The notes under the pieces were generated by a model, which ran no database searches, was not told the DNA's origin, and worked only from the letters and a program-made list of their open reading frames with translations. The position numbers were made by a program, and so were the translations under genes. A DNA stretch of 64,000 bases from an uncultured Ignavibacteriales bacterium (GTDB lineage Bacteria > Zixibacteria > MSB-5A5 > GN15 > JAAZOE01), in the NCBI GenBank assembly GCA_964523575.1, contig CAZGAV010000006.1, positions 6,222 through 70,221 on the forward strand. The letters are read 5' to 3'. Below are positions 1 to 64,000 of the stretch, in pieces (the stretch's first letter is position 1; the number at the start of each line of letters is the position of its first letter).

Positions 1-330
1 GGCCAATTTCATCAGGTTTTTGTAGCCGATCTGGTTTTTGACCAGCAAAACCAGATGAAAACCGCCGTCTGGATATCCCTCGATACGGAAATGATCGGTC
101 CGCGATTTACCGGCCACATAGGCTTCCATGCCAATTATAGGCTTGATCCCGGCGCCGCTGACTTTCCTGTAAAACTCGATGGCGCCGAACATGTTACCGT
201 GATCGGTAATGGCCAGCGCAGGCATATTCATGGTCCGGGCGGCCGCTACCAAATCATCGATTCGGCTGGCGCCGTCAAGCAGGGAATACTGCGTGTGGTT
301 GTGAAGATGTACAAATTCGCTGTGTCTCAT
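1..330 (-). CDS. dnaE: DNA polymerase III alpha subunit, N-terminal PHP-domain fragment (partial; gene continues off the left edge)
   Basis: Absent from the ORF track because no stop lies in the window. Reverse translation from the ATG at 330-328 gives MRHSEFVHLHNHTQYSLLDGASRIDDLVAAARTMNMPALAITDHGNMFGAIEFYRKVSGAGIKPIIGMEAYVAGKSR..., the canonical DnaE PHP N-terminus. An AAGGA lies about 12 nt upstream. Confidence 0.85.
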   Translation of the reverse strand, partial: MRHSEFVHLHNHTQYSLLDGASRIDDLVAAARTMNMPALAITDHGNMFGAIEFYRKVSGAGIKPIIGMEAYVAGKSRTDHFRIEGYPDGGFHLVLLVKNQIGYKNLMKLA

Positions 331-413
331 GTGTAATCTCTATCCTTGATGTCCAACCATCATGGTATGCTAAAAAAGCCCCCGGTCAAGCATTAAATTG
401 GTCGGCCACCGTT

Positions 414-2666
414 TTAGCCGATTCTGGTCGTTTTGGTGTCGCGACTGAGGATAATATGGTCGGGATCGAAGCGGACATTTTTGATTTTTTCTGGGAAAGG
501 TCCCAGAATATGTTCCTTTTGGTGACCGACACCGTCAATCCTGAACAGTCTTTTCGTTCCGTTCTCAAATTCTACTTCCACCGGGTAAGGCGTTTCAAAA
601 TCGGCCTCGACCCCGGAAACCTCGATATTTATTTCTAACATCGGCCGGCCTTTGGTGTCTGGTCGAATGGCATAGTGGCAGTCGAATTCGGGGACCTTCC
701 AATCGAACAGCCATTGTTTGAAAAACCCTGCGGCCCGCCGGTCGCCGATATAATTATCGGCGACGCGAATAAAGTCCATGGTCGTTGCCTGCCGGGCATA
801 ATAAGTACGCCGGAATTCAGCCAGCATATTGCTGAAAAAGTCGGTGCGATACTCGGGGCCGTCGATTTCGAAACGCAACATCTCCAGCATATAGGCCGCC
901 TTGAAATAAACCAGCGCGATATAATCGCCGGGAGAAAACGAAAAGAGCAACCGCGACCCCATCAGGATCGGGCCAGCACGGTAACCCCGGGAATAAAAGC
1001 CGCCGATTTTTCCCTCTTCGAGCACCTGCCGCCGCCAGTGGGCGGTCAATTCCCGATACTCAGTGGTGTCATGTTTGGCATTCAGCAGGTACAAGGCGGC
1101 CGACATTTCGGCCAATCCCTCCGAGAGCCAGATGTCTTTGAAAGTCTTGGGGATGACCGTATGCCCCCACCATTGATGGGCCATTTCATGGGAACGGAAA
1201 CGAGCCTGATTGCGATTGGTTTCGAATGAAAATCCGGCCAGATGGATCAATCCTGGACTGCTTTGCCCGGTAGATAAAGGCTGATCCACGATCTCCAGAG
1301 AATGTGTCAGCGGCGGGCCGAACCAGTCATAGAAGGATCGGAAGGAACCGGTCAAATCGTCCATCACGGTTTGAGGAAAGGCCCGATTAAAAATCCCCTG
1401 ATTGTTTTGACGGCGGATGAACATCGTTATTGGTATGTCCCTGACCACCTCGCTGAGGGTGTCATACAGACCGGAGGCGAAACTGACATACGATATGTCT
1501 CCCGATTTGTAAGTCACGGTCCGCCGGTCGCCAACCACCGTATCCTTAACTTTATCGCCGACTGATAATAGGGTTAAATCCTTGTGCAGAGTGTATTGGA
1601 CGGTGAACGAGCCCAAGCTGCGCTGTTGTAAATGCGGAAACCAGCGCGTGATATTGATCGGGAAATCGACGCCGGCATAACGGGTATTCAGGAATTTGCC
1701 CTGATAATAAACGGTCACATTATCCGGCCTATCGATCACTTCCGGCCTTGGCCCCAGGTAAAAATTGGCTCGTTCTTTATCCTTTATATACGGCAACTTA
1801 GCACCCACGGCATCAAATACGGAGTCAACGGTGAACAGATTGGGCAGGCTGAATCGGACGCCCCGTGTATCGGTCCCCGGGGCGAAATAAATCTCACATT
1901 CGGCGTCGAACTTCCCCGATTCTTCGAGGTCGATGGCAATGACTGTGGAATCGATTTCAATCGGGGACAATTTCAAAATCGGGCTGAGATCGAAATCCGC
2001 CAGCAGATACGGTCGCCCGACCTGTTTTTCATTATAGTACAGACTGAGCTGTTCGCTGACTTCGGGCGACAAAGACGCGACGACCTGATTGCCGTTGGCC
2101 AGTTCCATACTCACCCAGAGAGGCGGCATAGGTTCGCGTTCCTGAGGCCAGAGACCGAGTTCGCCGGACAGGTCGATCCAGAAATAGCGATCGGGGGCGC
2201 TGACCATGAACTGCAATTTCTGCCATGCCGGTCTTCGTATTTTGGCATCGCGCCATCGGGCCGAATCGAGCATCAGGTATCGGTCGAAATCTCGGCCGCA
2301 GATATAGGCTGAAACGAATTCGACGCCCGCCTCACCCCCGAACTGACGCGACCAGTTGATTCCCAGGTTCAGAGTATCAATGATATCCATGCGGCCGCCG
2401 CCAAGGAAGAAATAATCATATCCTCCGCCGGGCCGGCGATAGAGAGTGCCATTATTGAAAGTGATCCTGACTTTGCTGCCATAATCGATGAAGTCGCCAT
2501 TCATTTCGTAACCCTGGGCCCCGGACCCGAATTTGCCCTTTATTTCAGGAAACGGCGAGGGCGGTTCATCGGCATGAGCCTTCAGGACGTCGGTCATCGG
2601 AATAAAAATCGATAAGGCGAGAATCAATCCGGCGATTATCGGCAATTTTGATTCACATAAACTCAT
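414..2666 (-). CDS. Secreted M1-family zinc metallopeptidase (aminopeptidase N-like)
   Basis: Carries the gluzincin motif HEMAHQWWG-x-WLSEGLAE (HExxH-x18-E). Has an N-terminal hydrophobic signal (LPIIAGLILALSIFIP) and a GAGGT RBS 5 nt upstream of the ATG. Confidence 0.85.
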   Translation of the reverse strand: MSLCESKLPIIAGLILALSIFIPMTDVLKAHADEPPSPFPEIKGKFGSGAQGYEMNGDFIDYGSKVRITFNNGTLYRRPGGGYDYFFLGGGRMDIIDTLNLGINWSRQFGGEAGVEFVSAYICGRDFDRYLMLDSARWRDAKIRRPAWQKLQFMVSAPDRYFWIDLSGELGLWPQEREPMPPLWVSMELANGNQVVASLSPEVSEQLSLYYNEKQVGRPYLLADFDLSPILKLSPIEIDSTVIAIDLEESGKFDAECEIYFAPGTDTRGVRFSLPNLFTVDSVFDAVGAKLPYIKDKERANFYLGPRPEVIDRPDNVTVYYQGKFLNTRYAGVDFPINITRWFPHLQQRSLGSFTVQYTLHKDLTLLSVGDKVKDTVVGDRRTVTYKSGDISYVSFASGLYDTLSEVVRDIPITMFIRRQNNQGIFNRAFPQTVMDDLTGSFRSFYDWFGPPLTHSLEIVDQPLSTGQSSPGLIHLAGFSFETNRNQARFRSHEMAHQWWGHTVIPKTFKDIWLSEGLAEMSAALYLLNAKHDTTEYRELTAHWRRQVLEEGKIGGFYSRGYRAGPILMGSRLLFSFSPGDYIALVYFKAAYMLEMLRFEIDGPEYRTDFFSNMLAEFRRTYYARQATTMDFIRVADNYIGDRRAAGFFKQWLFDWKVPEFDCHYAIRPDTKGRPMLEINIEVSGVEADFETPYPVEVEFENGTKRLFRIDGVGHQKEHILGPFPEKIKNVRFDPDHIILSRDTKTTRIG

Positions 2667-2673
2667 CTATACC

Positions 2674-3324
2674 TCAAAGCGCTTCGACCATGAATCTGAA
2701 TCCGATAAAGAGCAGAAACAGGGCGCAGATGGTCAGTAAAATATAAAACGGTTTTCCCGTCAGCAATTTCTTCCCGCCAGCGATCATGGATGATACAAAG
2801 GAGTACCAGACCAGATCCGACATTATATGTCCAAAATAAAAGACGACCGGCCCGATCCAGCCGTGCACCAGAGAATCGGATAGAAACGCCGAACCGACCG
2901 TGGCCCACCAGAAAAACCAGTAGGGGTTGGACAATGAGGCGGTAATCCCCTTGCCGACCAGCAGGCCGGAGCCCGTTCCCGGTTGATCGGGATCGAATTT
3001 GATTTTGCCGCGCATGATATCGTAGAGCATGGCCGAGCCCATGAAGACCAGGGCGACGCCTCCGAGAAGTCCGATTATAGTCATGGCGGTTTCTGAAGCC
3101 AGCAAAGCCGAGAGACCGAGAGCGAGGGCCAGAACCACCGCCAGCTCGGCAATGGCATGGCCGACGATGAGAATGGGCCCGGTCCAGAAGCCGCGCCTGG
3201 TCGCCTCGGCGATATTGACCGTCAGCAAAGGCCCGGGCATCAAAGCTCCGGATAAACCGACCCAGAAGGACGAAATGAAAAGCAGGAGCAACGGCATGAT
3301 GGCAATATACGAAAATATCCCCAA
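2674..3324 (-). CDS. LysE/RhtB-type amino-acid exporter family membrane protein
   Basis: About 216 aa and highly hydrophobic with about 6 TM segments. The N-terminal GLSGALMPGPLL region resembles the LysE family. The family call is by resemblance only. Confidence 0.55.
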   Translation of the reverse strand: MGIFSYIAIMPLLLLFISSFWVGLSGALMPGPLLTVNIAEATRRGFWTGPILIVGHAIAELAVVLALALGLSALLASETAMTIIGLLGGVALVFMGSAMLYDIMRGKIKFDPDQPGTGSGLLVGKGITASLSNPYWFFWWATVGSAFLSDSLVHGWIGPVVFYFGHIMSDLVWYSFVSSMIAGGKKLLTGKPFYILLTICALFLLFIGFRFMVEAL

Positions 3325-3444
3325 GGATACGACCGCAAAATATGACTATCCTGGGTCGAAGCGATTCACCGAAGAGGATCAGCGTCCTTAACTGAATATA
3401 GATCGCCGATAATTCCGCGAAAGATCCAGAAGTTGGGGTTAATT

Positions 3445-3951
3445 CTATAACTCGCTATCGGTAGTAGTATCGGGCGGTAAATTCTGCTCAAAATCTGTTG
3501 CGGTCGTCCCACCGGGACGGATTTCCGGATGTCGGATTTCGCCCCCTTTGTTGGCGGCTCCGGCCAGCAGGACGCTGGTGATGATGGTGAATAAGAGCAG
3601 GGTGGCCAGGAACATACCCGACAAACTTCTCTGGGCACGATAGAGCAGGAGACTTCCGGCGGCAACCGCACCCAGCACAAGAATCGCGATTAAGGCCTGC
3701 TCGGCGGCTTCCAAATGAAGATGCACGGCCTCCGGTGAAATGTCCGGCCATCCGGCCATCATTTCCTCGGCCGCGCCGCCGGAGAGATAGACCGGGATAG
3801 TCAGGAGAGCGATAATGAATATCATCCAGAGGGAGGTTTTGATCATGGTTTTGTTGCGCCCGATGACGGCAATAAGCATAAAGACCATAGCGAACATGAT
3901 ACCGGTGACCGGGATATGATTGACGATGAGATGAAAATGCGCCGCATTCAT
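3445..3951 (-). CDS. Hypothetical integral membrane protein (about 4 TM)
   Basis: I moved the start to the ATG at 3951 (MNAAHFHLIVNHIPVTG...) because a GGAGGGGAG RBS lies 8 nt upstream. The 34-aa upstream extension in the track has no RBS. Confidence 0.5.
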   Translation of the reverse strand: MNAAHFHLIVNHIPVTGIMFAMVFMLIAVIGRNKTMIKTSLWMIFIIALLTIPVYLSGGAAEEMMAGWPDISPEAVHLHLEAAEQALIAILVLGAVAAGSLLLYRAQRSLSGMFLATLLLFTIITSVLLAGAANKGGEIRHPEIRPGGTTATDFEQNLPPDTTTDSEL

Positions 3952-4071
3952 GGAACCGTCTCCCCTCCAGCCAGCCTCCGGGAAATGTTTCAGACTATTA
4001 AGATACGCAATTTCGGCTCGGGGTTCAACCTGAAATCCGCCCCTGTTGTGCAATCGGCAAATCAGGCATGT

Positions 4072-4109
4072 AGCAATAAAGAACCCCGCCGATCCTTCGG
4101 CGGGGTTTT
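4072..4109 (-). terminator. Intrinsic terminator after the hbd-crt operon (usable bidirectionally)
   Basis: An 11-bp perfect stem AACCCCGCCGA (4082-4092) / TCGGCGGGGTT (4097-4107) closes a TCCT loop. It is followed by UUCUUUAUU on the minus strand and UUUUA on the plus strand. Confidence 0.65.
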
Positions 4110-4206
4110 ATACTAATGGGTGAGCACTCCCCCTCCTCGTTCGCTTGAATGCGAAAAACTGCAAATCAAAGGAGACAGGCAGAAAGTCCAACTCCTGAAC
4201 CTTTTA

Positions 4207-4986
4207 TCACTTATGCTCGAATTTGGGCGGGCGTTTATCCAGGAATGCCTTGAGCCCCTCGACCGCATCGGCATAACCGAAATTGTTGCCGAAAGAGACC
4301 TTTTCCAGATCGCATCCGGCCGACAAATTGACATCCAAACCGCGATTGATCAATTCCTTGGCCAATCTCAGCGACGGCGCACTCTTGGAGGCGATTTTGG
4401 CCGCCATTTCCATGGCCTTGTTCATCAGTTCTTCCGGCGGGTAAACCTGATCGACCAGCCCGATGCGATAGGCTTCGGCGGCCGAAACCATATCACCGGT
4501 GAAGATCAACTCCTTGGCCTTGCCGCGGCCCACCAGACGAGACAGTCTCTGCGTACCGCCGTATCCGGGGATAATACCAAGATTGACTTCGGGCTGGCCC
4601 ATCTTGGCCTTTTCCGAGGCCAGACGGATATCGCAGGCCATAGCCATTTCGCATCCGCCGCCGAGCGCAAAGCCGTTGACGGCCGCGATAATCGGGCAGG
4701 GGAAATTCTCGATGGTCTTCATCAGGTGCTGGCCGATCATGGCCAGCCGGGCCGCGCCGGCGACGTCCAGCTTGGAAAGTTCGCCGATATCGGCTCCGGC
4801 CACGAAGGCTTTGCCGGCTCCGGTGATCACGACGCAACGGAAATCACGCTCCATCCAGTTGGCAGAGAAGAAACTGTGCATTTCCGAAATAACGGCGGCA
4901 TTGAGGGCATTGAGCGCCTCTTCGCGTTTGATAGTGACCACGGCCACCGCATCTTTGATCTCGACCGTTATATTTTTGAAATCCAT
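4207..4986 (-). CDS. crt: Short-chain enoyl-CoA hydratase (crotonase)
   Basis: 259 aa. Has the crotonase-fold signature VVITGAGKAFVAGADIGELS and a conserved ...GGGCEMAMACDIR... region. Confidence 0.9.
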   Translation of the reverse strand: MDFKNITVEIKDAVAVVTIKREEALNALNAAVISEMHSFFSANWMERDFRCVVITGAGKAFVAGADIGELSKLDVAGAARLAMIGQHLMKTIENFPCPIIAAVNGFALGGGCEMAMACDIRLASEKAKMGQPEVNLGIIPGYGGTQRLSRLVGRGKAKELIFTGDMVSAAEAYRIGLVDQVYPPEELMNKAMEMAAKIASKSAPSLRLAKELINRGLDVNLSAGCDLEKVSFGNNFGYADAVEGLKAFLDKRPPKFEHK

Positions 4987-4999
4987 AAACGCCTCGTTC

Positions 5000-5854
5000 C
5001 TATTTCTTAGTGTAATCGTAAAAGCCGCGGCCCGATTTTTTGCCTAGATATCCGGCCTTGACCATCCGGCGCAATAGCGGGGGCGCGGCATAATGCTTGT
5101 CCTTGTACTCCTCGAACATGATGTCGGCGATATGCAACATGGTATCGAGGCCGATAAAATCGTTGAGAGTCAGCGGCCCCATGGGATGGCCACAGCCCAT
5201 CATCATGCCGCTGTCGATATCCTCGCGGCTGGCGGCTCCGCTTTCGAGCATCCGGATGGCATCGAGAAGATAAGGCACCAGAAGAGCGTTGACGATGAAT
5301 CCCGGTCGGTCTTTGGCCATGACGACCGTCTTGCCGCAAGCTTCGGCGAATTCTTTAGCAGTGGCAATAGTCGCTTCGGAGGTATCCAGCGTCCGCACCA
5401 GTTCGCACAGCTTCATGATATTGACGGGATTGAAAAAATGCAGGCCGCAGAATTTATCGCGGCGATTGGTGGCCGCCGACATATCGCCGACCGGAAGCGA
5501 AGAAGTATTGGTGGCCAGAATGGTTTCCAGTTTGCATACCTTATCGAGTTCCTTGAAAATTTTTACCTTTTCTTCCATATTTTCGACAATGGCCTCGACG
5601 ACCAGATCGCAGTCGGCCAGGTCGGCCAGATTGACGGTGCCGGTCAGATTGGCCATCGTTTTATCCTTGAAGGCCTGGTCGGCCTTGCCCTTTTCAATGG
5701 CTTTGTCGAGATTTTTTTCGATGCGGGCAAAGCCCTTCTTCCACAGTTCCTCGGTCACTTCGCGGGCAACCACCTTTACTCCGGCCTGCGCGGCCACCTG
5801 GGCGATACCGCTCCCCATCTGTCCGCAACCTACGACTCCCAGTTTCCGGATCAT
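5000..5854 (-). CDS. hbd: 3-hydroxybutyryl-CoA dehydrogenase
   Basis: 284 aa. Has the N-terminal Rossmann motif KLGVVGCGQMGSGIA and a C-terminal 3-hydroxyacyl-CoA dehydrogenase domain. It lies directly upstream of crt. Confidence 0.9.
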   Translation of the reverse strand: MIRKLGVVGCGQMGSGIAQVAAQAGVKVVAREVTEELWKKGFARIEKNLDKAIEKGKADQAFKDKTMANLTGTVNLADLADCDLVVEAIVENMEEKVKIFKELDKVCKLETILATNTSSLPVGDMSAATNRRDKFCGLHFFNPVNIMKLCELVRTLDTSEATIATAKEFAEACGKTVVMAKDRPGFIVNALLVPYLLDAIRMLESGAASREDIDSGMMMGCGHPMGPLTLNDFIGLDTMLHIADIMFEEYKDKHYAAPPLLRRMVKAGYLGKKSGRGFYDYTKK

Positions 5855-5978
5855 GATTGACTCCTTACCGTTATCTGTTATAGAATTCCGTGTTGTCGGT
5901 TTGGCAGATTAGTAAATTAACAGATTGGCGGATGATGTCAAGAGGGGGAGCGATCAAAAAGTCCAAAGGGACCGAATT

Positions 5979-6803
5979 CTATCTCAATTTCTGGCACCGG
6001 GGACAAAAATGAGCCGAACGACTCCCAATTTTTTCGCGAACGACAACATGACCGCAATTCAGGCAGGGTTGGCCCTCACGGCCATAAACCCGCAGATATT
6101 TTTGGTATCGTCCCGGCTGTCCATTGACTCCGGCAAAGGTGTCAACCGAGGTACCCATCATCCGAATGGCGTGGGCCAGAATTTCTTGTATGTGGCCATG
6201 CAGGGCACGCAGTTTGGCTCGCGATACCGTATCGGTCAGCTTTCGGGGATGAATTCTGGCGCGAAATAGTGACTCATCGGCGTAGATATTCCCGATGCCG
6301 ACAATCAGCGATTGATCGAGTAGCGCCGGTTTGATCATCCGGCGGCGCGAACGTAAAAGGGTGACAAAGCCATCGGCGGATATTTCGAGCGGTTCGGGGC
6401 CCAGTTCCACCAGCCCTTTTTGCTTCATAATCTCATCGGTCGGATAAATTCTCAGTCGCCCGAAACGGCGATAATCGTTGAAACGCAGGTTATAACTGTT
6501 TTCCGCCAGATGAAAGATCAGGTGATCGTGTTTGTCGACCGGCGTATCCGAAGGCAGGTAATAAAAATGTCCGGTCATTTTGAGATGCACCCAGAGAGTG
6601 TAGCCATCGGAAAGGTCGATCAGGATATTTTTCCCGCGCCGTCGAATACCGAGAATCTTTTGCCCCGTCAGCATAGCGGCGAATATTTTCTTTCCGGGAT
6701 AAATTCGTTCGGCGTTGTTGATTTCCACGCCGGTGATGATGCGGCGGGCGATGGTCTGGCGTAATGAGCGCACCACCGTTTCGACTTCTGGCAGTTCCGG
6801 CAT
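5979..6803 (-). CDS. mutM: Formamidopyrimidine-DNA glycosylase
   Basis: The true start is the ATG at 6803, giving the invariant N-terminus MPELPEVETV. The C-terminus has the zinc finger CLNCGHVV...CPRCQ. The 63-aa extension in the track would overlap iscU. Confidence 0.9.
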   Translation of the reverse strand: MPELPEVETVVRSLRQTIARRIITGVEINNAERIYPGKKIFAAMLTGQKILGIRRRGKNILIDLSDGYTLWVHLKMTGHFYYLPSDTPVDKHDHLIFHLAENSYNLRFNDYRRFGRLRIYPTDEIMKQKGLVELGPEPLEISADGFVTLLRSRRRMIKPALLDQSLIVGIGNIYADESLFRARIHPRKLTDTVSRAKLRALHGHIQEILAHAIRMMGTSVDTFAGVNGQPGRYQKYLRVYGREGQPCLNCGHVVVREKIGSRSAHFCPRCQKLR

Positions 6804-6882
6804 CTTTCCTGTTTTCCGTTCCCTGGTGGTTGAAGCCTGCCGGTTTTCAGCGACAGGCCCTGAGTTTAAGATTCGTCCTGTC

Positions 6883-7248
6883 CTATTTCTTTTCGCGATA
6901 ATTTTCGATGGCCGCCTTGAGGGCGTCAAGCGCCAGAACCGAACAATGCACCTTGAGGGCAGGCAGGCCGCCCAGCCCCTCCGAAATATCATGGCGGGTG
7001 TAAGCCAGCGCCTCGGTTATGGAACGCCCTTTGACCAATTCCGTCGTGTACGAACTGGAGGCGATGGCGGCGCCGCACCCGAAGGTTTTGAATTTGATGT
7101 CGGTGATGATCTCGTCCTTTACTTTGATAAACAGGGTCATGACATCACCGCAGGATGGGTTCCCGACCGTCCCGACGCCGTCGGCATCGGGCAAATCCCC
7201 GGCGTTACGCGGGTTCTGAAAATGATCCATGACGATTTCGTTATACAT
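6883..7248 (-). CDS. iscU: IscU/NifU-N-type Fe-S cluster scaffold protein
   Basis: 121 aa. Three scaffold cysteines sit in the conserved contexts NPSCGD, FGCGAAIASS and HCSVLA. Confidence 0.85.
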   Translation of the reverse strand: MYNEIVMDHFQNPRNAGDLPDADGVGTVGNPSCGDVMTLFIKVKDEIITDIKFKTFGCGAAIASSSYTTELVKGRSITEALAYTRHDISEGLGGLPALKVHCSVLALDALKAAIENYREKK

Positions 7249-7305
7249 CCAAATTCTCCGAGGCTATGCCCCTCTCCCCTTTTACGTTTCCCGGGACGGC
7301 TTCGC

Positions 7306-9084
7306 TTATTCCATTTTTAATATTCCGAAGGTTTTCGGATTGTAGTCGATCGGCACCTGCCAGTCGGCCGCTGTCCCCAGACGGGCCTGTTTGCGACGGA
7401 AATTCAATCCGATCTTTTTCCCGACTTTGCCGACGGTTCCCAATTGCCCCAATGGTATCGCGGCTTCGACAGTCCAGTAGTCGGGGCCGTGGATAGCCTT
7501 GATTTCATATTCGCCGTCCCAGTTGCGATCACCTTCCATATAGCCGTTGTCGTTTATGACCAGTTTTTGATCGAACACATAGCCCAGCGGATTGATATAG
7601 ATCTGGTAAGCGGTCGAGAGGTCGAGGTTGGGCTGGATAAAAAGGCCGATACAATCCTCAGTATAAATGGGCCCGTCATGGTCCACGACCGAGGCTTGCA
7701 ACGAATCCATGACCGCTTCCATGCATTTGGCGGCAACGTAGAGGTGATTATCATCATAGGCGTAATAGAAGGCCACGGGATCGCCGGAAGCCGGGGTTCC
7801 ATCATTGTTAAAGAATTTTGTCTGCGGGTCTTTCCATATCGGATCGGCAATATTGCCGTCTATCATGGGCGGCATCGCCGCCTTCGTACAGGCGATTGTG
7901 CGAGCGACGCGCATGGGCGTTTCGACGATGGCTTTCTTCCCCGCATCAAAATTGCAGTCAATCCTGGCCATTGGAACCGGATACAGAGAACCGGTGCAAA
8001 CAGCCTGCAGTTCGATCGCCTGTTCGGCCCCGGGGGCCAGTTTGATGGGCGTCAGCGGCGGATTGACGGTCCAGTTATCCGGAACCTCCCAGCGGAGAGT
8101 ATCATCCCATTCCTTATCTGGGGCATAATTATGGACATGGAGCGTAACCTGCCGGCCGCTTGGGCGCAAATCGGCGCCGATTAATAATGGGTCGAAAACG
8201 GCCGAGGAAGTCACAATTTTGTCCACCAAATGCATATCATTCGCCGAGACCTCATCCCAGGGCAAAACAGCCCCGGCCTTTATCGGCGCGATATCAATGT
8301 CATCATCGCCGACGGTCACATAACAATAATGATACATCAAACCGGTCGGTCCCGGCACGGTTTCGGCTCCCGAACTTCCGACCCCGGTATATTTGATGCC
8401 GTTGTACGTGCCGGTGAAATACTGATGAAAATGCCCGGTGAAGACGGCATCGACGCCATAGGAACAGAACAGGGTATGCAAGGTATCCGGTTTGCCCTTG
8501 GCGGTGGTGTTGTACCAGTATGGTTTATGCATGAAGACGATTATGTGCGCAGAATTTTGAAATTGGTCGAGATCATCATTGAGCCAGGCCAGTTGCGCCG
8601 CCGGCAAATCTTCGCTTTTCTCCCAGCGGCCGGTATCGAGGATCACAAAATGAATGCCGCAATAGTCGAATGAATAGTATGGCTCTCCGATCTGATTGCG
8701 GAAGACCTGCTCCTGGGCGTTGGTCAGGATATCGTGATTGCCCGGCGTCAGATGAATCGGCATTGTCAATGGGGAGATCACCTGTTTGTATTCCGCCCAT
8801 TCGCTATCGAGCCGGCCGACGTCGTCGGTATAACCCTCGACCTGGTCCCCGACGGTCATCACCAGATCGGGCCGCAAACGCTGAACTTCTTCGATGATTT
8901 GCCCATAGACACCCTGCCGATGCTCGCCGGTGCGATCGCCGACGACAATCATGCGGACCGGCGCCTGTCCCACTTCAGTCGCTCCAGCCATGGTCCCGAG
9001 CCAGAAGATCGCGAGCACCAGGCAAACCAGCCTGTCCTTCGATTCCCTCTTCCCTGATTTTCGCATAAGGCCTCGCTTTTTCAT
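7306..9084 (-). CDS. Secreted calcineurin-like metallophosphoesterase with a C-terminal CBM9/DOMON-like domain
   Basis: Has phosphoesterase motifs VVGDRTGEH, GDQVEG and GNHD, and a signal/anchor segment LVCLVLAIFWLG. The C-terminal about 190 aa (IDGNIADPIWKD...YYAYDDNHLYVAA...WTVEAAIPL) resembles the CBM family 9-like fold. The start is ambiguous between 9084 and the Met 6 codons downstream. Confidence 0.75.
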   Translation of the reverse strand: MKKRGLMRKSGKRESKDRLVCLVLAIFWLGTMAGATEVGQAPVRMIVVGDRTGEHRQGVYGQIIEEVQRLRPDLVMTVGDQVEGYTDDVGRLDSEWAEYKQVISPLTMPIHLTPGNHDILTNAQEQVFRNQIGEPYYSFDYCGIHFVILDTGRWEKSEDLPAAQLAWLNDDLDQFQNSAHIIVFMHKPYWYNTTAKGKPDTLHTLFCSYGVDAVFTGHFHQYFTGTYNGIKYTGVGSSGAETVPGPTGLMYHYCYVTVGDDDIDIAPIKAGAVLPWDEVSANDMHLVDKIVTSSAVFDPLLIGADLRPSGRQVTLHVHNYAPDKEWDDTLRWEVPDNWTVNPPLTPIKLAPGAEQAIELQAVCTGSLYPVPMARIDCNFDAGKKAIVETPMRVARTIACTKAAMPPMIDGNIADPIWKDPQTKFFNNDGTPASGDPVAFYYAYDDNHLYVAAKCMEAVMDSLQASVVDHDGPIYTEDCIGLFIQPNLDLSTAYQIYINPLGYVFDQKLVINDNGYMEGDRNWDGEYEIKAIHGPDYWTVEAAIPLGQLGTVGKVGKKIGLNFRRKQARLGTAADWQVPIDYNPKTFGILKME

Positions 9085-9241
9085 AATTAAAAGTCGAAGA
9101 TTAGCGGTCTCTCTGCCGACCGGAAGCGAATATAATCAATTTTGAGACAATTTCAAAATAATTGAATTTCGACTCGGGGGGTATTGATTTCAAGTATGGA
9201 ATCGGGTCGAAACCACCGAGGGTTCCGACCCGAAAAAGATA

Positions 9242-11479
9242 TTAATCGACGCATCCCAATTGCGGGGGCGGACCGGAATTGAAGGTAAAGGCGATCAGGT
9301 AAACGGCGTCGCCGACATTGACAGCGCAATCGGCGTTGGCGTCAGCCCAATTGGCTACGGCCGGAGCGGGACCGCTCTTGAAGACATAATTTATCAGATA
9401 CACCACATCGCCGACATTGACTTCACCGTCAGTATTGACATCGCCGGGCCGCGGCGGCGTCGGATCGAAATAAATCGCATAAGTCATGGTATCGGCATAA
9501 CTGGCCGGATACAGCTCGTCGGTGGCCTCGATCGTAAACGAGACGTCGCCGGTGGCATAGGTGGTTCCGGTAATGACCCCGGTGATCGGGTTGAGGTCGA
9601 GGCCGGCGGGCCAATCCCCGGCTATGACCTTGATATCATGATCGTGCCCCGGGTAGCCGCCTTTGACTATGATCGAATCGTAGTAGGGCTGTCCCTGGAC
9701 GCCATCAACGAGGCTGTCAGTGAGGATGCGAAGGCCATATTGCTCCCAGTTTTTCAGGCACAGCACCCAGTTATCGGGGTCTAGGTCGAGGCCTTTGGGC
9801 TGGTTGTCGGTATGAAAGAAATAATCCTGTTCGCGGGAGTCATTCTGGATAATGACGCCAATGATTTCGCCGGCATAGGTGATGAGGTTCAGGTCAAGAG
9901 GCATGACGAACACCTGCGGTATGCTGGTTTGGATCTGGCGTAGATGGACGTAGATATCCCAGCCACCGGAGGAGTTGGGTTCGGTGTAAAACGAATGCCG
10001 GTAATCCGGCTGGCAATATTGATAAATCCATTGCTGGAAGAAAACGCTCAGGTCCAACCCCGATACAGCCTCGCATACGGCCTGAAATTCCGGAGTCGTG
10101 GCGGTGCTGAATTCATACTCGGCCCGGTACTGGTGCAGGATATCAAAGAAGGTTTCATCACCGACAATATGTCTCAGCATATGCAAGACCCAGGCTCCCT
10201 TGGAATAGACCCTCCAGCTGAAAATCCCCCAGGAATCGGTGGTATCCTCGACATAAATACTGTGGCCGGGTGCGCCCTCCAGATAGGTGGCGCCATCCAT
10301 GTAATCATGATAAAGCGCAGCGCCGCCTACCGATTCATAATACAAACCTTCGCAGTAGGTAGCGAAACCCTCATTGAGCCATATATTGGGCCAGTCGCTG
10401 CAGGTGACCATATCGCCCCACCATTGGTGGGCGGCTTCATGAACGATGGTTTCCTGAGGTGTACCGTCGTTTATGAAGGTATTGGTCTGGTATTCCATGC
10501 CGTAAATGCCGGAATATGTGTGGCCGTATTTTTCGGAAATAAATGGATATTCGCCGAAAAGACCGGCGAACAAGTTCAGGGAGTAAGACGTCACCGATAA
10601 CAAATCATGGGAGGAGGCCAACTGATCGGGGAAGACAAAATTATAAATCGGCATGGAATCGGTCGGCGAGTAATGATAATAGTCATCCCAGCGGATGTAA
10701 TTGCAAATGCCCAGGCAGACCAGATAGGTCGAAATCGGGAAATGGGAGCGCCAGTGAGTGGTGTGGGTGCCGTCGCCGTTATCGGTTTCGGAGGCAATCA
10801 GGCCGTTGCTTGAAACGACCAAACCGTCGGCAACGGTGACTTTTATGTCGATCGAATCGGCTTTGTCTTGCGGAATATCGTTGCAGGGCCACCACAAGCG
10901 GGAGCGGTAGGGTTCGGATTCATTGTAAATCATGGGACTTCCGCTATTGCTGTAAAAGACCAGACCCTCGGTGCCGTCAGGCAATGGCCCCGGTTGTCCG
11001 TGATAGACGACCGTGAAACCGAATTGGTCTGATGGCGTATGGAGGGCCCTAAGTTTGACCGTCACGAAATTACCCGTATGAGCGAAATTCAGGAGACCGT
11101 CGGCGTCATAAACCGAATCCACCGTCAGGGCATGGTCAAGATCGATGACAACGCTGTCCAATTCAGCCACGGTCGGAAAACCGTAAATTCCCACGGATCC
11201 ATATATCACCTCATTGACTTCGTCGATACGCCAGTCGATGTCATAATAGGAAATATCATATTCCGGCCAGTTGGTAGTGGTTTCCGTCTCCAGAAGTTTT
11301 TCATAGGTCCGTTGACGATCCAGTTGCTGGGCTTTGGCATCCGCCAGCTTCTGAAGATGTTCCCGGGGCGAAAAGCTCAGATTGGATGGTTTCATGGGAA
11401 CGGGAATCTCCTGGGCCAACGCCATCCCGGCCATAATCATAAAAACAAAAATAAAACAGAGAAGCATGCGGCTGTTCAT
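9242..11479 (-). CDS. Secreted M1-family metallopeptidase with an Ig-like domain and a C-terminal dockerin-like module
   Basis: Carries HEAAHQWWG-x-WLNEGFATY (HExxH-x18-E). I chose the start at 11479 (MNSRMLLCFIF...) because a GAGGAGG RBS lies 9 nt upstream. The last 66 aa form a paired Ca-binding dockerin-like repeat. Confidence 0.85.
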   Translation of the reverse strand: MNSRMLLCFIFVFMIMAGMALAQEIPVPMKPSNLSFSPREHLQKLADAKAQQLDRQRTYEKLLETETTTNWPEYDISYYDIDWRIDEVNEVIYGSVGIYGFPTVAELDSVVIDLDHALTVDSVYDADGLLNFAHTGNFVTVKLRALHTPSDQFGFTVVYHGQPGPLPDGTEGLVFYSNSGSPMIYNESEPYRSRLWWPCNDIPQDKADSIDIKVTVADGLVVSSNGLIASETDNGDGTHTTHWRSHFPISTYLVCLGICNYIRWDDYYHYSPTDSMPIYNFVFPDQLASSHDLLSVTSYSLNLFAGLFGEYPFISEKYGHTYSGIYGMEYQTNTFINDGTPQETIVHEAAHQWWGDMVTCSDWPNIWLNEGFATYCEGLYYESVGGAALYHDYMDGATYLEGAPGHSIYVEDTTDSWGIFSWRVYSKGAWVLHMLRHIVGDETFFDILHQYRAEYEFSTATTPEFQAVCEAVSGLDLSVFFQQWIYQYCQPDYRHSFYTEPNSSGGWDIYVHLRQIQTSIPQVFVMPLDLNLITYAGEIIGVIIQNDSREQDYFFHTDNQPKGLDLDPDNWVLCLKNWEQYGLRILTDSLVDGVQGQPYYDSIIVKGGYPGHDHDIKVIAGDWPAGLDLNPITGVITGTTYATGDVSFTIEATDELYPASYADTMTYAIYFDPTPPRPGDVNTDGEVNVGDVVYLINYVFKSGPAPAVANWADANADCAVNVGDAVYLIAFTFNSGPPPQLGCVD
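9245..9442 (-). other. Dockerin-like double-repeat module (copy 1 of 3 in the window)
   Basis: The module reads GDVNTDGEVNVGDVVYLINYVFKSGPAP...ADANADCAVNVGDAVYLIAFTFNSGPPP. Confidence 0.75.
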
Positions 11480-11616
11480 AATCGACGACCTCCTCAAAAA
11501 CATCAACGCCAGTTAATACCTGTGAGGCAGGTATGGAGGAAACAGATGTAAAATTAACGTCGGCGGTTACTTTAATATAGGGTAAATAGTCGATTTATAA
11601 AACGATTATTTTATTA

Positions 11617-12177
11617 TCAGACCGGTTTTGACAGTATTACGGCCCGGTCGCGTTTTGAGGATGGATGGCTGAAAACTTCAAAGCCGGCGGCCACGGCGGC
11701 GGTCTCGGTCGCGGCGAAGTTTTCCTCCGAGGCGTGTTCCTTCGGCTCCAGGATATAAAATTTGGCGCCGGGTTTTAGAGCGGCATAAATTTCGGTCACG
11801 ATATGGGCGGCGTCGGGAATCTCATGCACCACATGAAAAGCTGTGGCAAAATCGACGCTGGCCGTCAGGTCATCGATTTTGAGACTGATAGCACTGCAGA
11901 CGCGGGTTTCGATTCGATCCAGGACTTTTGCTCGGCGCGCCCTCCGTTTCAGGCCCTTAATCATGCCCGGCTGAAGGTCAACGGCAATAACCTTGCCTTC
12001 CGGACCGACCAAACGGGCCATCGCCAGACTATAAAAGCCCATAGCGCAACCGGCATCAAGCACCGTCATGCCGGGCTTGACGTAATCACCGAGAATTTTT
12101 TCGGGCTTTTCGGATAGACGCCTGAAAAAGGGCATCTCGAGGTAAGCCATCCATACCGGATAAACTCTTTCGGGCAT
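11617..12177 (-). CDS. Class I SAM-dependent methyltransferase
   Basis: Has SAM-binding motif I, VLDAGCAMGFYS, followed by the acidic loop VIAVDLQ. Confidence 0.75.
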   Translation of the reverse strand: MPERVYPVWMAYLEMPFFRRLSEKPEKILGDYVKPGMTVLDAGCAMGFYSLAMARLVGPEGKVIAVDLQPGMIKGLKRRARRAKVLDRIETRVCSAISLKIDDLTASVDFATAFHVVHEIPDAAHIVTEIYAALKPGAKFYILEPKEHASEENFAATETAAVAAGFEVFSHPSSKRDRAVILSKPV

Positions 12178-12254
12178 ATTGACCCTTTCTCATATTGATC
12201 GAAGCATGCACGGTTTTGCTTGTCTTATGATAATACGCCGGAAACAATTTAACG

Positions 12255-12281
12255 AAGGCAAAAGACGTCGTCTTTTGCCTT
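12255..12281 (-). terminator. Perfect 12-bp palindromic hairpin downstream of the DUF1761 gene (possible terminator)
   Basis: The sequence is AAGGCAAAAGAC-GTC-GTCTTTTGCCTT. There is no clean U-tract beyond the stem, so the function is uncertain. Confidence 0.35.
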
Positions 12282-12326
12282 ATCGATCAGGAGTAAATGT
12301 CGAGCATGCTTCCGGTAACGACTCGA

Positions 12327-12734
12327 TCACCAGGCCCCAACGATGATACCGATGACGATGAATCCCACGATGTGATAGAGAATATTGACAAATGTCAGGC
12401 TTCTCGGGCGATGCTCGAACAGGTCGTTGACGCCCATGGTGCTAAGTACGAAACATATCCCGGCCAGCAGGCCGATAACGATTCCGTCGGAGATCGAACT
12501 GCGACCGGTCCAGACCATGAGGCGGGCGATACCATAGGCGGCGATGAAGGAATAGATCAGGGCCAGCACATAATTGATGGGTGAGGCGCCGGCGGCAACC
12601 TGTTCCTTGGTTTTGCCGATACCCTTCAGCCAAGCATCGCCAAACAATACCGGCGAATACCACAGAGCGCCGAGCACCATGTAGGCCACGGCGGCCACGA
12701 TTACGCTAAGAAAATTGACACTGCCCATTTCCAT
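12327..12734 (-). CDS. DUF1761-like small membrane protein
   Basis: The start at 12734 (MEMGSVNFLSVIVAAVAYMVLGALWYSPVLFG...) has a GGAGG RBS 8 nt upstream. The N-terminal pattern resembles DUF1761. Confidence 0.6.
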   Translation of the reverse strand: MEMGSVNFLSVIVAAVAYMVLGALWYSPVLFGDAWLKGIGKTKEQVAAGASPINYVLALIYSFIAAYGIARLMVWTGRSSISDGIVIGLLAGICFVLSTMGVNDLFEHRPRSLTFVNILYHIVGFIVIGIIVGAW

Positions 12735-12889
12735 GATTATAACCTCCACGCTTGTTTGTGGAATGATATACGATATTACACAAGCCGACATTGGCCATGC
12801 AACAAAAATATTAACGTAGATAATCTTAGGCCGCTATCGCCGGTCTAATGATCAGTCAAGGCTGGCGCCGATGATAGTACATCAGATTT

Positions 12890-13756
12890 TCACTCGAAAA
12901 CCCACCGATCCAATTGTTGGACGGGGACAATTATCTCCCGGGCAAGGGGTATTTGTTCCGGAGGCTGGTCGGGTATGATTCGTCCCGGCCGGAGATGCAT
13001 GAAAATGATCCACTCCGGTTTAAGGGTTTCACGGGCCATTTTCTGGCGGCGGGACAATTCATTCCATTTGCCCCACCATTGGAGAAAGGCAATATCGATC
13101 GCCTGTCGGTCGAGGCCGAAACGGTGGGCGGCGGCGGTATCATATTGCGGAGAATCGCCGCTGTGATAGAGATTCCATCCGCCGATATTTATCAAATATT
13201 CAAGATGCTGGACATCGGCAAAACGGTCGTACGTCTGATCAGTCAGAGTATCGGTTCTCATCGAAACATTGTGATGGGTAGGCAGGACTATTATATCAAT
13301 GCCAGAAATATCAAGATTGACCGCCGTATCTCCCGGGGCCGGGACAATCCGGAGGCGAGCCTTGATTTCGGAATAACCCTCAATCGTATCCATTTGGGCC
13401 GCCGCCTGCGGCGTGCAAATCATTACGCCATTCCGGTTATGCCGCAGATGCGCGACGGCGATCTCGGGGCTGAAATGGTCAACATGAGCATGGGTGAGCG
13501 CGATTATGTCTATTTTATCGAACGGCGGTTGGGCGGCCGACATCAGTTCAACGAAACTGTCAGAGGGGACCTGACACCAGTCAGCATCAAAACCCCCGAA
13601 GAGGGCATCAATCAAGATCTTCTTCCCGCCGCTTTCAATCAAAAAGCCCTCATTGCCCACATAGGTAACGGTCAAAGGCGGCCGCTGTGGTTGCTCGGCT
13701 CCGATAGACAAGGCTAGAACCAACACAAAGATTGCGGTGCGCGTCATAATTTTCAT
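12890..13756 (-). CDS. Secreted MBL-fold metallo-hydrolase
   Basis: Has the HxHxDH motif THAHVDHF and an N-terminal signal peptide MKIMTRTAIFVLVLALSIGA. Confidence 0.75.
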   Translation of the reverse strand: MKIMTRTAIFVLVLALSIGAEQPQRPPLTVTYVGNEGFLIESGGKKILIDALFGGFDADWCQVPSDSFVELMSAAQPPFDKIDIIALTHAHVDHFSPEIAVAHLRHNRNGVMICTPQAAAQMDTIEGYSEIKARLRIVPAPGDTAVNLDISGIDIIVLPTHHNVSMRTDTLTDQTYDRFADVQHLEYLINIGGWNLYHSGDSPQYDTAAAHRFGLDRQAIDIAFLQWWGKWNELSRRQKMARETLKPEWIIFMHLRPGRIIPDQPPEQIPLAREIIVPVQQLDRWVFE

Positions 13757-13823
13757 CCATGCCTCCCTTGATGCGGATAATACATAGACGATGAATGAGG
13801 AGTCAATGATTATTGACGCGGAC

Positions 13824-13860
13824 TAAAATAATAAAGGCCGGGTATACACAACCCGGCCTT
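13824..13860 (-). terminator. Intrinsic terminator closing the sigma54-driven two-gene unit
   Basis: A 10-bp stem AAGGCCGGGT (13834-13843) / ACCCGGCCTT (13851-13860) is followed by UAUUAUUUU on the minus strand. Confidence 0.65.
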
Positions 13861-13929
13861 CTATCGCACAGGGGGGCTAGGAGGGGTTTTGCAATATTCT
13901 CGTGCGGTCTCTCCCCATCCCTCCCGCGG

Positions 13930-14268
13930 CTACCCCTTTGAAAAAGCCACGCTTCGAAGCACCAGTCCCAGCGTAAAGAGCGATACCGTCGCCGGAAGCA
14001 TATAGACAAAACTGTAGGGCAGGAAGAAGGTCGCAATAAAGGCTGAGAGCAATGATGGCAGGGCTACGAAGAAAATTAATTGAAACGAAAATTTGACCAG
14101 CTTGTAGGCCAGGAGTAGGACGATGGCGGCCGCCAGCAAATAGGCCGCATAGAGCCCGGTCTGTCCGAAATGGTCGAGGATAAACTGCCGGATCGGGTCC
14201 AGCGTATGCTGTTGAGCGATAACCGTACGGGCGATCTCCCCGGTTTGGATTTCGGCCAGAAGACTCAT
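13930..14268 (-). CDS. Hypothetical small membrane protein (about 3 TM)
   Basis: 112 aa, with a polar N-terminal section of about 35 aa followed by three hydrophobic segments. It sits between a sigma54 promoter and a terminator. I recognised no family. Confidence 0.5.
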   Translation of the reverse strand: MSLLAEIQTGEIARTVIAQQHTLDPIRQFILDHFGQTGLYAAYLLAAAIVLLLAYKLVKFSFQLIFFVALPSLLSAFIATFFLPYSFVYMLPATVSLFTLGLVLRSVAFSKG

Positions 14269-14314
14269 CGAATTGCCCGTTCCGTTTTGATCTTATAGTT
14301 TTTTGCAGTCATCG

Positions 14315-14527
14315 TCAATCCACCGGCTCAATAGTCAAGCTTGATTCACCCACATGAGTCAGACCGATCATTCTCGTCGTCAGAAAATTCTTGGAGGTAA
14401 TCCATTTTTGGGAAAGCTCCATGACCTGCTCCTGATTGACCTCTTCTTCCCAGTCAAGAATGATATTGTCAAGACGCTGGTTGTTGATTACAACATCGTC
14501 CATAGTGAGAGTAAACTTGACTTTCAT
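14315..14527 (-). CDS. Hypothetical 70-aa acidic soluble protein
   Basis: It is the first ORF downstream of the sigma54 promoter, with a leader of about 42 nt. The RBS is weak (AGGCGGA) and no family was recognised. Confidence 0.4.
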   Translation of the reverse strand: MKVKFTLTMDDVVINNQRLDNIILDWEEEVNQEQVMELSQKWITSKNFLTTRMIGLTHVGESSLTIEPVD

Positions 14528-14579
14528 ACTTTATATCCGCCTGTCGTTTCAAAGTTTCACATTTCCTGTCGGGGTATTT

Positions 14580-14596
14580 TGCAAGGCGGATGCCAA
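14580..14596 (-). promoter_or_regulatory. Sigma54 (RpoN) -24/-12 promoter
   Basis: The minus strand reads CTTGGCATccgccTTGCAaaa. This is TGGCAT-N5-TTGCA with exact consensus GG/GC spacing, 53 nt upstream of the ATG at 14527. Confidence 0.6.
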
Positions 14597-14649
14597 GGCC
14601 GGACATAAATTAAAAAATCTGTAATACCTTGATTATCAATAACATAGAT

Positions 14650-15445
14650 ATGGGGCAACGCCCATACCGGGCATAAATTGCAATCTTTTAGGATTTGGCC
14701 GGAGACAAATTATAGGACGTCGCCCATTGTCTGTTGGTCGCCAGCGAGGCTTGTCATTTTGAACAGCCCTCCCCCGAATATTCGGGGAAGGGCTGTTATG
14801 CAGGCCCTCAATGGTGCGACCCGATCCCTTGCCGTTATAGAAAAGAGACTATCGATGCCGGCACCGGGGTCGGCCTTCAAGTATCATGGCCGCCGCCTTT
14901 CATCGGACTTCCCCCCTCAAAGCGGCCTGAATCCTGCGAATGTCGACTCCCTTCGATTGAGGGCCTTATGACCCCCGTAATAAACCAGCCCCCTGGTCCC
15001 TCCCGCCCATACGGGCCGTGACGGCGCACCGATGCCCTCCCCGGATACGGATATCTTCCATTTATCCGATATCCGCCGGTCTCGGTGCGCCGGCCCGTAA
15101 GAGAATATAAGCGGCCCGGTCGGGCCGCCCTCCGATACCCTTGCTGAGGTTTCGGCCGCCGTTAATCTGCGGCCATAAAAGAAGGCTCCCGGGCAGAATT
15201 CTGCGACCGCTCGATCGCGGTTCCATCCGCGCCGGAGCCGGAATGGGGCGCCGGAATTCTCTCGTTCCGAAGTGGATCCTCTCCCTGAGTTTTGCCAAAA
15301 CCATATCCTTGCCGCCGTTTTTGACCGGATGGCTGAAGGAACCATATACAAGCCGTGCCCACGTTGCATATGGTGGGGGATCTTCTGATTGATAACCGCC
15401 GGTGGGGGAAGAAAACCCTGTGAGGCCGGTTTCCTTAAGCGATTC
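14650..15445 (-). ncRNA. Candidate large (about 0.8 kb) structured non-coding RNA of unassigned family
   Basis: No credible ORF is present and the region is GC-rich relative to its AT-rich flanks. It contains many perfect local and long-range helices (listed in the findings). A TTGACA-N17-TAGCTT promoter points into it on the minus strand. One G-U wobble in the 15-bp hairpin at 14762-14797 exists only in the minus-strand transcript. The boundaries are approximate. Confidence 0.4.
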
Positions 15446-15451
15446 AATATT

Positions 15452-15480
15452 AAGCTAATAATTTCTACATCATTTGTCAA
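15452..15480 (-). promoter_or_regulatory. Sigma70-like promoter facing the ORF-free region
   Basis: On the minus strand, TTGACA (15480-15475) is followed by a 17-nt spacer and TAGCTT (15457-15452). Confidence 0.4.
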
Positions 15481-15645
15481 CTGAATTATTGAAGACTCGG
15501 CGTCTTGCTTGAAATTGGGTCGATACCGAAAATAAAGGCGTAAACCCTTGGGCCTTGATTTTCATCTTATCTTTGGAACCGGGGTTTGCCCCGCAAGGTA
15601 CAAACCATCGGAAAAATTGAAAAACTTTGCCGCCGGAGGAAAATT

Positions 15646-16614
15646 ATGATGCACCATAACAAGATATACACTCTGGCAGGGGTGGCCGTCGTTCTGGCCC
15701 TGCTAATTTTAGGGCCGGCTGCAGCCAAAAAATATGATACGGGGCGGGCCTGGATCGGAGTTTATACTCAGTCTATCGACAAGGATTTGCAGGAGGCCTT
15801 CGATCTTGACACCGGTCAGGGACTGGTCATCGTCGATGTCGCCGATAATTCCCCGGCTGAGGATGCCGGATTGAAACGAAAGGATATTATTGTTGAGTTG
15901 AACGGCCAGAAGGTAGAGGATGCCGACGACCTTCTGGATATGGTCGAAGATCTCGATGTGGGCGATAAGGCCGAGATGAAAATCCTCAGGAAAGGAAAAG
16001 AACAGACTGTTGACCTGACTATCGGACAAAAGCCCAAATTCGAGTGGTTCGGATCGCGCTCCGGGTCCCATACCCCCCGGGTGATTACCCGCGATTACCA
16101 TTTGTATTCGGATTCGGAAGGGTATATCGGAGTCGGCATTCAAAACCTGACCGAACAACTGGGCGACTATTTCGGAGTCAAGGACGGCGCCGGCGTTTTG
16201 ATAACCGAAGTTTTCGAAGATTCGCCGGCGGCCAAAGCCGGTCTTAAGGCGGGCGACTTGGTCGTGGCCGTGGACGGCGAGGATATCGCTCAAGCCGATG
16301 AACTGCAGGAGATTATCGCCGATAAAAAGGAAGGCGACCAAGTTTCCGTGGAATATCTGCGCCACGGAAACAGGGAAAAAGTAACCGTCGAGGTGGCCGA
16401 GAACTCAGCCGGGATAAATCGGTATTCGATCCCCGATATTAACATTCAAATTCCCAATCTGTCGCTTATGAAAAACCTGGATCATTTCTACTTCAGCGAT
16501 GACGATAACGGATATTTCAACGCCGAGGAGTATAAGCAGCAAATGAAGGAGCTCAAGAAGGAGCTTCAGGAGATGAGCAAAGAATTGAAGGAGATTCAGA
16601 AGAAGCTTGAATAA
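15646..16614 (+). CDS. Membrane-anchored protein with two PDZ domains and a C-terminal coiled coil
   Basis: The start at 15646 follows a GGAGGA RBS. There is a signal anchor YTLAGVAVVLALLILGPAAA and two PDZ-like units (GLVIVDVADNSPAEDAGLKRKDIIVELNG and GVLITEVFEDSPAAKAGLKAGDLVVAVDG). The tail is K/E-rich (KELKKELQEMSKELKEIQKKLE). Confidence 0.8.
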   Translation: MMHHNKIYTLAGVAVVLALLILGPAAAKKYDTGRAWIGVYTQSIDKDLQEAFDLDTGQGLVIVDVADNSPAEDAGLKRKDIIVELNGQKVEDADDLLDMVEDLDVGDKAEMKILRKGKEQTVDLTIGQKPKFEWFGSRSGSHTPRVITRDYHLYSDSEGYIGVGIQNLTEQLGDYFGVKDGAGVLITEVFEDSPAAKAGLKAGDLVVAVDGEDIAQADELQEIIADKKEGDQVSVEYLRHGNREKVTVEVAENSAGINRYSIPDINIQIPNLSLMKNLDHFYFSDDDNGYFNAEEYKQQMKELKKELQEMSKELKEIQKKLE

Positions 16615-16711
16615 GTTGAGAGTCGACGGCCGCAAGAAGATTCGGTTCAAGAAAGATGGCTATCAACAGGCCGGTTATTGCAATCTCCTGTATATCGTAC
16701 CGTAACTCAAT

Positions 16712-16741
16712 CCCCGGGAACCCTCTTCCGGGGGTTTCTTT
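16712..16741 (+). terminator. Intrinsic terminator of the PDZ gene
   Basis: The stem CCCCGG (16712-16717) / CCGGGG (16728-16733) is followed by GUUUCUUU. Confidence 0.7.
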
Positions 16742-16877
16742 ATGAATAACGGGTATACAATTTAGTATAATACGATCAATTTTTAGCAGATAAATATTTC
16801 AATCCGGGGGCGGTCGTTTTATAGCTTTAACTTCTTGCCTTATATAAGATAAAATGTATCCAAAAGACCTTTTTGGC

Positions 16878-16920
16878 TTGACAGAATGCAAAAATATGGA
16901 TACCATAATAGTGGTATAAT
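16878..16920 (+). promoter_or_regulatory. Tandem sigma70-type promoters
   Basis: The first is TTGACA (16878-16883)-N17-TACCAT (16901-16906). The second is an extended -10, TGGTATAAT (16912-16920). Confidence 0.45.
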
Positions 16921-17422
16921 GTATGAGTCGTGGCTGGAGGCGCCCGGCTCATGTTTTGTGGTATGCCGTTCGTGTTTCAAACATCGAATGGCTGGGATAA
17001 TAGTTCATAGAACTGAAGCTTTTGCCTTCGGGCGGAATGTGACAGGAAATAAGCATGGGCCTTTTAATGGATTAGAAGGGGGTATGCCTGGGTAATATGT
17101 CGGCGGGATTGACGCTCCGATGATCCTGTGCGGCCTTTTTCGACGCCAACCGGATACGATTTTCGATTGATTATTTCGGTTTGCGGACGATAAACCTTAA
17201 CGAGATGTGCTGTGTCAACAGAAGGTGAAAGAGCCAACTCGTATGATCCGCAGTGTGCGGAGTATTTGATTCATATTGAAGAGTTCACCCCTGGTCGCTG
17301 GCGACTCCTTCCGGATCCCGGATCGAGTCTGATGCGACGCCTGAAGAACCTGAGATTGAATCGAATCCCCTTCATACGAGAATCGCTCAACATCACCATA
17401 CCATTCTCGAAGGAGGTTTATC

Positions 17423-17662
17423 ATGAAGAGGTTAATCGCGTCGGCACTGGTGGTTTTTGTATGCGTCGTTTTATTCGGTGTGATCCTTTATGCCGATCCC
17501 GGAACCAATCCGGAAACGACGGACAGCACATATATTCCACCGCCCCCCGGATACGAAGGTGTTTGGCCGCCGCCGGACGGCCTGATAATAACGACGAGTA
17601 TTGACAGTTGCGATACTTGTCCGGCAAATACGGATCCACCATGGGATATCCCTGGCCAATAA
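17423..17662 (+). CDS. Small (79 aa) signal-anchored proline-rich protein
   Basis: A strong AGGAGG RBS (17411-17416) lies 6 nt upstream of the ATG. The N-terminus has the hydrophobic segment LIASALVVFVCVVLFGVILYA. The mature part is P/T/D-rich with a CxxC (SCDTCP). Confidence 0.55.
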   Translation: MKRLIASALVVFVCVVLFGVILYADPGTNPETTDSTYIPPPPGYEGVWPPPDGLIITTSIDSCDTCPANTDPPWDIPGQ

Positions 17663-17808
17663 TGTGGAGTTTTTTGCGGACAATGAGGTTTGATGGCTTC
17701 CGAATTTAAGACAAGTTTGCGTACATCGAAGAATCTCGATACGGCAGGGTCAGAGGCTGCGATGAAGATATTATCAAGTCACTCTCAGACGGATCAAGGC
17801 TTCGATAA

Positions 17809-19950
17809 ATGACATACCGGACTATCACAGACGTCCTCAATCTGGCCGAAGAGCTTTTTGAGGCCAAAAAGTTCAAGGAAGTTCTCGATGCCCTGGGAGG
17901 AATCGATTACAATTCGATTTCTCCCGAGGATAGGGCCCGGTGTAACTTGTTTAACGTCGAGGCCAATTACTATCTCGGGAATTTCGATATCGAGCCGCAA
18001 CTCAATGAGGCCCTTGATTACTATAAACGCAGTCGAGACGACGAAAAATTCGCTCGTTCAAAGTATCTTAAAGGTCATCTGTTGATGATGAAGGGCGAAT
18101 ATATCGACGCCCGGGAAGAGCTTATTGAGGCCTTCACGATGTACCGGCGTCATGACCGGCTTTGGGATATGGCTCTCGTTTCAAATCTGCTTGGTCGATT
18201 GTGTTTTCAACTCGGTGATCTGGAAGCTGCCGAGAATCATATCAAAAAGTCCATCGATATTTACCGTCAGCTTGGGGATACGGTCAGCAGGATCCAAGTA
18301 TCGGGTAACCTGTCCACAATTTATTGCTTCGGTGGATACCTGACACGGTCTATCGAAATGTTATCATCTATCGCCACCCAGGCCTGCAACCGAACCCCCA
18401 GGAGTATCGCCTCATTCTTGATTCAATTCTCTATTCCCAATTATCTCAAGGGCGATTACAAGTCGGCCCATGAATTGATGGACAAATCCCTGAAATACAT
18501 CGAGGATACTGCCGACCTTCAGGCGATTTATCTGGAGGCTCGCGGTGAGGCGTACTATTTCGAAGGACGCTATGAGGAAGCCAGGGAGGTACTGGTCAAA
18601 GCGCATGAGATGACAGAGAAGGCCGCTCCCAAGGGGACCCTCATGGCCAATATCAAAGAACTGCTCAGCCGAAGCCTGATCGATTTGAATGAATTGGATG
18701 CCGCGGGCAGGCTCAATGAAGAGGTCTACGAAATCGCCGAAAAAATCAACGAGCGGCCGATGATAGCCGCATATTATCGCAATCGGGGACGTCTGGAAGC
18801 TCTCAAGGGCAACGCGGCCGACAGCCGCGAATGGTTCCGAAAATCTATCATCCTGTACAGCGCCATTAAAACCAGATTCGAACTGAGTTTGGCCCGTTAT
18901 CAGGCGGCAATGTCGGGCGTATTTCCCCCCGGTGAACGCCATGCCTTTCTATATTTGGCGCGCGAGTACTTCGAATCCGAAGACGTCGGATATATGGTCA
19001 AGAAGATAAATACCGAAATCAACAATTTTCAGATCATGCCGAGGGCAATCCCTGATTGGACCCGGGCCAAATTACCTCGCATCGTCACTGTCAACGATGA
19101 GATGAAACGCATCCTGTCGATGGCCGAACATATAGCTCCCTCGGATATGTCGGTTTTGTTGACCGGAGCCACCGGCACCGGCAAAGATATGCTGGCTCGG
19201 TATATCCACCACCATTCCGGTCGAACCGGTCGTTTTGTGTCGATTAATGCCGCGGCCATTCCCGATAGCATGGTCGAATCGGAGCTGTTCGGCCACCGCC
19301 GCGGCGCCTTCACCAATGCCGACCGGGACAAGGTCGGACTGATCGAAGTCGCGCATGACGGGACTCTATACCTGAATGAAATTGCCGACGCCTCCAAGGA
19401 ACTACAAGCCAAACTTCTCGATGTCTTGGAAAACCACACAATCCGGCGTTTGGGAGAAACCAAGGAGCGAGAGGTCGCTTTCCGCCTGATAGCGGCCACC
19501 AATCATGATCTGACCCGGTTGATCGACGACGGCAAATTCCGAGTCGATCTCTATCATAGGATCAGTGAGGTTCCTTTTTCCCTCCCGCCTCTGGCTGAGC
19601 GCAAGGATGATATACCGGTCCTGCTGGCTCATTTTCTGACGCTGGCTGGCGTGGAAGTGGATACCGAAAATGCAGATTTCCAAAGTCTGGCCCGGCTTTT
19701 ATCGGAGCGAGAATGGCCCGGTAATGTACGTCAAATGGAGGCCGAATCCAAACGGCTGGCCCTTCTTTCGCGCGGCGACGCGGCCGCCATGCAACAGTTT
19801 ATCTCAAGTCATAGGTTCTCTGAACGCGACCAACTTTATGACCTCCTGCGGCAGACCAACTGGAATCGACGAGAAGTAGCGCGAAAATTGGGCGTGAGTG
19901 ATACGACGATACGCCGCAAAATACGAAAATTCAAGCTTGACGACGAATGA
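17809..19950 (+). CDS. Sigma54-dependent transcriptional activator (bEBP) with an N-terminal TPR sensor region
   Basis: Has Walker A LLTGATGTGKD, ESELFGH, the sigma54-contact loop GAFTNA (a variant of GAFTGA), Walker B DGTLYLNEI, and a C-terminal Fis-type HTH (NRREVARKLGVSDTTIRRKIRKF). The first about 400 aa have TPR-like repeats. Confidence 0.9.
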   Translation: MTYRTITDVLNLAEELFEAKKFKEVLDALGGIDYNSISPEDRARCNLFNVEANYYLGNFDIEPQLNEALDYYKRSRDDEKFARSKYLKGHLLMMKGEYIDAREELIEAFTMYRRHDRLWDMALVSNLLGRLCFQLGDLEAAENHIKKSIDIYRQLGDTVSRIQVSGNLSTIYCFGGYLTRSIEMLSSIATQACNRTPRSIASFLIQFSIPNYLKGDYKSAHELMDKSLKYIEDTADLQAIYLEARGEAYYFEGRYEEAREVLVKAHEMTEKAAPKGTLMANIKELLSRSLIDLNELDAAGRLNEEVYEIAEKINERPMIAAYYRNRGRLEALKGNAADSREWFRKSIILYSAIKTRFELSLARYQAAMSGVFPPGERHAFLYLAREYFESEDVGYMVKKINTEINNFQIMPRAIPDWTRAKLPRIVTVNDEMKRILSMAEHIAPSDMSVLLTGATGTGKDMLARYIHHHSGRTGRFVSINAAAIPDSMVESELFGHRRGAFTNADRDKVGLIEVAHDGTLYLNEIADASKELQAKLLDVLENHTIRRLGETKEREVAFRLIAATNHDLTRLIDDGKFRVDLYHRISEVPFSLPPLAERKDDIPVLLAHFLTLAGVEVDTENADFQSLARLLSEREWPGNVRQMEAESKRLALLSRGDAAAMQQFISSHRFSERDQLYDLLRQTNWNRREVARKLGVSDTTIRRKIRKFKLDDE

Positions 19951-20154
19951 TTGTAACTTCTGCGACCTCCCCGTCGCACCCTCCTCACGAATCAATAATA
20001 TATTATCAGGCAATATTTTAAGCGTAACTCAATCCCAATAGCGAACCTGATTGCGATGTTTTGTGTCCCGCGGCTTCCTATAAATTATTCTGCGAGAATT
20101 TTATATTAATATACCACAATTGGTTAAGCAGATTTTCCACTCGTCAGGCCATCT

Positions 20155-20170
20155 TGGCATGGTAGTTGAT
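20155..20170 (+). promoter_or_regulatory. Weak sigma54-like -24/-12 motif
   Basis: CTTGGCATggtagTTGAT has correct spacing and the same CTTGGCAT -24 element as the site at 14580-14596. The -12 element is GA rather than GC. Confidence 0.25.
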
Positions 20171-20427
20171 ATCCTCATACGCCCAAGAAGTATATCCTTC
20201 ATGAGTCTGCGAAGATCGTCGATAACAATCTCGTGGGACAATTATGGACTCCACCGCTTGTTTATCGGCGGTTACGCCGCTCGCTGAAAACGCGGCTGAG
20301 TGCTTTGCCGTTCAGCCGGATACATTGCCAACCGCCAGCCCGGGAAACCAGGCTTTGAGATCGATATATGTTTCCCGCCCCGGCCGGTTATTTTTTGGAG
20401 AAAATTAATGGGATAGCCGGCCGATCG

Positions 20428-22905
20428 TTATTCTTCGCTATTTCGAGCCGAAACCGGCTGGAGGCGTTTCAGGCGAAGTGAATTGGTCACGACGAAAATC
20501 GATGATAGAGCCATAGCGGCGGCGGCCATCGCCGGCGACAGCCCCAGTCCAAAGATCGGATACAGGACGCCAGCCGCAATCGGAATCATGATTATATTAT
20601 AGAAAAAAGCCCAGAACAGGTTCTGCTTGATGATTCGCAGGGTTGACCGGGAAATATGAACCGCCGTCAGGACGGCATCGAGCGACCTGCCGGTGATAGT
20701 AATGTCTGAAGCCTTGATCGCCACGTCGGCACCGGTTCCCAGCGAGAAGCCGATATCGGCCGCCGCCAGCGCAGCGGCGTCGTTGACACCGTCGCCAACC
20801 ATTGCCGTCACACGACCTGTCTGGCGCAGAGATTTGATAGTCTGTAATTTATTTTCCGGCAGCGCCTCGCCCTCGAAGTTTTTGATATGCAGACGCGCCG
20901 CGACGGCTGCCGCTGAATAATTATTATCGCCGGTCAACATGATGGTCTCGAATCCCATCTCACCCAATCGGGCTACCGTTTCGGCGGCGCCGCTTTTGAG
21001 AGTATCGACAAACGTTATGGTGCCGAGGTAATTGCCATCGACGACCAGGTGAACGGCGGCCGCCTGTTGCTCTTTCTCGACCCTTTTCATGGCCGCGCGA
21101 TGTTCCGGCGCCAAGCCGTTTTCAGAGACAAAAGCCCGGCAGCCGAGCACCACGCGATGCCCTCCAATTACGGCCGTTAACCCCTGGCCCGGTTTGGACT
21201 CCTGCTTCTCCACAGGCCACAACCGGATCTGATCTCGACGAGCCTTATCCCTGAGAGCGGCGGCGAAGGGGTGTTCGGAGAGCTGTTCGGCCGAAGCGGC
21301 GTATTGAATCAAAGTCTCCGCCGTCGTGCCTTCGGCCGGCAGAATCTGATCGACCGAGGGATGGCCCTCGGTCAGGGTCCCGGTTTTGTCGAAGACGAAA
21401 GTTCGGACATCGGTTAACCGTTCCAGAATCTCGCCGTTGCGAAAGAGAATTCCCAGCCGCGAGGCGCGGCCAGTGCCGACGAGAATGGCCGTGGGCGTCG
21501 CCAGTCCCATGGCGCAGGGGCAGGCGACGAGCAAAACCGCGACCGGGGCGATCAGCAGCATTTGGGAACCGGGATCGATTATAGCCCACAAAAACAGTGT
21601 CATCAGAGCCGCCAAAATGACCAGTGGAACAAAGATGGCCGCAACGCGATCGGCTGTCCGCTGAATCGGCGCCCGACCGCTCTGAGCCTCCTGTACCATC
21701 CGAATCATGCGGGCCAATACCGTCCCCCGCCCGACTTTGGTCACGGCCATTTTAATGCCATTGCCGGTGTTGATGGTTCCGCCCGTGACATTGTCAGCCG
21801 GTTTTCGCGCCACCGGCATTGCTTCTCCGGTTATCATCGATTCATCGATAACGGTCTCACCTTCGAGAATCACACCGTCGGCCGGAATCGATTGTCCGGG
21901 CCGGACAACGACCGTATCGGCGACATTCAGCTGTTCTATATTGATCTCTTCCTCGGATCCGTCGGAGAGAAGCCGCGACACTTTCCTTGGAATTAGCGAC
22001 GACATCCCTTCGGCCGCATTCCTGGCCTCAAGGGTGGCCTTATGTTCCAGATAGCGTCCGATAAGAATGAAGGTGATGATCATGGCCGTGGTTTCATAAT
22101 AAACCATGGCCGACCGGCTGGCCGATCCGAATATTATTGCGGCCGTGACTATCAGCGAATAGACAAAGGCCGTCCCGGAGCCGAGAGCAACCAGACTGTT
22201 CATATTGGCCCGTCCGTGACGCAATTGATTCCAGGCATCGGTGAAAAATATCCGTCCGGCGTAGATAATCGGCAGGGTCAGCAGCAGCTGGACAGCCGCA
22301 TTCCAGGCGGGACGAATCGTGAACAGCATCAGGATATGCTGGCCGAAATGAATTCCAAAAATGGCGCCCGCGCACAGGATGGCGATGACCAGATCCCGGC
22401 GCAGTCGGAGATTGTCTTTTTTAAAATGGTCGCCATCGGTATGGAAATCGGCCTCATAGCCGATTTTCCTGATATCGGCCAGCAGTTGCCGCCGATCATA
22501 AACCCCATCGATCAGGTCGATTTGTCCGGTCTGGGTGGCGAAATTGACACGGGCGTCCGATATTCCCGGTATTTTTTTTAGGCCGGTTTCCAGCGTATTG
22601 ACGCAGGCGGCGCAACGTAAATTGAAAATGTCGACATTTTCATGGCTGATAGGAATTTCCAGCCCGATATTTTTGATGACCTCGATGGCCTGATGTACCT
22701 GTCCGTTCGGCCCATTGGGATCGGTCAGGCGGAAGCGAATTCGGTCGGTGCTCGAATCGATTTGAACGTCCGACAGTCCGCCGATACCTTTCAACCGGTC
22801 CGATAATTCCTCTCGCGGTCGCGACTTGTCGAGACCGACGACGGGAATTTCCACTATTTTTGATTTTCCGGATTCCATATCAATTTTCATCCCCGTAGGC
22901 CGCAA
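20428..22905 (-). CDS. copA: Copper-translocating P1B-type ATPase
   Basis: Has an HMA domain with CAAC, the TM6 CPC motif (ACPCAMGLATP), the phosphorylation site DKTGTLT and the hinge GDGVNDAAAL. The track starts at a TTG; the ATG at 22890 is an alternative start. Confidence 0.9.
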   Translation of the reverse strand: MRPTGMKIDMESGKSKIVEIPVVGLDKSRPREELSDRLKGIGGLSDVQIDSSTDRIRFRLTDPNGPNGQVHQAIEVIKNIGLEIPISHENVDIFNLRCAACVNTLETGLKKIPGISDARVNFATQTGQIDLIDGVYDRRQLLADIRKIGYEADFHTDGDHFKKDNLRLRRDLVIAILCAGAIFGIHFGQHILMLFTIRPAWNAAVQLLLTLPIIYAGRIFFTDAWNQLRHGRANMNSLVALGSGTAFVYSLIVTAAIIFGSASRSAMVYYETTAMIITFILIGRYLEHKATLEARNAAEGMSSLIPRKVSRLLSDGSEEEINIEQLNVADTVVVRPGQSIPADGVILEGETVIDESMITGEAMPVARKPADNVTGGTINTGNGIKMAVTKVGRGTVLARMIRMVQEAQSGRAPIQRTADRVAAIFVPLVILAALMTLFLWAIIDPGSQMLLIAPVAVLLVACPCAMGLATPTAILVGTGRASRLGILFRNGEILERLTDVRTFVFDKTGTLTEGHPSVDQILPAEGTTAETLIQYAASAEQLSEHPFAAALRDKARRDQIRLWPVEKQESKPGQGLTAVIGGHRVVLGCRAFVSENGLAPEHRAAMKRVEKEQQAAAVHLVVDGNYLGTITFVDTLKSGAAETVARLGEMGFETIMLTGDNNYSAAAVAARLHIKNFEGEALPENKLQTIKSLRQTGRVTAMVGDGVNDAAALAAADIGFSLGTGADVAIKASDITITGRSLDAVLTAVHISRSTLRIIKQNLFWAFFYNIIMIPIAAGVLYPIFGLGLSPAMAAAAMALSSIFVVTNSLRLKRLQPVSARNSEE

Positions 22906-23173
22906 GAATTATATCGGGAGGAACTCCGGGGATGATTAAATATCTCGTTTAGAAAGGTTATTTGCAATGCCTTTTTCAATATCATTTTGGCCCAAACCGG
23001 GCTTATTTTTGTCAATCCGAAAATAGCCCATCCTCGCTATCGCAGGTAATGAACCACCCGAAACAGCCTGTACCTGTTTTATCGGCCCCGGGGCGAGCGA
23101 TATTTGGTTTTTTTTTTGACCCGGCCACCCCATCAGATTTTTATCTATACTGGGCAAATTCATAAGATAGAGC

Positions 23174-23223
23174 CAAAAAAAGGCCGCCCGATTCCCTTCC
23201 GACTCGGGAAAACAAGGCGGCCC
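23174..23223 (-). terminator. Probable intrinsic terminator after the ECF sigma gene
   Basis: GGCCGCC / GGCGGCC is a 7-bp outer stem with an internal sub-hairpin. It is followed by U7 on the minus strand. Confidence 0.5.
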
Positions 23224-23277
23224 ACAAACTTATCTATTTGATTTTCAGTAACTTACATCAGCCGATAATCAGGCTTA

Positions 23278-23919
23278 CTATTTTATGCCTAGAGCGATCA
23301 ACAAACCAGGGCATCGGCGCAAAAGGTCTTTTCTGATCTTCTGGCGAGCCCGGTGCAGATACCATCGGACAGTCGCCTCCGGCATATCCATGATATTGGC
23401 CACATCGTCAATATGGCAACCCTCAATGTCGCGCAATACAAAAGCCGATTTTTGCTTACCGTTCAATTTTTCGGTGGCTTCGGTAATAAACTCGCGCAAC
23501 TGACTCGTCCGGAAAATATCTTCCGGGTTGTCACGATGATTTTCCGCCGTCTCGAACACATTCTCCAGCGGCTCGTGTTTATGTCGGCGATGCTTTCGCA
23601 TGTAATCTATTGAGGCATTTACGGTTATTCGATACAGCCAGGTGTAGAACCGTTTGCTCTCGTCGTAGCGCCAGATATTCTGAGACGTCTTGACGAAAAC
23701 ATTTTGGGTGATATCAGCGGCTTCGTCATAGTCTCCTACCATTTTATAAGCCAGAGCCGCGACCTGATTGCGATATCGATCAACCAGTTCCCCAAAAGCT
23801 CGATCATTTCCGTTCTTTACTTTGCGGATTATTTCCTTAACTTCCAACTCGTCCTTGTCATCGACGTCAGACTGCACCAGCGGAAGTTTTCTTTTCCCGT
23901 GGATTGTGGAGTTATTCAT
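23278..23919 (-). CDS. ECF-type RNA polymerase sigma-70 family factor
   Basis: Region 2 is FGELVDRYRNQVAALAYKMVGDYDEAADITQNVFVKT...FYTWLYRITVNASIDYMRKH. Region 4 is AFVLRDIEGCHIDDVANIMDMPEATVRWYLHRARQKI. It has an N-terminal extension of about 35 aa. Confidence 0.85.
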   Translation of the reverse strand: MNNSTIHGKRKLPLVQSDVDDKDELEVKEIIRKVKNGNDRAFGELVDRYRNQVAALAYKMVGDYDEAADITQNVFVKTSQNIWRYDESKRFYTWLYRITVNASIDYMRKHRRHKHEPLENVFETAENHRDNPEDIFRTSQLREFITEATEKLNGKQKSAFVLRDIEGCHIDDVANIMDMPEATVRWYLHRARQKIRKDLLRRCPGLLIALGIK

Positions 23920-24171
23920 AATTAAAGTCCCTGTTTCAAGAACACCAGCCCATTTTCCATATGATGGACACTAAATTTTCAGTATTTGCCTCTATAACAA
24001 CCCAGATTTTCAATTGTTCCTTAAAACAGCAAATTTACATGAGTATTTGCGTTTTTAGGCCCTGGGCGGACTGAAATAGTCTATAGATAAAGATCAGGTT
24101 GAGATAAAATCAAATCATGTCAGCAGGTAATTATAAAATAACATATGCATTGCCGGGAGTCAAGAAAACAA

Positions 24172-24207
24172 TTTTAAAATAAAAAACCCGATCCACAGGA
24201 TCGGGTT
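24172..24207 (-). terminator. Intrinsic terminator of the M23 peptidase gene
   Basis: The stem AACCCGATCC / GGATCGGGTT (24185-24207) is followed by UUUUAUUUU on the minus strand. Confidence 0.7.
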
Positions 24208-24229
24208 AAAAAGTTTTTCTTTAGCACAA

Positions 24230-25150
24230 CTAATTGTTAAGTATAAACTTAAACGGGTTAACCGGTTTGCCGTGATAAAGCACTTCGTAATGCAAATGGG
24301 GGCCGGTGGAATAGCCGGTATTTCCCATATAGCCGATGATATCTCCCCGTTTGACAGCCTGACCAACTTTGATATTGTATTTATCGAGGTGGCCATAACG
24401 GGTCTTATATCCATAACCATGATCTATGGCGATCATCTTGCCCATGCCGCCGTTGACTTGCACGGAGACAACCTTGCCATCGGCGGTGGCGTGAATCGGC
24501 GTTCCGCGGCGGTTAGCTATATCCAGGCCCGAATGGAATTGCTTGAAGCCGGTGAAAGGATCGTCCTTATAGCCGAAGCCTCGGGAGAAATAACCGCGGG
24601 TCGGCATAATCGACGGCATATGATCAAGGCGGTCGCGTTTGTTTTCCAGCAGATCATAGACTTCCTGATAACGATCCCGTTCGAATTTCGACAGACGCAG
24701 CAATTCGTCGACATCGGTGGTGACCTCCATCGCCTCGGCGGTGGATGGCGTTACCTGCTCCATGGCCGGATCGGTCGGACCGCCGACACCAAGCATGCGG
24801 GCTTCGGGATCGATTTCGGGCAGATCAAAGATGGTCCGTATCGCCTCTTCCTTGGCGACCAGGGTGCCATAATTGTCCTTTAGGCTGGCAATGGATTGTT
24901 CCAGTTCGGTAAACTGATCGGACAGGAGTTTGTTTTCCCAGGTCAGCTGTTCGAGGCGGGCCTGATCGACGCGGGTGTCGAAATAATCGGCCAGAAGAAA
25001 CAGGTTAACCAGAACGAAGCAAACGCCCATTATCCCTGCGGTCCAGAGCAGTTTGACCGGGATGGAGTACTGCTTGATTTCCCCGTCGCTTCGGGGAAGA
25101 ACCATTACGGTAATTTTGTCTTTCCACATATGAAAAAGCTGAGAAAGCAC
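24230..25150 (-). CDS. M23/LytM-family peptidoglycan endopeptidase
   Basis: Has HSGLDIA..GTPIHATADGKV and GNTGYSTGPHLHYEV (HxxxD and HxH zinc ligands). It also has an N-terminal TM segment and a coiled coil. Confidence 0.85.
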   Translation of the reverse strand: MLSQLFHMWKDKITVMVLPRSDGEIKQYSIPVKLLWTAGIMGVCFVLVNLFLLADYFDTRVDQARLEQLTWENKLLSDQFTELEQSIASLKDNYGTLVAKEEAIRTIFDLPEIDPEARMLGVGGPTDPAMEQVTPSTAEAMEVTTDVDELLRLSKFERDRYQEVYDLLENKRDRLDHMPSIMPTRGYFSRGFGYKDDPFTGFKQFHSGLDIANRRGTPIHATADGKVVSVQVNGGMGKMIAIDHGYGYKTRYGHLDKYNIKVGQAVKRGDIIGYMGNTGYSTGPHLHYEVLYHGKPVNPFKFILNN

Positions 25151-25257
25151 TTACTTTCTCTTCCCAAAAATTGACCAATTATACCGCCACATGGTTGCTC
25201 TGTCAAGGTAAAAAAAATTTACTTTTGTCGTCTTCTCGGGGCATAATGGTCGGTCTT

Positions 25258-25452
25258 TTACTTGATGACCATGAATTCTCTACGAAGAATTTTGTCGATC
25301 ACCTTAATGAATTTCTCAGGATTCAAGGCCTGCAGGCTGTAAAGGTGCCAACAAATTTTCCTCGGCTTCTTATATGACTCCTTCTTTTTCGGGGCCATCT
25401 TCACCTGCCTTGCTCGATACCTTTGAAGACAGGCATAGATATCCCTCTTCAT
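25258..25452 (-). CDS. Hypothetical 64-aa basic protein
   Basis: K/R-rich (MAPKKKESYKKPRK...) with no family recognised. It is preceded by GTGACC-N17-TATAAT on the minus strand near 25560-25590. Coding status is uncertain. Confidence 0.3.
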   Translation of the reverse strand: MKRDIYACLQRYRARQVKMAPKKKESYKKPRKICWHLYSLQALNPEKFIKVIDKILRREFMVIK

Positions 25453-25724
25453 AGTATCGTCTCAAAATTACCGTTCTTTAAAGGATAAAGCTAAGCAAGC
25501 TATATGCCCTGTATCGGGGCTGTACCACAATTTTCGTGATTGAATCATACTTGATTGAATTATAATGACTTATGGAAACAGGTCACTGCTCAACATTTGC
25601 ACAGTAGGCAACCGTTAGTCAAAAAATTATTGTCGATTTCCAACAATAGGTAGGTTCGCACCCAATTTCACACCTAAATAGGTTCGGATTGGGTCACCGG
25701 CGTTAAATTCTACATAATGAAAAA

Positions 25725-26723
25725 TTATTTCTTTTTCAAGACGGTCACTTCGCCGGCATTGAAAACGCGGCGGCCGTCGGCCGTCTCCAGCACCAGATTG
25801 CCATTGTTGTCGATATCGACGGCTTTACCGGAAACAACATTTCCTGACCTGTCCAGGCTCACCCGATGGCCAATAAGGTTGGAGTATTTCAGAATTTTGC
25901 GGCGGTGGACTCTCAGGCCGGATTTGATGAATCGGCGATAATCTTTTTCGAAATTGACCAGGAATTTTTTCAAAAACTCGACTCGATGAACGTCTTTTTT
26001 CAATTCCGATTTCAATGAGGTCGCGGTCCGGGAAATGATTTCGGGGAAATCGCGGCGGCGATGGTTGACATTGATTCCGATTCCGATGACGACATGATTG
26101 ACATGACCGATTTCGGCCGACAGTTCGGTCAGGATGCCGGCCACTTTGCGGCCGTTTACAAGGCAGTCATTGGGCCATTTGATATGGATAGCCTTGGGTT
26201 TATAGTCGGCAATCGTTTCGGCCAGCGAAATGGCGGTCATAATCGACAACCCCGGCGCGGTCACCGGGTCGATATCAGGATAGAGAATAATTGATAGATA
26301 TATACCGGTGCCCTCCGGCGAATGCCAGGTCCGCCCCAGCCTTCCCCGGCCCCGGGTTTGCGATTCGGCCACGACAATGGCGCCTTCGGGAGCTTTGACC
26401 TCGGCCAGCTGGAAGGCCAGACTGTTGGTGGATTGGACCGATTTGTAGGCATAGACGGTCCGGCCGATCTGGGTGGTTTTCAAACCATTGGTGATCTCCG
26501 CCGCCAGAAGCAAATCGGGCGCAGAGATAAATCGGAATCGACCCTTGGCGTCGGTTTCTATTTTATAGCCGGCCTGCTTGAGAAGATCCAGAGCAAAGAC
26601 GATATCCGATTTGGCGCCGTGAAGTTTTCGGGCCAGTTGATCGAGGCTGAAAAAAGCCGATGGCCGGCGGCGGAGGGCGGACAGAATCCGGTCGGAGAGG
26701 GCGTTGACGGCCAGGTTATTCAT
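25725..26723 (-). CDS. birA: Bifunctional biotin-[acetyl-CoA-carboxylase] ligase / biotin operon repressor
   Basis: Has an N-terminal winged HTH, the biotin-binding loop GRGRLGRTWHSPEG, and a C-terminal SH3-like domain. Its start overlaps the nadC stop by 8 nt. Confidence 0.9.
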   Translation of the reverse strand: MNNLAVNALSDRILSALRRRPSAFFSLDQLARKLHGAKSDIVFALDLLKQAGYKIETDAKGRFRFISAPDLLLAAEITNGLKTTQIGRTVYAYKSVQSTNSLAFQLAEVKAPEGAIVVAESQTRGRGRLGRTWHSPEGTGIYLSIILYPDIDPVTAPGLSIMTAISLAETIADYKPKAIHIKWPNDCLVNGRKVAGILTELSAEIGHVNHVVIGIGINVNHRRRDFPEIISRTATSLKSELKKDVHRVEFLKKFLVNFEKDYRRFIKSGLRVHRRKILKYSNLIGHRVSLDRSGNVVSGKAVDIDNNGNLVLETADGRRVFNAGEVTVLKKK

Positions 26724-27612
26724 CGTCGAGAAGTTTCAGCGAGAAATCGGAGGCGGGCGCCGAATGGGTCAAAGCCCCGCAGGAAATATAATCGACCCCG
26801 GTGGCGGCGATGGCGCCGACCGTATCCAGCCGGACGTTCCCCGACGCCTCCAGTTTGACATCGGCTCCATTGGGATGGGCCCGAGTAAGTTGAACCATTT
26901 CGGCCAGATGTTCCGGCACCCGGTTGTCGAGAAGTATCCTTTTGACCCCATTGTTGAGGGCTTCCTGCAATTGCTCCGAATTTTCGACCTCAACTTCGAT
27001 TTCGAAAGAGGCCGGGCCGGTATGGAAAATTTTCAGGAATTTATCCGAGGCCAGAAAATCGCGCACCCGCTTTACCGTCTCGGTGACCGATCCGGCGGCG
27101 GCGATATGGTTGTCTTTGATCAAGACCATATCATAAAGACCATAACGATGGTTTTCACCGCCCCCGGTGGCGACGGCGTATTTTTCGATATACCTCAACC
27201 CGGGTGTGGTCTTGCGTGTATCGAGAATTTTGATTTTATTCTCGCCAGCCGCTTCGACCATTTTTCGTGTCAGACTGGCGATGCCGGAGAGATGCATCAG
27301 GAAATTGAGGGCCGTCCGTTCAGCAATCAGGATTGAACGAAGACAGCCCGAGACCAGCGCCACACGGTCTCCGGGCGAGAATTTCTCTCCCTCTGGAATT
27401 AGAGTCTGAAATTCGATTTGGGGATCGACGGTGAGAAACGTTAGTTCGCAGAGAGGCAGACCGCAAATAACCCCGGTGGATTTGGCGATCACCTCGCCGA
27501 CGCCGGTCAAATCTTCAGGCGTTGTCGCCAAGCTGGTAATATCACCGGCGCCGACATCCTCCTGAAGAGCCGTCGTCACCAGGTGCATTAGAATCTTTTC
27601 ACGGCTGGGCAT
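26716..27612 (-). CDS. nadC: Nicotinate-nucleotide diphosphorylase (quinolinate phosphoribosyltransferase)
   Basis: Has ALQEDVGAGDITS, LDTRKTTPGLR, GGGENHRYGLYDMVLIKDNH and a C-terminal GVDYISCGALTHS. Confidence 0.9.
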   Translation of the reverse strand: MPSREKILMHLVTTALQEDVGAGDITSLATTPEDLTGVGEVIAKSTGVICGLPLCELTFLTVDPQIEFQTLIPEGEKFSPGDRVALVSGCLRSILIAERTALNFLMHLSGIASLTRKMVEAAGENKIKILDTRKTTPGLRYIEKYAVATGGGENHRYGLYDMVLIKDNHIAAAGSVTETVKRVRDFLASDKFLKIFHTGPASFEIEVEVENSEQLQEALNNGVKRILLDNRVPEHLAEMVQLTRAHPNGADVKLEASGNVRLDTVGAIAATGVDYISCGALTHSAPASDFSLKLLDDE

Positions 27613-27722
27613 ACGCTTTTAATACGTATTATTGAACTACATGTCAATTATAATTGGTCGGGATAAAAAGGAATTGGGATGGCGGTGATTTATCCCTATA
27701 TTGGAAAACCAGTGAGGTAAAC

Positions 27723-28649
27723 ATGACCGAAAAAGAACGCATTACCATATTAGGATATGGATCACAGGGTCGAGCCCTGGCATTGAATCTTCGGGATTCG
27801 GGGTATAAGATTATCGTCGGTCTGCGCCCCGGATCGAAATCAATCCGGCTGGCTACGGCGGAGAAGATAAGGACCGTTCCGATTCGAAAGGCCGTCAGGG
27901 AAGCGGATATCATTATTGCGGCCATCCCCGATCATACCCATAAAAAGGTCCTCAGCGAGGTTTTGTTCAATACCATGACTGGGAATCCGGCGCTGGTTGT
28001 TCTACACGGGTCATCCATTCATTTCGGGCTGGTCAAGCCGCCCAAGGAGATGCCGGTTTTACTTCTGGCGCCCCACGCTCCGGGCCTGGCGGTGCGGGCC
28101 AATTATGTCAATCGGACTCCTTACTCCGCCTTCTTTGCCGTCCATCAGGGGAATAAAAGAGTTGAAAGTAGTCGGCTGATCAAACTCGCTGAGGCCGTAG
28201 GCATACCGCGTTCATATCTGGTTCGAACCGATTTCGCCGCCGAAGCCGTCGGCGACCTATTCGGCGAACAGGCGGTTTTATGCGGCGGCCTGGCCCGGTT
28301 GCTCAAGTTCGGATTCGAAACTCTGGTCGAAGCCGGGTTGCCGCCCCAGAATGCTTATCTCGAAGTTGCTTTCCAGATCGACCTCATCGTGGAATTGATC
28401 AAGAAATATGGGCTGGCCGGGATGTTCGACCGAATATCGCCGGTGGCAAGGTACGGCTCGGCTGTCAACGGCCCCCGGATCGTCACGGAGAAGGTCAAAA
28501 CGGATATGAAAAAAGTCTTGGCTGAAATCGAATCGGGAGATTTTATCCGCAAAGCTGACAAGGCGGGGATGAATATTACAGCGCGTCAGATGGGCAGAAT
28601 TACCAGTCCAGCTTTTGACCATCAGGTAAAGAAATTCAGGCGGGAATAA
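27723..28649 (+). CDS. ilvC: Ketol-acid reductoisomerase (class I)
   Basis: The start at 27723 follows a GAGG RBS. Has the NADP motif ILGYGSQGRALALNLRDSG and the conserved DLFGEQAVLCGG. Confidence 0.85.
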   Translation: MTEKERITILGYGSQGRALALNLRDSGYKIIVGLRPGSKSIRLATAEKIRTVPIRKAVREADIIIAAIPDHTHKKVLSEVLFNTMTGNPALVVLHGSSIHFGLVKPPKEMPVLLLAPHAPGLAVRANYVNRTPYSAFFAVHQGNKRVESSRLIKLAEAVGIPRSYLVRTDFAAEAVGDLFGEQAVLCGGLARLLKFGFETLVEAGLPPQNAYLEVAFQIDLIVELIKKYGLAGMFDRISPVARYGSAVNGPRIVTEKVKTDMKKVLAEIESGDFIRKADKAGMNITARQMGRITSPAFDHQVKKFRRE

Positions 28650-28656
28650 CCTCGGT

Positions 28657-29298
28657 ATGGTCAAGGACATCAGAAAGCGGGCCGCCAAAATCGTGGCTCT
28701 TTTAAAAAAGGAATATCCCGAATCGGGTTGTTCGCTCGGATTCAAAACGGCCCATCAATTGATGGTAGCCACGATTCTGTCGGCGCAAACCACTGATGAA
28801 GCGGTCAACAAGGTTACCCCCGGATTATTCAAAAAATATAAATCAATCGAGGCTTTCGCCGCCGCCGATATGGCCGAACTGGAAAAGGATATCGCCAGCC
28901 TGGGGTTATTTCGCAACAAAGCCAAATCAATAAAAGGCTCCGCCGTCGAAATCCTGCATCGTTTCGGGGGCCGGATTCCGGACAGCCTCGACGAACTGGT
29001 CACCCTGCCCGGGATCGGACGCAAAAGTGGATCGGTGGTGCTGGGAACATGGTTCGGAAAGGCCGAGGGAATCGTGGTCGATACTCATGTCACGCGCCTT
29101 TCACGTCTACTCGGTTTCACTCGACAAAACGACGCCGATAAGATTGAAAAGGATTTGATAAAGATCATCGCCAAAAAAGATTGGATTATATTCACTCATC
29201 TGGTGATTGATCACGGCCGGGCGGTGTGTATCGCCCGCCGTCCCCGGTGTGAAATTTGCGTTTTGAACCAACAATGTCCCTCGGCTTTTAAGGTCTGA
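28657..29298 (+). CDS. nth: Endonuclease III
   Basis: Has HhH-GPD (LPGIGRKSGSVVL), the catalytic VDTHV, and a C-terminal 4Fe-4S loop Cx6CxxCx5C. Confidence 0.9.
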   Translation: MVKDIRKRAAKIVALLKKEYPESGCSLGFKTAHQLMVATILSAQTTDEAVNKVTPGLFKKYKSIEAFAAADMAELEKDIASLGLFRNKAKSIKGSAVEILHRFGGRIPDSLDELVTLPGIGRKSGSVVLGTWFGKAEGIVVDTHVTRLSRLLGFTRQNDADKIEKDLIKIIAKKDWIIFTHLVIDHGRAVCIARRPRCEICVLNQQCPSAFKV

Positions 29299-29394
29299 AT
29301 TCATCCACAAGGGCATCGTTGTTATCAAGAGCTTTTTATTCGGGAAGTGAACCAATGGCCGGGGATTAAGGTTACAGGTAAAAAAGGAAATTTC

Positions 29395-30399
29395 ATGGAA
29401 AGCAGGACTTTGAAAAACGGATTATATTATAACAGCATCACCGAGGCCATCGGCGACACGCCACTGGTCAGATTGCGGGCTCTTACCGCCGAAAAAGGGA
29501 TCAAAGCCACGGTGCTGGTCAAGCTGGAATTTTTGAGCCCGACCGGCTCTATCAAAGACCGGATGGCTACTTTTATCCTTGAGCAGGCGGTTTCGAAAGG
29601 GGAACTGAAACCGGGCGCAACCATCATCGAGGGCACCTCCGGAAATACCGGCGCGGCTGTGGCCATGTTCGCGGCCGCCAACGGTTACAAAGCCGTTTTG
29701 ACTATTCCGGATAAAATGTCGCAGGAGAAAATTGATACCATGAAGGCCTTCGGTGCCGAAGTAATTGTCTGTCCTACCGCCGTTCCGGCCGATTCGCCCG
29801 AAAGCTATTATGAAACGGCCAAGCGGATTCACCGCGAGACGCCGGGATCGTTCTATATCGGCCAGTATTTCAGTCTGGATAATATCGAGGCCCATTATCG
29901 CCTCACCGGCCCGGAAATCTGGAAACAAACCGACGGGGCCATTGATGTGCTGGTGGGCGGTATCGGCACCGGCGGGACGATTTCTGGAGCGGCTCGGTTC
30001 CTCAAGGAACAGAATCCCAAAATCAAGGTCATTGCCGCCGATCCGGTGGGATCGGTCTTTTATCAATATCATAAAGACCAGACTTTGATCGAACCTCATA
30101 CTTATCTGGTTGAGGGAATCGGCGAGGATATGATGTGTCCCAGTATCGACATGTCGGTGATCGATGAAATCTATCAGGTGACCGACCGGGAATCATTTTT
30201 GGCCACGCGTGACCTCACTCGCAAAGAGGGGATTTTTGGCGGCGGTTCCTCCGGTTCGGCCGTCCATGTGGCTCTCAAATATGCCGCCGGACTCGACCCC
30301 GACAAGATGGTGGTTGTCATTCTGCCCGACAGCGGTTTCAAGTATATCAGCAAAGTTTTCAACGATGACTGGATGCGCGAAAAAGGTTTTCTCGATTGA
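29395..30399 (+). CDS. PLP-dependent cysteine synthase / cystathionine beta-synthase-like enzyme (no CBS pair)
   Basis: Has the PLP lysine context PTGSIKDRMA and the loop EGTSGNTGAAVA. I set the start at 29395 (MESRTL...). Confidence 0.85.
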   Translation: MESRTLKNGLYYNSITEAIGDTPLVRLRALTAEKGIKATVLVKLEFLSPTGSIKDRMATFILEQAVSKGELKPGATIIEGTSGNTGAAVAMFAAANGYKAVLTIPDKMSQEKIDTMKAFGAEVIVCPTAVPADSPESYYETAKRIHRETPGSFYIGQYFSLDNIEAHYRLTGPEIWKQTDGAIDVLVGGIGTGGTISGAARFLKEQNPKIKVIAADPVGSVFYQYHKDQTLIEPHTYLVEGIGEDMMCPSIDMSVIDEIYQVTDRESFLATRDLTRKEGIFGGGSSGSAVHVALKYAAGLDPDKMVVVILPDSGFKYISKVFNDDWMREKGFLD

Positions 30400-30408
30400 G
30401 GAGCGGTT

Positions 30409-31563
30409 ATGGACGATAAACTGAAAAGTAAAAAATTTGCGACCCGGGCAATTCATCTGGGGCGTGTGCCCGAAGATGCGACCGGTTCGGTTTCGACCCC
30501 GATTTTTCTCAGCTCGACCTATCGAATGAAATTCCCCGGTGACGATTCCGGTTATGTTTATTCGCGATGGTCCAACCCGACCCGTCTGGCGCTGGAAAAG
30601 ACATTGGCTGACCTTGAAAACGGGTGGCAGGCTTTCTTTTTCGCCTCCGGTTTGGCGGCGGTTACGGCTATCCTGCATCTGCTTCAATCTAGTGATCACG
30701 TCGTGGCTGTCAGCGACCTTTACGGCGGGACGCATCGCCTGTTCGAAAAATTGATGCGCAATTTCGGCATTGATTTTTCCTACGTCGAGGGAATCAACCC
30801 GGCTGATTTTGCCCAAGCCGCCAAAGATAACACCCGCCTTTTCTGGATTGAATCGCCGACCAACCCGCTTCTGAAATTGATCGATATCAAGGCCGTGGCG
30901 GATATCGGGCATAGACGGGGTATTTTAACCGCCGTCGATAATACTTTTGCCACACCCTATATCCAGCGTCCTCTGGAACTGGGGGCCGATATCGTGCATC
31001 ATTCGGCCACCAAATATCTCGGCGGTCATTGCGACGTCGTCGCCGGCGCTGTGGTGGTGCGCGATGAGGAACTGGCCGAGAAAGTCCGGTTCAACCAATA
31101 CGCCGCCGGCGCCACCCTCGGGCCATTCGATTCTTGGCTCGTTTTACGCGGCATCAAGACGCTGGCGCTTCGCATGGAACGACATGCGGCCAATGCCGCC
31201 AAAGTAGCCGATTTTCTGAAATCGGTTGACATGGTGGATGAAGTTCATTTCCCCGGCTTAGATGGTCGAGCATTGCCCAACGGCATGGCCTTGCCCGGAG
31301 GAATGGTTTCGTTTACAGTCAGGGCCGATATCGAGGCCGTCAAAAAATTGGTGATGGCGACAGAGGTTTTCGTTCTTGCGGAATCGCTTGGCGGAGTGGA
31401 ATCGCTAATTAATCATCCGGCTTCGATGACCCATGCGTCGATACCAAAGGAAGTGCGCGAAGCGCATGGCGTCACCGACGGTTTGATTCGTCTATCGGTT
31501 GGGATCGAAGATCCGGGCGACCTAATCGCCGATCTCAAGCAGGCCTTCGGCAAAATTCATTAA
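30409..31563 (+). CDS. Cystathionine gamma-lyase/gamma-synthase family PLP enzyme
   Basis: Carries the Cys/Met-metabolism PLP signature HSATKYLGGHCDVVAG. It lies immediately downstream of the CBS-like gene. Confidence 0.85.
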   Translation: MDDKLKSKKFATRAIHLGRVPEDATGSVSTPIFLSSTYRMKFPGDDSGYVYSRWSNPTRLALEKTLADLENGWQAFFFASGLAAVTAILHLLQSSDHVVAVSDLYGGTHRLFEKLMRNFGIDFSYVEGINPADFAQAAKDNTRLFWIESPTNPLLKLIDIKAVADIGHRRGILTAVDNTFATPYIQRPLELGADIVHHSATKYLGGHCDVVAGAVVVRDEELAEKVRFNQYAAGATLGPFDSWLVLRGIKTLALRMERHAANAAKVADFLKSVDMVDEVHFPGLDGRALPNGMALPGGMVSFTVRADIEAVKKLVMATEVFVLAESLGGVESLINHPASMTHASIPKEVREAHGVTDGLIRLSVGIEDPGDLIADLKQAFGKIH

Positions 31564-31575
31564 TCTTCTGTAGTA

Positions 31576-31607
31576 TAAAAAAAGGAGGCCGGGCAGTTAT
31601 GCCCGGT
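31576..31607 (-). terminator. Intrinsic terminator of the S8/PKD protease gene
   Basis: The stem CCGGGCA (31589-31595) / TGCCCGG (31600-31606) is followed by CUCCUUUUUUU on the minus strand. Confidence 0.65.
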
Positions 31608-31657
31608 CCCCTTCATACGGGTTTGACAGACCCTGAATACAGGTAATTACTACCTGC

Positions 31658-34600
31658 TTATTTCATCAGTACCATTTTCTTGGTGGCGCTGAATTTGTCG
31701 GTCGTCAGACGATACAGGTAGATGCCGCTGGCGGCATGGGAGCCATCCCATTCATACGAATAACGGCCGGCCGACAGATGGCCATCAACCAGGCTCTCGA
31801 CTTTCTGACCGATGATATTGTAAATATCGATCCGAACGTAACTGTCCTGCGGTAAATCGAAGGCGATCACCGTCGACGGGTTGAACGGATTGGGATGATT
31901 CGAGAGGCTGAAATCATCGGGCACAGCCGCCATGTCTCCGCGGACATTCTTGAGCACCGGGCCGCTCTCGCAAGCGCCGGTAACATTATTGGATGCGGGA
32001 TCATAGGTCAATGTGGCGTGTGTAACATCAGTTACCTCAAAGCACCATTCACCCGACGGCTTTTTAAAGCCATCCGCCGTCTGGAAAGCGACCGAACCAT
32101 CGGCGCCGGTAAGGCCGTTATAACTACCGCCGGTCGGTCCGGTCGCGGTGACATAAACCGTCGCCCCCGGAACCGGCTGATTTTTGTTGTCGCGGATATA
32201 GACCGTACAAGCCCCATAATAGTAGGCGCCGACTTTGATCCGGGTAACGGCCATGTCGTAAACGAACATGATGTTGCCCGCTTCGGTGACTGCGATATAG
32301 CCGATTTTGGTCATATTATCGGAGCCATAGGTGTTGGTCACGGTCAGCGAAACCGTATATGTCCCCAGTGAATTATAGACATAAGTCGGATTCTGGACCG
32401 ACGAGGTGCCTGCGCCATCGCCGAAATCCCAATTCCACGATGTCGGATTGCCGGATGACAGATCGGTGAAATTGACCGTCAACGGCGGCTGACCGGTTGT
32501 CGGAGAACCGGCGAATTCGGCAGTCGGCGGCGTGGGGCCGCTCTGGAACAGGAAGTACATCTCATCGATATAGACCGCATCGAGCGACGTCAATCCCCAT
32601 GAACGATTGCTGTCACGCACCCGGACATAGACGGTGCCGGTCAAGCCGGACGGCATGCTCACGGAATAGACCTGCTCGACGGCGCTGGCGACCGTCACCA
32701 GACTGGAATAGACGGTGCCGTCGGTGGAGTATTCAAATATGAAATCATCGCCGTCACCATTGTTGGGACGATAGGCTTCGACATAGAAAGTCATGCCGTT
32801 ACCGCCGCCGCCCAGATCGAACGTCCATTGATGCTCGGCATTACTGGTGACTTTGCGCGGATGGTTGGTGGAGAGCACCTCAACGATGCTTTCATAGACA
32901 TTATCGCTGACATAGGTATCAAGATAACTGCCGGTCACGACACCCAGAGTCGTACTCTCCGCTTGCGCATATGCCCTGGTAACGGTCGGAACGGTAACGG
33001 TGATGTAATCCGTCTTCACGGCGACATCGGAACCGCAGGCGTTGCTTGCGGTCAGAGTCACGGTGTAGATCCCTTCCGAATTGTAGATATAGCTCGGGTT
33101 CTGCTGGGTGGAAGCCCCGACGCCGTCGCCGAAATCCCACAGCCAGCCGGTAGCATTGCTCGACAGGTCGGTGAAGTCAACGGTTAAGGACGCCATACCG
33201 GACGTTGGCGTCCCGGAGAAATCAGCCACCGGCGCCACGCACGGGCTGACCGTGATATAGGCCGGTTTGACGGCCTGGTCGGAGCCGCAGGCATTCGAGG
33301 CCGTCAAGGTCACCGTATAGCTACCAGCGGTAGCATAAGTATAGATCGGGTTGCGTTGGGTCGAGGTTCCGATACCATCGCCGAAATCCCACAGCCAGCC
33401 GGTCGCATCAGCCGATAAATCCGTGAAGTTGACCGTCAGCGGTTCGATACCGGAAGTCGGGCTTCCCGAAAATTCGGCTGTCGGGGCCGGATTTACGGTA
33501 ATATAACCGGTCTTCGTCTGAGCATCGTTGCATCCCTGACTGGTACTGGATATCGTCAGGGTAACGCTATATGTCCCGGGTGAATTATATGTATGGCTCG
33601 GATTTTGAGATATCGAGGAACCGCCATCACCGAATGTCCATGACCAGCCATCAATGCCGCTACCGGTCGAAATATCGGTGAAATTGGCGGTCAGGGGAAC
33701 GCAACCGGAAGTCGGCGTGCCCGAAAAGTCAGCCGCGAGATTGCAACCGCCGCCGGCCGCCAGAAGGCATTTATAAGCATCGACAATCCCGACGCCGACA
33801 TTCTTGGTCATATTGTAGGATTTGGTATTGGCCGGGTCGGTTATAATAGCCATTTTGTCGGCGGCGCTGAGAGCCGGATTATAGGCTTCCAGTAAAGCCG
33901 CCACACCGACGACATGCGGGCAGGCCATGGAAGTACCGTCCATGTAGGCCACATAATCGACGCTGGGGTTGGTCGGATCGGTGATGGTACTGAGGACCCC
34001 GACGCCCGGGGCCGCAATATCGACCCAGGAACCATAGTTCGAGAAGCTGGCCGGATTTCCGTTTTGGTCGGTGGCGCCGACGTCGAGGCAATCGTTGCGG
34101 CTTCCCAGGTAGTCCGGGGTACTGGAATTGCTATTGCCGGCCGCGACCACGATCATGACATCCTGCGCGATGAGATAATCGGCCGCGGCGCCCAATCCGC
34201 CGCTGTTGGAACTGCCGAAAGAGCAGTTGACGGCGGCCACATTCCAACCGTCTATTTTCAACTCGGCCATATAATACATCGCCTCGGCCACATAATCCAT
34301 GATGACCACGCCGGTGGCGCCGTAGATCCAGTAATCAAGGACATAACCGATGCGACAGGGGACAACTTTGACCCCGTTGCCGCCGCCGGCGAAAGTCCCA
34401 TCGCCGAAACCGCCGGCCACGCCCGCCACGGCATAACCGTTGTTGGTGATGGCAGCGATGGTCCCCGCCGTATGCGTCCCATGGCCGTCGCCGTCCATCG
34501 GGTCATTATCGGCGCCGCCGCAATCGTTATCAATGCACGGATAGGAATACCAGTCGGTGCGATCGACAAAATCCCAGCCGATGATATCATCGATATATCC

Positions 34601-35314
34601 GTTGCCGTCGTCGTCGATGCCATTGCCGGGAATTTCGTTGGTATTGACCCAGATATTACCGTTAGTGCTGACGTCGTTCGGCCCCGGCGGGTTGCTTCCG
34701 CCCAGATCACCATGATCGTATTTGGTGCCGATATCCAAGTCGCCGACGATAACACTCTGGTTTCCAGCCTCCTGATCCCAGGCGGTGTTGGCGTTGATGC
34801 CGTATGTATCCCAATAATGCCATTGGTCATGCGGATATTCGGGCGGGGGGTTGTCATAATAGGTATCATTGGGCGTGGCATACAACGTATGAATGCCTAT
34901 TTTTTCTACTTTCTCGACATACGGCAATTTGGCATAGGCCGCGACCGCTTCATCCAGAGTCCCGCTCGAAATTCTCACCTTGTAATAATGAGCCAGAACT
35001 CGGCCTTCCGGGGTGGCGGCTCGCGGACCGCGGTCGGACCCCACAAATTCCGGACGCAAACGGGTGACATTGAATCGACGGGCCAGTGAATTGAACTCGC
35101 CGATATTATTAAGAGCCACGTCGCCGGCCATGTCCCGAGCGTGATCGACCGCAAAATCGCTTTTCAGGACAATTATGAATTCATTGGCTTTGTAGCCCAA
35201 AAATCCCGGTAGTTTGGTGTATTTATCAGGGTTGGTCGGGAGAAAGTTTTCCGCAGCGGCCAGTCCGGCCGAACAGATTATCAGGGCCAGAACAACCGTA
35301 ATGATTTTTTTCAT
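31658..35314 (-). CDS. Secreted S8 subtilisin-like protease with four PKD domains and a T9SS C-terminal sorting domain
   Basis: The catalytic His is in HGTHTAGTIAA and the Ser in GTSMACPHVVGVAALL. Four PKD units carry WDFGDG...NP.Y.Y...G.YTVTLT. A strong AGGAGG RBS and a signal peptide are present. Confidence 0.9.
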   Translation of the reverse strand: MKKIITVVLALIICSAGLAAAENFLPTNPDKYTKLPGFLGYKANEFIIVLKSDFAVDHARDMAGDVALNNIGEFNSLARRFNVTRLRPEFVGSDRGPRAATPEGRVLAHYYKVRISSGTLDEAVAAYAKLPYVEKVEKIGIHTLYATPNDTYYDNPPPEYPHDQWHYWDTYGINANTAWDQEAGNQSVIVGDLDIGTKYDHGDLGGSNPPGPNDVSTNGNIWVNTNEIPGNGIDDDGNGYIDDIIGWDFVDRTDWYSYPCIDNDCGGADNDPMDGDGHGTHTAGTIAAITNNGYAVAGVAGGFGDGTFAGGGNGVKVVPCRIGYVLDYWIYGATGVVIMDYVAEAMYYMAELKIDGWNVAAVNCSFGSSNSGGLGAAADYLIAQDVMIVVAAGNSNSSTPDYLGSRNDCLDVGATDQNGNPASFSNYGSWVDIAAPGVGVLSTITDPTNPSVDYVAYMDGTSMACPHVVGVAALLEAYNPALSAADKMAIITDPANTKSYNMTKNVGVGIVDAYKCLLAAGGGCNLAADFSGTPTSGCVPLTANFTDISTGSGIDGWSWTFGDGGSSISQNPSHTYNSPGTYSVTLTISSTSQGCNDAQTKTGYITVNPAPTAEFSGSPTSGIEPLTVNFTDLSADATGWLWDFGDGIGTSTQRNPIYTYATAGSYTVTLTASNACGSDQAVKPAYITVSPCVAPVADFSGTPTSGMASLTVDFTDLSSNATGWLWDFGDGVGASTQQNPSYIYNSEGIYTVTLTASNACGSDVAVKTDYITVTVPTVTRAYAQAESTTLGVVTGSYLDTYVSDNVYESIVEVLSTNHPRKVTSNAEHQWTFDLGGGGNGMTFYVEAYRPNNGDGDDFIFEYSTDGTVYSSLVTVASAVEQVYSVSMPSGLTGTVYVRVRDSNRSWGLTSLDAVYIDEMYFLFQSGPTPPTAEFAGSPTTGQPPLTVNFTDLSSGNPTSWNWDFGDGAGTSSVQNPTYVYNSLGTYTVSLTVTNTYGSDNMTKIGYIAVTEAGNIMFVYDMAVTRIKVGAYYYGACTVYIRDNKNQPVPGATVYVTATGPTGGSYNGLTGADGSVAFQTADGFKKPSGEWCFEVTDVTHATLTYDPASNNVTGACESGPVLKNVRGDMAAVPDDFSLSNHPNPFNPSTVIAFDLPQDSYVRIDIYNIIGQKVESLVDGHLSAGRYSYEWDGSHAASGIYLYRLTTDKFSATKKMVLMK
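31661..31912 (-). other. T9SS (Por) C-terminal sorting domain
   Basis: The domain reads NHPNPFNPSTVIAFDLPQDSYVRIDIYNIIGQKVESLV...SGIYLYRLTTDKFSATKKMVLMK. Confidence 0.8.
32993..33737 (-). repeat. Three tandem units of about 250 bp encoding PKD domains (a fourth copy lies at about 32285-32521)
   Basis: There is DNA-level similarity between units. For example, GCCGAAATCCCACAGCCAGCCGGT recurs near 33127 and 33379. Confidence 0.7.
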
Positions 35315-35624
35315 TTCTCCTCCTGTAATGTAGTGAAAGGTCTGACGCTAAACTTCGGAATCGATACCGCTTTTTTTACCACCCCCCTCTCATTTAGTGA
35401 TGTCCGCTATCGGATCATGATATTCCTGAATTGACTGCCTTCGACATTACGTATTATCCCCTCCGGTGGTACGCACCTGCCGGCAATTAAATTTATGAAA
35501 ATATTCAATTCTCACAATACTTTTTTCGCCTAATATTATATTAATATAATTATTTCTCAAGGCTTGTGTGACAAGGGAATGGTCTCGCCCGATGCGTCTT
35601 TTTGGCCGCCCGATTTCGGTGGCA

Positions 35625-37301
35625 TCAGCGATATCCGCCGGCGGTTTCGACGTATTCGGAATAAGTTCCGGGGAAATACCTCGACTTTTCGATATCGAAA
35701 ATTTCGGTGGCCAGGCGATCCAGCAAATATCGGTCATGGGAGGCGACGATTACCGTTCCGGTGTATTCGCCCAGCGCCGCTTCCAATGCTTCGCGCGCCG
35801 ATAATTCCAGATGATTGGTCGGCTCATCCAGCACCAGGACGTTGGCATCCGAAAAGAGAATTTTGGCCAGAGCGGTTTTGCTCCGTTCGCCCAGACTCAA
35901 GGTCCCGATTGATTGATAGACCTTATCGCGGCGGATATTCAGTCGACCGAGAATCGTCCGGGCCCGGGTCTGTTCCTGCAATCGACCCTGCAGGACTTCG
36001 TCCAGAATTGAATTTGAGGCCCCAAGTGTTTCATGCTCCTGCGAAAAATATCCGATCCTCGCCTGCGGCGCCCAGCGATAGTTGCCCGATGAAGCCTTGA
36101 GGTTTTCGGTGATGATTTTCAGTAAGGTCGATTTGCCGGATCCGTTGCTTCCGATAATACCCAATTTAACGCCCGATCCGACTGATAGCGTGAGATTTTT
36201 GAATATCGGACGCCGGCCAAACCGGTGTGTTAGGTTTTCAATCTCCAGAGCGAAGGGCGCTTTCAGAGTGGCCTTTTTGAAGCTTATTTTTCTTTCCCGG
36301 TCAAGGTGCGGACTTTCCGCTCGATCCTTTTCCAGCATGGAGCGAATTCTCTGTTCGATCGCCTTGGCCGAGCGCATTTTGTCGGCCCCGCCAGATCGCG
36401 CTCGTCCGGAACCGTCGTCGCGTTTGCAGATCCCCCCCTTTTTTGTCACCGAACGACTGAGCTTAAATTGCTCCATTCGGGAGGCTTCCTGCCGGCGTTT
36501 CTGTGCCGCCTCCCGCAACCGGCCGATTTCTTTCTGCTGATTCTCGTAGCGTTTCTGTTGCTTTTTGAGGCCGCCTTCTTTCTGGCTTTTATAGAAGGAA
36601 TAATTCCCGGAATAGACATGCAGTATTTTGTCTTGCAACTCCCAGATTTCATCGACGCAATTGTCGAGAAAACGGCGGTCATGGCTGATGATGACATAAG
36701 GCAGGGAGACCTGATGCAGGTAATTCTCAAGCCAGACCAGCGAAGCTATTTCAAGATGATTGGTCGGCTCGTCGAGGAGCATGATATCAGGATGGCGCAG
36801 GAGTATGCGGGCCAGGGCGATTTTGGTCTTTTCACCGCCGCTTAATGTTTCGATCGGCATCTTGTACAGATTTTCATCCAGATTGAAACCGGCCAGTACT
36901 TTTTCTATTTCAGCGTCGTACTCACCGCCGCCAAGGTCATAATATCGCGCTACAACTTCAGCATATTCCGGGGAAGATTGATCCGTCGAATGCATTTTTT
37001 TCTTAAGCCGGAACAGTTCTTCCCGGGCTTGCCATAAATAATCACTTACTGTGTGGCGCCCCTCAAGGCGCACCTCCTGCGGTAAATGACCAATGGTTGT
37101 CCCCCGACGGAGCGCCAACTGGCCCTCGGCGACCGGTATTTGACCTCGCATAATGTCGAGTAAGGTTGTTTTTCCGCCGCCGTTATCGCCGACCAAGCCG
37201 ATATGGCAGGATTCGTCGACGCTGAAGGACACTTTCTCCAGAAGATTATCGGTCTGACTCTCGAATTTGAAAGTAAGATTGGAGCCGCGAATCAATTCCA
37301 T
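35625..37301 (-). CDS. ABC-F family ATPase (two NBDs, no TM domain)
   Basis: Has Walker A GDNGGGKTT and GSNGSGKST, and signatures LSGGEKTK and LSLGERSK. A charged linker lies between the NBDs. Confidence 0.85.
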   Translation of the reverse strand: MELIRGSNLTFKFESQTDNLLEKVSFSVDESCHIGLVGDNGGGKTTLLDIMRGQIPVAEGQLALRRGTTIGHLPQEVRLEGRHTVSDYLWQAREELFRLKKKMHSTDQSSPEYAEVVARYYDLGGGEYDAEIEKVLAGFNLDENLYKMPIETLSGGEKTKIALARILLRHPDIMLLDEPTNHLEIASLVWLENYLHQVSLPYVIISHDRRFLDNCVDEIWELQDKILHVYSGNYSFYKSQKEGGLKKQQKRYENQQKEIGRLREAAQKRRQEASRMEQFKLSRSVTKKGGICKRDDGSGRARSGGADKMRSAKAIEQRIRSMLEKDRAESPHLDRERKISFKKATLKAPFALEIENLTHRFGRRPIFKNLTLSVGSGVKLGIIGSNGSGKSTLLKIITENLKASSGNYRWAPQARIGYFSQEHETLGASNSILDEVLQGRLQEQTRARTILGRLNIRRDKVYQSIGTLSLGERSKTALAKILFSDANVLVLDEPTNHLELSAREALEAALGEYTGTVIVASHDRYLLDRLATEIFDIEKSRYFPGTYSEYVETAGGYR

Positions 37302-37721
37302 GTCTTTATTTTAAGATTGAATTTTCAATTATGCAACCTCAGTTTTTCCGCAATCTTGATTGTGATTTAGGATGATCGCACCTGGGCATGTGATCTGTCC
37401 CCTGAGGTTCGCCGAAGGCCCAAATGTACGCCCGGGTACATTTAAGGGCTTCTTCACATCGGGCCATGCGGTCGCGACTTGTATATTCATCAATCGCTTA
37501 TGATTATGCTTGAAGACCGGCATATTTTTTGCAGACTTTTATTATCCGCTTTGATGTCGGGCCGTTTGGGCCGTATATTTTATGAGAAGACGCGACGGAT
37601 TTACAGGGAAGTTTTCGTGGCCGGCTCCAACGTCGCGATTATCCCGCCGGTGAAGAAGGCTGTCAGACAACTCAAGACCAAGGGCCGGGGGAGCTTTATG
37701 CGATTTCATGAGGAGGAAGTT

Positions 37722-39962
37722 ATGAGCACGATCTGTCATTTTCGCCGCCTCACTGTCCTTGCTGCCTTTGCCGTATTTTCTATCACCGCCACATTGATAT
37801 CCTTCAGCTCCGCCGAGGCGCAAACCCCGGTGCTGGATATCCACCCAGATACTCTGAGATTCTACGCCGATTTTTGCAACGGAACGCCTTTGCCCGGTGA
37901 CACCGTGCATCGCACTTTCACCGTTTCCAATATCGGCGGCGGTTCAATGAGTTGGGCAGGAGCGGCCGGGCAGTCATGGGCCGTTTTTGGTCCGACCGAG
38001 GGTGGGAATTTCGATTCGGTCATGGTCTGGGTTGATTGGTCGCAGACCCCAGTCATTTTCACTCCACCGATGCCCGGCGATACTATGCTGTTTGAGACTC
38101 AAATTACTATCACCGCACCGGGGGCGGCTGATTCGCCGCGGGCCCTTGTCGTCCAATTGGGCTATATTTGCGAACCCGAAAATTATATGCTCATGGCCCA
38201 GCCGTCGCACTTTCAATTGACTATCGCACAAGACGATACGTTGGCTCAATGGCTTTACGTCGCGGAAGCCCATAATGCCAATATCGAATTCTACCTGAGC
38301 AATTCCAGCAATTGGCTGATCCTGCCCGAAACTTTCGCGCCCCTCGTGACACCGGATTCGGTGCAATTTATGATTTCCTCGGGGGGACTGGCCCCGGGCG
38401 TTTACTATGACACCATCGTGATAGCTGCCTCAATCGAGCCTGCCAATACGGTCGCCGTACCGGTTGTCCTGACTGTATCCGGCGGCGATTATCAACTGGC
38501 TTCCGATCCCGCTTCGTTTAATTTCACCGTGGAGGAGGGCGTACCGATTTTGGCCGAAAGCCTGTATGTTTACGAGGTTCATGGCCATTCCATCAATTTC
38601 TGGACTTATAATCATGCTTACTGGTTGTATGTCGATACTATGGCCGCCTCGCCGCTGTACACGCCGGATCTGATTTTTCTCAATATCTATGCCGACACTC
38701 TCGGTCCCGGGACCTATGTCGATACTGTTTTTATTTATGCCGCCGAAACCAACGATTATCTGGCGGTCCCGGTGGTAGTCACAATTGAAGGACAGAATCC
38801 CGAGCATGAAATCGCGACCGAGCCTCATTATTTCAATCTTCACATGCCGCCCGATGACTTTCTGGATACCTCGTTGTCAGTCTATGAAACACACGGCCAA
38901 TCGATCGGCTTTATTGCCACCGATGGCGCGCCCTGGTTACAGATCTCGGGCGGGCCATTATTCACCACTCCGGTCGATCTGGATCTACAGATCAGTACAT
39001 CCGGACTGACATCCGGATTCTATGCCGACACGGTCTTCATCTTCCCCGACACCGACTCCTATTCCTTCCCGCCGGTGGCTGTTCCCGTCTATCTGCAAAT
39101 CACGGGCGAAACGGCGGTGGTCCGGACCTCGCCGGAGTCCTTCTATTTCTCGCTTATGCCCGGCGATTCGATCGCCGACGTCAGTCTCTTTGTCTATGAA
39201 GAGCACGGCGACAGTCTGCCGTACGCTTTCAGCGTCGTTGGAGAAAGCAGTTGGCTGCATCTGCCGTTGAACCTGACTCTGGGACTGACGCCCGATTCCC
39301 TGCATTTCGCAATCTACACCGACAGTCTGCCGCCGGGTACATACGGCGATTCTCTTCTAATCTATTACCCCTATGACGATATTTATGGCTTCACCGACGT
39401 CATCGTGCCCATATTGCTGACCATTGAGGGTAATCAACCCGGATATCACCTTGCAACGAATCCGAATTCGTTCAATTTCACGGTCGAATCGGGCGGCATC
39501 GCCTTTGATACCCTGCAGGTCTATGACGACTACGGCCATCAAATAGAATTCTTCTATCAAAGCGCCGCTCCGTGGCTGGTAGTCAATCCTCTGGGGATGC
39601 CGCCTTATGCGACGCCGATGTTTTTGCCCGTAATTGCCAATGCCGGCGGTCTGGAGCCCGGTCTTTACATCGATACTATTTTCGTCTGGTCGCTGACGAA
39701 CGATTCTCTGCCGCCGCAGACACTGTCAGTACCAGCTTACCTGACGGTCACCGGTCATTACACCTGCGGCGATGCCAACGGCGATGAAAGCGTGAATATC
39801 GGCGACGCCGTTTGTCTGGTCAACTATATCTTTCGCGACGGCGCGGAGCCGGTTTCTCTGGAGGCCGCCGACGCCAATTGTGACGGGACGGTTAATGTCG
39901 GTGACGCCGTCAACATTATCTCCTTCGCCTTCCGCGGAGGAGCGCCGCCCGGCTGTTATTGA
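37722..39962 (+). CDS. Secreted protein with about seven tandem beta-rich modules of about 95 aa and a C-terminal dockerin-like module
   Basis: The start at 37722 follows a GAGGAGG RBS, and a signal peptide ends ...SSAEA. The recurring pattern is P..F.F....L.VYE.HG..I.F....WL....L.TPD.....L.PG.Y.DT..I.....VPV.LT..G. Confidence 0.75.
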   Translation: MSTICHFRRLTVLAAFAVFSITATLISFSSAEAQTPVLDIHPDTLRFYADFCNGTPLPGDTVHRTFTVSNIGGGSMSWAGAAGQSWAVFGPTEGGNFDSVMVWVDWSQTPVIFTPPMPGDTMLFETQITITAPGAADSPRALVVQLGYICEPENYMLMAQPSHFQLTIAQDDTLAQWLYVAEAHNANIEFYLSNSSNWLILPETFAPLVTPDSVQFMISSGGLAPGVYYDTIVIAASIEPANTVAVPVVLTVSGGDYQLASDPASFNFTVEEGVPILAESLYVYEVHGHSINFWTYNHAYWLYVDTMAASPLYTPDLIFLNIYADTLGPGTYVDTVFIYAAETNDYLAVPVVVTIEGQNPEHEIATEPHYFNLHMPPDDFLDTSLSVYETHGQSIGFIATDGAPWLQISGGPLFTTPVDLDLQISTSGLTSGFYADTVFIFPDTDSYSFPPVAVPVYLQITGETAVVRTSPESFYFSLMPGDSIADVSLFVYEEHGDSLPYAFSVVGESSWLHLPLNLTLGLTPDSLHFAIYTDSLPPGTYGDSLLIYYPYDDIYGFTDVIVPILLTIEGNQPGYHLATNPNSFNFTVESGGIAFDTLQVYDDYGHQIEFFYQSAAPWLVVNPLGMPPYATPMFLPVIANAGGLEPGLYIDTIFVWSLTNDSLPPQTLSVPAYLTVTGHYTCGDANGDESVNIGDAVCLVNYIFRDGAEPVSLEAADANCDGTVNVGDAVNIISFAFRGGAPPGCY
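39768..39959 (+). other. Dockerin-like double-repeat module (copy 2 of 3)
   Basis: The module reads GDANGDESVNIGDAVCLVNYIFRDGAEP...ADANCDGTVNVGDAVNIISFAFRGGAPP. Confidence 0.75.
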
Positions 39963-39986
39963 AGGCATACGCCATAATGACGATAT

Positions 39987-40017
39987 GAGGCCGACGTCGA
40001 GTCGGCCTCTTTTTTTA
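39987..40017 (+). terminator. Intrinsic terminator
   Basis: The stem GAGGCCGAC (39987-39995) / GTCGGCCTC (40001-40009) is followed by U7. Confidence 0.8.
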
Positions 40018-40172
40018 TGGTGCCTGCGGAACCATTTTCGATGGAATCTGAGCGGCCCTTATGGGCCGTTTTGAAGCCCGCTTCAGTTCTTCTGGACATC
40101 ATGTTTCAATTGCCGTATAATATTGAGGAACAGAGAAGTAATAGCTCAAGGATAATACAAGAGTAGTAAAAG

Positions 40173-41123
40173 ATGACGCCCCGCCTGTCAAAAAATTTTG
40201 CCTTCCGCAAGCAACTGGATTATGTCATGAAATGGATCCGCCATTTCGGAGGCGGACTGTATCATCGAGTCGATGATCACCATATTTTCCTCCTGGCCGG
40301 CGGTTTGGCTTTTTCGCTTTTCATCTGCATCATTCCTATGGTGCTGATTATTTTTTCCATACTCGGCAACCTCCTCAAAGAACCTTCCATTGCCGCCGAA
40401 ATCACCTCGTTTATAGAAAAGGTCGTGCCGTACGAGCAATATGCGCTCAAAGCCAAGGATATCGTCTTCTCCCGGGTCGATGAATTCGTAATTTATAAAA
40501 ACCTGGCCGGAATCGTCGGCATCATCGGGCTTTTGATTGCCGCCAGCGGTCTTTTCAGCGGTATGCGCACAACCCTCAACACCATTTACCGCGTCCCCCC
40601 CACGGCCTCGGTTCTGATCGGAAAATTGCGCGATATCGGATTGGTTTTGATTGTGGTCATCTATTTTCTTCTTTCGACTACGGTCCTTCCGGGGCTGGAT
40701 ATCTCACAGACGATGGCCGCCAAATTCGGATTTATGGGCAAATTTCATCTGGAATTTCTGTCGGAATTCGCCCTTCGGTTTTTCTCCCTTCTGCTTATTT
40801 TTATCAGTTTCATTTTTATCTATTTTTCCATTCCCCAACGCCGCCTGCCGGGACGGGTGATTACGATCAGCGCCCTGTCAGCCACCATTCTATGGTATCT
40901 GGCGCAACGGTTGTTCGGCTTTTATATCAGCAATTTTTTCACCCTCAAGCGTATTTACGGAGCCTACTTTTTCATAATCGTGGTCGCCTTCTGGATTTAT
41001 TACACTTCGTTGGTGTTTATCCTCGGCGCCGAGATCGGTCAGCTTTACAGGGAATGGATCGATTTGCGCCGGGAATCGGCGGAAGATCAAGGCTCCGATA
41101 ACTTTACCCCAGGACCGCAATGA
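40173..41123 (+). CDS. YihY/BrkB-family membrane protein
   Basis: Has a conserved N-terminal HHIFLLAGGLAFSLFICIIPMVLI and about 6 TM segments. The start is uncertain. Confidence 0.75.
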   Translation: MTPRLSKNFAFRKQLDYVMKWIRHFGGGLYHRVDDHHIFLLAGGLAFSLFICIIPMVLIIFSILGNLLKEPSIAAEITSFIEKVVPYEQYALKAKDIVFSRVDEFVIYKNLAGIVGIIGLLIAASGLFSGMRTTLNTIYRVPPTASVLIGKLRDIGLVLIVVIYFLLSTTVLPGLDISQTMAAKFGFMGKFHLEFLSEFALRFFSLLLIFISFIFIYFSIPQRRLPGRVITISALSATILWYLAQRLFGFYISNFFTLKRIYGAYFFIIVVAFWIYYTSLVFILGAEIGQLYREWIDLRRESAEDQGSDNFTPGPQ

Positions 41124-41321
41124 CCCTTCGCGCACCTTACGTCATTTAATGGCCAACCTGCAACCTTTGAGTGCTTCCTCGGTCTATTAACCATATAAGA
41201 ACCACCGACAGATGGTGCAAGACGCCGAAGAAAAGCCGCCCGTGACGGCAGTGATGGTAACATTATCGCCGGCTTTGCGTACACAATGGGTAGATGAAAC
41301 AAAGAAGCAGGGAATAGAGTC

Positions 41322-42680
41322 ATGGCAAAGAAAAAGCGTTCCAAAAAGTTATTCATTGGCATTGCGATCCTGATTATTATCGTTGTCGTCGCTGTTATCA
41401 GTCTTCAAAGTTCAAACGGCAAGGCGACGCCGGTTCAGGCCGATCTGGCCTATCTCGACGAAATCTCCGAAATAGTATCCGGATCGGGACGTATCCAGCC
41501 CCAGACCAAGGTCGATATTACATCCGAGGTTTCCGCCCAGATCGTCGAAGTGTACGTCGCCGAAGGCGACCGTGTGGTCAAGGGCCAGGATTTGATCCTG
41601 CTGGATACGATTCAGCTTCAGTCGGATGTGGCTCAGGCGCGATATAGTCTCGACGAAGTCACGGCTCGCGCCGAAGCCGCTCGAATCCAGTTCGAGAAGA
41701 ATAAACTCGAGTTCGAGCGCCAGAAACGCTTGTTCGACCGGCAGTTGATCTCAGAGAACACCTACACCAACGCCAAATTCGCCTATGAAGATTCCAAGGC
41801 CAATTATGACGCCATGCAGGCGCAAACCAAGACCGGTCAGGCCCGACTGGAAAAGGTGCGGGATAATTTGACCAAAACCCGGATAACCGCCCCGATGGAG
41901 GGCATTGTCACCTATCTCAGCGCCGAGGTTGGCGAAATCGCTCAGGCCCAGACGTCGTACACTCAGGGTCAGAGGCTGATGACTATCGCCGATTTATCGG
42001 TTTTCGAAGTCGAGGTTGACGTCGATGAAACCGAAATCGCCAAAGTGCATCTCGGGCACCCGGCCAGAATCCGCGTTGACGCCTTCCGCGACACGTCTTT
42101 TGCCGGTTCCGTAGTCGAAATCGGCAATTCAGCGACGGTCGAAGGTCAGGGCACGGAGAACTATTCGACCAATTTTCTGGTCAAAGTCCGTTTCGATGAA
42201 ACCGGTATCCCGGTTCGTCCGGGGATGTCGGCGACGACCGATATTACGACCTCCAAAGTCGATAATGCTTTGCTGGTTCCCTATGCGGCGGTGGTCACGC
42301 GCGAATTCGATCCCGATTCCCTTCCCAATTATCATCGGATAAGCGATTCCAGCAGTGTTGATGAAACGACGGCCTTGGCGGCTCCGGCCGAGACTTCAAA
42401 TTCCGGCGAGGCCCAGGCGGCCACTATCCCGCGTGGAAACAAGACGAAGAAAATCAAGAAATCGGGCGTTTTCATTATCGATGGCGGCAAGGCACATTTC
42501 ATCGAAATCGCTACCGGGATCGCCGATGATCGCAATATTGTCGCCCTTGAAGGTATCATGCCGGGCGACACTGTGATTTCCGGCTCTTTCCAAACCCTTC
42601 GGAAGCTGACCGATGGTGAAGCGGTTGAAATCGAGCAGCACAGTCTCGAGAATATGGGCGAGATCCGCATCGACCTGTAA
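41322..42680 (+). CDS. HlyD/MacA-type periplasmic adaptor (membrane fusion protein)
   Basis: Has an N-terminal anchor, a long coiled-coil hairpin, a lipoyl-like motif (ITAPMEGIVTYL) and beta-barrel domains. Confidence 0.8.
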   Translation: MAKKKRSKKLFIGIAILIIIVVVAVISLQSSNGKATPVQADLAYLDEISEIVSGSGRIQPQTKVDITSEVSAQIVEVYVAEGDRVVKGQDLILLDTIQLQSDVAQARYSLDEVTARAEAARIQFEKNKLEFERQKRLFDRQLISENTYTNAKFAYEDSKANYDAMQAQTKTGQARLEKVRDNLTKTRITAPMEGIVTYLSAEVGEIAQAQTSYTQGQRLMTIADLSVFEVEVDVDETEIAKVHLGHPARIRVDAFRDTSFAGSVVEIGNSATVEGQGTENYSTNFLVKVRFDETGIPVRPGMSATTDITTSKVDNALLVPYAAVVTREFDPDSLPNYHRISDSSSVDETTALAAPAETSNSGEAQAATIPRGNKTKKIKKSGVFIIDGGKAHFIEIATGIADDRNIVALEGIMPGDTVISGSFQTLRKLTDGEAVEIEQHSLENMGEIRIDL

Positions 42681-42708
42681 ACCGAATAAGGTATAATGGC
42701 GGCCGACT

Positions 42709-43932
42709 ATGATCACTATATCGATATTCCGTGAAGCCCTGAGTGCCCTGTGGACCAATCGCCTGCGGTCGTTCCTGACCGTCCTCGGCATGCTCATGGG
42801 CGTGACGTCGGTGATTGCTATCGTTTCGGTGGTCGAGGGGATGCAGGCCGATATCGAACGCAGTCTCAACACCATGGGCCCGACCACCTTCACCGTCACC
42901 CGCTTCGGTTTCGGCCTGTCCTGGACCGATTATCTGGAAAGAATACACCGCAAGAAACTGACCCGGGGGCTGATCACGCCTATCGAGGATGGTTGCCCCG
43001 ATTGCGAAATGGTCGGGGCTGAGGGCTATGCCTCCGACAGAGTAAAATATGGCGTCAGTAGCATGCGTCGCGTCGAAATCAGGGGCGAAACCCCTAACAT
43101 GCTGGCCATGCGCGCTTTCGACGTTAAAATGGGTCGCTACCTGACCTGGGAGGATGAATACCGCCGCCGCCCGGCCGCATTCATCGGGTTTGAGGTATAT
43201 GAGAAGTTGTTTCCCAATGAAGACCCTATCGGGAAACGGATCAAGATCGGCAAGCGGGAATTCGTAGTCGTCGGCGTCGCGGAAAAACAGGATGGCGCCA
43301 TGGTCGACGGTCTCGACAATTTCGCCGCTATCCCCCTGGCGACCCTGCAGAAAATTTACCATCAGCCCGGAAACCCGGTTAATCTAGTAATCAAGGCCGG
43401 TTCCATGGAAACACGGCAACGGGCCATGGACCAGGTACGGGTCGTGTTGCGCTCGGCTCGGGCCGTTCCCTACGGTGACGCTGACGATTTCACTATTGTC
43501 ACGCCCGACGCTATTTTGAGCTTCGTCAATGACATCACCCGCGCTTTCCGGGCCATCATGATTTCCCTGCCGCTCATGTCAATCGTTATCGGCGGCATTG
43601 TCATCATGAATATTATGATGATATCGGTCACCGAACGGACCCGCGAGATTGGCATCCGTAAATCCATCGGCGCCCGGCGGCGTTATATACTGCTCCAGTT
43701 TCTTTACGAGTCGCTCATTCTGTCCACCATCGGCAGTCTGCTCGGTATCGGCCTGGGAGTTAAATTGGGGACAATGATGCTCAATTCCTGGATGGATATT
43801 TATTTCACGCCGACGACGATGGCGATTATCCTCGGTCTCAGTATCGCTATGGGAGTCGGCGTGTTTTTCGGCATCTATCCGGCCCGTAAGGCTTCCCGTC
43901 TTGATCCTATAAAGGCGTTGACTTATGAGTAA
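42709..43932 (+). CDS. MacB/FtsX-type ABC transporter permease
   Basis: Has N-terminal ALWTNRLRSFLTVLGMLMGVTSV, a large periplasmic domain, and a C-terminal FtsX motif ERTREIGIRKSIGARR. Confidence 0.85.
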   Translation: MITISIFREALSALWTNRLRSFLTVLGMLMGVTSVIAIVSVVEGMQADIERSLNTMGPTTFTVTRFGFGLSWTDYLERIHRKKLTRGLITPIEDGCPDCEMVGAEGYASDRVKYGVSSMRRVEIRGETPNMLAMRAFDVKMGRYLTWEDEYRRRPAAFIGFEVYEKLFPNEDPIGKRIKIGKREFVVVGVAEKQDGAMVDGLDNFAAIPLATLQKIYHQPGNPVNLVIKAGSMETRQRAMDQVRVVLRSARAVPYGDADDFTIVTPDAILSFVNDITRAFRAIMISLPLMSIVIGGIVIMNIMMISVTERTREIGIRKSIGARRRYILLQFLYESLILSTIGSLLGIGLGVKLGTMMLNSWMDIYFTPTTMAIILGLSIAMGVGVFFGIYPARKASRLDPIKALTYE

Positions 43933-45178
43933 ATGGCGGCGACCACTGGCGGAGGTTCAGGAAGGGGTTCGGCTGGCGCTGGAGTCGATCCGAGCCAATA
44001 AATTCCGCAGTCTGATGACAATTATCGGCGTCATGATCGGCGTCGGCGCCGTCATCCTCATCAATACCATCATGGACGGTTTCAATCAGTACGCCGAATC
44101 CTCAATCGATAAAATCGGTCGAAATGTGATCTATGTCACCAAATGGGATGTCAACACCGACTTTGACAATCTGACCGAGGAACAACGCCGCCGCAAAAAT
44201 ATCACCATGGATGAAGCTTATGCCATTCAGAACATGTGCCCGGCCGTCAAGGCCGTATCGCCCGAGAAAAAATCATGGAATAATGTCGCCAAATACGGCA
44301 CCCGTCAGATCCGCAATCCCGACGATTTCCGCGGTTGCTGGCCGACCCTGCCGGAAGTGCTCAATCGTGGCGTCTCCTATGGACGTTTCATCGACGACAA
44401 CGATATGCGGCGAAGCGCTATGGTTACGGTGATCGGGCCCGATATAGCCGATGCCCTTTTCGATACTCGCGCCGAAGCGATCGGCAAGGAAATTCGGATT
44501 AACAGCTACAAATTTACGGTGATCGGCGTTCAGGACTACATCGAGGATTTGTTTGAAATTAGCGAGAATGACTTTATTTATATCCCCATGACGACCTTCG
44601 AACGGCTTTATCCCGATGTCGAGCGGGTGTATCTGGTGGTCAGCGCCATGTCCCGCAACCAGTTCGGCGAGGCGCTGGATCAGGTCGTCAATGCTCTGCG
44701 TCGGGTCCGCAAGGTCAGATTTGACGAGGAGAATAATTTCGGGATTTTGACTCAGGACCGTTTCAAAAATATGGTCGGCGATATCACCATCAAAGTCCAG
44801 CTCGGAGCCACGGCCGTGGCCTTCGTCGGCCTTCTGGTCGGCGTTATCGGAGTCATGAATATCATGCTGATTGCGGTCACTCAGCGCACCCGCGAGATTG
44901 GCCTGCGGAAGGCTATCGGCGCCCGGCGAGGTAATATCCTTTTCCAGTTTCTGGTTGAAGCGGCGACGCTGACGGCTCTTGGGGGATTGGTCGGAATTTT
45001 CTTCGGGGCTATCGTCGGTTTCATCGTGACCTCCGCTCTGGAATGGCATTATCAGCTATCTCTTCTCTGGACCATGTTCGGAATTACCATGTCGGTCGGC
45101 ACCGGTTTGGTGGCCGGGATGTATCCGGCCTGGAAAGCCGCCCGCCTTGATCCCATCGAAGCCTTACGTTACGAATAA
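43925..45178 (+). CDS. MacB/FtsX-type ABC transporter permease (paralog)
   Basis: Has the same architecture (IRANKFRSLMTIIGVMIGVGAV; QRTREIGLRKAIGARR). It overlaps the upstream permease by 8 nt. Confidence 0.85.
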   Translation: MSKWRRPLAEVQEGVRLALESIRANKFRSLMTIIGVMIGVGAVILINTIMDGFNQYAESSIDKIGRNVIYVTKWDVNTDFDNLTEEQRRRKNITMDEAYAIQNMCPAVKAVSPEKKSWNNVAKYGTRQIRNPDDFRGCWPTLPEVLNRGVSYGRFIDDNDMRRSAMVTVIGPDIADALFDTRAEAIGKEIRINSYKFTVIGVQDYIEDLFEISENDFIYIPMTTFERLYPDVERVYLVVSAMSRNQFGEALDQVVNALRRVRKVRFDEENNFGILTQDRFKNMVGDITIKVQLGATAVAFVGLLVGVIGVMNIMLIAVTQRTREIGLRKAIGARRGNILFQFLVEAATLTALGGLVGIFFGAIVGFIVTSALEWHYQLSLLWTMFGITMSVGTGLVAGMYPAWKAARLDPIEALRYE

Positions 45179-45329
45179 CTGACGCGGCCGAATAGCCCGG
45201 CTATGATGAGAAATGAAATCCTGCGTAAAATTTAATCCTGATAGGTGAAAAATGGATGCCCATCCGGCCGTTGGCGACGGCGCGGATAGGTATCAATTCG
45301 GGGGCAGGTGGGAAAATCCACCGGAAAGA

Positions 45330-45920
45330 TCAATAATACGGGTTGGCGCCGGCGGTGTGGTCGGTCACGTCAACCACTTCGGTCACTTCCGGAACTCGGT
45401 CGCGGATAATCTGTTCGATACCATGCTTCAGAGTGTATTTGGCCGAGGCGCAACCCTGACAACCGCCGCTGAGGGTAACGAAAATCGTCGTTCCCTGAAC
45501 GTCGATCAATTCGACACTGCCGCCATGCGAAGCCAAACCGGGATTGAGTTCCTCGTCGATGACTTCCTGGACTTCGGCCCGTAATTTTTCGTTAGTGGGA
45601 ACTTTGGCTTTGATTTCGGGGGAAATCAACTGCCCGCCGGCCTTTACCTTCTCGCGGATAATACCGCCGATTTGGCGGGCCAGGTCATTCCATTCATCAT
45701 CGGTTGCCCGAGCCACCGTAATGGTGCCGCCGGCCACCATGACCTGACGGACGCCCTCCAGTCCAAAGAGCGCCTCCAGCAGAGGCGATCCCTGAGCCAT
45801 TTCCTTACTGCTGCAATTGACGATGCCGTCATACAGCGGCCGATCGACGTGGAAGTTGCACACGCGGGCATCCATCTGCGGTTCGGCAATGATTCTGATT
45901 TCGTCGTTTGTGGCAGACAT
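45330..45920 (-). CDS. Nfu/NifU-type Fe-S cluster carrier (Nfu_N plus NifU C-terminal domain)
   Basis: The C-terminal domain carries the CxxC motif in GGCQGCASAKYTLKHGIE. The N-terminal domain of about 90 aa is Nfu-like. Confidence 0.85.
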   Translation of the reverse strand: MSATNDEIRIIAEPQMDARVCNFHVDRPLYDGIVNCSSKEMAQGSPLLEALFGLEGVRQVMVAGGTITVARATDDEWNDLARQIGGIIREKVKAGGQLISPEIKAKVPTNEKLRAEVQEVIDEELNPGLASHGGSVELIDVQGTTIFVTLSGGCQGCASAKYTLKHGIEQIIRDRVPEVTEVVDVTDHTAGANPYY

Positions 45921-45938
45921 TATATCATCTCCGTTTAT

Positions 45939-47081
45939 CTAAACGCTGAATTTTCTATCGGCCGAATCCCGGCTTTTCTGCTCCAGGCTTTTCAACCGAT
46001 CAAATTTATACAGGCCGGTGTTATGGCCGTCCGAGAAAGTGATCCCGACGGCATAGCGACCGACTTTTTCGAATCCGGCGATTTTTATGTCGAGCCGAAT
46101 TTGTTTGGGATCCAGAGTCCTTTCGCCGGTGTCTTCGTTGACGCATTCGGCGCAGGGACAGCTGATCCGTAAATCGTAGGGGGCGTAGGTTCCGACATGA
46201 CCATCGGGCCATTCGACCACCAATTGTCCATCATCCGACAGACTAATCGCTTTGGGTTCGTCCCCGCCGGCAATAACTTCGGCAACCGCTTTCTTGAAAC
46301 GCCGGGCCACTTCCATAAAGGCCGGAATGGCCGGGGAATCGATCTTCTTTTCCAGAAGCGGCACGCCCTCGTCGCCGCTGGCCATCAATTCCGCATCGAT
46401 GGGAATGCCGCCGAGGAAATTGACACCCAGATCGGCCGCCAATTTTTCGCCGCCGCCCGTTTTGAAAATCGGGGTGTTCTGGCCGCAATGGGGGCAGGTA
46501 AAGCCGCTCATATTTTCGATAATACCGAGAATCGGCACGTTGACGTGCCGGAACATCTGCAGACCCTTATTGGCCACCCCCAGAGCAACCTGCTGAGGCG
46601 TGGTGACTATGATCGCCCCGGTCAGGGATGTCTGCTGAGCCAGCGTTATCTGGACGTCGCCCGAACCGGGCGGGAGATCAATCAAGAGATAATCGAGATC
46701 GCCCCACATGACGTTGCCCAGGAACTGCGAAACCATCTTGGAAGCCATCGGACCGCGCCAGATAACCGGCTGATCGTCGGACAAAAGGAGACCGATCGAC
46801 ATAAAAACCAGGCCATATTTCTTTATCGGAATGAGAAAATCGCCGCGCACTTCGGGTTGCTGGTTGCTGCCCAGCATCCCCGGTTGGCTGGGGCCGTAAA
46901 TATCGGCATCCAGCAGGCCGACTTTGGCGCCGGAGTTTTTGAGAGCGATGGCAAAATTGGTCGAAACCGTCGATTTGCCGACGCCGCCCTTACCGCTGCC
47001 GATGGCGATAATATGTTTGACGCCGGCCATCCCCTGAGACACCTCGGGACGCGGCTGATGTTGTTTTTTATCCTGAGCCAT
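45939..47081 (-). CDS. apbC: Mrp/NBP35 (ApbC) Fe-S carrier ATPase fused to a C-terminal DUF971-like domain
   Basis: Has the deviant Walker A GSGKGGVGKST and CPHC in the Mrp core. The C-terminus is LVVEWPDGHVGTYAPYDLRISCPCAEC...ITFSDGHNTGLYKFDRL. Confidence 0.85.
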   Translation of the reverse strand: MAQDKKQHQPRPEVSQGMAGVKHIIAIGSGKGGVGKSTVSTNFAIALKNSGAKVGLLDADIYGPSQPGMLGSNQQPEVRGDFLIPIKKYGLVFMSIGLLLSDDQPVIWRGPMASKMVSQFLGNVMWGDLDYLLIDLPPGSGDVQITLAQQTSLTGAIIVTTPQQVALGVANKGLQMFRHVNVPILGIIENMSGFTCPHCGQNTPIFKTGGGEKLAADLGVNFLGGIPIDAELMASGDEGVPLLEKKIDSPAIPAFMEVARRFKKAVAEVIAGGDEPKAISLSDDGQLVVEWPDGHVGTYAPYDLRISCPCAECVNEDTGERTLDPKQIRLDIKIAGFEKVGRYAVGITFSDGHNTGLYKFDRLKSLEQKSRDSADRKFSV

Positions 47082-47270
47082 GTTGTTTACTTACCTTCCT
47101 TCCAGGGCCTGATTGTCAACCCGCAAAATAGTAGTTTATCGCTTCGACTTGATACGCAATTATCTCTCAAAATGCAAGCCGCTGCACCACTTATTTTAAA
47201 TAACAATCGCTGAGGCCGGAAGTTCGCCATCGGCAAGGGAAATCGGCAATTTAACCAAACAAATTATAAA

Positions 47271-47729
47271 TTAGATAATATGGAATTTCAACTTGGGGCC
47301 GGTGAATAAAAATCCCTCCCGCTCATAGAATCGAACCGTCCGTTCCCATCGCGGTCCGGGCGGAGCGGTGACATCGATTCTTTTCCAGCCGCGGGAACGG
47401 CCAAAGTCTTTGACCGTTTCCAGCAATTGCCGACCGATTTTACGAGAACGATATTCGGGAGCGACGTAGAGTTCATTGATGATCCCGAAACTTCCCCCGG
47501 CATAAATGGCAAAGCATTCGACCAGGGTAATGACTCCGGCGGCCTGATCTCCATCATAGGCTATAAAGGCAACAAAACGATCGGAGACGGAATTCCAATC
47601 ATTTATCACCTTGTCGCGGTCGATCATGGCCGAAACCTCGGAATTTTCGCGCAATTCGAAAAGAAGTTTCTCGACCAGGGCAAAAACCGTTTCGGCCTGC
47701 TCAATTCCGGCCGGTTTGATAACAATCAT
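47271..47729 (-). CDS. GNAT-family N-acetyltransferase
   Basis: Has acetyl-CoA motif A, LYVAPEYRSRKIGRQLLETV. Confidence 0.75.
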   Translation of the reverse strand: MIVIKPAGIEQAETVFALVEKLLFELRENSEVSAMIDRDKVINDWNSVSDRFVAFIAYDGDQAAGVITLVECFAIYAGGSFGIINELYVAPEYRSRKIGRQLLETVKDFGRSRGWKRIDVTAPPGPRWERTVRFYEREGFLFTGPKLKFHII

Positions 47730-47731
47730 GT

Positions 47732-48913
47732 CTAAAGACCTCCTTCACTCAAACCTGAGGCGTCCTCCAGCCGCCTGATCTTCCCCCGGCCGGGGACTTT
47801 TAGAGCAAAAACCATATCGATCAGGACAATAACGGCTCCGGCAATGAAGGTTGTTTTGTAGCCGAACATACTCCAGGCAATCCCGCCGATGACCGGAATG
47901 ATTATGGCCGTGACATGATTGGCGGTCATGCCGAATGACAGACACCCGGTCAAATCCTCGGGAGTGGATATTTTGCTCAGGTACGATTTCAAGGCGATTG
48001 ACGATCCAAAGAGGATATTATCCACCAGATAAAAGCCGATCAGGACCGGCAGAAAGGAGACATAGGCGTAGCCGGTGAAGATGAAGACGAGAATCAGCGA
48101 ACATCCAACCAGGACCCGGCGTTCGCCGATGCGGTCACTGAGATGTCCCAGATAACGGTTGGTGAAGATGGTAATGAAATTGTTGGCCAGCATCACCGAT
48201 GAAATGACGGTTATGTCCAGTCCATGATTTTTGACCAGCAGAAAGAGGGCGAAGGTAGTGAAAATATGCCGCCGGCATCCCCTGAGAAAGGACAGTGTAT
48301 AATAGAGCCAGTATTTTTTCTTGATCTGTATTTTGCGTGTTTCGGTTTCTCCGCGGTTAGGCGGGAGGGCCAGCATGAGGTACAAGCCGACCAGCGCCAC
48401 CGCGCCGCCGATGATATAAAAGGTCATCCGAAAATCAAGAAAAAGAGTCAGCAGGAGGACCAGTCCGGCGCCGACCAACCCGGCCATCGATTCGTATGAT
48501 GACAATTGGCCCTGGGCTTTGCCGATTCGGCTGGAATCGGAGATTGCCAGCAATTGAGAGGTATTGACCGGCTCGAAATAATGGAAGCCAAATGACATCA
48601 GGACCGTAGCCAGACCGAGGCCGACGATTGACGGCGCCACACCGCAGAGCAGGAGACCGAAGCCGACGATAAAAATCGCCAGAGCCGCTATTTTTGATTC
48701 GGTGAAACGGACCGCCAGGGCGCCGGCACCGAAAGCCAGAAGACCGGGTATTTCCCGTACAGACTGAATAACGCCGACGTCAGTCGGTGAGGCATTGAAA
48801 ACATCGACGGCGAAATTGTTGAACATGATACGCCAGGCATAAAAGCCGATCCAAGTCACGGCGGCCGAGAGGGTGATGGTAACAACGGAGACTTTCTTGA
48901 TTCCCAGAGCCAT
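47732..48913 (-). CDS. MFS transporter
   Basis: 393 aa with about 12 TM segments. The inter-domain loop is GHLSDRIGERR. Confidence 0.75.
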   Translation of the reverse strand: MALGIKKVSVVTITLSAAVTWIGFYAWRIMFNNFAVDVFNASPTDVGVIQSVREIPGLLAFGAGALAVRFTESKIAALAIFIVGFGLLLCGVAPSIVGLGLATVLMSFGFHYFEPVNTSQLLAISDSSRIGKAQGQLSSYESMAGLVGAGLVLLLTLFLDFRMTFYIIGGAVALVGLYLMLALPPNRGETETRKIQIKKKYWLYYTLSFLRGCRRHIFTTFALFLLVKNHGLDITVISSVMLANNFITIFTNRYLGHLSDRIGERRVLVGCSLILVFIFTGYAYVSFLPVLIGFYLVDNILFGSSIALKSYLSKISTPEDLTGCLSFGMTANHVTAIIIPVIGGIAWSMFGYKTTFIAGAVIVLIDMVFALKVPGRGKIRRLEDASGLSEGGL

Positions 48914-49004
48914 AATCGGCCCAAGATACTAAATCCCGGTGAAAGGGGTTAACGAAAAATCTGCCGGACAAAGCTTGCAGGCCGGAAATTTTATAATGGT
49001 CCGC

Positions 49005-49835
49005 TCAGCCGAGGGCGACGTCGAGGATCATCATGACGGCGAAGCCGATCATGACGCCGGAGGTGGCGGCATGAGAATGACCGCCGGTCTGGGATTCAGG
49101 GATAAGCTCTTCGGCGACGACGAAAATCATGGCTCCGGCCGCAAATGACAGCGCATAGGGCAGGATCGGGCGGGCGATTAACACCAGCCAGGCACCGAGG
49201 ACGCCGGCTATCGGCTCTACGATGCCCGATAATTGCCCATACCAGAAAGCCTTGAGACGAGTAATTTTTTCGCGCCGTAAGGGCATTGAAACCGCCAGCC
49301 CTTCGGGGAAATTCTGGATTCCAATTCCTATGGCCAGAGCGATAGCGCCCGCCAAATTGGCCGACGGCAACCCGGCGGCTACGGCGCCGAAGGCGACGCC
49401 CACGGCCAGCCCCTCCGGGATATTATGCAGGGTAATGGCCATTACCAGAAGGATACTTCGATGCCAGCTGGTGCTGATCCCCTCGGCTTCATCCATCGAC
49501 ATACTGGGGTGGATATGAGGCAAAATCATGTCGAGACCACGCAGAAAGATGGCACCGAGCAGGAATCCGGTCGCGGCCGGTATCCAGGCCGGAATGGGCC
49601 CATTTTCCGACATCTCAATGGCCGGGGCCAGAAGCGACCAGAAGCTGGCCGCAATCATCACTCCGGCGGCAAAACCCAGCATGGAATCCATTATTCGGCG
49701 TTTTGGCTCTTTGGCCAGAAAAACTCCGGCGGCGCCCAGCGCGGTCATCAGCCAGGTAAAGCAGGTCGCTACGAGGGCCTGCATGACCGGGCTCAATCCT
49801 TCGAACCATTGGGTCAGCGTCATGGAATCGGTCAC
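49005..49835 (-). CDS. zupT: ZIP-family divalent metal transporter
   Basis: Has [10 protein letters not shown] and [10 protein letters not shown] motifs and 8 TM segments. Confidence 0.85.
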
Positions 49836-50071
49836 CCCTTATCCGGTTGAAGCAAGTTCAGGGATATATTATGCTGGAATGAGGTTGAGCGAAAGGTTTT
49901 TCTTGAGGTTCGGTTCAGGCATCCTGTGCCTGTTCCAATGCTGGCTATAAGGCGACTGGAGGGCGGCAATTGGCCTCAGTTGGAATCAGTTGAGCCGGGC
50001 CGTAAATTTCGTTTATTATCTCAACGCAGAAGACAGATTGTCTACCGCGTGGATGTCCCCTATGTGATATT

Positions 50072-50102
50072 AAAAAGAGAAGGCCGGCGGGGCAACCGGC
50101 CT
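50072..50102 (-). terminator. Intrinsic terminator after the HisKA-only gene and the 38-aa ORF
   Basis: The stem AGGCCGG (50081-50087) / CCGGCCT (50096-50102) is followed by UCUCUUUUU on the minus strand. Confidence 0.7.
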
Positions 50103-50188
50103 GTCGGGTGAGAGGAGGGGAAATAGGGGGCTTGATATGGATGCAGTAAGGTTTTCTTCCCTGTGCATCGAAAGAGTGTCGATGGTTT

Positions 50189-50305
50189 CTATTTCAAAGT
50201 CGTCCGGCGCGTTCGTCTTCGCCGTTCTTTGGCAATCGCGTCGCGGGAATGACAGACGCCGGATTTGATTTTAGCCTGTACTCGAATTCGTTCCAGAATT
50301 TTCAT
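50189..50305 (-). CDS. Unannotated 38-aa arginine-rich ORF (MKILERIRVQAKIKSGVCHSRDAIAKERRRRTRRTTLK)
   Basis: It falls below the track length cutoff. Its ATG lies 1 nt after the upstream TAA. A GAGGAG RBS sits 5 nt upstream, within the last codons of the upstream gene. Confidence 0.35.
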   Translation of the reverse strand: MKILERIRVQAKIKSGVCHSRDAIAKERRRRTRRTTLK

Positions 50306-50306
50306 G

Positions 50307-51071
50307 TTACTCCTCGTTGCCATCGGTTTCCGGAGGTTCCTCATCGCCGGATAATTTTATCATCCATTCGCCGTCAACATAGGGAACGCGCGGGAGTTTT
50401 GAGACTTCTTTCAGTTTGGCCGTGACTTTCTGGATTTTTTTGGCCGACTCCTGGATAACGATCAATTTTTTGCGGACATTCTCGGGCAGGCTTTCGAGTG
50501 TGTCCTCCAGCAATTCGAGGTTGCCCAGAAGCGGCGTCAGGTAATTGTTGATCTCATGGTTGACCCCCACGGCCAGATCTTCGACGGCTCGATTGGGGGC
50601 CGTGACCAAGGCCAGGATCGAGGCTAGAGCGCGGAGGAATTCATCATAATCATGAAGCCGGACTTTGTCCAGTTTGACGCCGACAAGAGCGCCGATTTGG
50701 CGGGATTCGAATTCGATGGGGAGAAAGAAAACCGACCGGACGGTCTCCCCGCCCAATTCGAGGTAAGCCGACCGGAGTTTGAATTGGCGGCGGAGCATCA
50801 TGAGCAAGGCGTTTTCGGTCTCTTCCATTATCTTCCGGTCGTCTTCGGTTCCTGCGGAGACAGCCCTGGTAATGATTTCATCGCCGCCATCCCACAAAAG
50901 CAGAGCGCCAGCCGCGAGTCCGATATATCCGACGGCTCCGGCCAGACCCTTCTCGGCGACGATCTCGATCGACTCGCCGGCCGCGGCGGCCAGAGCGGCC
51001 TGAGCCAGCGCCTGATATCGAGATTCCTCTTTGTGGGACAATTCGCTCATATCAAGAACCTGTTTGAGCAA
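50307..51071 (-). CDS. GAF-like plus HisKA (DHp) domain protein lacking a HATPase_c domain
   Basis: Has the H-box VNHEINNYLTPLLGNLELL followed by a helical X-region. The protein then ends in an acidic tail with no N/G1/F/G2 boxes. The track start is a TTG; the ATG at 51050 is an alternative. Confidence 0.6.
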   Translation of the reverse strand: MLKQVLDMSELSHKEESRYQALAQAALAAAAGESIEIVAEKGLAGAVGYIGLAAGALLLWDGGDEIITRAVSAGTEDDRKIMEETENALLMMLRRQFKLRSAYLELGGETVRSVFFLPIEFESRQIGALVGVKLDKVRLHDYDEFLRALASILALVTAPNRAVEDLAVGVNHEINNYLTPLLGNLELLEDTLESLPENVRKKLIVIQESAKKIQKVTAKLKEVSKLPRVPYVDGEWMIKLSGDEEPPETDGNEE

Positions 51072-51341
51072 AAGCTATGCCCTTGCCGGGAATTTATTCC
51101 AAATCGTTTTTGACAGACCGAGGCGAGTACAGTAGTATTGTCAATTGCCCAACCGCCTTTTCTCTTTATACTTACCGGCACCCAAATCTTTCCCGGCAAT
51201 CGTCTCAATCCTTGAGTCCCACGAACTCCGGAGACAATATGAAAAAGTTTTCATGATTTTTGCATCAATATAATGCTTTAGACATCTTGACATACCCGAA
51301 AAAAACAATAAATTAGGGGTTTTTCCTGCGGAGAAACGCGG

Positions 51342-52736
51342 ATGGCAGAAGAAATAATTCATGATAATTGCGGCGTCTTCGGGATCGTCGGCGCCAGGAA
51401 AGCCGCCGAACTGACTTACTTCGGCCTCTATTCCCTCCAGCATCGCGGACAGGAATCAGCCGGAATCGTGACCTCGGACGGAAATCGCTTATATCTTTAT
51501 AAAGGGATGGGGCAAGTTTCCGACGTCTTTTCGGAAGAGCTTGTTTTTGATCGTCTCAAAGGCAGTACTGCCGTCGGGCATGTCCGCTATTCGACCACCG
51601 GCGCCAGTTCCATTACCAATATTCAGCCATTTGTAATTACCAATCGCGACCGGATGCTGGCCGTGGCACATAACGGCAACCTGACCAATTCGCTTGAATT
51701 GAAGCAAAGGCTGGAAGCCAGCGGCTCCATTTTTCAAACCACGTCCGATACGGAAATCATCCTCCATCTCGTGGCCCGATCGCAGGGAGAAGACAATTTC
51801 AGTAAAATTTGCGAAGCCGTCAAGAAATTGAAAGGCGCCTACTGTTACCTCTTCTGCGAAGAGAACGGTATAATCGCCGCCCGTGATCCCTGGGGTTTCC
51901 GACCGTTGGCTCTGGGACGACTCAATGGTCACTGGGTGGTGGCTTCGGAAACCTGCGCCTTCGATATTATCGGGGCCAAATACGAGCGTGAAATCGAGCC
52001 GGGCGAAGTCCTCGAAATCACTTCCAATGGTTTACGCAGTTCTTTTCCGCATCGTAAGGTCAAACATGCTTTCTGCATTTTCGAATATATTTATTTCTCA
52101 CGTCCGGATTCAATCATATTCGGCGAAAACGTCGATAAGGTCCGGCGGCGGCTGGGACGCCTGCTGGCCCGGGAGCATCCGGCCGAGGCCGATATCGTCA
52201 TCGGTATCCCCGACTCGGCCAACACAGCGGCGCTGGGTTATTCGGAAGAATCCGGGATTAAATTCGAAATCGGCCTGATTCGGAATCATTATGTGGGACG
52301 GTCTTTTATCGACCCCGAGCAGAAAATCCGCGATCTCGACGTCAAAGTCAAATTCAATACAGTCAAAGGCGCTATCCAGGGCAAGCGGGTAGTACTGGTC
52401 GATGATTCCATTGTCCGCGGAACGACCTCCAAAAAACTGGTGCAGTTGGTGCGTCAGGCGGGAGCCAAGGAGATTCATTTCCGGGTTTCCGCGCCGCCGC
52501 TGATTTCCCCCTGCTATTTCGGCATCGATATGCCGACCAAAGACCAATTCATTGCCAACAAGAAAACCATCAAACAGATCGAGAAATACCTCAAAGTGGA
52601 ATCGCTGGGCTACCTCTCGGTCAAGGGTATGCTGGCGATGCCGTCATTGCCGGACGATAATTTCTGCGTCGGTTGCTTCACTTCCAATTACCCCATCAAG
52701 ATAGACGCCGTCAATAATAAGTTCCAGCTGGGCTGA
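51342..52736 (+). CDS. purF: Amidophosphoribosyltransferase
   Basis: Has the N-terminal nucleophile context NCGVFGIVG, a short propeptide, and the PRPP loop VVLVDDSIVRGTTS. Confidence 0.9.
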   Translation: MAEEIIHDNCGVFGIVGARKAAELTYFGLYSLQHRGQESAGIVTSDGNRLYLYKGMGQVSDVFSEELVFDRLKGSTAVGHVRYSTTGASSITNIQPFVITNRDRMLAVAHNGNLTNSLELKQRLEASGSIFQTTSDTEIILHLVARSQGEDNFSKICEAVKKLKGAYCYLFCEENGIIAARDPWGFRPLALGRLNGHWVVASETCAFDIIGAKYEREIEPGEVLEITSNGLRSSFPHRKVKHAFCIFEYIYFSRPDSIIFGENVDKVRRRLGRLLAREHPAEADIVIGIPDSANTAALGYSEESGIKFEIGLIRNHYVGRSFIDPEQKIRDLDVKVKFNTVKGAIQGKRVVLVDDSIVRGTTSKKLVQLVRQAGAKEIHFRVSAPPLISPCYFGIDMPTKDQFIANKKTIKQIEKYLKVESLGYLSVKGMLAMPSLPDDNFCVGCFTSNYPIKIDAVNNKFQLG

Positions 52737-52791
52737 TTTCCGCCCAACTAATTTTCCCTCCCGCCGATATAATGGGTAAAAAGACAAGCCG

Positions 52792-52819
52792 TTGACAATT
52801 GGCGGCAACTGCGTATATT
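52792..52819 (+). promoter_or_regulatory. Sigma70-type promoter for the S8/dockerin protease
   Basis: TTGACA (52792-52797) is followed by a 16-nt spacer and TATATT (52814-52819). Confidence 0.55.
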
Positions 52820-52883
52820 ATTATGTAGAGTAACCGGAGACGTTCATACCCCTATGTCTTGCCTTTTGGTACAGGTGCCCCGG

Positions 52884-55616
52884 ATGAAAAAAGCGGCGAA
52901 AATAATCTTGATACTGGCCCTGTGCGCTGGTTTTCCCGGCGCCTCCGCTGCCGCCGAGCGTCCGCCTTCCCAAAGGATAATCAACCGGAGTTCCGAAAAC
53001 CTGATTCCCCGGCAGGCGGCAGTCAAGCCTGCGACAGTCTCGATCGATCCCGGCGCTGAAATCGACCGGGTGATCGTCAAACTGACTGAGGGGTCGCGCG
53101 GAAGGCTGGCCGACGGCAGAATCCTTTCGCTTGGGGGCCGAAATCTGACAGAAATCAACCATATCGTTGACGCCAATTCGGCGGGTTCAATTCAGAGACT
53201 GACCGATAAGACTCCCGATCAGGTCGAGCGTCAGAAATTTCTATTGGAAAATAAATGCGGCCGCCAGCTGGCCGATATGAATAATTATTTCAGCATCCCG
53301 GTTTCATCGGCGGCCGAAGCGGAGAATTTGATAAGGCAATTGAATGCACGGCCCGAAGTGGAAATCGCCTATGCCGAACCGCGTCCGATCTACGCCATTG
53401 ATATCCCTCCCTCGACGCCTCACTATGACAGTCTCCAGTTGTATTTGCGGCCCGCTCCCACCGGGATTGACGCCGATTATTCCCGAACCATCACCGGTGG
53501 TGACGGTGCCGGGGTCAGGATTGTCGATATCGAGGGCAATTGGAAATTCGACCATGAGGATCTCGACGGAGCCGCCGGCGGCCTTATCGCCGGCGATCTT
53601 ATTGACGATCAGAATTGGCGCAATCATGGGACGGCTGTGATCGGTATTATGATCGGCGGCGACAACGGTTACGGCGTGACCGGTATTGTTCCCAACGCCA
53701 GTATCGGCATGGTTTCCATCGGAAGCATGAGCACGACTGAAGCGATTCTTATGGCGATCGACAGCATGGAGGCCGGCGATATATTGCTGATGGAGCTCCA
53801 CGCCCCCGGGCCGCGATACGATTTTTTGCCGCGCGACGATCAGATGGGTTATGTCTGCATGGAATACTGGCAGGGCAATTTCGATGCTTTTCAACTGGCC
53901 TGGGCCAAGGGGATTATCGTCGTCGAAGCCGCCGGCAACGGTTACGAGAACCTCGACGATGCTATTTATGAGAACCGCTTCGATACCACCTACCGCAATT
54001 CGCATGCTATCATGGTCGGCGCCGGGGCTCCTCCATCGGGCAATTACGGCCTCGATCGAGCCAAGATGGATTTTTCCAATTACGGTCATCGACTCAATCT
54101 TCAGGGATACGGTCAGGAAGTGGTTACGACCGGCTACGGACTTCTTTTCACGGGCGGCGGCGACGAGCGCCAGTATTATACCGGAGGTTTCAACGGCACC
54201 TCATCGGCGGCGCCGATGGTGGCTGGAGCAGTGGCGGCCCTGCAAGGGATATATCAGTTGCGATTCGGGGGAGCGATGCTTGATGCCGACCGCGTTCGTG
54301 ACGTCCTTTACGCTACCGGTACGCCGCAACAACCGTCCTCATGGTTGAATATCGGACCGCGGCCCAATTTACGGGCGGCTGATTCGGCTCTACCGGCCCC
54401 CCTGGAATTGAGTTTGAATCCTCTCTATTTCGATACCCTCGTCGAGGTCGGCACTCAAATATCGGTCTTCTTTGACATGACCAACCAGTCATCGGAAACG
54501 ACGCTGGAATATTCCATCACCGCCCTTGACAGTCTGGCCAAGAACCCTGTCGGCGATTGGCTCAGGGTGGCCAGTTCGACTGGGATGATTTCACCCCTTA
54601 ATCTTGAAACTGTGGAGGTGGTCCTTGACGGTACAATTATCGAAGACCGTTCGCAGATTTACAAAGGCCTGATTGAGATCAGCTACGGCGAGCAGGGTGG
54701 ATCAATGGACAAAAAGGCCGTAGTGCCGGTTTTCGTAACTGTTCCATGCGCTGATACGACATATGCCGTAAAATCTTCATCCGATCCCGAAGGAACTGAT
54801 TTTAATTGGATCGATATCACGACCATCGGCGCGAAAATTCAATCGTATTCATGGTACAACGATTTCGTCTCCGAGGAAATCCTTGATGACGGCACAGCCG
54901 GGCCGTTCTATATCGGTTTCGATTTCCCCTTCTATGACAGCGTTTACCATTATATTTATATCGGCGCCAACGGCGGCTTGTCATTGACCGACAGCGACAT
55001 CAACGTCGAAGGGTACTATGAGGCGGTGCCTATCCCCAACCCGCCTTTCGAGACATTTATCGCGCCTTTCTGGAATGATTTGAATCTTGATGTTCCCTCG
55101 GGCGGGCACGGTTCGGTTTATTTATATCGTCACGGTCCCGACAGCCTGGTCGTGGCTTTTCATAATGTCGCCGGTTACAGTTTCCCATCTGATACGAATA
55201 TTACCTTCGAGGCCATCCTGACCCGAAACGGCAACATCAAATTCCAATATCTTTCGGTCGGTGATTCGGGGATGGCCGATTCGGCCATTATCGGCATTTC
55301 CAAGTATGACTGCCAAGCGGCGCCTTATGTATTGGAAAGCGATCCGATCGAACATCTTGTGACCGACAGCACGGCTGTCCTGTTCGATTATGCCTATATA
55401 ATCTGGGAGATGTCCGGTGACGCCAATGGCGACGGCGACGTCAATATCGGTGACGCCGTCTATATGATAAACTGGATTTTCAAAGGCGGACCGGCGCCAA
55501 AAAATTTGAAAGAGGCCGACGCCAATTGTGACGGTAATCCCAACGTCGGCGACGCCGTTTATCTCATCAATTACGTCTTCAAATCCGGCCCGGCTCCATG
55601 CTCATATGAATTATAA
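52884..55616 (+). CDS. Secreted S8 subtilase with a C-terminal dockerin-like module
   Basis: The catalytic triad contexts are VRIVDIEGNW, HGTAVIGIM and GTSSAAPMVAGAVAAL. The start at 52884 (MKKAAKIILILALCAG...) gives a signal peptide. Confidence 0.85.
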   Translation: MKKAAKIILILALCAGFPGASAAAERPPSQRIINRSSENLIPRQAAVKPATVSIDPGAEIDRVIVKLTEGSRGRLADGRILSLGGRNLTEINHIVDANSAGSIQRLTDKTPDQVERQKFLLENKCGRQLADMNNYFSIPVSSAAEAENLIRQLNARPEVEIAYAEPRPIYAIDIPPSTPHYDSLQLYLRPAPTGIDADYSRTITGGDGAGVRIVDIEGNWKFDHEDLDGAAGGLIAGDLIDDQNWRNHGTAVIGIMIGGDNGYGVTGIVPNASIGMVSIGSMSTTEAILMAIDSMEAGDILLMELHAPGPRYDFLPRDDQMGYVCMEYWQGNFDAFQLAWAKGIIVVEAAGNGYENLDDAIYENRFDTTYRNSHAIMVGAGAPPSGNYGLDRAKMDFSNYGHRLNLQGYGQEVVTTGYGLLFTGGGDERQYYTGGFNGTSSAAPMVAGAVAALQGIYQLRFGGAMLDADRVRDVLYATGTPQQPSSWLNIGPRPNLRAADSALPAPLELSLNPLYFDTLVEVGTQISVFFDMTNQSSETTLEYSITALDSLAKNPVGDWLRVASSTGMISPLNLETVEVVLDGTIIEDRSQIYKGLIEISYGEQGGSMDKKAVVPVFVTVPCADTTYAVKSSSDPEGTDFNWIDITTIGAKIQSYSWYNDFVSEEILDDGTAGPFYIGFDFPFYDSVYHYIYIGANGGLSLTDSDINVEGYYEAVPIPNPPFETFIAPFWNDLNLDVPSGGHGSVYLYRHGPDSLVVAFHNVAGYSFPSDTNITFEAILTRNGNIKFQYLSVGDSGMADSAIIGISKYDCQAAPYVLESDPIEHLVTDSTAVLFDYAYIIWEMSGDANGDGDVNIGDAVYMINWIFKGGPAPKNLKEADANCDGNPNVGDAVYLINYVFKSGPAPCSYEL
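55416..55613 (+). other. Dockerin-like double-repeat module (copy 3 of 3)
   Basis: The module reads GDANGDGDVNIGDAVYMINWIFKGGPAP...ADANCDGNPNVGDAVYLINYVFKSGPAP. Confidence 0.75.
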
Positions 55617-55753
55617 CAGGCCGGTATTAACTCACTCTCGACAACCTGAAGATTCTCGAATTAGCTTCAATGATAATTGGCCTCATCCATAATCACGGTT
55701 CAAGGGTTATCGAGATATATGGAAAAGCCTTAGATGATTAAATATTTCTTGGG

Positions 55754-57202
55754 CTACATGATCAGGAAAACCGACGAGGTCGCCAGATCGAGGAAAAAGC
55801 CGGGGAACAAACCCAGAATGAGCGTTCCGGCAACCGTAATAACGATGGCCACACCGATGGTAAAGCCGATTACCGGTTCGCGATCCTCACTGTCAACACG
55901 GTCGAAGAAAGCCGCCTTGACCGGTCGCAAATAATAGAAAACCGAAATCAGGCTGTTGAGCACGGCCACAATAACCAGCCAGACCAGTCCGGCATTGACC
56001 GCCGCCGAAAAGAGATAGAATTTGCCGAAAAATCCAGCCGTGGGCGGAAAACCGGCCAGCGAAAACATGAATAGCGCCAGAAAGACCGACAACCACGGAT
56101 GGCGCGAGGCCAGCCCTTTGAAGGTATCGATATGGTTGGAGCCGCCGCTCTTGTTCTCGATAATAATGAGCATCGTAAAGGCGCCCATGTTGAAGAACCC
56201 ATAGGCCAGCAAGTAGAACAGAGCCGCCGAAACGGCGTCGCTTCCCCCGGCTGTGACAGCCACCAGCAGATAACCGGCATGGGCGATGGAACTGTAGGCC
56301 AGCATACGTTTGACATTGTCCTGCATGAGGGCCAGGATATTGCCGACCGTCATGGTGAAGAAGGCCAGAATCCAGAACAACGGCTGGAAATCGACGAAGA
56401 CCGTCCCGAAACCGATCATGAAAATCCTCAGGAGAGCCGCCACGCCGGCGGCCTTGGGACCGACGGAAAAGAAGGCTGTGACCGGCGTCGGCGCTCCTTC
56501 ATAGACGTCCGGCACCCACATATGGAAGGGGAAGGAAGCGATTTTGAAGGCGAAGCCTATCAGGACCATGGCCGCCCCGATCATCAGGTACAATTGGTTT
56601 TTGTACATGGCGATCCCGGACGACATGAATATCTGCCGCAAATCGGTGGTCCCGGTGCCGCCGTAAACCAGCGCGATACCGTAGAGCAGGAAGGCCGAGG
56701 CGAAAGCGCCCATGAAGAAATACTTGGCCGAGGCTTCGGTCGATTTGAGGTTGCCACGCATGAATCCCGCCAGCACATATAGAGGCAGGGACATGATTTC
56801 GAGGCCGAGGAAAATGACCATCAGATTCGATGAAGAAACCATGATCATCATGCCGGCCGTGGAAATCAGCATCAGGGCATAGTATTCGAGCCGGTCAATG
56901 CCACGGCGGGCCAGATAATCACGCGAGATGAGAACGGCCGTACCGCAGGTGAGCAGAAAAATAAGCTTGCAGAAAAGGGCGAAATTGTCGCAGACGACCA
57001 TCCCGAAATAGCCGGTTTGCTGGCAGTTCCAAAGGCTGATCACGAAATATAGCGAGGTCAGCACCGCCAAAATCGACAGCGTCGGAGAGACGATTCGCTT
57101 CCGGTTCAGAGGCGCCGCGACCAGCATGACAAAGGCAAACACCAGAAGCGCCAGTTCCGGCATGATGATTTCAATATTTATGGCAGCTGTCAACTGCGAC
57201 AT
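55754..57202 (-). CDS. nuoN: NADH-quinone oxidoreductase subunit N
   Basis: 482 aa with about 14 TM segments, an antiporter-like subunit. It is the last gene of the nuo cluster and has a GGAGA RBS. Confidence 0.9.
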   Translation of the reverse strand: MSQLTAAINIEIIMPELALLVFAFVMLVAAPLNRKRIVSPTLSILAVLTSLYFVISLWNCQQTGYFGMVVCDNFALFCKLIFLLTCGTAVLISRDYLARRGIDRLEYYALMLISTAGMMIMVSSSNLMVIFLGLEIMSLPLYVLAGFMRGNLKSTEASAKYFFMGAFASAFLLYGIALVYGGTGTTDLRQIFMSSGIAMYKNQLYLMIGAAMVLIGFAFKIASFPFHMWVPDVYEGAPTPVTAFFSVGPKAAGVAALLRIFMIGFGTVFVDFQPLFWILAFFTMTVGNILALMQDNVKRMLAYSSIAHAGYLLVAVTAGGSDAVSAALFYLLAYGFFNMGAFTMLIIIENKSGGSNHIDTFKGLASRHPWLSVFLALFMFSLAGFPPTAGFFGKFYLFSAAVNAGLVWLVIVAVLNSLISVFYYLRPVKAAFFDRVDSEDREPVIGFTIGVAIVITVAGTLILGLFPGFFLDLATSSVFLIM

Positions 57203-57229
57203 ATTCGTCTCCAGATCGTGTTACGACGC

Positions 57230-57248
57230 ATGCGGCTCACGGCCGCAT
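57230..57248 (-). promoter_or_regulatory. SECIS-like hairpin downstream of the in-frame UGA
   Basis: The minus strand reads AUGCGGC-CGUGA-GCCGCAU: a 7-bp perfect stem with a GU-containing 5-nt loop. It begins 12 nt after the UGA at 57263-57261. Confidence 0.4.
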
Positions 57249-57251
57249 CAA

Positions 57252-57476
57252 TTAGAATCCTCAACCGCCGCCCCAGCCGACTTTGACTTCTCCCTTATCG
57301 ACAATGACCGGGACTATTCGCCGACCACCCGAAAGGTCGAGGAGTTCCTTCTGGGCCGCGGCGTTTCCGACGACATCGACTTCGTCATAGGCGATGTCCG
57401 CGGAATCATAATGCTCTTTGGCCGCCTGACAATAGGGGCATCCCGGCTTGGTAAACATTTTCACCTCAGCCATCAT
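57252..57476 (-). CDS. Glutaredoxin-like protein (CPYC), candidate selenoprotein with a C-terminal U-G-F
   Basis: The core at 57264-57476 has a thioredoxin fold with KPGCPYCQAAK. The track stop TGA (57263-57261) is followed in frame by GGA TTC TAA (57260-57252). The ATG overlaps the nuoM stop (ATGA). Confidence 0.6.
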
Positions 57477-59044
57477 TGACCTCCACCACCACTAACGGTT
57501 CCGACTTCCACGCTTTCCGCCTGTCCGGCTCGAGCGGCCCGGTCGGCCTCGTACATGCTCCGTCCCTTTTCCACCTGCCGGATAACCGTTTTGACCGACG
57601 GTTCCATGAAATTGAAAAACGGTTTTGGGTAGAAACCGATCCAGAAAACCATGATAACCAGAGGCACCAGGACGATCTTCTCCCGCAGGCTGAGATCGAC
57701 CAGTTTTTCATTGGCGGGATTGGTCAATTTGCCGTAAAAAACCCGCTGATACATCCACAGCATATAACAGGCCGCAAAGACCACGCCGCTGGCGGCCAGA
57801 ATGGCATAGACCTTGTTATACGACCAGGCGCCCAACAGAATCGTGAACTCCCCGACAAAACCATTGGTGCCCGGGACGCCGATGGACGACAACAGGATAA
57901 TCATGAAGAAAGTCGAATAAACCGGCAGTTTGCCGGCCAGACCGCCATATTCACTGATCAGCCGCGTGTGACGGCGCTCATAGATCATTCCGACCAGAAT
58001 AAATAGTGCCCCGGTGGAAATGCCGTGGTTGATCATCTGGATAACCGACCCCTCCATTCCCTGCAGATTGAGAGTCATCATGCCCAGCATGATAAAGCCC
58101 ATATGAGACACCGAGGAAAAGGCGACCAGAGATTTGATGTCCTTCTGCACCATGGCTACCAGCGCGCCATAGATAATGCCGATTACGGCCAGTACTGAAA
58201 TAAGGGGCATGAATGCGAAAGTAGCGACCGGGAAAATCGGCAGACAGAAACGGATAAAACCGTAGGTGCCCATCTTGAGCAAAACGCCGGCTAGAATCAC
58301 CGACCCGGCCGTCGGCGCTTCGACATGAGCGTCGGGCAACCAGGTATGGAACGGCCACATCGGCACTTTGATAATAAAGGCCAGACCGAAAGCGGCAAAA
58401 AGCCACATCTGCATATCGCGCGCCAGAGGCATGCCGGTAATTTTAATGAGGTCGAAAGTGTACTCGCCGAAAACCGCATGGTATTGGAAATACAACACCA
58501 GAATCGCGACCAGCATCAACAACGATCCGACCATGGTAAACAAGACAAATTTGATGGCGGCGTAAACACGCCGCTGACCGCCCCAGATGCCGATCAGGAA
58601 ATACATCGGGATGAGCATCACTTCCCAGAAAACGTAGAACATGAACAGATCGAGGGTGACGAAAACGCCCAGCATGCCGGTTTCGAGCAGAAGAATCGAG
58701 GCGTAAAATCCTTTATGCGAATGTTCCACGGCTTTAAAGGTTGACAGTATGGCGATGGAAGTCAGGAATGTCGTCAGCAATACAAGTAGCAGTGAGATAC
58801 CGTCGATTCCCAGGTGGAAATGGATGCCCATCTGCGATATCCAGGGGACATCGGCGACGAATTGCATTCCTGTGGCGACAGTGTCGAAACGGAATACGAG
58901 ATCGAGCGACGAGATAAAGGTCAGCAGGGAGAAAAACAGGGCCGAATGTCGGATCGAGACATGGTGATCCTTCGGGATCAGCATAATGAAGAACATCCCC
59001 AAAAGCGGCAGGAAGGTGATGATTGTCAGAATCCAACTACTCAT
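57473..59044 (-). CDS. nuoM: NADH-quinone oxidoreductase subunit M
   Basis: 523 aa, an antiporter-like subunit. Its position between nuoL and nuoN supports the call. Confidence 0.9.
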   Translation of the reverse strand: MSSWILTIITFLPLLGMFFIMLIPKDHHVSIRHSALFFSLLTFISSLDLVFRFDTVATGMQFVADVPWISQMGIHFHLGIDGISLLLVLLTTFLTSIAILSTFKAVEHSHKGFYASILLLETGMLGVFVTLDLFMFYVFWEVMLIPMYFLIGIWGGQRRVYAAIKFVLFTMVGSLLMLVAILVLYFQYHAVFGEYTFDLIKITGMPLARDMQMWLFAAFGLAFIIKVPMWPFHTWLPDAHVEAPTAGSVILAGVLLKMGTYGFIRFCLPIFPVATFAFMPLISVLAVIGIIYGALVAMVQKDIKSLVAFSSVSHMGFIMLGMMTLNLQGMEGSVIQMINHGISTGALFILVGMIYERRHTRLISEYGGLAGKLPVYSTFFMIILLSSIGVPGTNGFVGEFTILLGAWSYNKVYAILAASGVVFAACYMLWMYQRVFYGKLTNPANEKLVDLSLREKIVLVPLVIMVFWIGFYPKPFFNFMEPSVKTVIRQVEKGRSMYEADRAARAGQAESVEVGTVSGGGGQ

Positions 59045-59046
59045 GT

Positions 59047-60981
59047 TTACCTCACCACCAAAAAGCCGACGACAATCACGACCCCGATCAGGAAGACGGT
59101 CAGGTACCCCCTGAGATACCCGGCCTGCATGCGCCGGAAGGTGTCCGACATATCGCCGACCAGCCGGGCCACGCCGTTGGCGATACCGTCGATTAACAAG
59201 ACGTCGATAATTTTCCAGAGAAAGATGGAACCGTTGACTATCGGCCGCACAACCGTCGCGCCATAGAATTCATCGACCCAGTATTTATTATAAATGGCTT
59301 TGTGCAGACCGGACAGCGAAGCGCGCAAGGACCCGGCTTTGGCCGGATTCTTCCGATAGAAATACCAGGCCAGATAAATCGAAACCAGCACCAACACGAT
59401 AGTCAGGGCCATGAGGCCGTATTCCGGCAAGGCCGAGTGGGCGGCCGCTTCGTGACCGCCGCCGACAACCGGAACATGAGCCATGACCGGTTCCAGAAAT
59501 TTGTCGAACCAGGCGCCGCCGCCAAGGGCGTGCGGAATCCCGATCCAGCCGCCGCCGACCGACAGTATGGCCAGAATAATCAACGGCACGGTCATCGATT
59601 TCGGCGATTCATGAAGATGCTCAGCGGTATGCTTGTCGTAGCGTCCTTCGCCGAAGAAAGTCAGATACAGCAGACGGAACATATAGAAGGCCGTCAGCCC
59701 GGCGGTTATGACGCCCACCAGCCAGAAGATAACACTGCCATGACCGGACGAGAAAGATTTCCAGAGGATTTCATCCTTTGAGAAGAACCCCGAGAAAAGT
59801 GGAATGCCGGAGATAGCTAGCGTGGCCATCAGGAAAGTTTTATATGTAACCGGTAATTGCTTTTTGAGTCCGCCCATTTTCCGCATATCCTGTTCATCGG
59901 ACATGGCGTGAATAATCGATCCGGAACCGAGGAAAAGCAGGGCTTTGAAGAAGGCGTGAGTCATGAGGTGAAAGATACCGGCGGAGAAAGCGGCCACGCC
60001 GCAGGCCATCATCATGTACCCCAGCTGACTGACGGTGGAATAGGCCAAAACCCGCTTGATATCGTTCTGAGCCAGACCAATGGTCGCCGCCACGAAAGCG
60101 GTAGCTGTTCCGACAATCGCGACCACCAATAAAGTGGTGGGAGCCAGAATGAAAAGGAAATTGAGCCGCACCAGCATATAGACGCCGGCCGTCACCATCG
60201 TCGCGGCATGGATCAGGGCCGAGACCGGAGTGGGGCCTTCCATCGCATCAGGCAACCAGATATAAAGAGGAATTTGGGCCGATTTGCCGGTAGCGCCAAA
60301 GAAAAGAAGCAAAGTCGCCCATGTGACGGCGCCGCCGCCGAGGATGAAAACTTCGGGGGCCTTATGAGCCAGTTCGGTAAACTGGAAAGTGCCGGCCGTC
60401 CAGAAAATGATGAAACTGCCGAGCAGGAAACCGAAGTCGCCGATACGGTTGACGATAAAAGCCTTTTTGCCGGCATCAGCGGCCGACTTCTTGGTAAACC
60501 AGAAGCCGATGAGGAGATAACTGCATAACCCGACGCCTTCCCAGCCGATAAAGAGCAGAATCAGGTTATTGCCCAGCACTAGCGTGAGCATCGAAAACAT
60601 GAAGAGATTGAGGTAGATGAAGAAGCGTTTGATACCCGGATCATGAGCCATATATCCGATGGAATAGACATGAATCAGGAAACCGACTCCGGAAACGACC
60701 AGAATCATGACGGCCGACAGGGGGTCGAGCAGGAAGGCGAAGTCGAGCTGAAGCGCCCCGATCGGAATCCACGAGAAGAGCACCTGCTGAACGACGCGCT
60801 GTTCGGGGTCGAGGGCCAGGAGTTTGATGAACAGAGCAACCGCGATAAGAAATGACAGGCCGGGAGCCCCCACCGCCAGCGACACCACCATCTTTTTTGA
60901 CAGGCGTTCGCGCAACAGCCCGTTGATGATAACGGCCAGCAGAGGCAGGAGCGGTACTAAATACAGGTAATCAAACATCAT
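59047..60981 (-). CDS. nuoL: NADH-quinone oxidoreductase subunit L
   Basis: 644 aa, an antiporter-like subunit with a C-terminal lateral-helix extension. Confidence 0.9.
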   Translation of the reverse strand: MMFDYLYLVPLLPLLAVIINGLLRERLSKKMVVSLAVGAPGLSFLIAVALFIKLLALDPEQRVVQQVLFSWIPIGALQLDFAFLLDPLSAVMILVVSGVGFLIHVYSIGYMAHDPGIKRFFIYLNLFMFSMLTLVLGNNLILLFIGWEGVGLCSYLLIGFWFTKKSAADAGKKAFIVNRIGDFGFLLGSFIIFWTAGTFQFTELAHKAPEVFILGGGAVTWATLLLFFGATGKSAQIPLYIWLPDAMEGPTPVSALIHAATMVTAGVYMLVRLNFLFILAPTTLLVVAIVGTATAFVAATIGLAQNDIKRVLAYSTVSQLGYMMMACGVAAFSAGIFHLMTHAFFKALLFLGSGSIIHAMSDEQDMRKMGGLKKQLPVTYKTFLMATLAISGIPLFSGFFSKDEILWKSFSSGHGSVIFWLVGVITAGLTAFYMFRLLYLTFFGEGRYDKHTAEHLHESPKSMTVPLIILAILSVGGGWIGIPHALGGGAWFDKFLEPVMAHVPVVGGGHEAAAHSALPEYGLMALTIVLVLVSIYLAWYFYRKNPAKAGSLRASLSGLHKAIYNKYWVDEFYGATVVRPIVNGSIFLWKIIDVLLIDGIANGVARLVGDMSDTFRRMQAGYLRGYLTVFLIGVVIVVGFLVVR

Positions 60982-60982
60982 T

Positions 60983-61285
60983 TTACCATTTCATCAAATT
61001 CAGGTGATCGGCATCGACCGATTCCCGACCGCGAAAGACGGCGATAATGATGGCCAGACCCACGGCCGCCTCGGCCGCCGCCACCGTCATCACCAGAAAT
61101 ACGAAAACCTGCCCGTCCATCAGCTTGAGGTAGCGCGAGAAGGCCATAATGGCCAGATTGGCGGCGTTGAGCATGATTTCGACGGCCATGAACATGACGA
61201 TCAGGTTGCGCGACAAAACGACGCCGATGACGCCGATGACGAACAGGAACGCCGAAAGGATGATATAATAATCGAGCGGTACCAT
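60983..61285 (-). CDS. nuoK: NADH-quinone oxidoreductase subunit K
   Basis: 100 aa with 3 TM segments. The conserved Glu-containing helices include [10 protein letters not shown]. Confidence 0.9.
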
Positions 61286-61287
61286 AA

Positions 61288-61779
61288 CTATAACGCCTTC
61301 TTGGCCATGACCACGGCGCCGACAATCGCTACCAGTAACAGGATCGAGGTCAATTCAAAAGGATAGACAAATTTACCATAGAGCAGTTCGGCCACCTGCG
61401 GAACCTGGCCGAAATTTTCGCCGACCGCTTCCATGCGCGAAGAAATACCCATCGAAACCCAGACCATCTCCGCTAACAAAACGAGGCCGAAGATCCAGCC
61501 CAGCGGTTTGATTTTCGATAACGTATCCTGACCGAGGTCGGCATGACGGATATTGAGCATCATGATCACGAATAAAAACAGGACCAGGATAGCGCCGCCG
61601 TAAACGAGCACCAGAAAGGCCGCCACAAACAAGCCCGATAGTTGGATATACAGCACCGACTGGGACAGGATCGTGATGATCAGATACAGTACGCTGGCGA
61701 CGGGATTTTTGACCGTAATCACCATGATGGCCGAAGCCAGCGCGATAATAGCCGCCACGGCAAAGACTACCATTTCCAT
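61288..61779 (-). CDS. nuoJ: NADH-quinone oxidoreductase subunit J
   Basis: 163 aa with 5 TM segments. The operon position supports the call. Confidence 0.85.
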
Positions 61780-61813
61780 GGTCAGTTACGCCTCCTCGCC
61801 CATTGTACCGAAA

Positions 61814-62305
61814 TCATACGTAATACCTCCGCGTCCGCCGGTGGATGGTTTTATAAGGACGATCCTTGCGGGGATGTTCGACCAGCATGCTTTCCTTATC
61901 GCGGATAAATTTGTCCCGGTCGTCGTCGGCCAGTTCGTATTCATGGCCGAGGAAAATCGCCTCTTCGGGGCAGGCCTCCTCGCAAAAACCGCAAAAAATA
62001 CACCGGATGAGATTGATCTCATACACGGCCGCGTACCGCTCGCCTTTCTCGTTTTCAGCCGGCTCCATATATATGGCGTCGGCCGGACAGGCGGCGGCGC
62101 ACAGTCCGCAACAAACGCATCGCTCCGTGCCGTCCTCATACCGTTCCAGGTAATGTAAACCCTTGTAGCGCGGCATCATCTCGTACTTGACGCGCGGGTA
62201 TTTCTTCGTTACCGGTTTTTTAAACAGGTGTTTGAGGGTCGTATAAAGACCGACCGGCAACGCCACTATCGTGGTCTTGACTATATCCCAAAAAGCTCGC
62301 CACAT
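61814..62305 (-). CDS. nuoI: NADH-quinone oxidoreductase subunit I (2x[4Fe-4S])
   Basis: Has two ferredoxin motifs, CVCCGLCAAACP and CIFCGFCEEACP. Confidence 0.9.
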   Translation of the reverse strand: MWRAFWDIVKTTIVALPVGLYTTLKHLFKKPVTKKYPRVKYEMMPRYKGLHYLERYEDGTERCVCCGLCAAACPADAIYMEPAENEKGERYAAVYEINLIRCIFCGFCEEACPEEAIFLGHEYELADDDRDKFIRDKESMLVEHPRKDRPYKTIHRRTRRYYV

Positions 62306-62308
62306 AAT

Positions 62309-63301
62309 CTAAATCACATACATTATTATGCCTGTCACCAGGACATTAGCCAGGGCCAGCGGGAACAACACCTTCCAGCCCACATCCATCAGCTGATCGT
62401 ATCGGAGTCGCGGGAAAGTCGCCCGGAACCAGATGTAGAAAACCATAAATATGATGACCTTGAGAATCAGCCATAGCGGCCCGGGCAAAAACGGTCCCTG
62501 CCAGCCGCCGAAAAAAAGCGTCGCCACCACCGCCGAGGCGGTGATCATATTGGCGTACTCGCCCACAAAAAACATCGAAAAACGCATCGATGAATATTCG
62601 GTGTGATACCCGGCCACCAGTTCCGATTCCGCCTCGGGCAGGTCAAAAGGCGCTCGATTGGTTTCGGCCACGGCGCATATCCAGAAAATCAGAAACGCGA
62701 CCGGATTCTTGAAAACGTACCAGTCCAGAATCGAAGCCTGCTGGCCGACAATCTGGGTCAACGACAGCGTTCCAGCCATCATCAGAATCGGCACTAGCGA
62801 AAGGCCATAGGCCACTTCATATGAAATCATCTGTGCCGAACTTCTGATGCCGCCCAGAAGAGAATACTTCGAACCCGACGACCAACCGCCCAAGGCGATA
62901 CCGTACACGCCCAAAGAGGTCGTCGCCAGTATGAAGAGGACGCCGATGTTGAGATCGGAAATGGTCAGCGGGATTTCGTAACCGAAAAGATGAATCGGCG
63001 GACCGATCGGTATTACCGCAAAAGCCAGGAATCCGGGAATGAAGGCAATCATGGGCGCGAAAAGAAAAATCACGCCTTCCGCCTGCCGGGGCGTCACATC
63101 CTCTTTGAACATCAGCTTGATACCGTCGGCGATCGGCTGAAAGAGGCCGAAAGGCCCGACATAAGTCGGTCCCATGCGCTGTTGAAGGCGTCCCAGCAGT
63201 TTTCTCTCCAGCCAGGTGGCGTAGGCGCATCCGGTAACCACCGCCGCATAGATGACGATCACCTTGATTACGATCAATATTATGTAAGTCAGGTCAGCCA
63301 T
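62309..63301 (-). CDS. nuoH: NADH-quinone oxidoreductase subunit H
   Basis: 330 aa with 8 TM segments. Has the conserved GLFQPIADGIKL and RAPFDLPEAESELV motifs. Confidence 0.9.
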   Translation of the reverse strand: MADLTYIILIVIKVIVIYAAVVTGCAYATWLERKLLGRLQQRMGPTYVGPFGLFQPIADGIKLMFKEDVTPRQAEGVIFLFAPMIAFIPGFLAFAVIPIGPPIHLFGYEIPLTISDLNIGVLFILATTSLGVYGIALGGWSSGSKYSLLGGIRSSAQMISYEVAYGLSLVPILMMAGTLSLTQIVGQQASILDWYVFKNPVAFLIFWICAVAETNRAPFDLPEAESELVAGYHTEYSSMRFSMFFVGEYANMITASAVVATLFFGGWQGPFLPGPLWLILKVIIFMVFYIWFRATFPRLRYDQLMDVGWKVLFPLALANVLVTGIIMYVI

Positions 63302-64000
63302 TATTTATCATCCAGTTTTTCGATCCTGACCCAGCCGCCGTTATCGCGCGATATCAGGCCGTTGACCTCGACCGAGGAGAAGTTATTGGGAATAAACAAA
63401 ACTTCCCCCTCAAAATGCTCCGAATACCGGGCCTTGAGCACCAGTTTGGCGACCGACGATTCAACCCGGATAAGATCGCCCTCTTTGATCTCCAGCTTTC
63501 GAGCCAGAGCGGGCGACAATTCCAGATATGACTCCGGTGTAAACCGCATCAAGGATGGGCAATGTTCGGTCAGGTAGCCGAAATGATGCAGGTCGTTTCC
63601 GATCAGAAGACGGTACGGAAACCCCTCATGCTCGATTTTTACGGGCTGTTTGATATCAAAGACGGTGTCCGTATCGCGCGCCACTCTCTGCCAGCCGTCA
63701 ACGATTTCCCGGGTGATGCTCTGGAGGTCGCTGTCATCAATCTCCAGAGATGATTCCATGGATTCAGACAGCGCCTTAAGTATTTCTATGCCGGTCTTTA
63801 CGCCCGCCGGAGGCGGCAGGGCCTTTTCAAATCGCTGGTAACGCCCCTCAAGATTGACGTAGGAACCCGATTGTTCCGACCATCCAGCCAGTGGCAAAAC
63901 CACGTCGGCTTTGGCGCTGGTAGCGGTTTCAAACAGGTCGGCCACGACCAGGAAATCAAGCTTGTCGAGGGCCGCATTGACGAAGGGACCATCGGGGTAG
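63301..64000 (-). CDS. nuoG: NADH-quinone oxidoreductase subunit G-like molybdopterin-oxidoreductase-fold protein, C-terminal part (partial; continues off the right edge)
   Basis: The reading frame stays open upstream of the track's GTG start (...YPDGPFVNAALDKLDFLVVADLFETATSAKADVVLP...). The C-terminus overlaps the nuoH start. Confidence 0.75.
   Translation of the reverse strand, partial: YPDGPFVNAALDKLDFLVVADLFETATSAKADVVLPLAGWSEQSGSYVNLEGRYQRFEKALPPPAGVKTGIEILKALSESMESSLEIDDSDLQSITREIVDGWQRVARDTDTVFDIKQPVKIEHEGFPYRLLIGNDLHHFGYLTEHCPSLMRFTPESYLELSPALARKLEIKEGDLIRVESSVAKLVLKARYSEHFEGEVLFIPNNFSSVEVNGLISRDNGGWVRIEKLDDK

Follow-up and report, generated by a model that had tools for sequence, protein, structure and literature searches.

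The 64-kb stretch of DNA analysed here (the window), whose closest named relatives are Zixibacteria metagenome bins, contains a 1118-nt spacer (14528-15645) between divergent genes for a 70-aa protein (p70) and a PDZ protein; p112, which shares an operon with p70, and a sigma54 activator are also neighbours. No Pfam or NCBIfam family matches p70 or p112 above cut-off, and a confident AlphaFold model of p70 (pLDDT 85) matches neither a fold in the PDB nor a family. An earlier note on this DNA had proposed that a GC-rich part of the spacer, free of credible ORFs, encodes a large structured RNA, and both of these observations hold: no ORF in the spacer has a Pfam match, and the GC content is 0.57-0.63 at 14700-15400 compared with 0.40-0.49 in the flanks and a window average of 0.526. 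The evidence set out below makes it highly probable that the segment of ~684 nt read from 15445 to 14762 on the minus strand is the gene for an uncatalogued, highly structured non-coding RNA, to which we refer as RNA-1. The coordinates of the features are collected in Table 1.

The left end of the spacer carries a sigma54 promoter, TTGGCATCCGCCTTGCA, which fits the sigma54 consensus (TGGCAC-N5-TTGC) and points leftwards into p70, away from RNA-1. The region upstream of it aligns in relatives that have a spacer of only 345-385 nt and no RNA-1, and it includes two palindromes of the TATGGG..CCCATA type (14649-14666 and 14711-14727) that may be sites for an enhancer-binding protein. The RNA had previously been drawn as extending across 14650-15445; an RNA in this interval is indeed supported, but the left part (14650-14760) is instead sigma54 upstream region shared with RNA-less relatives, and the probable span of the RNA is ~14762-15445. 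Elsewhere in the same locus, at ~16880-17425, lies a second conserved non-coding leader, that of the neighbouring operon, which contains a helix (17188-17205 / 17403-17422) sequestering a ribosome-binding site.

Table 1. Features of the p70-PDZ spacer and its borders, in window coordinates; elements of RNA-1 are listed from its 3′ end to its 5′ end.
Feature	Position	Strand	Remarks
p70 (70-aa gene)	14527..14315	minus	
sigma54 promoter TTGGCATCCGCCTTGCA, p70-p112 operon	14580..14596	minus	near-invariant in all homologous loci
Conserved upstream region of the sigma54 promoter	14601..14761		outside RNA-1; alignable in relatives without RNA-1
RNA-1, probable transcript of ~684 nt	14762..15445	minus	ends inferred from promoter and terminator
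Terminal hairpin, putative intrinsic terminator	14762..14797	minus	5 of 11 pairs change on both sides
3′ domain	14802..14966	minus	closed by 11-bp helix 14966-14956 / 14812-14802
Inner helices of the 3′ domain	14942-38 / 14878-74; 14927-21 / 14894-88	minus	
Long arm	15022..15092	minus	coaxial helices 15092-88 / 15026-22, 15082-79 / 15036-33, 15076-66 / 15057-47
Short GC stem, 4-6 nt loop	15111..15128	minus	consensus 5 bp, 15126-15122 / 15117-15113
Motif AAACCUCAGCAAGG	15139..15152	minus	conserved, predicted accessible
Variable centre	15153..15271	minus	poor alignment; no helix in consensus fold
Near-invariant 17-mer UCAGGGAGAGGAUCCAC	15272..15288	minus	AGAGG part predicted accessible
P3, near-invariant hairpin, ACCAUAUGCAA / UUGUAUAUGGU	15374-15364 / 15351-15341	minus	
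Second C-tract CCCCCACC	15379-15372	minus	runs into hairpin P3
5′ stem-loop	15394..15444	minus	P1 15444-15438 / 15400-15394, enclosing P2
Unpaired CCCCCACC tract inside the 5′ stem-loop	15408-15401	minus	
P2	15436-15428 / 15417-15410	minus	invariant loop GGCCUCAC at 15427-15420
sigma70-type promoter of RNA-1	15452..15480	minus	-35 TTGACA 15480-15475, 17-nt spacer, -10 TAGCTT 15457-15452
PDZ gene	15646..16614	plus	

The TTGACA-N17-TAGCTT promoter that had been assigned to the RNA on the minus strand is present, and its position would place the start of transcription at ~15445. All 11 loci compared (related loci carry L numbers below) share the TTGACA hexamer and the 17-nt spacing without change and have the form TTGACA-N17-TAnnnT; the -10 hexamer is TATATT in seven of them, TATACT in L105, TATTAT in L036, TAAATT in L033 and TAGCTT in the window. 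At the opposite end, the single C-A position that the terminal hairpin shows on the plus strand is a G.U pair on the minus strand, as the earlier note had pointed out. This hairpin is followed by a U-run in L103, L106, L109, L112, L119 and L037 and by a weak U-run in L105; the degenerate tract CAAAAUG that follows it in the window suggests a poor terminator in this genome. Of all copies in the RNA-1 family, that of the window is the weakest in both its -10 hexamer and its terminator U-tract, so that expression may be lower, and read-through higher, in this genome.

Syntenic homologues of RNA-1 are present in nine further metagenomic lineages, and it is the whole RNA that aligns. Contigs nearly identical to the window come from the samples JGI 3300031699, 3300062829 and 3300062770 and SRR9700626. 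Full-length nhmmer matches were obtained in L103, L105, L106, L109, L112 and L119, with E-values of 1e-68 to 1e-83 across the entire spacer for L103, L105, L106 and L109, and with profile-search E-values of 4e-129 for L112 and 9e-38 for L119. The alignment is full-length even though the PDZ proteins are only 51-60% identical; the identity of the sigma54 activator, measurable in L103, L105 and L109, is 43-58%. These closer lineages were located via PDZ and p70 protein clusters, and the seeming confinement of RNA-1 to one locus is in part an artefact of its having been sought only next to p70 and PDZ genes. The first relatives recovered (by a GTDB scan with PDZ and a metagenome scan with p70) aligned only from 14528 to ~14850, or 14941 at most; the idea that the remainder of the region is unconserved was rejected when the closer lineages proved to align at full length, the early lack of alignment having arisen because the first relatives were too distant (PDZ 39-49% identical). 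The RNA-1 sequence profile matches the extra spacer sequence of neither L033 nor L037. A covariance model (R1) weakly matches the 5′ stem-loop in L036 (E 1e-5 to 1.5e-4) and L037 (E 0.003-0.05), which by this model retain only that element, and finds no homology in the L033 spacer, where the same promoter and a hairpin are present.

Compensatory changes are clear, with at least seven helices showing them. Of the 77 consensus pairs in a 10-sequence alignment, 39 change on both sides, giving a covariation score of 0.313 against 0.07-0.13 for slid controls, a score that none of 500 shuffles reached; with seven sequences 29 of 81 pairs do so, and the score is 0.270 against 0.06-0.09, again reached by 0 of 500 shuffles. 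The covariation alignment represents only ~9 independent lineages. Fold stability is likewise well outside the background of 30 same-length segments from elsewhere in the window (mean MFE z -0.6, sd 1.25, minimum -3.1), with z-scores of -6.1 (minus strand) and -3.8 (plus strand) for 14650-15445 and of -6.2 (minus) and -8.3 (plus) for 14762-15445. The earlier preference for the minus strand is borne out by the common direction of promoter and terminator, by the asymmetry of G.U pairs (71 alignment cells when read as minus strand, 10 as plus), and by the MFE, which is lower on the minus strand by 26-44 kcal/mol in five of five full-length homologues. In L102, a relative of 90.7% identity, the helix that closes the 3′ domain has substitutions at 14804 and 14966 that leave it paired, through G.U, on the minus strand alone.

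RNA-1 is modular, with a ~410-nt core followed by a ~165-nt 3′ domain and, just after this, the terminator hairpin. The core comprises the 5′ stem-loop with its CCUCAC loop, two CCCCACC tracts, an invariant hairpin, the invariant GGGAGAGGAUCCAC, the variable centre and the covarying arm. Changes in the 5′ stem-loop are mostly from A-U to G.U or from C-G to U.G, tolerated on the minus strand only, and two-sided covariation is scarce in the 5′ domain as a consequence of its very high conservation. In P3 eight of the 11 pairs never vary, there is one GU-to-UG swap, and the hairpin is broken in L119; with so little variation, covariation speaks neither for nor against it. The GGAUCCAC part of the 17-mer is also found in L036, and its AUCC end in L037. 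The core of the motif that lies between the variable centre and the short GC stem, CCUCAGCAA, is kept in eight of the nine aligned homologues that cover the column (it is missing in L106). In single-sequence folds the CCCCACC tracts are mostly paired, and only UCAC, AGAGG and CCUCAGCAA are both conserved and predicted to be accessible.

Of the 20 pairs in the long arm, 16 change on both sides. The earlier note had described an 88-nt arm of four helices here; the three inner helices covary, and the outermost, ACGGGCC/GGCCCGT, is missing from the consensus fold and, as judged by eye in alignment A8, is paired in no sequence other than the window and L102. The arm is followed by a run of 10 U in L103 and directly adjoined by a U-run in L108, and may thus be an internal terminator. 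The stem at 15111-15128 was recovered in the consensus with 5 bp and a loop of 4-6 nt; two-sided changes affect two of its five pairs, pairing is kept in 91% of cells, and the loop carries GGA in six of nine covering rows (A8, by eye), the window not being one of these. The helix closing the 3′ domain, in which seven of 11 pairs change on both sides, is the long-range pairing noticed at the outset, with its extent corrected to the 11 bp of Table 1 from 10 bp at 14803-14812 / 14955-14964. All of the helices originally listed are present in the window, this pairing being the only one misplaced, but two of the small ones are not conserved: GGCCGC/GCGGCC (15154-15174) and ACCGC/GCGGT (15206-15221) fall in the poorly alignable centre and are missing from the consensus fold. 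L108 lacks the equivalent of window positions 14752-15023, so that its entire 3′ domain and terminator are gone and the core is kept, indicating that the core can stand alone.

The RNA had been called a member of no known family, and searches against Rfam 15 agree, with no match at the gathering score in the 64-kb window or in seven related loci (the homologue loci L103, L105, L106, L108 and L109 and the analogous loci L033 and L037). In E-value mode the best hit in 14400-15750 has 17.9 bits compared with cut-offs of 44-93, and E-values of 1.8-10 mark the hits as noise. The families without a match include OLE, GOLLD, ROOL, HEARO, raiA, RNase P and tmRNA, and likewise SRP RNA, 6S RNA, group I and II introns and the riboswitch classes; ARAGORN reports no tRNA or tmRNA genes in the whole window.

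Transcription would start near 15445 and stop at the hairpin, yielding a discrete, abundant and stable RNA, and the reading that we consider most likely, if with about even confidence, is that RNA-1 acts alone, either in trans or as the scaffold of a ribonucleoprotein. It would work through motifs that are both conserved and exposed, namely the CCUCAC loop, CCUCAGCAA and AGAGG, which may either bind protein or pair with G-rich sequences of the Shine-Dalgarno type. Every copy of RNA-1 found is co-oriented with p70-p112 and lies directly upstream of it, an arrangement that fits a cis role equally well. A comparison of RNA-1 with the neighbouring p79 leader found no complementarity of at least 7 nt in at least four of five genomes. 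Pairing with the p70 ribosome-binding site was also considered, the lead being a 13-nt similarity between the arm (15068-15080) and 14532-14544, and was rejected because the arm covaries freely while the p70 site stays fixed. A more ambitious proposal, which we put forward only tentatively, is that RNA-1 is the first of a new class of "ornate" RNAs, large and modular, that is specific to Zixibacteria-like bacteria. The role of its structure would then go beyond base pairing with targets: RNA-1 might sense a ligand or a protein, be a ribonucleoprotein or oligomeric scaffold, or be a catalyst, and it would be wired together with the ~16880-17425 leader into a sigma54 module whose members are p70, p112, the PDZ protein, a TPR-containing enhancer-binding protein and a small membrane protein.

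The main rival, which we think rather unlikely, is that RNA-1 is a very long cis-acting leader of the p70-p112 operon, a riboswitch-like attenuator whose 3′ domain is the sensor and in which transcription from the sigma70 promoter would end at the 14797-14762 hairpin or else continue past the sigma54 upstream region into p70. The constant orientation of RNA-1 at a fixed distance upstream of p70 would be accounted for in this way, as would the succession of a multi-helix 3′ domain, a P1-like closing helix and, 4 nt later in the window, a terminator hairpin that in the window has no U-tract, and the neighbouring operon does have a long conserved leader of its own with a ribosome-binding-site-sequestering helix. 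In addition, UGAGGG in the 3′ strand of the closing helix can pair with CCCUU in the 5′ strand of the terminator, forming 4-6 bp in most homologues; but this alternative pairing is short, stems from the G-rich and C-rich composition, and is imperfect in L109, L112 and L119. Nor does the putative expression platform lie directly before the ORF, since the p70 start lies ~235 nt beyond the terminator, and the stretch in between holds a complete and strongly conserved sigma54 promoter and two palindromes that also serve RNA-less relatives. The most conserved part of RNA-1 is the 5′ domain, far from the supposed platform; L108 has lost the 3′ domain and terminator and keeps the core, and L103 has 10 U after the arm. 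To our knowledge, ~680 nt far exceeds the length of any riboswitch leader.

There is very little likelihood that the region is instead a decayed gene or codes for a fast-evolving small basic protein, for which the 187-aa minus-strand ORF (14917-15480) would be the candidate. The RNA strand is free of stop codons for 128-176 codons in all five full-length homologues, and gene callers placed ORFs of 93-131 aa in L103, L106 and L109, but a long open frame is expected from a G-rich, A/T-poor strand, the called ORFs differ in length among the homologues (131, 96 and 93 aa), and the "start" codon of the window ORF is the TTG that belongs to the -35 box. Mismatches are spread evenly over codon positions (p 0.5-0.9), whereas for p70, used as a comparison, codon periodicity has p <1e-3 in 10 of 10 pairs and <1e-6 in most; of 59 gaps just 11 have a length divisible by three, with indels breaking the frame, and the six frames score alike between homologues. 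The possibility of a pseudogene, raised at the outset, is similarly opposed by protein searches, which give no homologue in any frame: Pfam matches none of the internal ORFs, a six-frame search of 5.8 billion proteins returned nothing at E<=1, and phmmer of the 187-aa ORF against 1.84 billion cluster representatives returned only two spurious eukaryotic tandem-repeat proteins. The ORFs of 93-131 aa called at the RNA-1 site in public assemblies are therefore probably spurious annotations.

An equally slender chance attaches to the view that the region is non-functional filler, a mobile-element remnant or a DNA-level feature of the divergent promoters, its helices being by-products of GC-rich palindromes. 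Relatives with a 345-385-nt spacer do without RNA-1, and in L033 and L037 the corresponding site is occupied by ~650 nt that cannot be aligned. Filler would not be expected to be conserved over its full length when the short p70-p112 intergenic spacer already differs by 33% in a 91%-identical relative, nor to accumulate compensatory changes that preserve pairing; the G.U asymmetry indicates RNA and not DNA, and promoter and terminator hairpin are conserved. RNA-1 is single-copy in the 64-kb window and always at the orthologous site, and no other copies were found in the other loci or in viral-contig, phage or plasmid collections. As to a mobile element, no terminal repeats or target duplications were seen, the inverted repeats being RNA-1's own helices, and there is no transposase, reverse transcriptase or other protein homologue and no group II intron match. 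Least probable of all is that the plus strand is the functional one, for example as a long structured 5′ UTR of the PDZ gene: Watson-Crick covariation is the same on both strands and the plus strand also folds far below shuffled sequence, but no promoter was found upstream of the region in that direction, the left-edge sigma54 promoter points away, the conserved promoter and the post-hairpin U-runs sit on the minus strand, the minus-strand G.U cells would become C.A mismatches, and in each of the five homologues the plus strand has the weaker MFE.

Bacterial non-coding RNAs that are longer than ~500 nt and have extensive conserved structure are rare. Of these, OLE, GOLLD and ROOL have been studied and proved unusual in both biology and architecture (PMC12286853). 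RNA-1 comes from an uncultivated phylum, and a literature search found no description of a Zixibacteria non-coding RNA. From its homologues a promoter, a terminator and a domain map can already be drawn, along with more than 35 covarying pairs, which makes RNA-1 ready for structure probing, cryo-EM or covariance-model searches on a larger scale. The fixed site of RNA-1 in a conserved sigma54 regulatory locus offers a concrete starting place for studies of function.

Among known systems, riboswitch and attenuator leaders resemble RNA-1 in having a multi-helix domain closed by a P1-like helix directly before a terminator hairpin, in the possible competing pairing and in co-orientation with an operon. 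RNA-1 differs in that the putative regulated gene follows only after another 235 nt and has a sigma54 promoter of its own in front of it, in being several times longer, in having a core that survives without the 3′ domain (L108), and in matching no known aptamer class. RsaE/RoxS of Firmicutes are trans-acting small RNAs with C-rich seed motifs, and with RNAs of this type RNA-1 shares a sigma70-type promoter, a putative intrinsic terminator and the lack of an ORF, together with conserved C-rich tracts and CCUC-containing loops potentially able to pair with G-rich ribosome-binding sites and transcription divergent from a regulator-containing operon; it is, however, six to seven times longer and consists mostly of covarying structural helices, its CCCCACC tracts are predicted to be mostly paired, and the comparison with the p79 leader gave no target.

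The large structured RNAs OLE, GOLLD, ROOL and raiA are the remaining comparison. The usual context of OLE is with genes for OLE-associated membrane proteins in Firmicutes, and that of GOLLD and ROOL is phage or tRNA; the characteristic gene neighbours of these three are missing at the RNA-1 locus. Unlike all four, RNA-1 matches no Rfam model and occupies one fixed locus, beside a PDZ gene and a sigma54-dependent operon, in Zixibacteria-like bins. Cryo-EM shows that GOLLD, ROOL and OLE form oligomeric assemblies (PMC12286853). In common with OLE, GOLLD, ROOL and raiA, RNA-1 is several hundred nucleotides long and has many covarying helices arranged in separable domains, with invariant sequence islands between the helices, and it is a probable stand-alone gene without coding capacity and with a narrow phylogenetic range.

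The spacer between the divergent genes for p70 (a 70-aa protein) and the PDZ protein is 1118 nt long (14528-15645), and its composition is as the earlier note described, with a GC content of 0.57-0.63 at 14700-15400 against 0.40-0.49 in the flanks and a window average of 0.526. All of the helices listed there are found in the sequence, although the long-range pairing, given as 10 bp, comprises 11 bp at 14802-14812 / 14956-14966. There is no second copy of the region within the window. Judging by the nearest named relatives of the PDZ protein and p70, the host organism appears to be Zixibacteria-like.

The first relatives, found by scanning GTDB with the PDZ protein and metagenomes with p70, mostly have a short PDZ-p70 spacer (345-385 nt) that aligns to window 14528-~14850, covering the p70 5′ UTR, the sigma54 promoter, two palindromes and a hairpin. 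The spacer is 1.0-1.1 kb long in the window, in L033 (= L001) and in L037, and the extra sequences of these three lineages do not align with one another. This first picture, with the RNA body unaligned, was misleading: closer lineages, reached through the protein clusters of PDZ (55-60% identical) and p70, align with the window over the whole spacer (L103/L104, L105, L106, L109 with L114-L118, L112/L113, and L119), giving full-length homologues with nhmmer E-values of 1e-68 to 1e-83 and profile E-values of 4e-129 and 9e-38. At this distance the PDZ proteins are 51-60% identical and the sigma54 activators 43-58% (L103, L105 and L109, the lineages where this was measurable). Because the neighboring proteins are so diverged, the full-length nucleotide conservation of the spacer is itself evidence of constraint. 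Viral-contig, phage and plasmid collections gave no match to RNA-1, the structured RNA proposed here. L099-L101 belong to the window's own strain, and L102, a 90.7% identical relative, covers 13379-15066; it shows no differences over 378 nt of a metallo-beta-lactamase-fold gene (13379-13756), 9% in the gene for the 112-aa protein p112 and 17-33% in spacers, a pattern that points to recent recombination or chimeric assembly.

A minus-strand promoter, TTGACA-N17-TAGCTT, had been proposed at 15480-15452, and it is confirmed there. At all 11 loci, the distant L033, L036 and L037 among them, the -35 element is exactly TTGACA with 17-nt spacing; the -10 hexamer is TATATT in seven, TATACT in L105, TATTAT in L036, TAAATT in L033 and TAGCTT in the window. 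A hairpin is kept at the far end of RNA-1, and a U-run follows it in L103, L106, L109, L112, L119 and L037; the window tail (14755-14761) is a degenerate CAAAAUG lacking a U-tract. We infer that RNA-1 spans about 15445 to 14762, about 684 nt. The window copy also has the weakest -10 of the family (15452-15457, TAGCTT versus TATATT), and given this and the missing U-tract the gene may, in this genome, be expressed at a lower level or read through into the sigma54 upstream region.

The helices of the consensus fold covary, with more two-sided changes than slid controls and covariation scores above both slid controls and shuffles. In a 7-sequence alignment 94.5% of cells are paired across 81 pairs, 29 of which changed on both sides (5-10 in slid controls), for a covariation score of 0.270 (controls 0.06-0.09); adding L112, L119 and L116 gives 77 pairs with 89.5% of cells paired, 39 changed on both sides (11-25) and a score of 0.313 (0.07-0.13). 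None of 500 shuffles reached the score in either alignment. Three inner segments of the 88-nt arm in the earlier note covary, but the outermost, ACGGGCC/GGCCCGT, is absent from the consensus fold and, as read by eye rather than counted in the homologue alignment A8, pairs only in the window and L102. The 5′ domain (15449-15274) has the highest sequence conservation, and its changes are mainly one-sided G.U transitions; the center (about 15271-15153) is variable, and two small central helices suggested previously are not conserved. UCAC in the P2 loop, AGAGG and CCUCAGCAA combine conservation with predicted accessibility.

Coordinates of genes, RNA-1 elements and neighboring features in the window
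Feature	Position	Strand	Remarks
p112	13930-14268	minus	112-aa membrane protein, after p70
p70	14315-14527	minus	70 aa; left of spacer, then p112
TATGGG..CCCATA-type palindromes	14649-66; 14711-27		conserved in short-spacer relatives
Putative terminator hairpin	14797-14762	minus	5/11 pairs changed both sides
3′-domain closing helix, 11 bp	14966-56 / 14812-02	minus	7/11 pairs changed both sides
Inner 3′-domain helices	14942-38 / 14878-74; 14927-21 / 14894-88	minus	among best supported
Long arm	15092-88 / 15026-22, 15082-79 / 15036-33, 15076-66 / 15057-47	minus	16/20 pairs changed both sides
Short stem	15126-22 / 15117-13	minus	among best supported
Invariant UCAGGGAGAGGAUCCAC	15288-72	minus	5′ domain
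Hairpin	15374-64 / 15351-41	minus	nearly invariant
Two C-tracts	15408-01; 15379-72	minus	after P1/P2
P1	15444-38 / 15400-394	minus	encloses P2; P2 loop invariant, GGCCUCAC
PDZ gene	15646..16614	plus	protein with two PDZ domains; right of spacer
PDZ terminator		plus	first in PDZ-p79 gap
Conserved promoter CTTGACAGA	16877 (about 16877-16910)	plus	second in gap
Leader, ~480 nt	to 17422	plus	third in gap

L108 aligns save for a clean deletion of window 14752-15023, the 3′ domain and terminator, and has a U-run directly 3′ of the arm (1846-1880); in L103 a run of 10 U directly follows the long arm (~2960-2975). The deletion and these U-runs suggest that the ~410-nt 5′ part forms a self-contained core and that the arm may also terminate a shorter RNA of ~410 nt. 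R1, a covariance model built on the 5′ domain, detects the 5′ stem-loop in L036 (97-179, E 1.5e-4) and in L037 (860-1037, E 0.003-0.05, starting just past the predicted -10), which retain only this stem-loop with its GCCUCAC loop; L033 has the promoter and terminal hairpin, yet no detectable RNA-1 homology. All three carry the same TTGACA-N17 promoter and terminal hairpin at the same site (plus strand of each locus: L033 3090-3860, L037 829-1470, L036 66-600), the hairpin being followed in L037 by UUUUUUGUGUUUU. Between these two signals lie ~600 nt that do not align with RNA-1. In L033 and L037 the inserts have no raised GC content, and their predicted folding does not exceed that of shuffled sequence; the RNA body has either diverged very rapidly or been replaced.

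With a conserved promoter, structured, covarying and non-coding sequence and a terminal hairpin, the region is in our judgment quite likely to be an RNA gene, from which a discrete, stable RNA would be made. If so, there is about an even chance that the RNA stands alone and uses its exposed conserved motifs to act in trans or as a ribonucleoprotein or scaffold; no target of RNA-1 was found, nor any conserved complementarity to a neighboring leader. It is rather unlikely, on the same premise, that RNA-1 is a very long attenuator of p70-p112. The 3′ domain does have a P1-like closing helix with the terminator hairpin 4 nt on in the window, and UGAGGG can pair alternatively with CCCUCA or the terminator CCCUU, but a complete sigma54 promoter lies between hairpin and p70, conservation is centered at the 5′ end, and the core survives without the 3′ domain.

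That sigma54 promoter (14580-14596), which the earlier note placed at the edge of the spacer, reads TTGGCATCCGCCTTGCA on the minus strand and drives p70 leftwards, away from RNA-1. The RNA had been drawn over 14650-15445, but the left fifth (14601-14760) lies outside RNA-1; it forms the conserved stretch upstream of the sigma54 promoter and also occurs in relatives without the RNA. Its palindromes are plausible binding sites for the product of 17809-19950, the sigma54 enhancer-binding protein. p70 is widespread in metagenomes, extremely conserved (67-100% identical among 45 aligned cluster representatives), and always upstream of p112; its sigma54 promoter and 5′ UTR are nearly invariant. No Pfam family, and no NCBIfam family above cut-off, covers it; AlphaFold gives a confident model (pLDDT 85) with two beta-hairpins and two helices, for which no matching fold was found in the PDB. 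We note a 13-nt direct repeat (12/13 identical) between the arm (15068-15080, ACCGGCGGAUAUC) and the p70 ribosome-binding region (14532-14544, ACAGGCGGAUAUA); this likeness occurs only in the window and L102 and was judged coincidental.

On the other side of the PDZ gene, the 808-nt gap (16615-17422) before the small membrane protein p79 shows nucleotide-level conservation in six relatives (nhmmer E 1e-35 to 2e-57, with tblastx scores equal across frames), among them L107 and L110, both without RNA-1. Within the leader, an invariant GAUAAACCUUAACGAGA (17188-17205) is able to base-pair with AUUCUCGAAGGAGGUUUAUCAUG (17403-17425), the p79 ribosome-binding site and start, which is invariant too. 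This second element looks like a candidate riboswitch-like cis-regulatory leader of the p79/sigma54-activator operon; it has no Rfam match, and compensatory change is seen in just 11 of 68 predicted pairs. Upstream of PDZ, at 15560-15600 (plus strand), all close relatives keep a block TGGAACCG, preceded by CATCTTAT; the window's version looks like a sigma54 -24/-12 element, but it is spaced one base too widely and its -12 part is not conserved.

The earlier note saw no credible ORF in the region, and the coding tests agree. No internal ORF has a Pfam family, the concatenated six-frame translation has no match at E≤1 among 5.8 billion proteins, and the only matches to a 187-aa minus-strand ORF among 1.84 billion representatives are two tandem-repeat proteins from eukaryotes. 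Mismatches between RNA-1 homologues are even over the three codon positions (p 0.5-0.9; for p70, the control, p<1e-3 in 10/10 pairs and <1e-6 in most), gap lengths are divisible by three in just 11 of 59 runs, and six-frame translations score similarly in every frame (28-93 bits). A long open frame on the RNA strand would be expected of a G-rich, A/T-poor strand, and a pseudogene or small protein is highly improbable. Public gene calls of 93-131 aa lie inside RNA-1 on the same strand (L103 2864-3259, L106 2853-3143, L109 973-1254); the coding tests indicate that they are probably spurious.

The minus-strand assignment is likewise supported: promoter and terminator direction agree with the G.U cells of the consensus structure (71 minus versus 10 plus, a count biased by the strand used for prediction), with a minus-strand MFE 26-44 kcal/mol below that of the plus strand in 5/5 full-length homologues, and with L102 substitutions at 14804 and 14966 in the 11-bp closing helix that pair only as minus-strand G.U, leaving a plus-strand RNA scarcely credible. 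The predicted folding of 14762-15445 is far above chance (minus-strand MFE z-score -6.2, against -0.6 ± 1.25, minimum -3.1, for 30 equal-length segments elsewhere in the window), and we attach very little weight to filler or a DNA-level feature.

An RNA of unknown family had been suggested, and Rfam 15 at gathering score gives no match in the whole window or in seven related loci; a permissive search yields only noise (≤18 bits), ARAGORN detects no genes, and our literature search found nothing on Zixibacteria ncRNAs. RNA-1 is alike in kind to the rare large 'ornate' bacterial RNAs OLE, GOLLD, ROOL and raiA, but it falls outside all four because their defining models are unmatched and their typical contexts absent; it appears to be a new family within a known kind of large RNA.

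Follow-up and report, generated by a model that had tools for sequence, protein, structure and literature searches.

In the known selenocysteine (Sec)-containing glutaredoxins and thioredoxins of bacteria, which are of the U/CxxC/S type, Sec replaces a cysteine of the N-terminal active-site motif (PMC13188914). The Uxx-star families, namely NF041212 and its sub-families NF041114, NF041211 and NF047338, are credited in the same review to Haft and Tolstoy (2025, mSystems 10:e0141724), and Uxx-star proteins are not among the selenoproteins that the review treats as experimentally verified.

Here we describe a gene of the Uxx-star kind that lies inside a complex I (nuo) operon in the window, by which we mean the whole 64-kb stretch of DNA that was analysed. 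The first-pass annotation of this DNA had assigned the gene to a 'Uxx-star' glutaredoxin-like family; such a family is indeed defined in NCBIfam (NF041212, Uxx-star family glutaredoxin-like (seleno)protein), and the score of the gene exceeds the curated cut-off. In our reading, which we hold with good confidence, the gene would encode a Uxx-star glutaredoxin-like selenoprotein of 73 or 74 residues that ends in GWGGG-Sec-Gly-Phe. The family itself is already catalogued, and the new element that emerges from the comparison of loci is its conserved embedding in the complex I operons of several phyla.

A glutaredoxin-like gene between nuoM and nuoN

Family profile matches gave the gene string nuoG?HIJKLM-grx-N in the window, where grx stands for the glutaredoxin-like gene. 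The features of the locus, in the direction of transcription, are as follows.

57473..59044, minus strand: nuoM, NADH-quinone oxidoreductase subunit M, 523 aa (TIGR01972, 627 bits)
57480..57484, minus strand: putative Shine-Dalgarno-like GGAGG within the end of nuoM, 3 nt before the ATG at 57476 and 6 nt before the ATG at 57473 (sequence reading)
57475-57473, minus strand: stop codon TGA of nuoM, overlapping the start of the glutaredoxin-like gene (sequence)
57476-57474, minus strand: first ATG of grx, in an ATGA overlap with the nuoM stop
57252..57476, minus strand: predicted full coding sequence of the Uxx-star glutaredoxin-like selenoprotein, with 71 (or 70) sense codons, UGA as Sec, Gly, Phe and TAA (NF041212, PF00462, AlphaFold model)
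57476..57264, minus strand: open reading frame as called, up to the first stop, 71 codons (sequence)
57429..57440, minus strand: CPYC redox motif, Cys13-Pro-Tyr-Cys16 (sequence; invariant in 29 homologues)
57261..57263, minus strand: in-frame UGA, proposed Sec codon, residue 72 (TGA in 82/83 homologous loci)
57252..57260, minus strand: two-codon tail GGA TTC (Gly-Phe) at 57260-57255 and proposed true stop TAA at 57254-57252 (tail comparison)
57230..57248, minus strand: SECIS-like hairpin AUGCGGC-CGUGA-GCCGCAU, in the 49-nt spacer before nuoN (sequence, folding, conservation)
57209..57212, minus strand: putative Shine-Dalgarno-like GGAG, 6 nt ahead of the nuoN start (sequence reading)
55754..57202, minus strand: nuoN, NADH-quinone oxidoreductase subunit N, 482 aa (TIGR01770, 466 bits)

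The 71-aa CPYC reading frame with its ATGA overlap on the nuoM stop is present as it had been described at first pass, and the succession of TGA, GGA TTC TAA and, 12 nt after the TGA, a perfect 7-bp hairpin at 57248-57230 had been given exactly to the base. An alternative ATG at 57473-57471 yields the 70-aa form (MAEV...) found in most homologues, with a TGATG overlap on the nuoM stop. Since either ATG overlaps that stop, coupling to nuoM is kept with both starts.

Without its tail, the protein scored 100 bits against NF041212 (cut-off 66); with Sec written as Cys and the Gly-Phe tail included it scored 108.1 bits and covered profile positions 1-70 of 70. The U-x-x-stop layout, a TGA followed by exactly two codons and a stop, was found in the window gene and in every nuo-embedded relative. 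A glutaredoxin/thioredoxin fold with an N-terminal CxxC-type motif is evident from a 55-bit match to PF00462, from the CPYC motif itself and from the predicted structure. The AlphaFold model of the 71-aa core (pLDDT 92) has a beta-alpha-beta-alpha-beta-beta topology, with strands at residues 5-9, 31-34, 57-60 and 63-66; it has a low-confidence tail and lacks the usual C-terminal helix. The top structural matches of the model were small redoxins, glutaredoxins and the glutaredoxin domain of thioredoxin-glutathione reductase. Profiles for Grx3 (TIGR02181), NrdH (TIGR02194) and YruB (TIGR02196) returned 46, 33 and 54 bits against cut-offs of 90, 85.75 and 88.55; judged by these profiles, the gene shares its fold with redoxins of the Grx3, NrdH and YruB types but is no member of those families.

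Placement within the Uxx-star sub-families is less clear-cut. Against NF041114 (UXX-star family 1, cut-off 72) the window protein scored 68.0 bits without and 73.8 bits with its tail, five nuo-embedded relatives scored 68-80 bits, and the CPYT type was the best match with 114 bits. NF041211 and NF047338 (families 2 and 3, cut-offs 100 and 97) gave 74.1 and 72.5 bits for the window protein and 63-86 bits for its nuo-embedded relatives. On these scores the nuo clade would be at best peripheral to UXX-star family 1. In loci L041, L046 and L071, Thr stands in place of the second Cys of CPYC, and these CPYT variants retain the first Cys and the predicted Sec.

Deposited homologues are 70-aa "glutaredoxin family proteins" that end at the Sec codon, one of them on a 3.5-Mb Zixibacteria contig (GCA_900498245.1, LS998015.1). 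Assembly GCA_030668485.1 is a further carrier of the nuo-embedded gene. We regard the window gene as a real, probably mis-annotated member of an already known family of predicted selenoproteins. Because such homologues are annotated as cut at the Sec codon, the selenoproteome of these phyla would be under-counted.

The in-frame UGA and the hairpin downstream

The public records, with their 70-aa 'glutaredoxin family protein', correspond to a reading in which the UGA acts as an ordinary stop and yields a glutaredoxin of 70 or 71 residues, and the hairpin is an intercistronic RNA element before nuoN, such as a stabiliser, a processing site or a weak attenuator. TGA is indeed a normal stop in the source genome, as it closes 8 of the 30 confidently called genes of the window, nuoM among them. 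The genetic code is therefore standard, and we rejected the possibility that UGA is a genome-wide sense codon.

Comparison with 83 independently fetched homologous loci gave a pattern that an ordinary stop would not produce. The first in-frame stop is TGA in 82 of the 83 loci, which come from several phyla (P about 7e-30, assuming that as many as 40% of stops are TGA), and in 81 of these 82 the TGA is followed by 2-5 conserved codons and then by a second in-frame stop. Among 18 nuo-embedded sequences the tail reads Gly-Phe (12 sequences), Gly-Ile (5) or Ser-Ile (1), and the stop always falls at +3 codons. Within these sequences the Gly codon after the UGA varies among GGA, GGC, GGG and GGT, and the Phe codon between TTC and TTT; by this synonymous variation, the tail behaves as coding sequence. 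A tail conserved in its residues, varying synonymously and closed by a second in-frame stop at a fixed distance is not expected beyond an ordinary stop, and the rise in score against a curated selenoprotein model when the tail is added (from 100 to 108 bits) likewise speaks against one. Termination of the orthologues at the GGG, which the first-pass annotation had named as evidence against its proposal, is thus not what the loci display: they do not close there with an arbitrary stop.

These comparisons support the reading of the UGA at 57263-57261 as Sec, three residues before the true end of the protein. In a profile search that made use of the Cys-substituted tail, the best 120 of 6,612 matches were all UGA-truncated forms, with no homologue that has Cys in place of Sec among them; the classical evidence of Sec/Cys pairing is accordingly absent from these matches, not contrary. 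A scan of the window for open reading frames split by TGA gave no other selenoprotein genes, only same-frame neighbouring genes and shadow open reading frames.

Sec machinery was likewise not seen within the 64-kb window, which favours an ordinary stop. A tRNA scan of the window found no tRNA of any kind, hence no tRNA-Sec; selA, selB and selD were not among the 20 largest other open reading frames of the window; and tblastn of a metagenomic SelB against it gave no match. No tRNA-Sec was found in 447 kb of related loci. A link to Sec machinery is seen in a sister clade, where the second gene upstream of the Uxx-star gene encodes SelB (PF09106, PF09107, PF25461) in three loci (L020, L074 and L080).

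The hairpin of the window has a perfect 7-bp stem that starts 12 nt after the UGA, a CGUGA loop that starts 19 nt after it, and a folding energy of -10.5 kcal/mol. Judged by folding energy alone, it has z-scores of -0.39 (61 nt) and -1.4 (37 nt); for the 37-nt segment, 8.8% of shuffled sequences reach an equally good fold. Taken singly, the hairpin is no better than chance in GC-rich sequence, and to this extent folding leaves room for an ordinary stop. Its significance comes from conservation with compensatory changes across loci, not from the folding of a single sequence. A GC-rich hairpin with a GU-containing loop is usually present 17-25 nt after the UGA in the homologous loci, and in 77 of 80 the distance from the UGA to the start of the best hairpin is 9-19 nt. 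The hairpins of these 80 loci have 56 distinct 5' arms; their commonest loops are GGUC (20 of the 80), GUU, GUC and CGUGC/A. Within the nuo clade, each stem position is occupied by 2-4 types of Watson-Crick pair.

Hairpins were counted in Python by a loop-anchored procedure that takes the best hairpin of each sequence, and since such selection favours finding one, random windows and other TGA stops served as controls. A strict SECIS-like hairpin was found at 57 of 76 distinct loci, compared with 1.5% of random windows from the same loci (P about 7e-88) and 6.6% of TGA stops of long open reading frames. The first-pass annotation had named a hairpin not conserved where the TGA is as evidence against its proposal; retention of the hairpin alongside the TGA in most loci does not refute that proposal. 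It had also suggested a search with a covariance model. Rfam returned only noise at E values up to 10 for 57150-57320 and, at gathering thresholds, no match in the whole window; none of its families, for bacterial SECIS or otherwise, recognised the element. RNAalifold predicted no pairs on a MAFFT alignment of 11 downstream regions, because their variable spacers and loop sizes had been misaligned.

An intrinsic terminator was ruled out, since no T-run follows the hairpin and the search for terminator-like sites did not pick it up; the same two features argue against an RNA element of the intercistronic kind set out above. In its GU-containing loop and in the spacing between UGA and loop, the hairpin agrees with the SECIS of fdhF. 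We regard the stretch just 3' of the UGA as a candidate bacterial SECIS-type hairpin, and consider it very improbable that the UGA is an ordinary stop.

From these features we infer Sec insertion along the following lines. As the nuo mRNA is translated, the hairpin 12 nt past the UGA at 57263-57261 would serve as a bacterial SECIS and recruit SelB-GTP-Sec-tRNA(Sec); Sec would be inserted, two more residues added, and the chain ended at the UAA. With no more than two codons between the Sec codon and the end, the SECIS would lie in the short spacer before nuoN, and not in coding sequence. If selenium or SelB were absent, a tail-less 71-aa product would result. The clade would then be a compact natural case of a predicted bacterial SECIS that acts from the 3' spacer, past the true stop, and the fdhF-type GGUC loop of many members may ease testing in E. 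coli.

The protein would consist of a minimal thioredoxin fold that lacks the customary C-terminal helix. By a topology argument from the tail-less model, the flexible Gly-rich tail would exit from the end of strand beta4, beside the cis-Pro/CPYC edge of the sheet, so that Sec72 could reach Cys13 and form a selenenylsulfide. Such a Cys13-Sec72 couple would resemble the mobile GCUG tail and dithiol centre of animal thioredoxin reductase.

Position in the complex I operon and possible roles

nuoM, nuoN or both are directly adjacent to the gene in each of the 20 further loci of the close clade, and in the 14 clade loci with both flanks visible, nuoM and nuoN always stand on the two sides. These loci come from Zixibacteria, Calditrichota, Deferrimicrobium and unclassified bacteria, and their NuoM proteins are as little as 48-66% identical to that of the window. 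In the window, and likewise in 11 of the 12 relatives that could be assessed, the start of grx overlaps the nuoM stop or is no more than 1 nt away from it. The spacer between grx and nuoN measures 33-57 nt in the window and in 10 relatives with a placeable nuoN start, and the gap is larger in L089.

The nuoM-grx-nuoN arrangement, whose conservation the first-pass annotation had left as a question, is therefore general in the close clade. Its remark that the location is unusual holds for glutaredoxins in general and does not hold within this clade, where the place between nuoM and nuoN is the rule. The literature that we searched gave no description of a Uxx-star gene in this position (the primary family paper may mention it) and no paper that deals with a nuoM-nuoN glutaredoxin or with the selenoproteins of Zixibacteria.

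Conservation within the nuo operon is what would mark a complex I subunit or accessory factor. As the gene overlaps nuoM and precedes nuoN, its product would be synthesised along with the membrane arm of the enzyme. The most likely role, which we infer from gene position alone and hold with moderate confidence, would be that of a thiol/selenol oxidoreductase serving complex I. Its tasks might include the reduction of oxidised or glutathionylated cysteines, or the handling of peroxide made by complex I.

Sec could also be inserted into a general cytoplasmic redoxin that has no specific job in complex I and owes its nuo location to convenient co-expression or to inheritance. Consistent with this, other Uxx-star clades lie in unrelated gene contexts, adjoining selB, a rhodanese gene, a peroxiredoxin-like gene, or the genes for aspartyl-tRNA synthetase or ribose-5-phosphate isomerase, and the protein has neither a membrane segment nor an obvious docking domain. 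What argues the other way is that the nuoM-nuoN position recurs in every one of the 20 other loci, with Zixibacteria, Calditrichota and Deferrimicrobium represented and despite the divergence of NuoM, and that most loci retain the overlap with the nuoM stop; persistence in a tightly packed operon would be expected of a functional partner. A general redoxin thus seems to us possible but rather doubtful.

Complex I requires many Fe-S clusters, and the Sec and the CPYC cysteines might instead bind a metal or an Fe-S cluster, which would make the protein a metallochaperone or cluster-delivery factor for complex I and not an oxidoreductase. Cluster-binding glutaredoxins have CGFS or CSYC, and the proline of the CPYC motif found here disfavours clusters. 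Moreover, the neighbouring genes are those of the membrane arm (L, M and N), which carries no clusters, and the CPYT variants lose one potential ligand. We judge metal or cluster binding to be improbable.

A bolder reading, which we put forward only tentatively, is that of a dedicated selenoprotein partner of complex I in Zixibacteria, Calditrichota, Deferrimicrobiota and their relatives: a 74-residue glutaredoxin-like protein, co-translated with NuoM and NuoN, whose C-terminal Sec tail would maintain cysteines of the complex in reduced form or destroy peroxide where it arises. If true, a selenium-dependent bacterial respiratory complex I would have in this protein either an accessory redox subunit or a repair factor bound to it. 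No bacterial complex I whose partner has a thioredoxin fold or contains selenium is known to us, and our literature search found none. That such a gene keeps its place between nuoM and nuoN across three or more phyla gives a concrete lead that can be tested. The lead points to redox maintenance of complex I in bacteria that are mostly uncultured and for the greater part represented by metagenome assemblies alone.

Comparison with known systems

The Uxx-star family (NF041212) and the window protein have in common the fold, the CPYC motif, a predicted Sec three residues before the stop and a SECIS-like hairpin just past the true stop. By score the nuo clade differs from the named families: it stays under the cut-offs of families 2 and 3, and with family 1 it either stays under the cut-off or exceeds it only slightly.

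Animal thioredoxin reductase and thioredoxin-glutathione reductase (Gly-Cys-Sec-Gly) likewise carry Sec in a short, flexible, glycine-flanked C-terminal tail, which is thought to shuttle electrons to or from a Cys-containing centre, and the glutaredoxin domain of the latter enzyme is among the structural matches of our model. However, the animal proteins are large flavoenzymes with an adjacent Cys (GCUG) and a eukaryotic SECIS in the 3'-UTR, whereas the window protein would be a stand-alone redoxin of 74 aa with no flavin domain and a bacterial SelB-type hairpin. We take the likeness to be a mechanistic analogy and not homology of the tails.

The sequence of the E. coli fdhF SECIS was confirmed within fdhF in a query against 5,419 genomes. 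Its GGUC apical loop starts 18 nt after the UGA by our own count, compared with 19 nt for the CGUGA loop of the window, and in both cases about 11-12 nt separate the UGA from the hairpin. The fdhF element is part of the coding sequence, and its stem is longer and bulged, whereas the window has a perfect 7-bp stem in the 3' spacer, past the proposed true stop.

E. coli glutaredoxin 3 (1fov), the best PDB sequence match (E 1e-8), and small redoxins of the NrdH and BC3987 types have the same redoxin fold with CPYC or CxxC, and BC3987 (3zit/3zij) is the best structural match of the model. Unlike these, the window protein lacks the C-terminal helix and would carry a Sec tail. The Sec-containing bacterial glutaredoxins and thioredoxins are similarly small proteins of the glutaredoxin/thioredoxin fold, from anaerobes, and the nearest solved Clostridium glutaredoxin, cGrx1 (PDB 7c10), is among the best structural matches (TM 0.78). 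In contrast to the U/CxxC/S type, the window protein keeps both active-site cysteines, and its Sec would be an extra residue at the C-terminus.

The gene between nuoM and nuoN and its family

Sequence analysis of the membrane-arm genes confirmed the arrangement described in the first-pass annotation: a glutaredoxin-like gene overlapping nuoM, its TGA, the continuation GGA TTC TAA and a 7-bp hairpin 12 nt after the TGA. Upstream of nuoM, the window encodes NuoL, K, J, I and H, preceded by the last part of a NuoG-like protein.

Features of the nuoM-nuoN junction in the window
59044..57473, minus: nuoM (NuoM by TIGR01972, 627 bits), stop TGA at 57475-57473
Start ATG 57476-57474, minus: glutaredoxin-like ORF of 71 codons, product MMAEVKMFTKPGCPYCQAAKEHYDSADIAYDEVDVVGNAAAQKELLDLSGGRRIVPVIVDKGEVKVGWGGG
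57263-57261, minus: first in-frame stop, TGA, the proposed selenocysteine (Sec) codon, read from the sequence
57260-57252, minus: tail codons GGA TTC and stop TAA, read in the same frame past the TGA
57248-57230, minus: perfect 7-bp hairpin AUGCGGC-CGUGA-GCCGCAU, 12 nt after the UGA, -10.5 kcal/mol
Start 57202, minus: nuoN (TIGR01770, 466 bits), GGAG ahead of the start

The ATG at 57476-57474 overlaps the nuoM stop at 57475-57473. It belongs to an adjacent pair of ATGs (57471-57476, minus), from which the product would begin MM. The second ATG, at 57473, yields a 70-aa form as in most homologues and shares one base with the nuoM stop. Because most homologues are 70 aa long and begin MA(D/E)V, this second ATG may be the real start, with a TGATG rather than an ATGA overlap.

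The ORF matches Pfam Glutaredoxin and passes the curated model NF041212, "Uxx-star family glutaredoxin-like (seleno)protein" (100 bits; cut-off 66), bearing out the family named in the first-pass annotation. Replacing Sec by Cys and appending G-F raises the score to 108 bits over the whole 70-position profile. The ORF falls below the cut-offs for glutaredoxin 3, NrdH, YruB-type redoxins and UXX-star families 2 and 3, and is borderline for UXX-star family 1 (68 or 73.8 bits against 72). Among the Uxx-star genes that sit beside nuoM or nuoN (the nuo clade), the best model is likewise the general NF041212 (106-117 bits), and no named sub-family matched convincingly. A 2026 review lists Uxx-star as a predicted prokaryotic selenoprotein family, credited to Haft & Tolstoy 2025, and we found no Uxx-star member among the experimentally verified selenoproteins there (PMC13188914). 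The window gene is a member of this known, computationally predicted selenoprotein family. In public MAG and genome records at NCBI, the 70-aa gene is called 'glutaredoxin family protein' or 'Glutaredoxin' (homologue records P0025, P0046, P0070, P0073, P0075, P0079, P0091, P0129, P0135, P0141); these records truncate the protein at the Sec codon, leaving the selenoprotein unannotated.

The UGA codon, its tail and its hairpin

Protein searches returned 29 and then 6,612 homologues. Nearly all of the top 120 hits among the 6,612 have 70 aa. The sequences read, which are the 29 and the 14 of those top hits that are longer, all share the same G-G end column, the point where a gene caller halts at UGA. 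Using N-terminal and central protein patterns blind to the C-terminus, we fetched the DNA of 84 loci, 83 of them assessable and one running off its contig. Orthologues keep the TGA: it is the first stop in 82 of the 83 and TAA in one, and in 81 of the 82 it is followed in frame by two to five further codons and a second stop. In the window, only 8 of the 30 confident genes stop with TGA, which is thus an ordinary stop there, making the TGA bias specific to this codon position.

The tail peptides are conserved within clades (G-F, G-I, G-V, A-I, TVH, TVHD, TIIPD). In the relatives embedded among nuo genes, the tail opens with GGA, GGC, GGG or GGT (AGT in one case), and its second codon is TTC, TTT, ATT or ATA; variation of this kind at third positions is typical of sequence that is translated. 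Only two of the 83 loci are exceptions, and these may be decayed or divergent members: L056:654-846 ends early at TAA (SGWK-stop) without a Sec codon, and L035:4960-5161 has 20 sense codons after its TGA and no short tail. Large sister clades (L011, L014-L016, L018, L021, L024, L026 and about 50 other loci) carry three to five residues after Sec (T-V-H, T-V-H-D or T-I-I-P-D), and in many of their members the VPCIV strand has an additional Cys. Two representatives were scored against NF041212 and reached only 73 and 88 bits.

By itself, the window hairpin is not unusual for GC-rich sequence (folding z -0.39 and -1.4), and no Rfam model detects it. Read as a terminator, it has no T-run and drew no terminator flag. 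Across 80 loci, however, the best hairpin begins 9-19 nt past the UGA in 77, with stems mostly of 6-9 bp and 5' arms of 56 distinct sequences. GGUC is the most frequent loop (20 loci), followed by GUU (14), GUC (9), CGUGC (8) and CGUGA (6), and loop type follows sister clade: GGUC with TVH, GUU with TIIPD-type tails and CGUGC/A with TVHD. A strict hairpin (6 bp or longer, with a GU-containing loop that starts 14-26 nt after the UGA) occurs in 57 of 76 distinct sequences, compared with 1.5% of 15,200 windows drawn at random from these loci and 6.6% of long-ORF TGA stops (P about 7e-88). At each of the six stem positions closest to the loop, the nuo clade shows two to four Watson-Crick pair types, and pairing falls to 58% when 3' arms are exchanged between loci. 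The hairpin is thus conserved where the TGA is, with varied pairs. In E. coli fdhF, whose SECIS has been established by experiment (sequence confirmed in 5,419 genomes), the SECIS has a GGUC loop that by our count starts 18 nt after the UGA; the window loop starts at 19 nt.

That the UGA is a plain stop and the hairpin a structural RNA is highly improbable: the TGA bias contradicts it, as do the tail and the second stop. Together with hairpin conservation, these support the original interpretation of the UGA as a Sec codon. Sec would be inserted at 57263-57261 in a SelB- and SECIS-dependent manner.

Gene neighborhoods

The 64-kb window holds no tRNA, no second TGA-split gene was found in it, and tblastn with a SelB gave no match there. 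Its 20 largest other ORFs do not include selA, selB or selD; they include fpg, a CopA-type ATPase, a sigma-54 activator, birA, ilvC, cystathionine enzymes, an ABC-F protein, MacAB-like transporters, ApbC and purF. An indirect link to the Sec machinery comes from three loci of a sister clade ending G-Y-Sec-G-V (L020, L074, L080), where the second gene upstream of the Uxx-star gene encodes SelB, with the beta-barrel and winged-helix domains of that protein.

SelB and Uxx-star genes in L020 (same layout in L074 and L080)
L020:3589-5496, plus: SelB gene (PF09106, PF09107, PF25461)
L020:5951-6163, plus: Uxx-star gene

The intervening 120-aa ORF is conserved (68-77% identical across the three loci) and has no assigned function.

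The nuoM-grx-nuoN arrangement proved to be conserved. By tblastn with the window Nuo proteins, nuoM and/or nuoN directly adjoin the Uxx-star gene in 14 fetched loci, and the order nuoJ-K-L-M-grx-N recurs in six more close homologues on long contigs; adjacency holds in 20 of 20 other loci of the clade, with both sides visible in 14. No nuo neighbors occur in the 66 loci of other Uxx-star clades. Among the carriers are Zixibacteria, Calditrichota and Candidatus Deferrimicrobium (placed in a phylum of its own), with NuoM identity to the window as low as 48-66%. The start overlaps the nuoM stop in the window and 10 of 12 assessable relatives, lying 1 and 4 nt past it in the other two. The spacer to nuoN is 33-57 nt, with little beyond the hairpin, in the window and in the 10 of these relatives whose nuoN start was placeable; in a further locus, L089, it is about 270 nt (L089:4213-4486), with a SECIS-like hairpin inside. 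Two relatives, L085 (Zixibacteria LS998015.1) and L086 (GCA_030668485.1), share nuoN / S8 peptidase / purF synteny with the window, which suggests that the window probably derives from a Zixibacteria-like organism.

Genes beyond nuoN
Window 52854-55616, plus: 920-aa ORF next to nuoN, no NCBIfam match
Window 51342-52736, plus: purF, beyond the 920-aa ORF
L085:11773-16175 and L086:15465-19733: 905-908-aa Peptidase_S8 protein (dockerin domain in L085) and purF, same order

We found no paper on a glutaredoxin between nuoM and nuoN, and the constant place of this clade within the complex I operons of several phyla appears to be undescribed so far.

Other Uxx-star clades occupy unrelated contexts, and the product may therefore be a genuine selenoprotein without any particular link to complex I, a reading we consider possible but less likely. 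A rhodanese gene lies directly upstream of one non-nuo Uxx-star gene (L018:5664-5984, plus) and an AhpC/TSA-redoxin-like gene directly downstream of another (L051:6249-6866, plus); these are sulfur or peroxide redox contexts. In L017, L023, L025 and L033, ORFs of about 205 aa ending GFGGG-Sec-A/T-I fuse an N-terminal domain of about 130 aa (motif APCGAVS...C) to the Uxx-star domain. They are probably HUGP/GUXX-star double selenoproteins; a short form, L022, matches NF045501 positions 164-236. All the fusion loci lie just downstream of an Arg-Trp-Leu-Gly-Cys-Leu tRNA cluster.

Fold and candidate redox pair

The structure predicted for the 71-aa core, with 29 aligned homologues, is a minimal thioredoxin fold (pLDDT 92) with strands 5-9, 31-34, 57-60 and 63-66, helices 14-25 and 39-49, no C-terminal helix and low confidence in the last residues. 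Structure comparison placed it closest to BC3987, Clostridium cGrx1, E. coli Grx3, NrdH and the Grx domain of thioredoxin-glutathione reductase. By the topology of such folds, the end of beta4 should pair with the first residues of beta3, the strand that comes after cis-proline Pro56, which packs against the CPYC site. The Gly-rich tail GGG-Sec-G-F would therefore emerge beside the active site.

In three loci CPYT replaces CPYC, with the first Cys and the Sec tail retained (GGT-Sec-G/S-V).

CPYT-type Uxx-star genes (the best match to NF041114, family 1, at 114 bits)
L041:1259-1462
L046:57-260
L071:783-984

That these loci keep the first Cys and Sec suggests that Cys13 and Sec72 are the conserved redox pair, the first Cys and Sec being the minimal one. 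Binding of a metal or Fe-S cluster, a generic suggestion in the review (PMC13188914), is improbable, disfavored by the proline of CPYC and the gene's place among cluster-free subunits. As a redox protein, the Uxx-star product could keep complex I cysteines reduced or remove peroxide locally. We give such a role an even chance; what suggests it is only the gene's conserved, translationally coupled place among membrane-arm genes. Cys13 and Sec72 would act as a selenenylsulfide/selenol-thiol couple on a mobile tail, by analogy with the GCUG tail of animal thioredoxin reductase.
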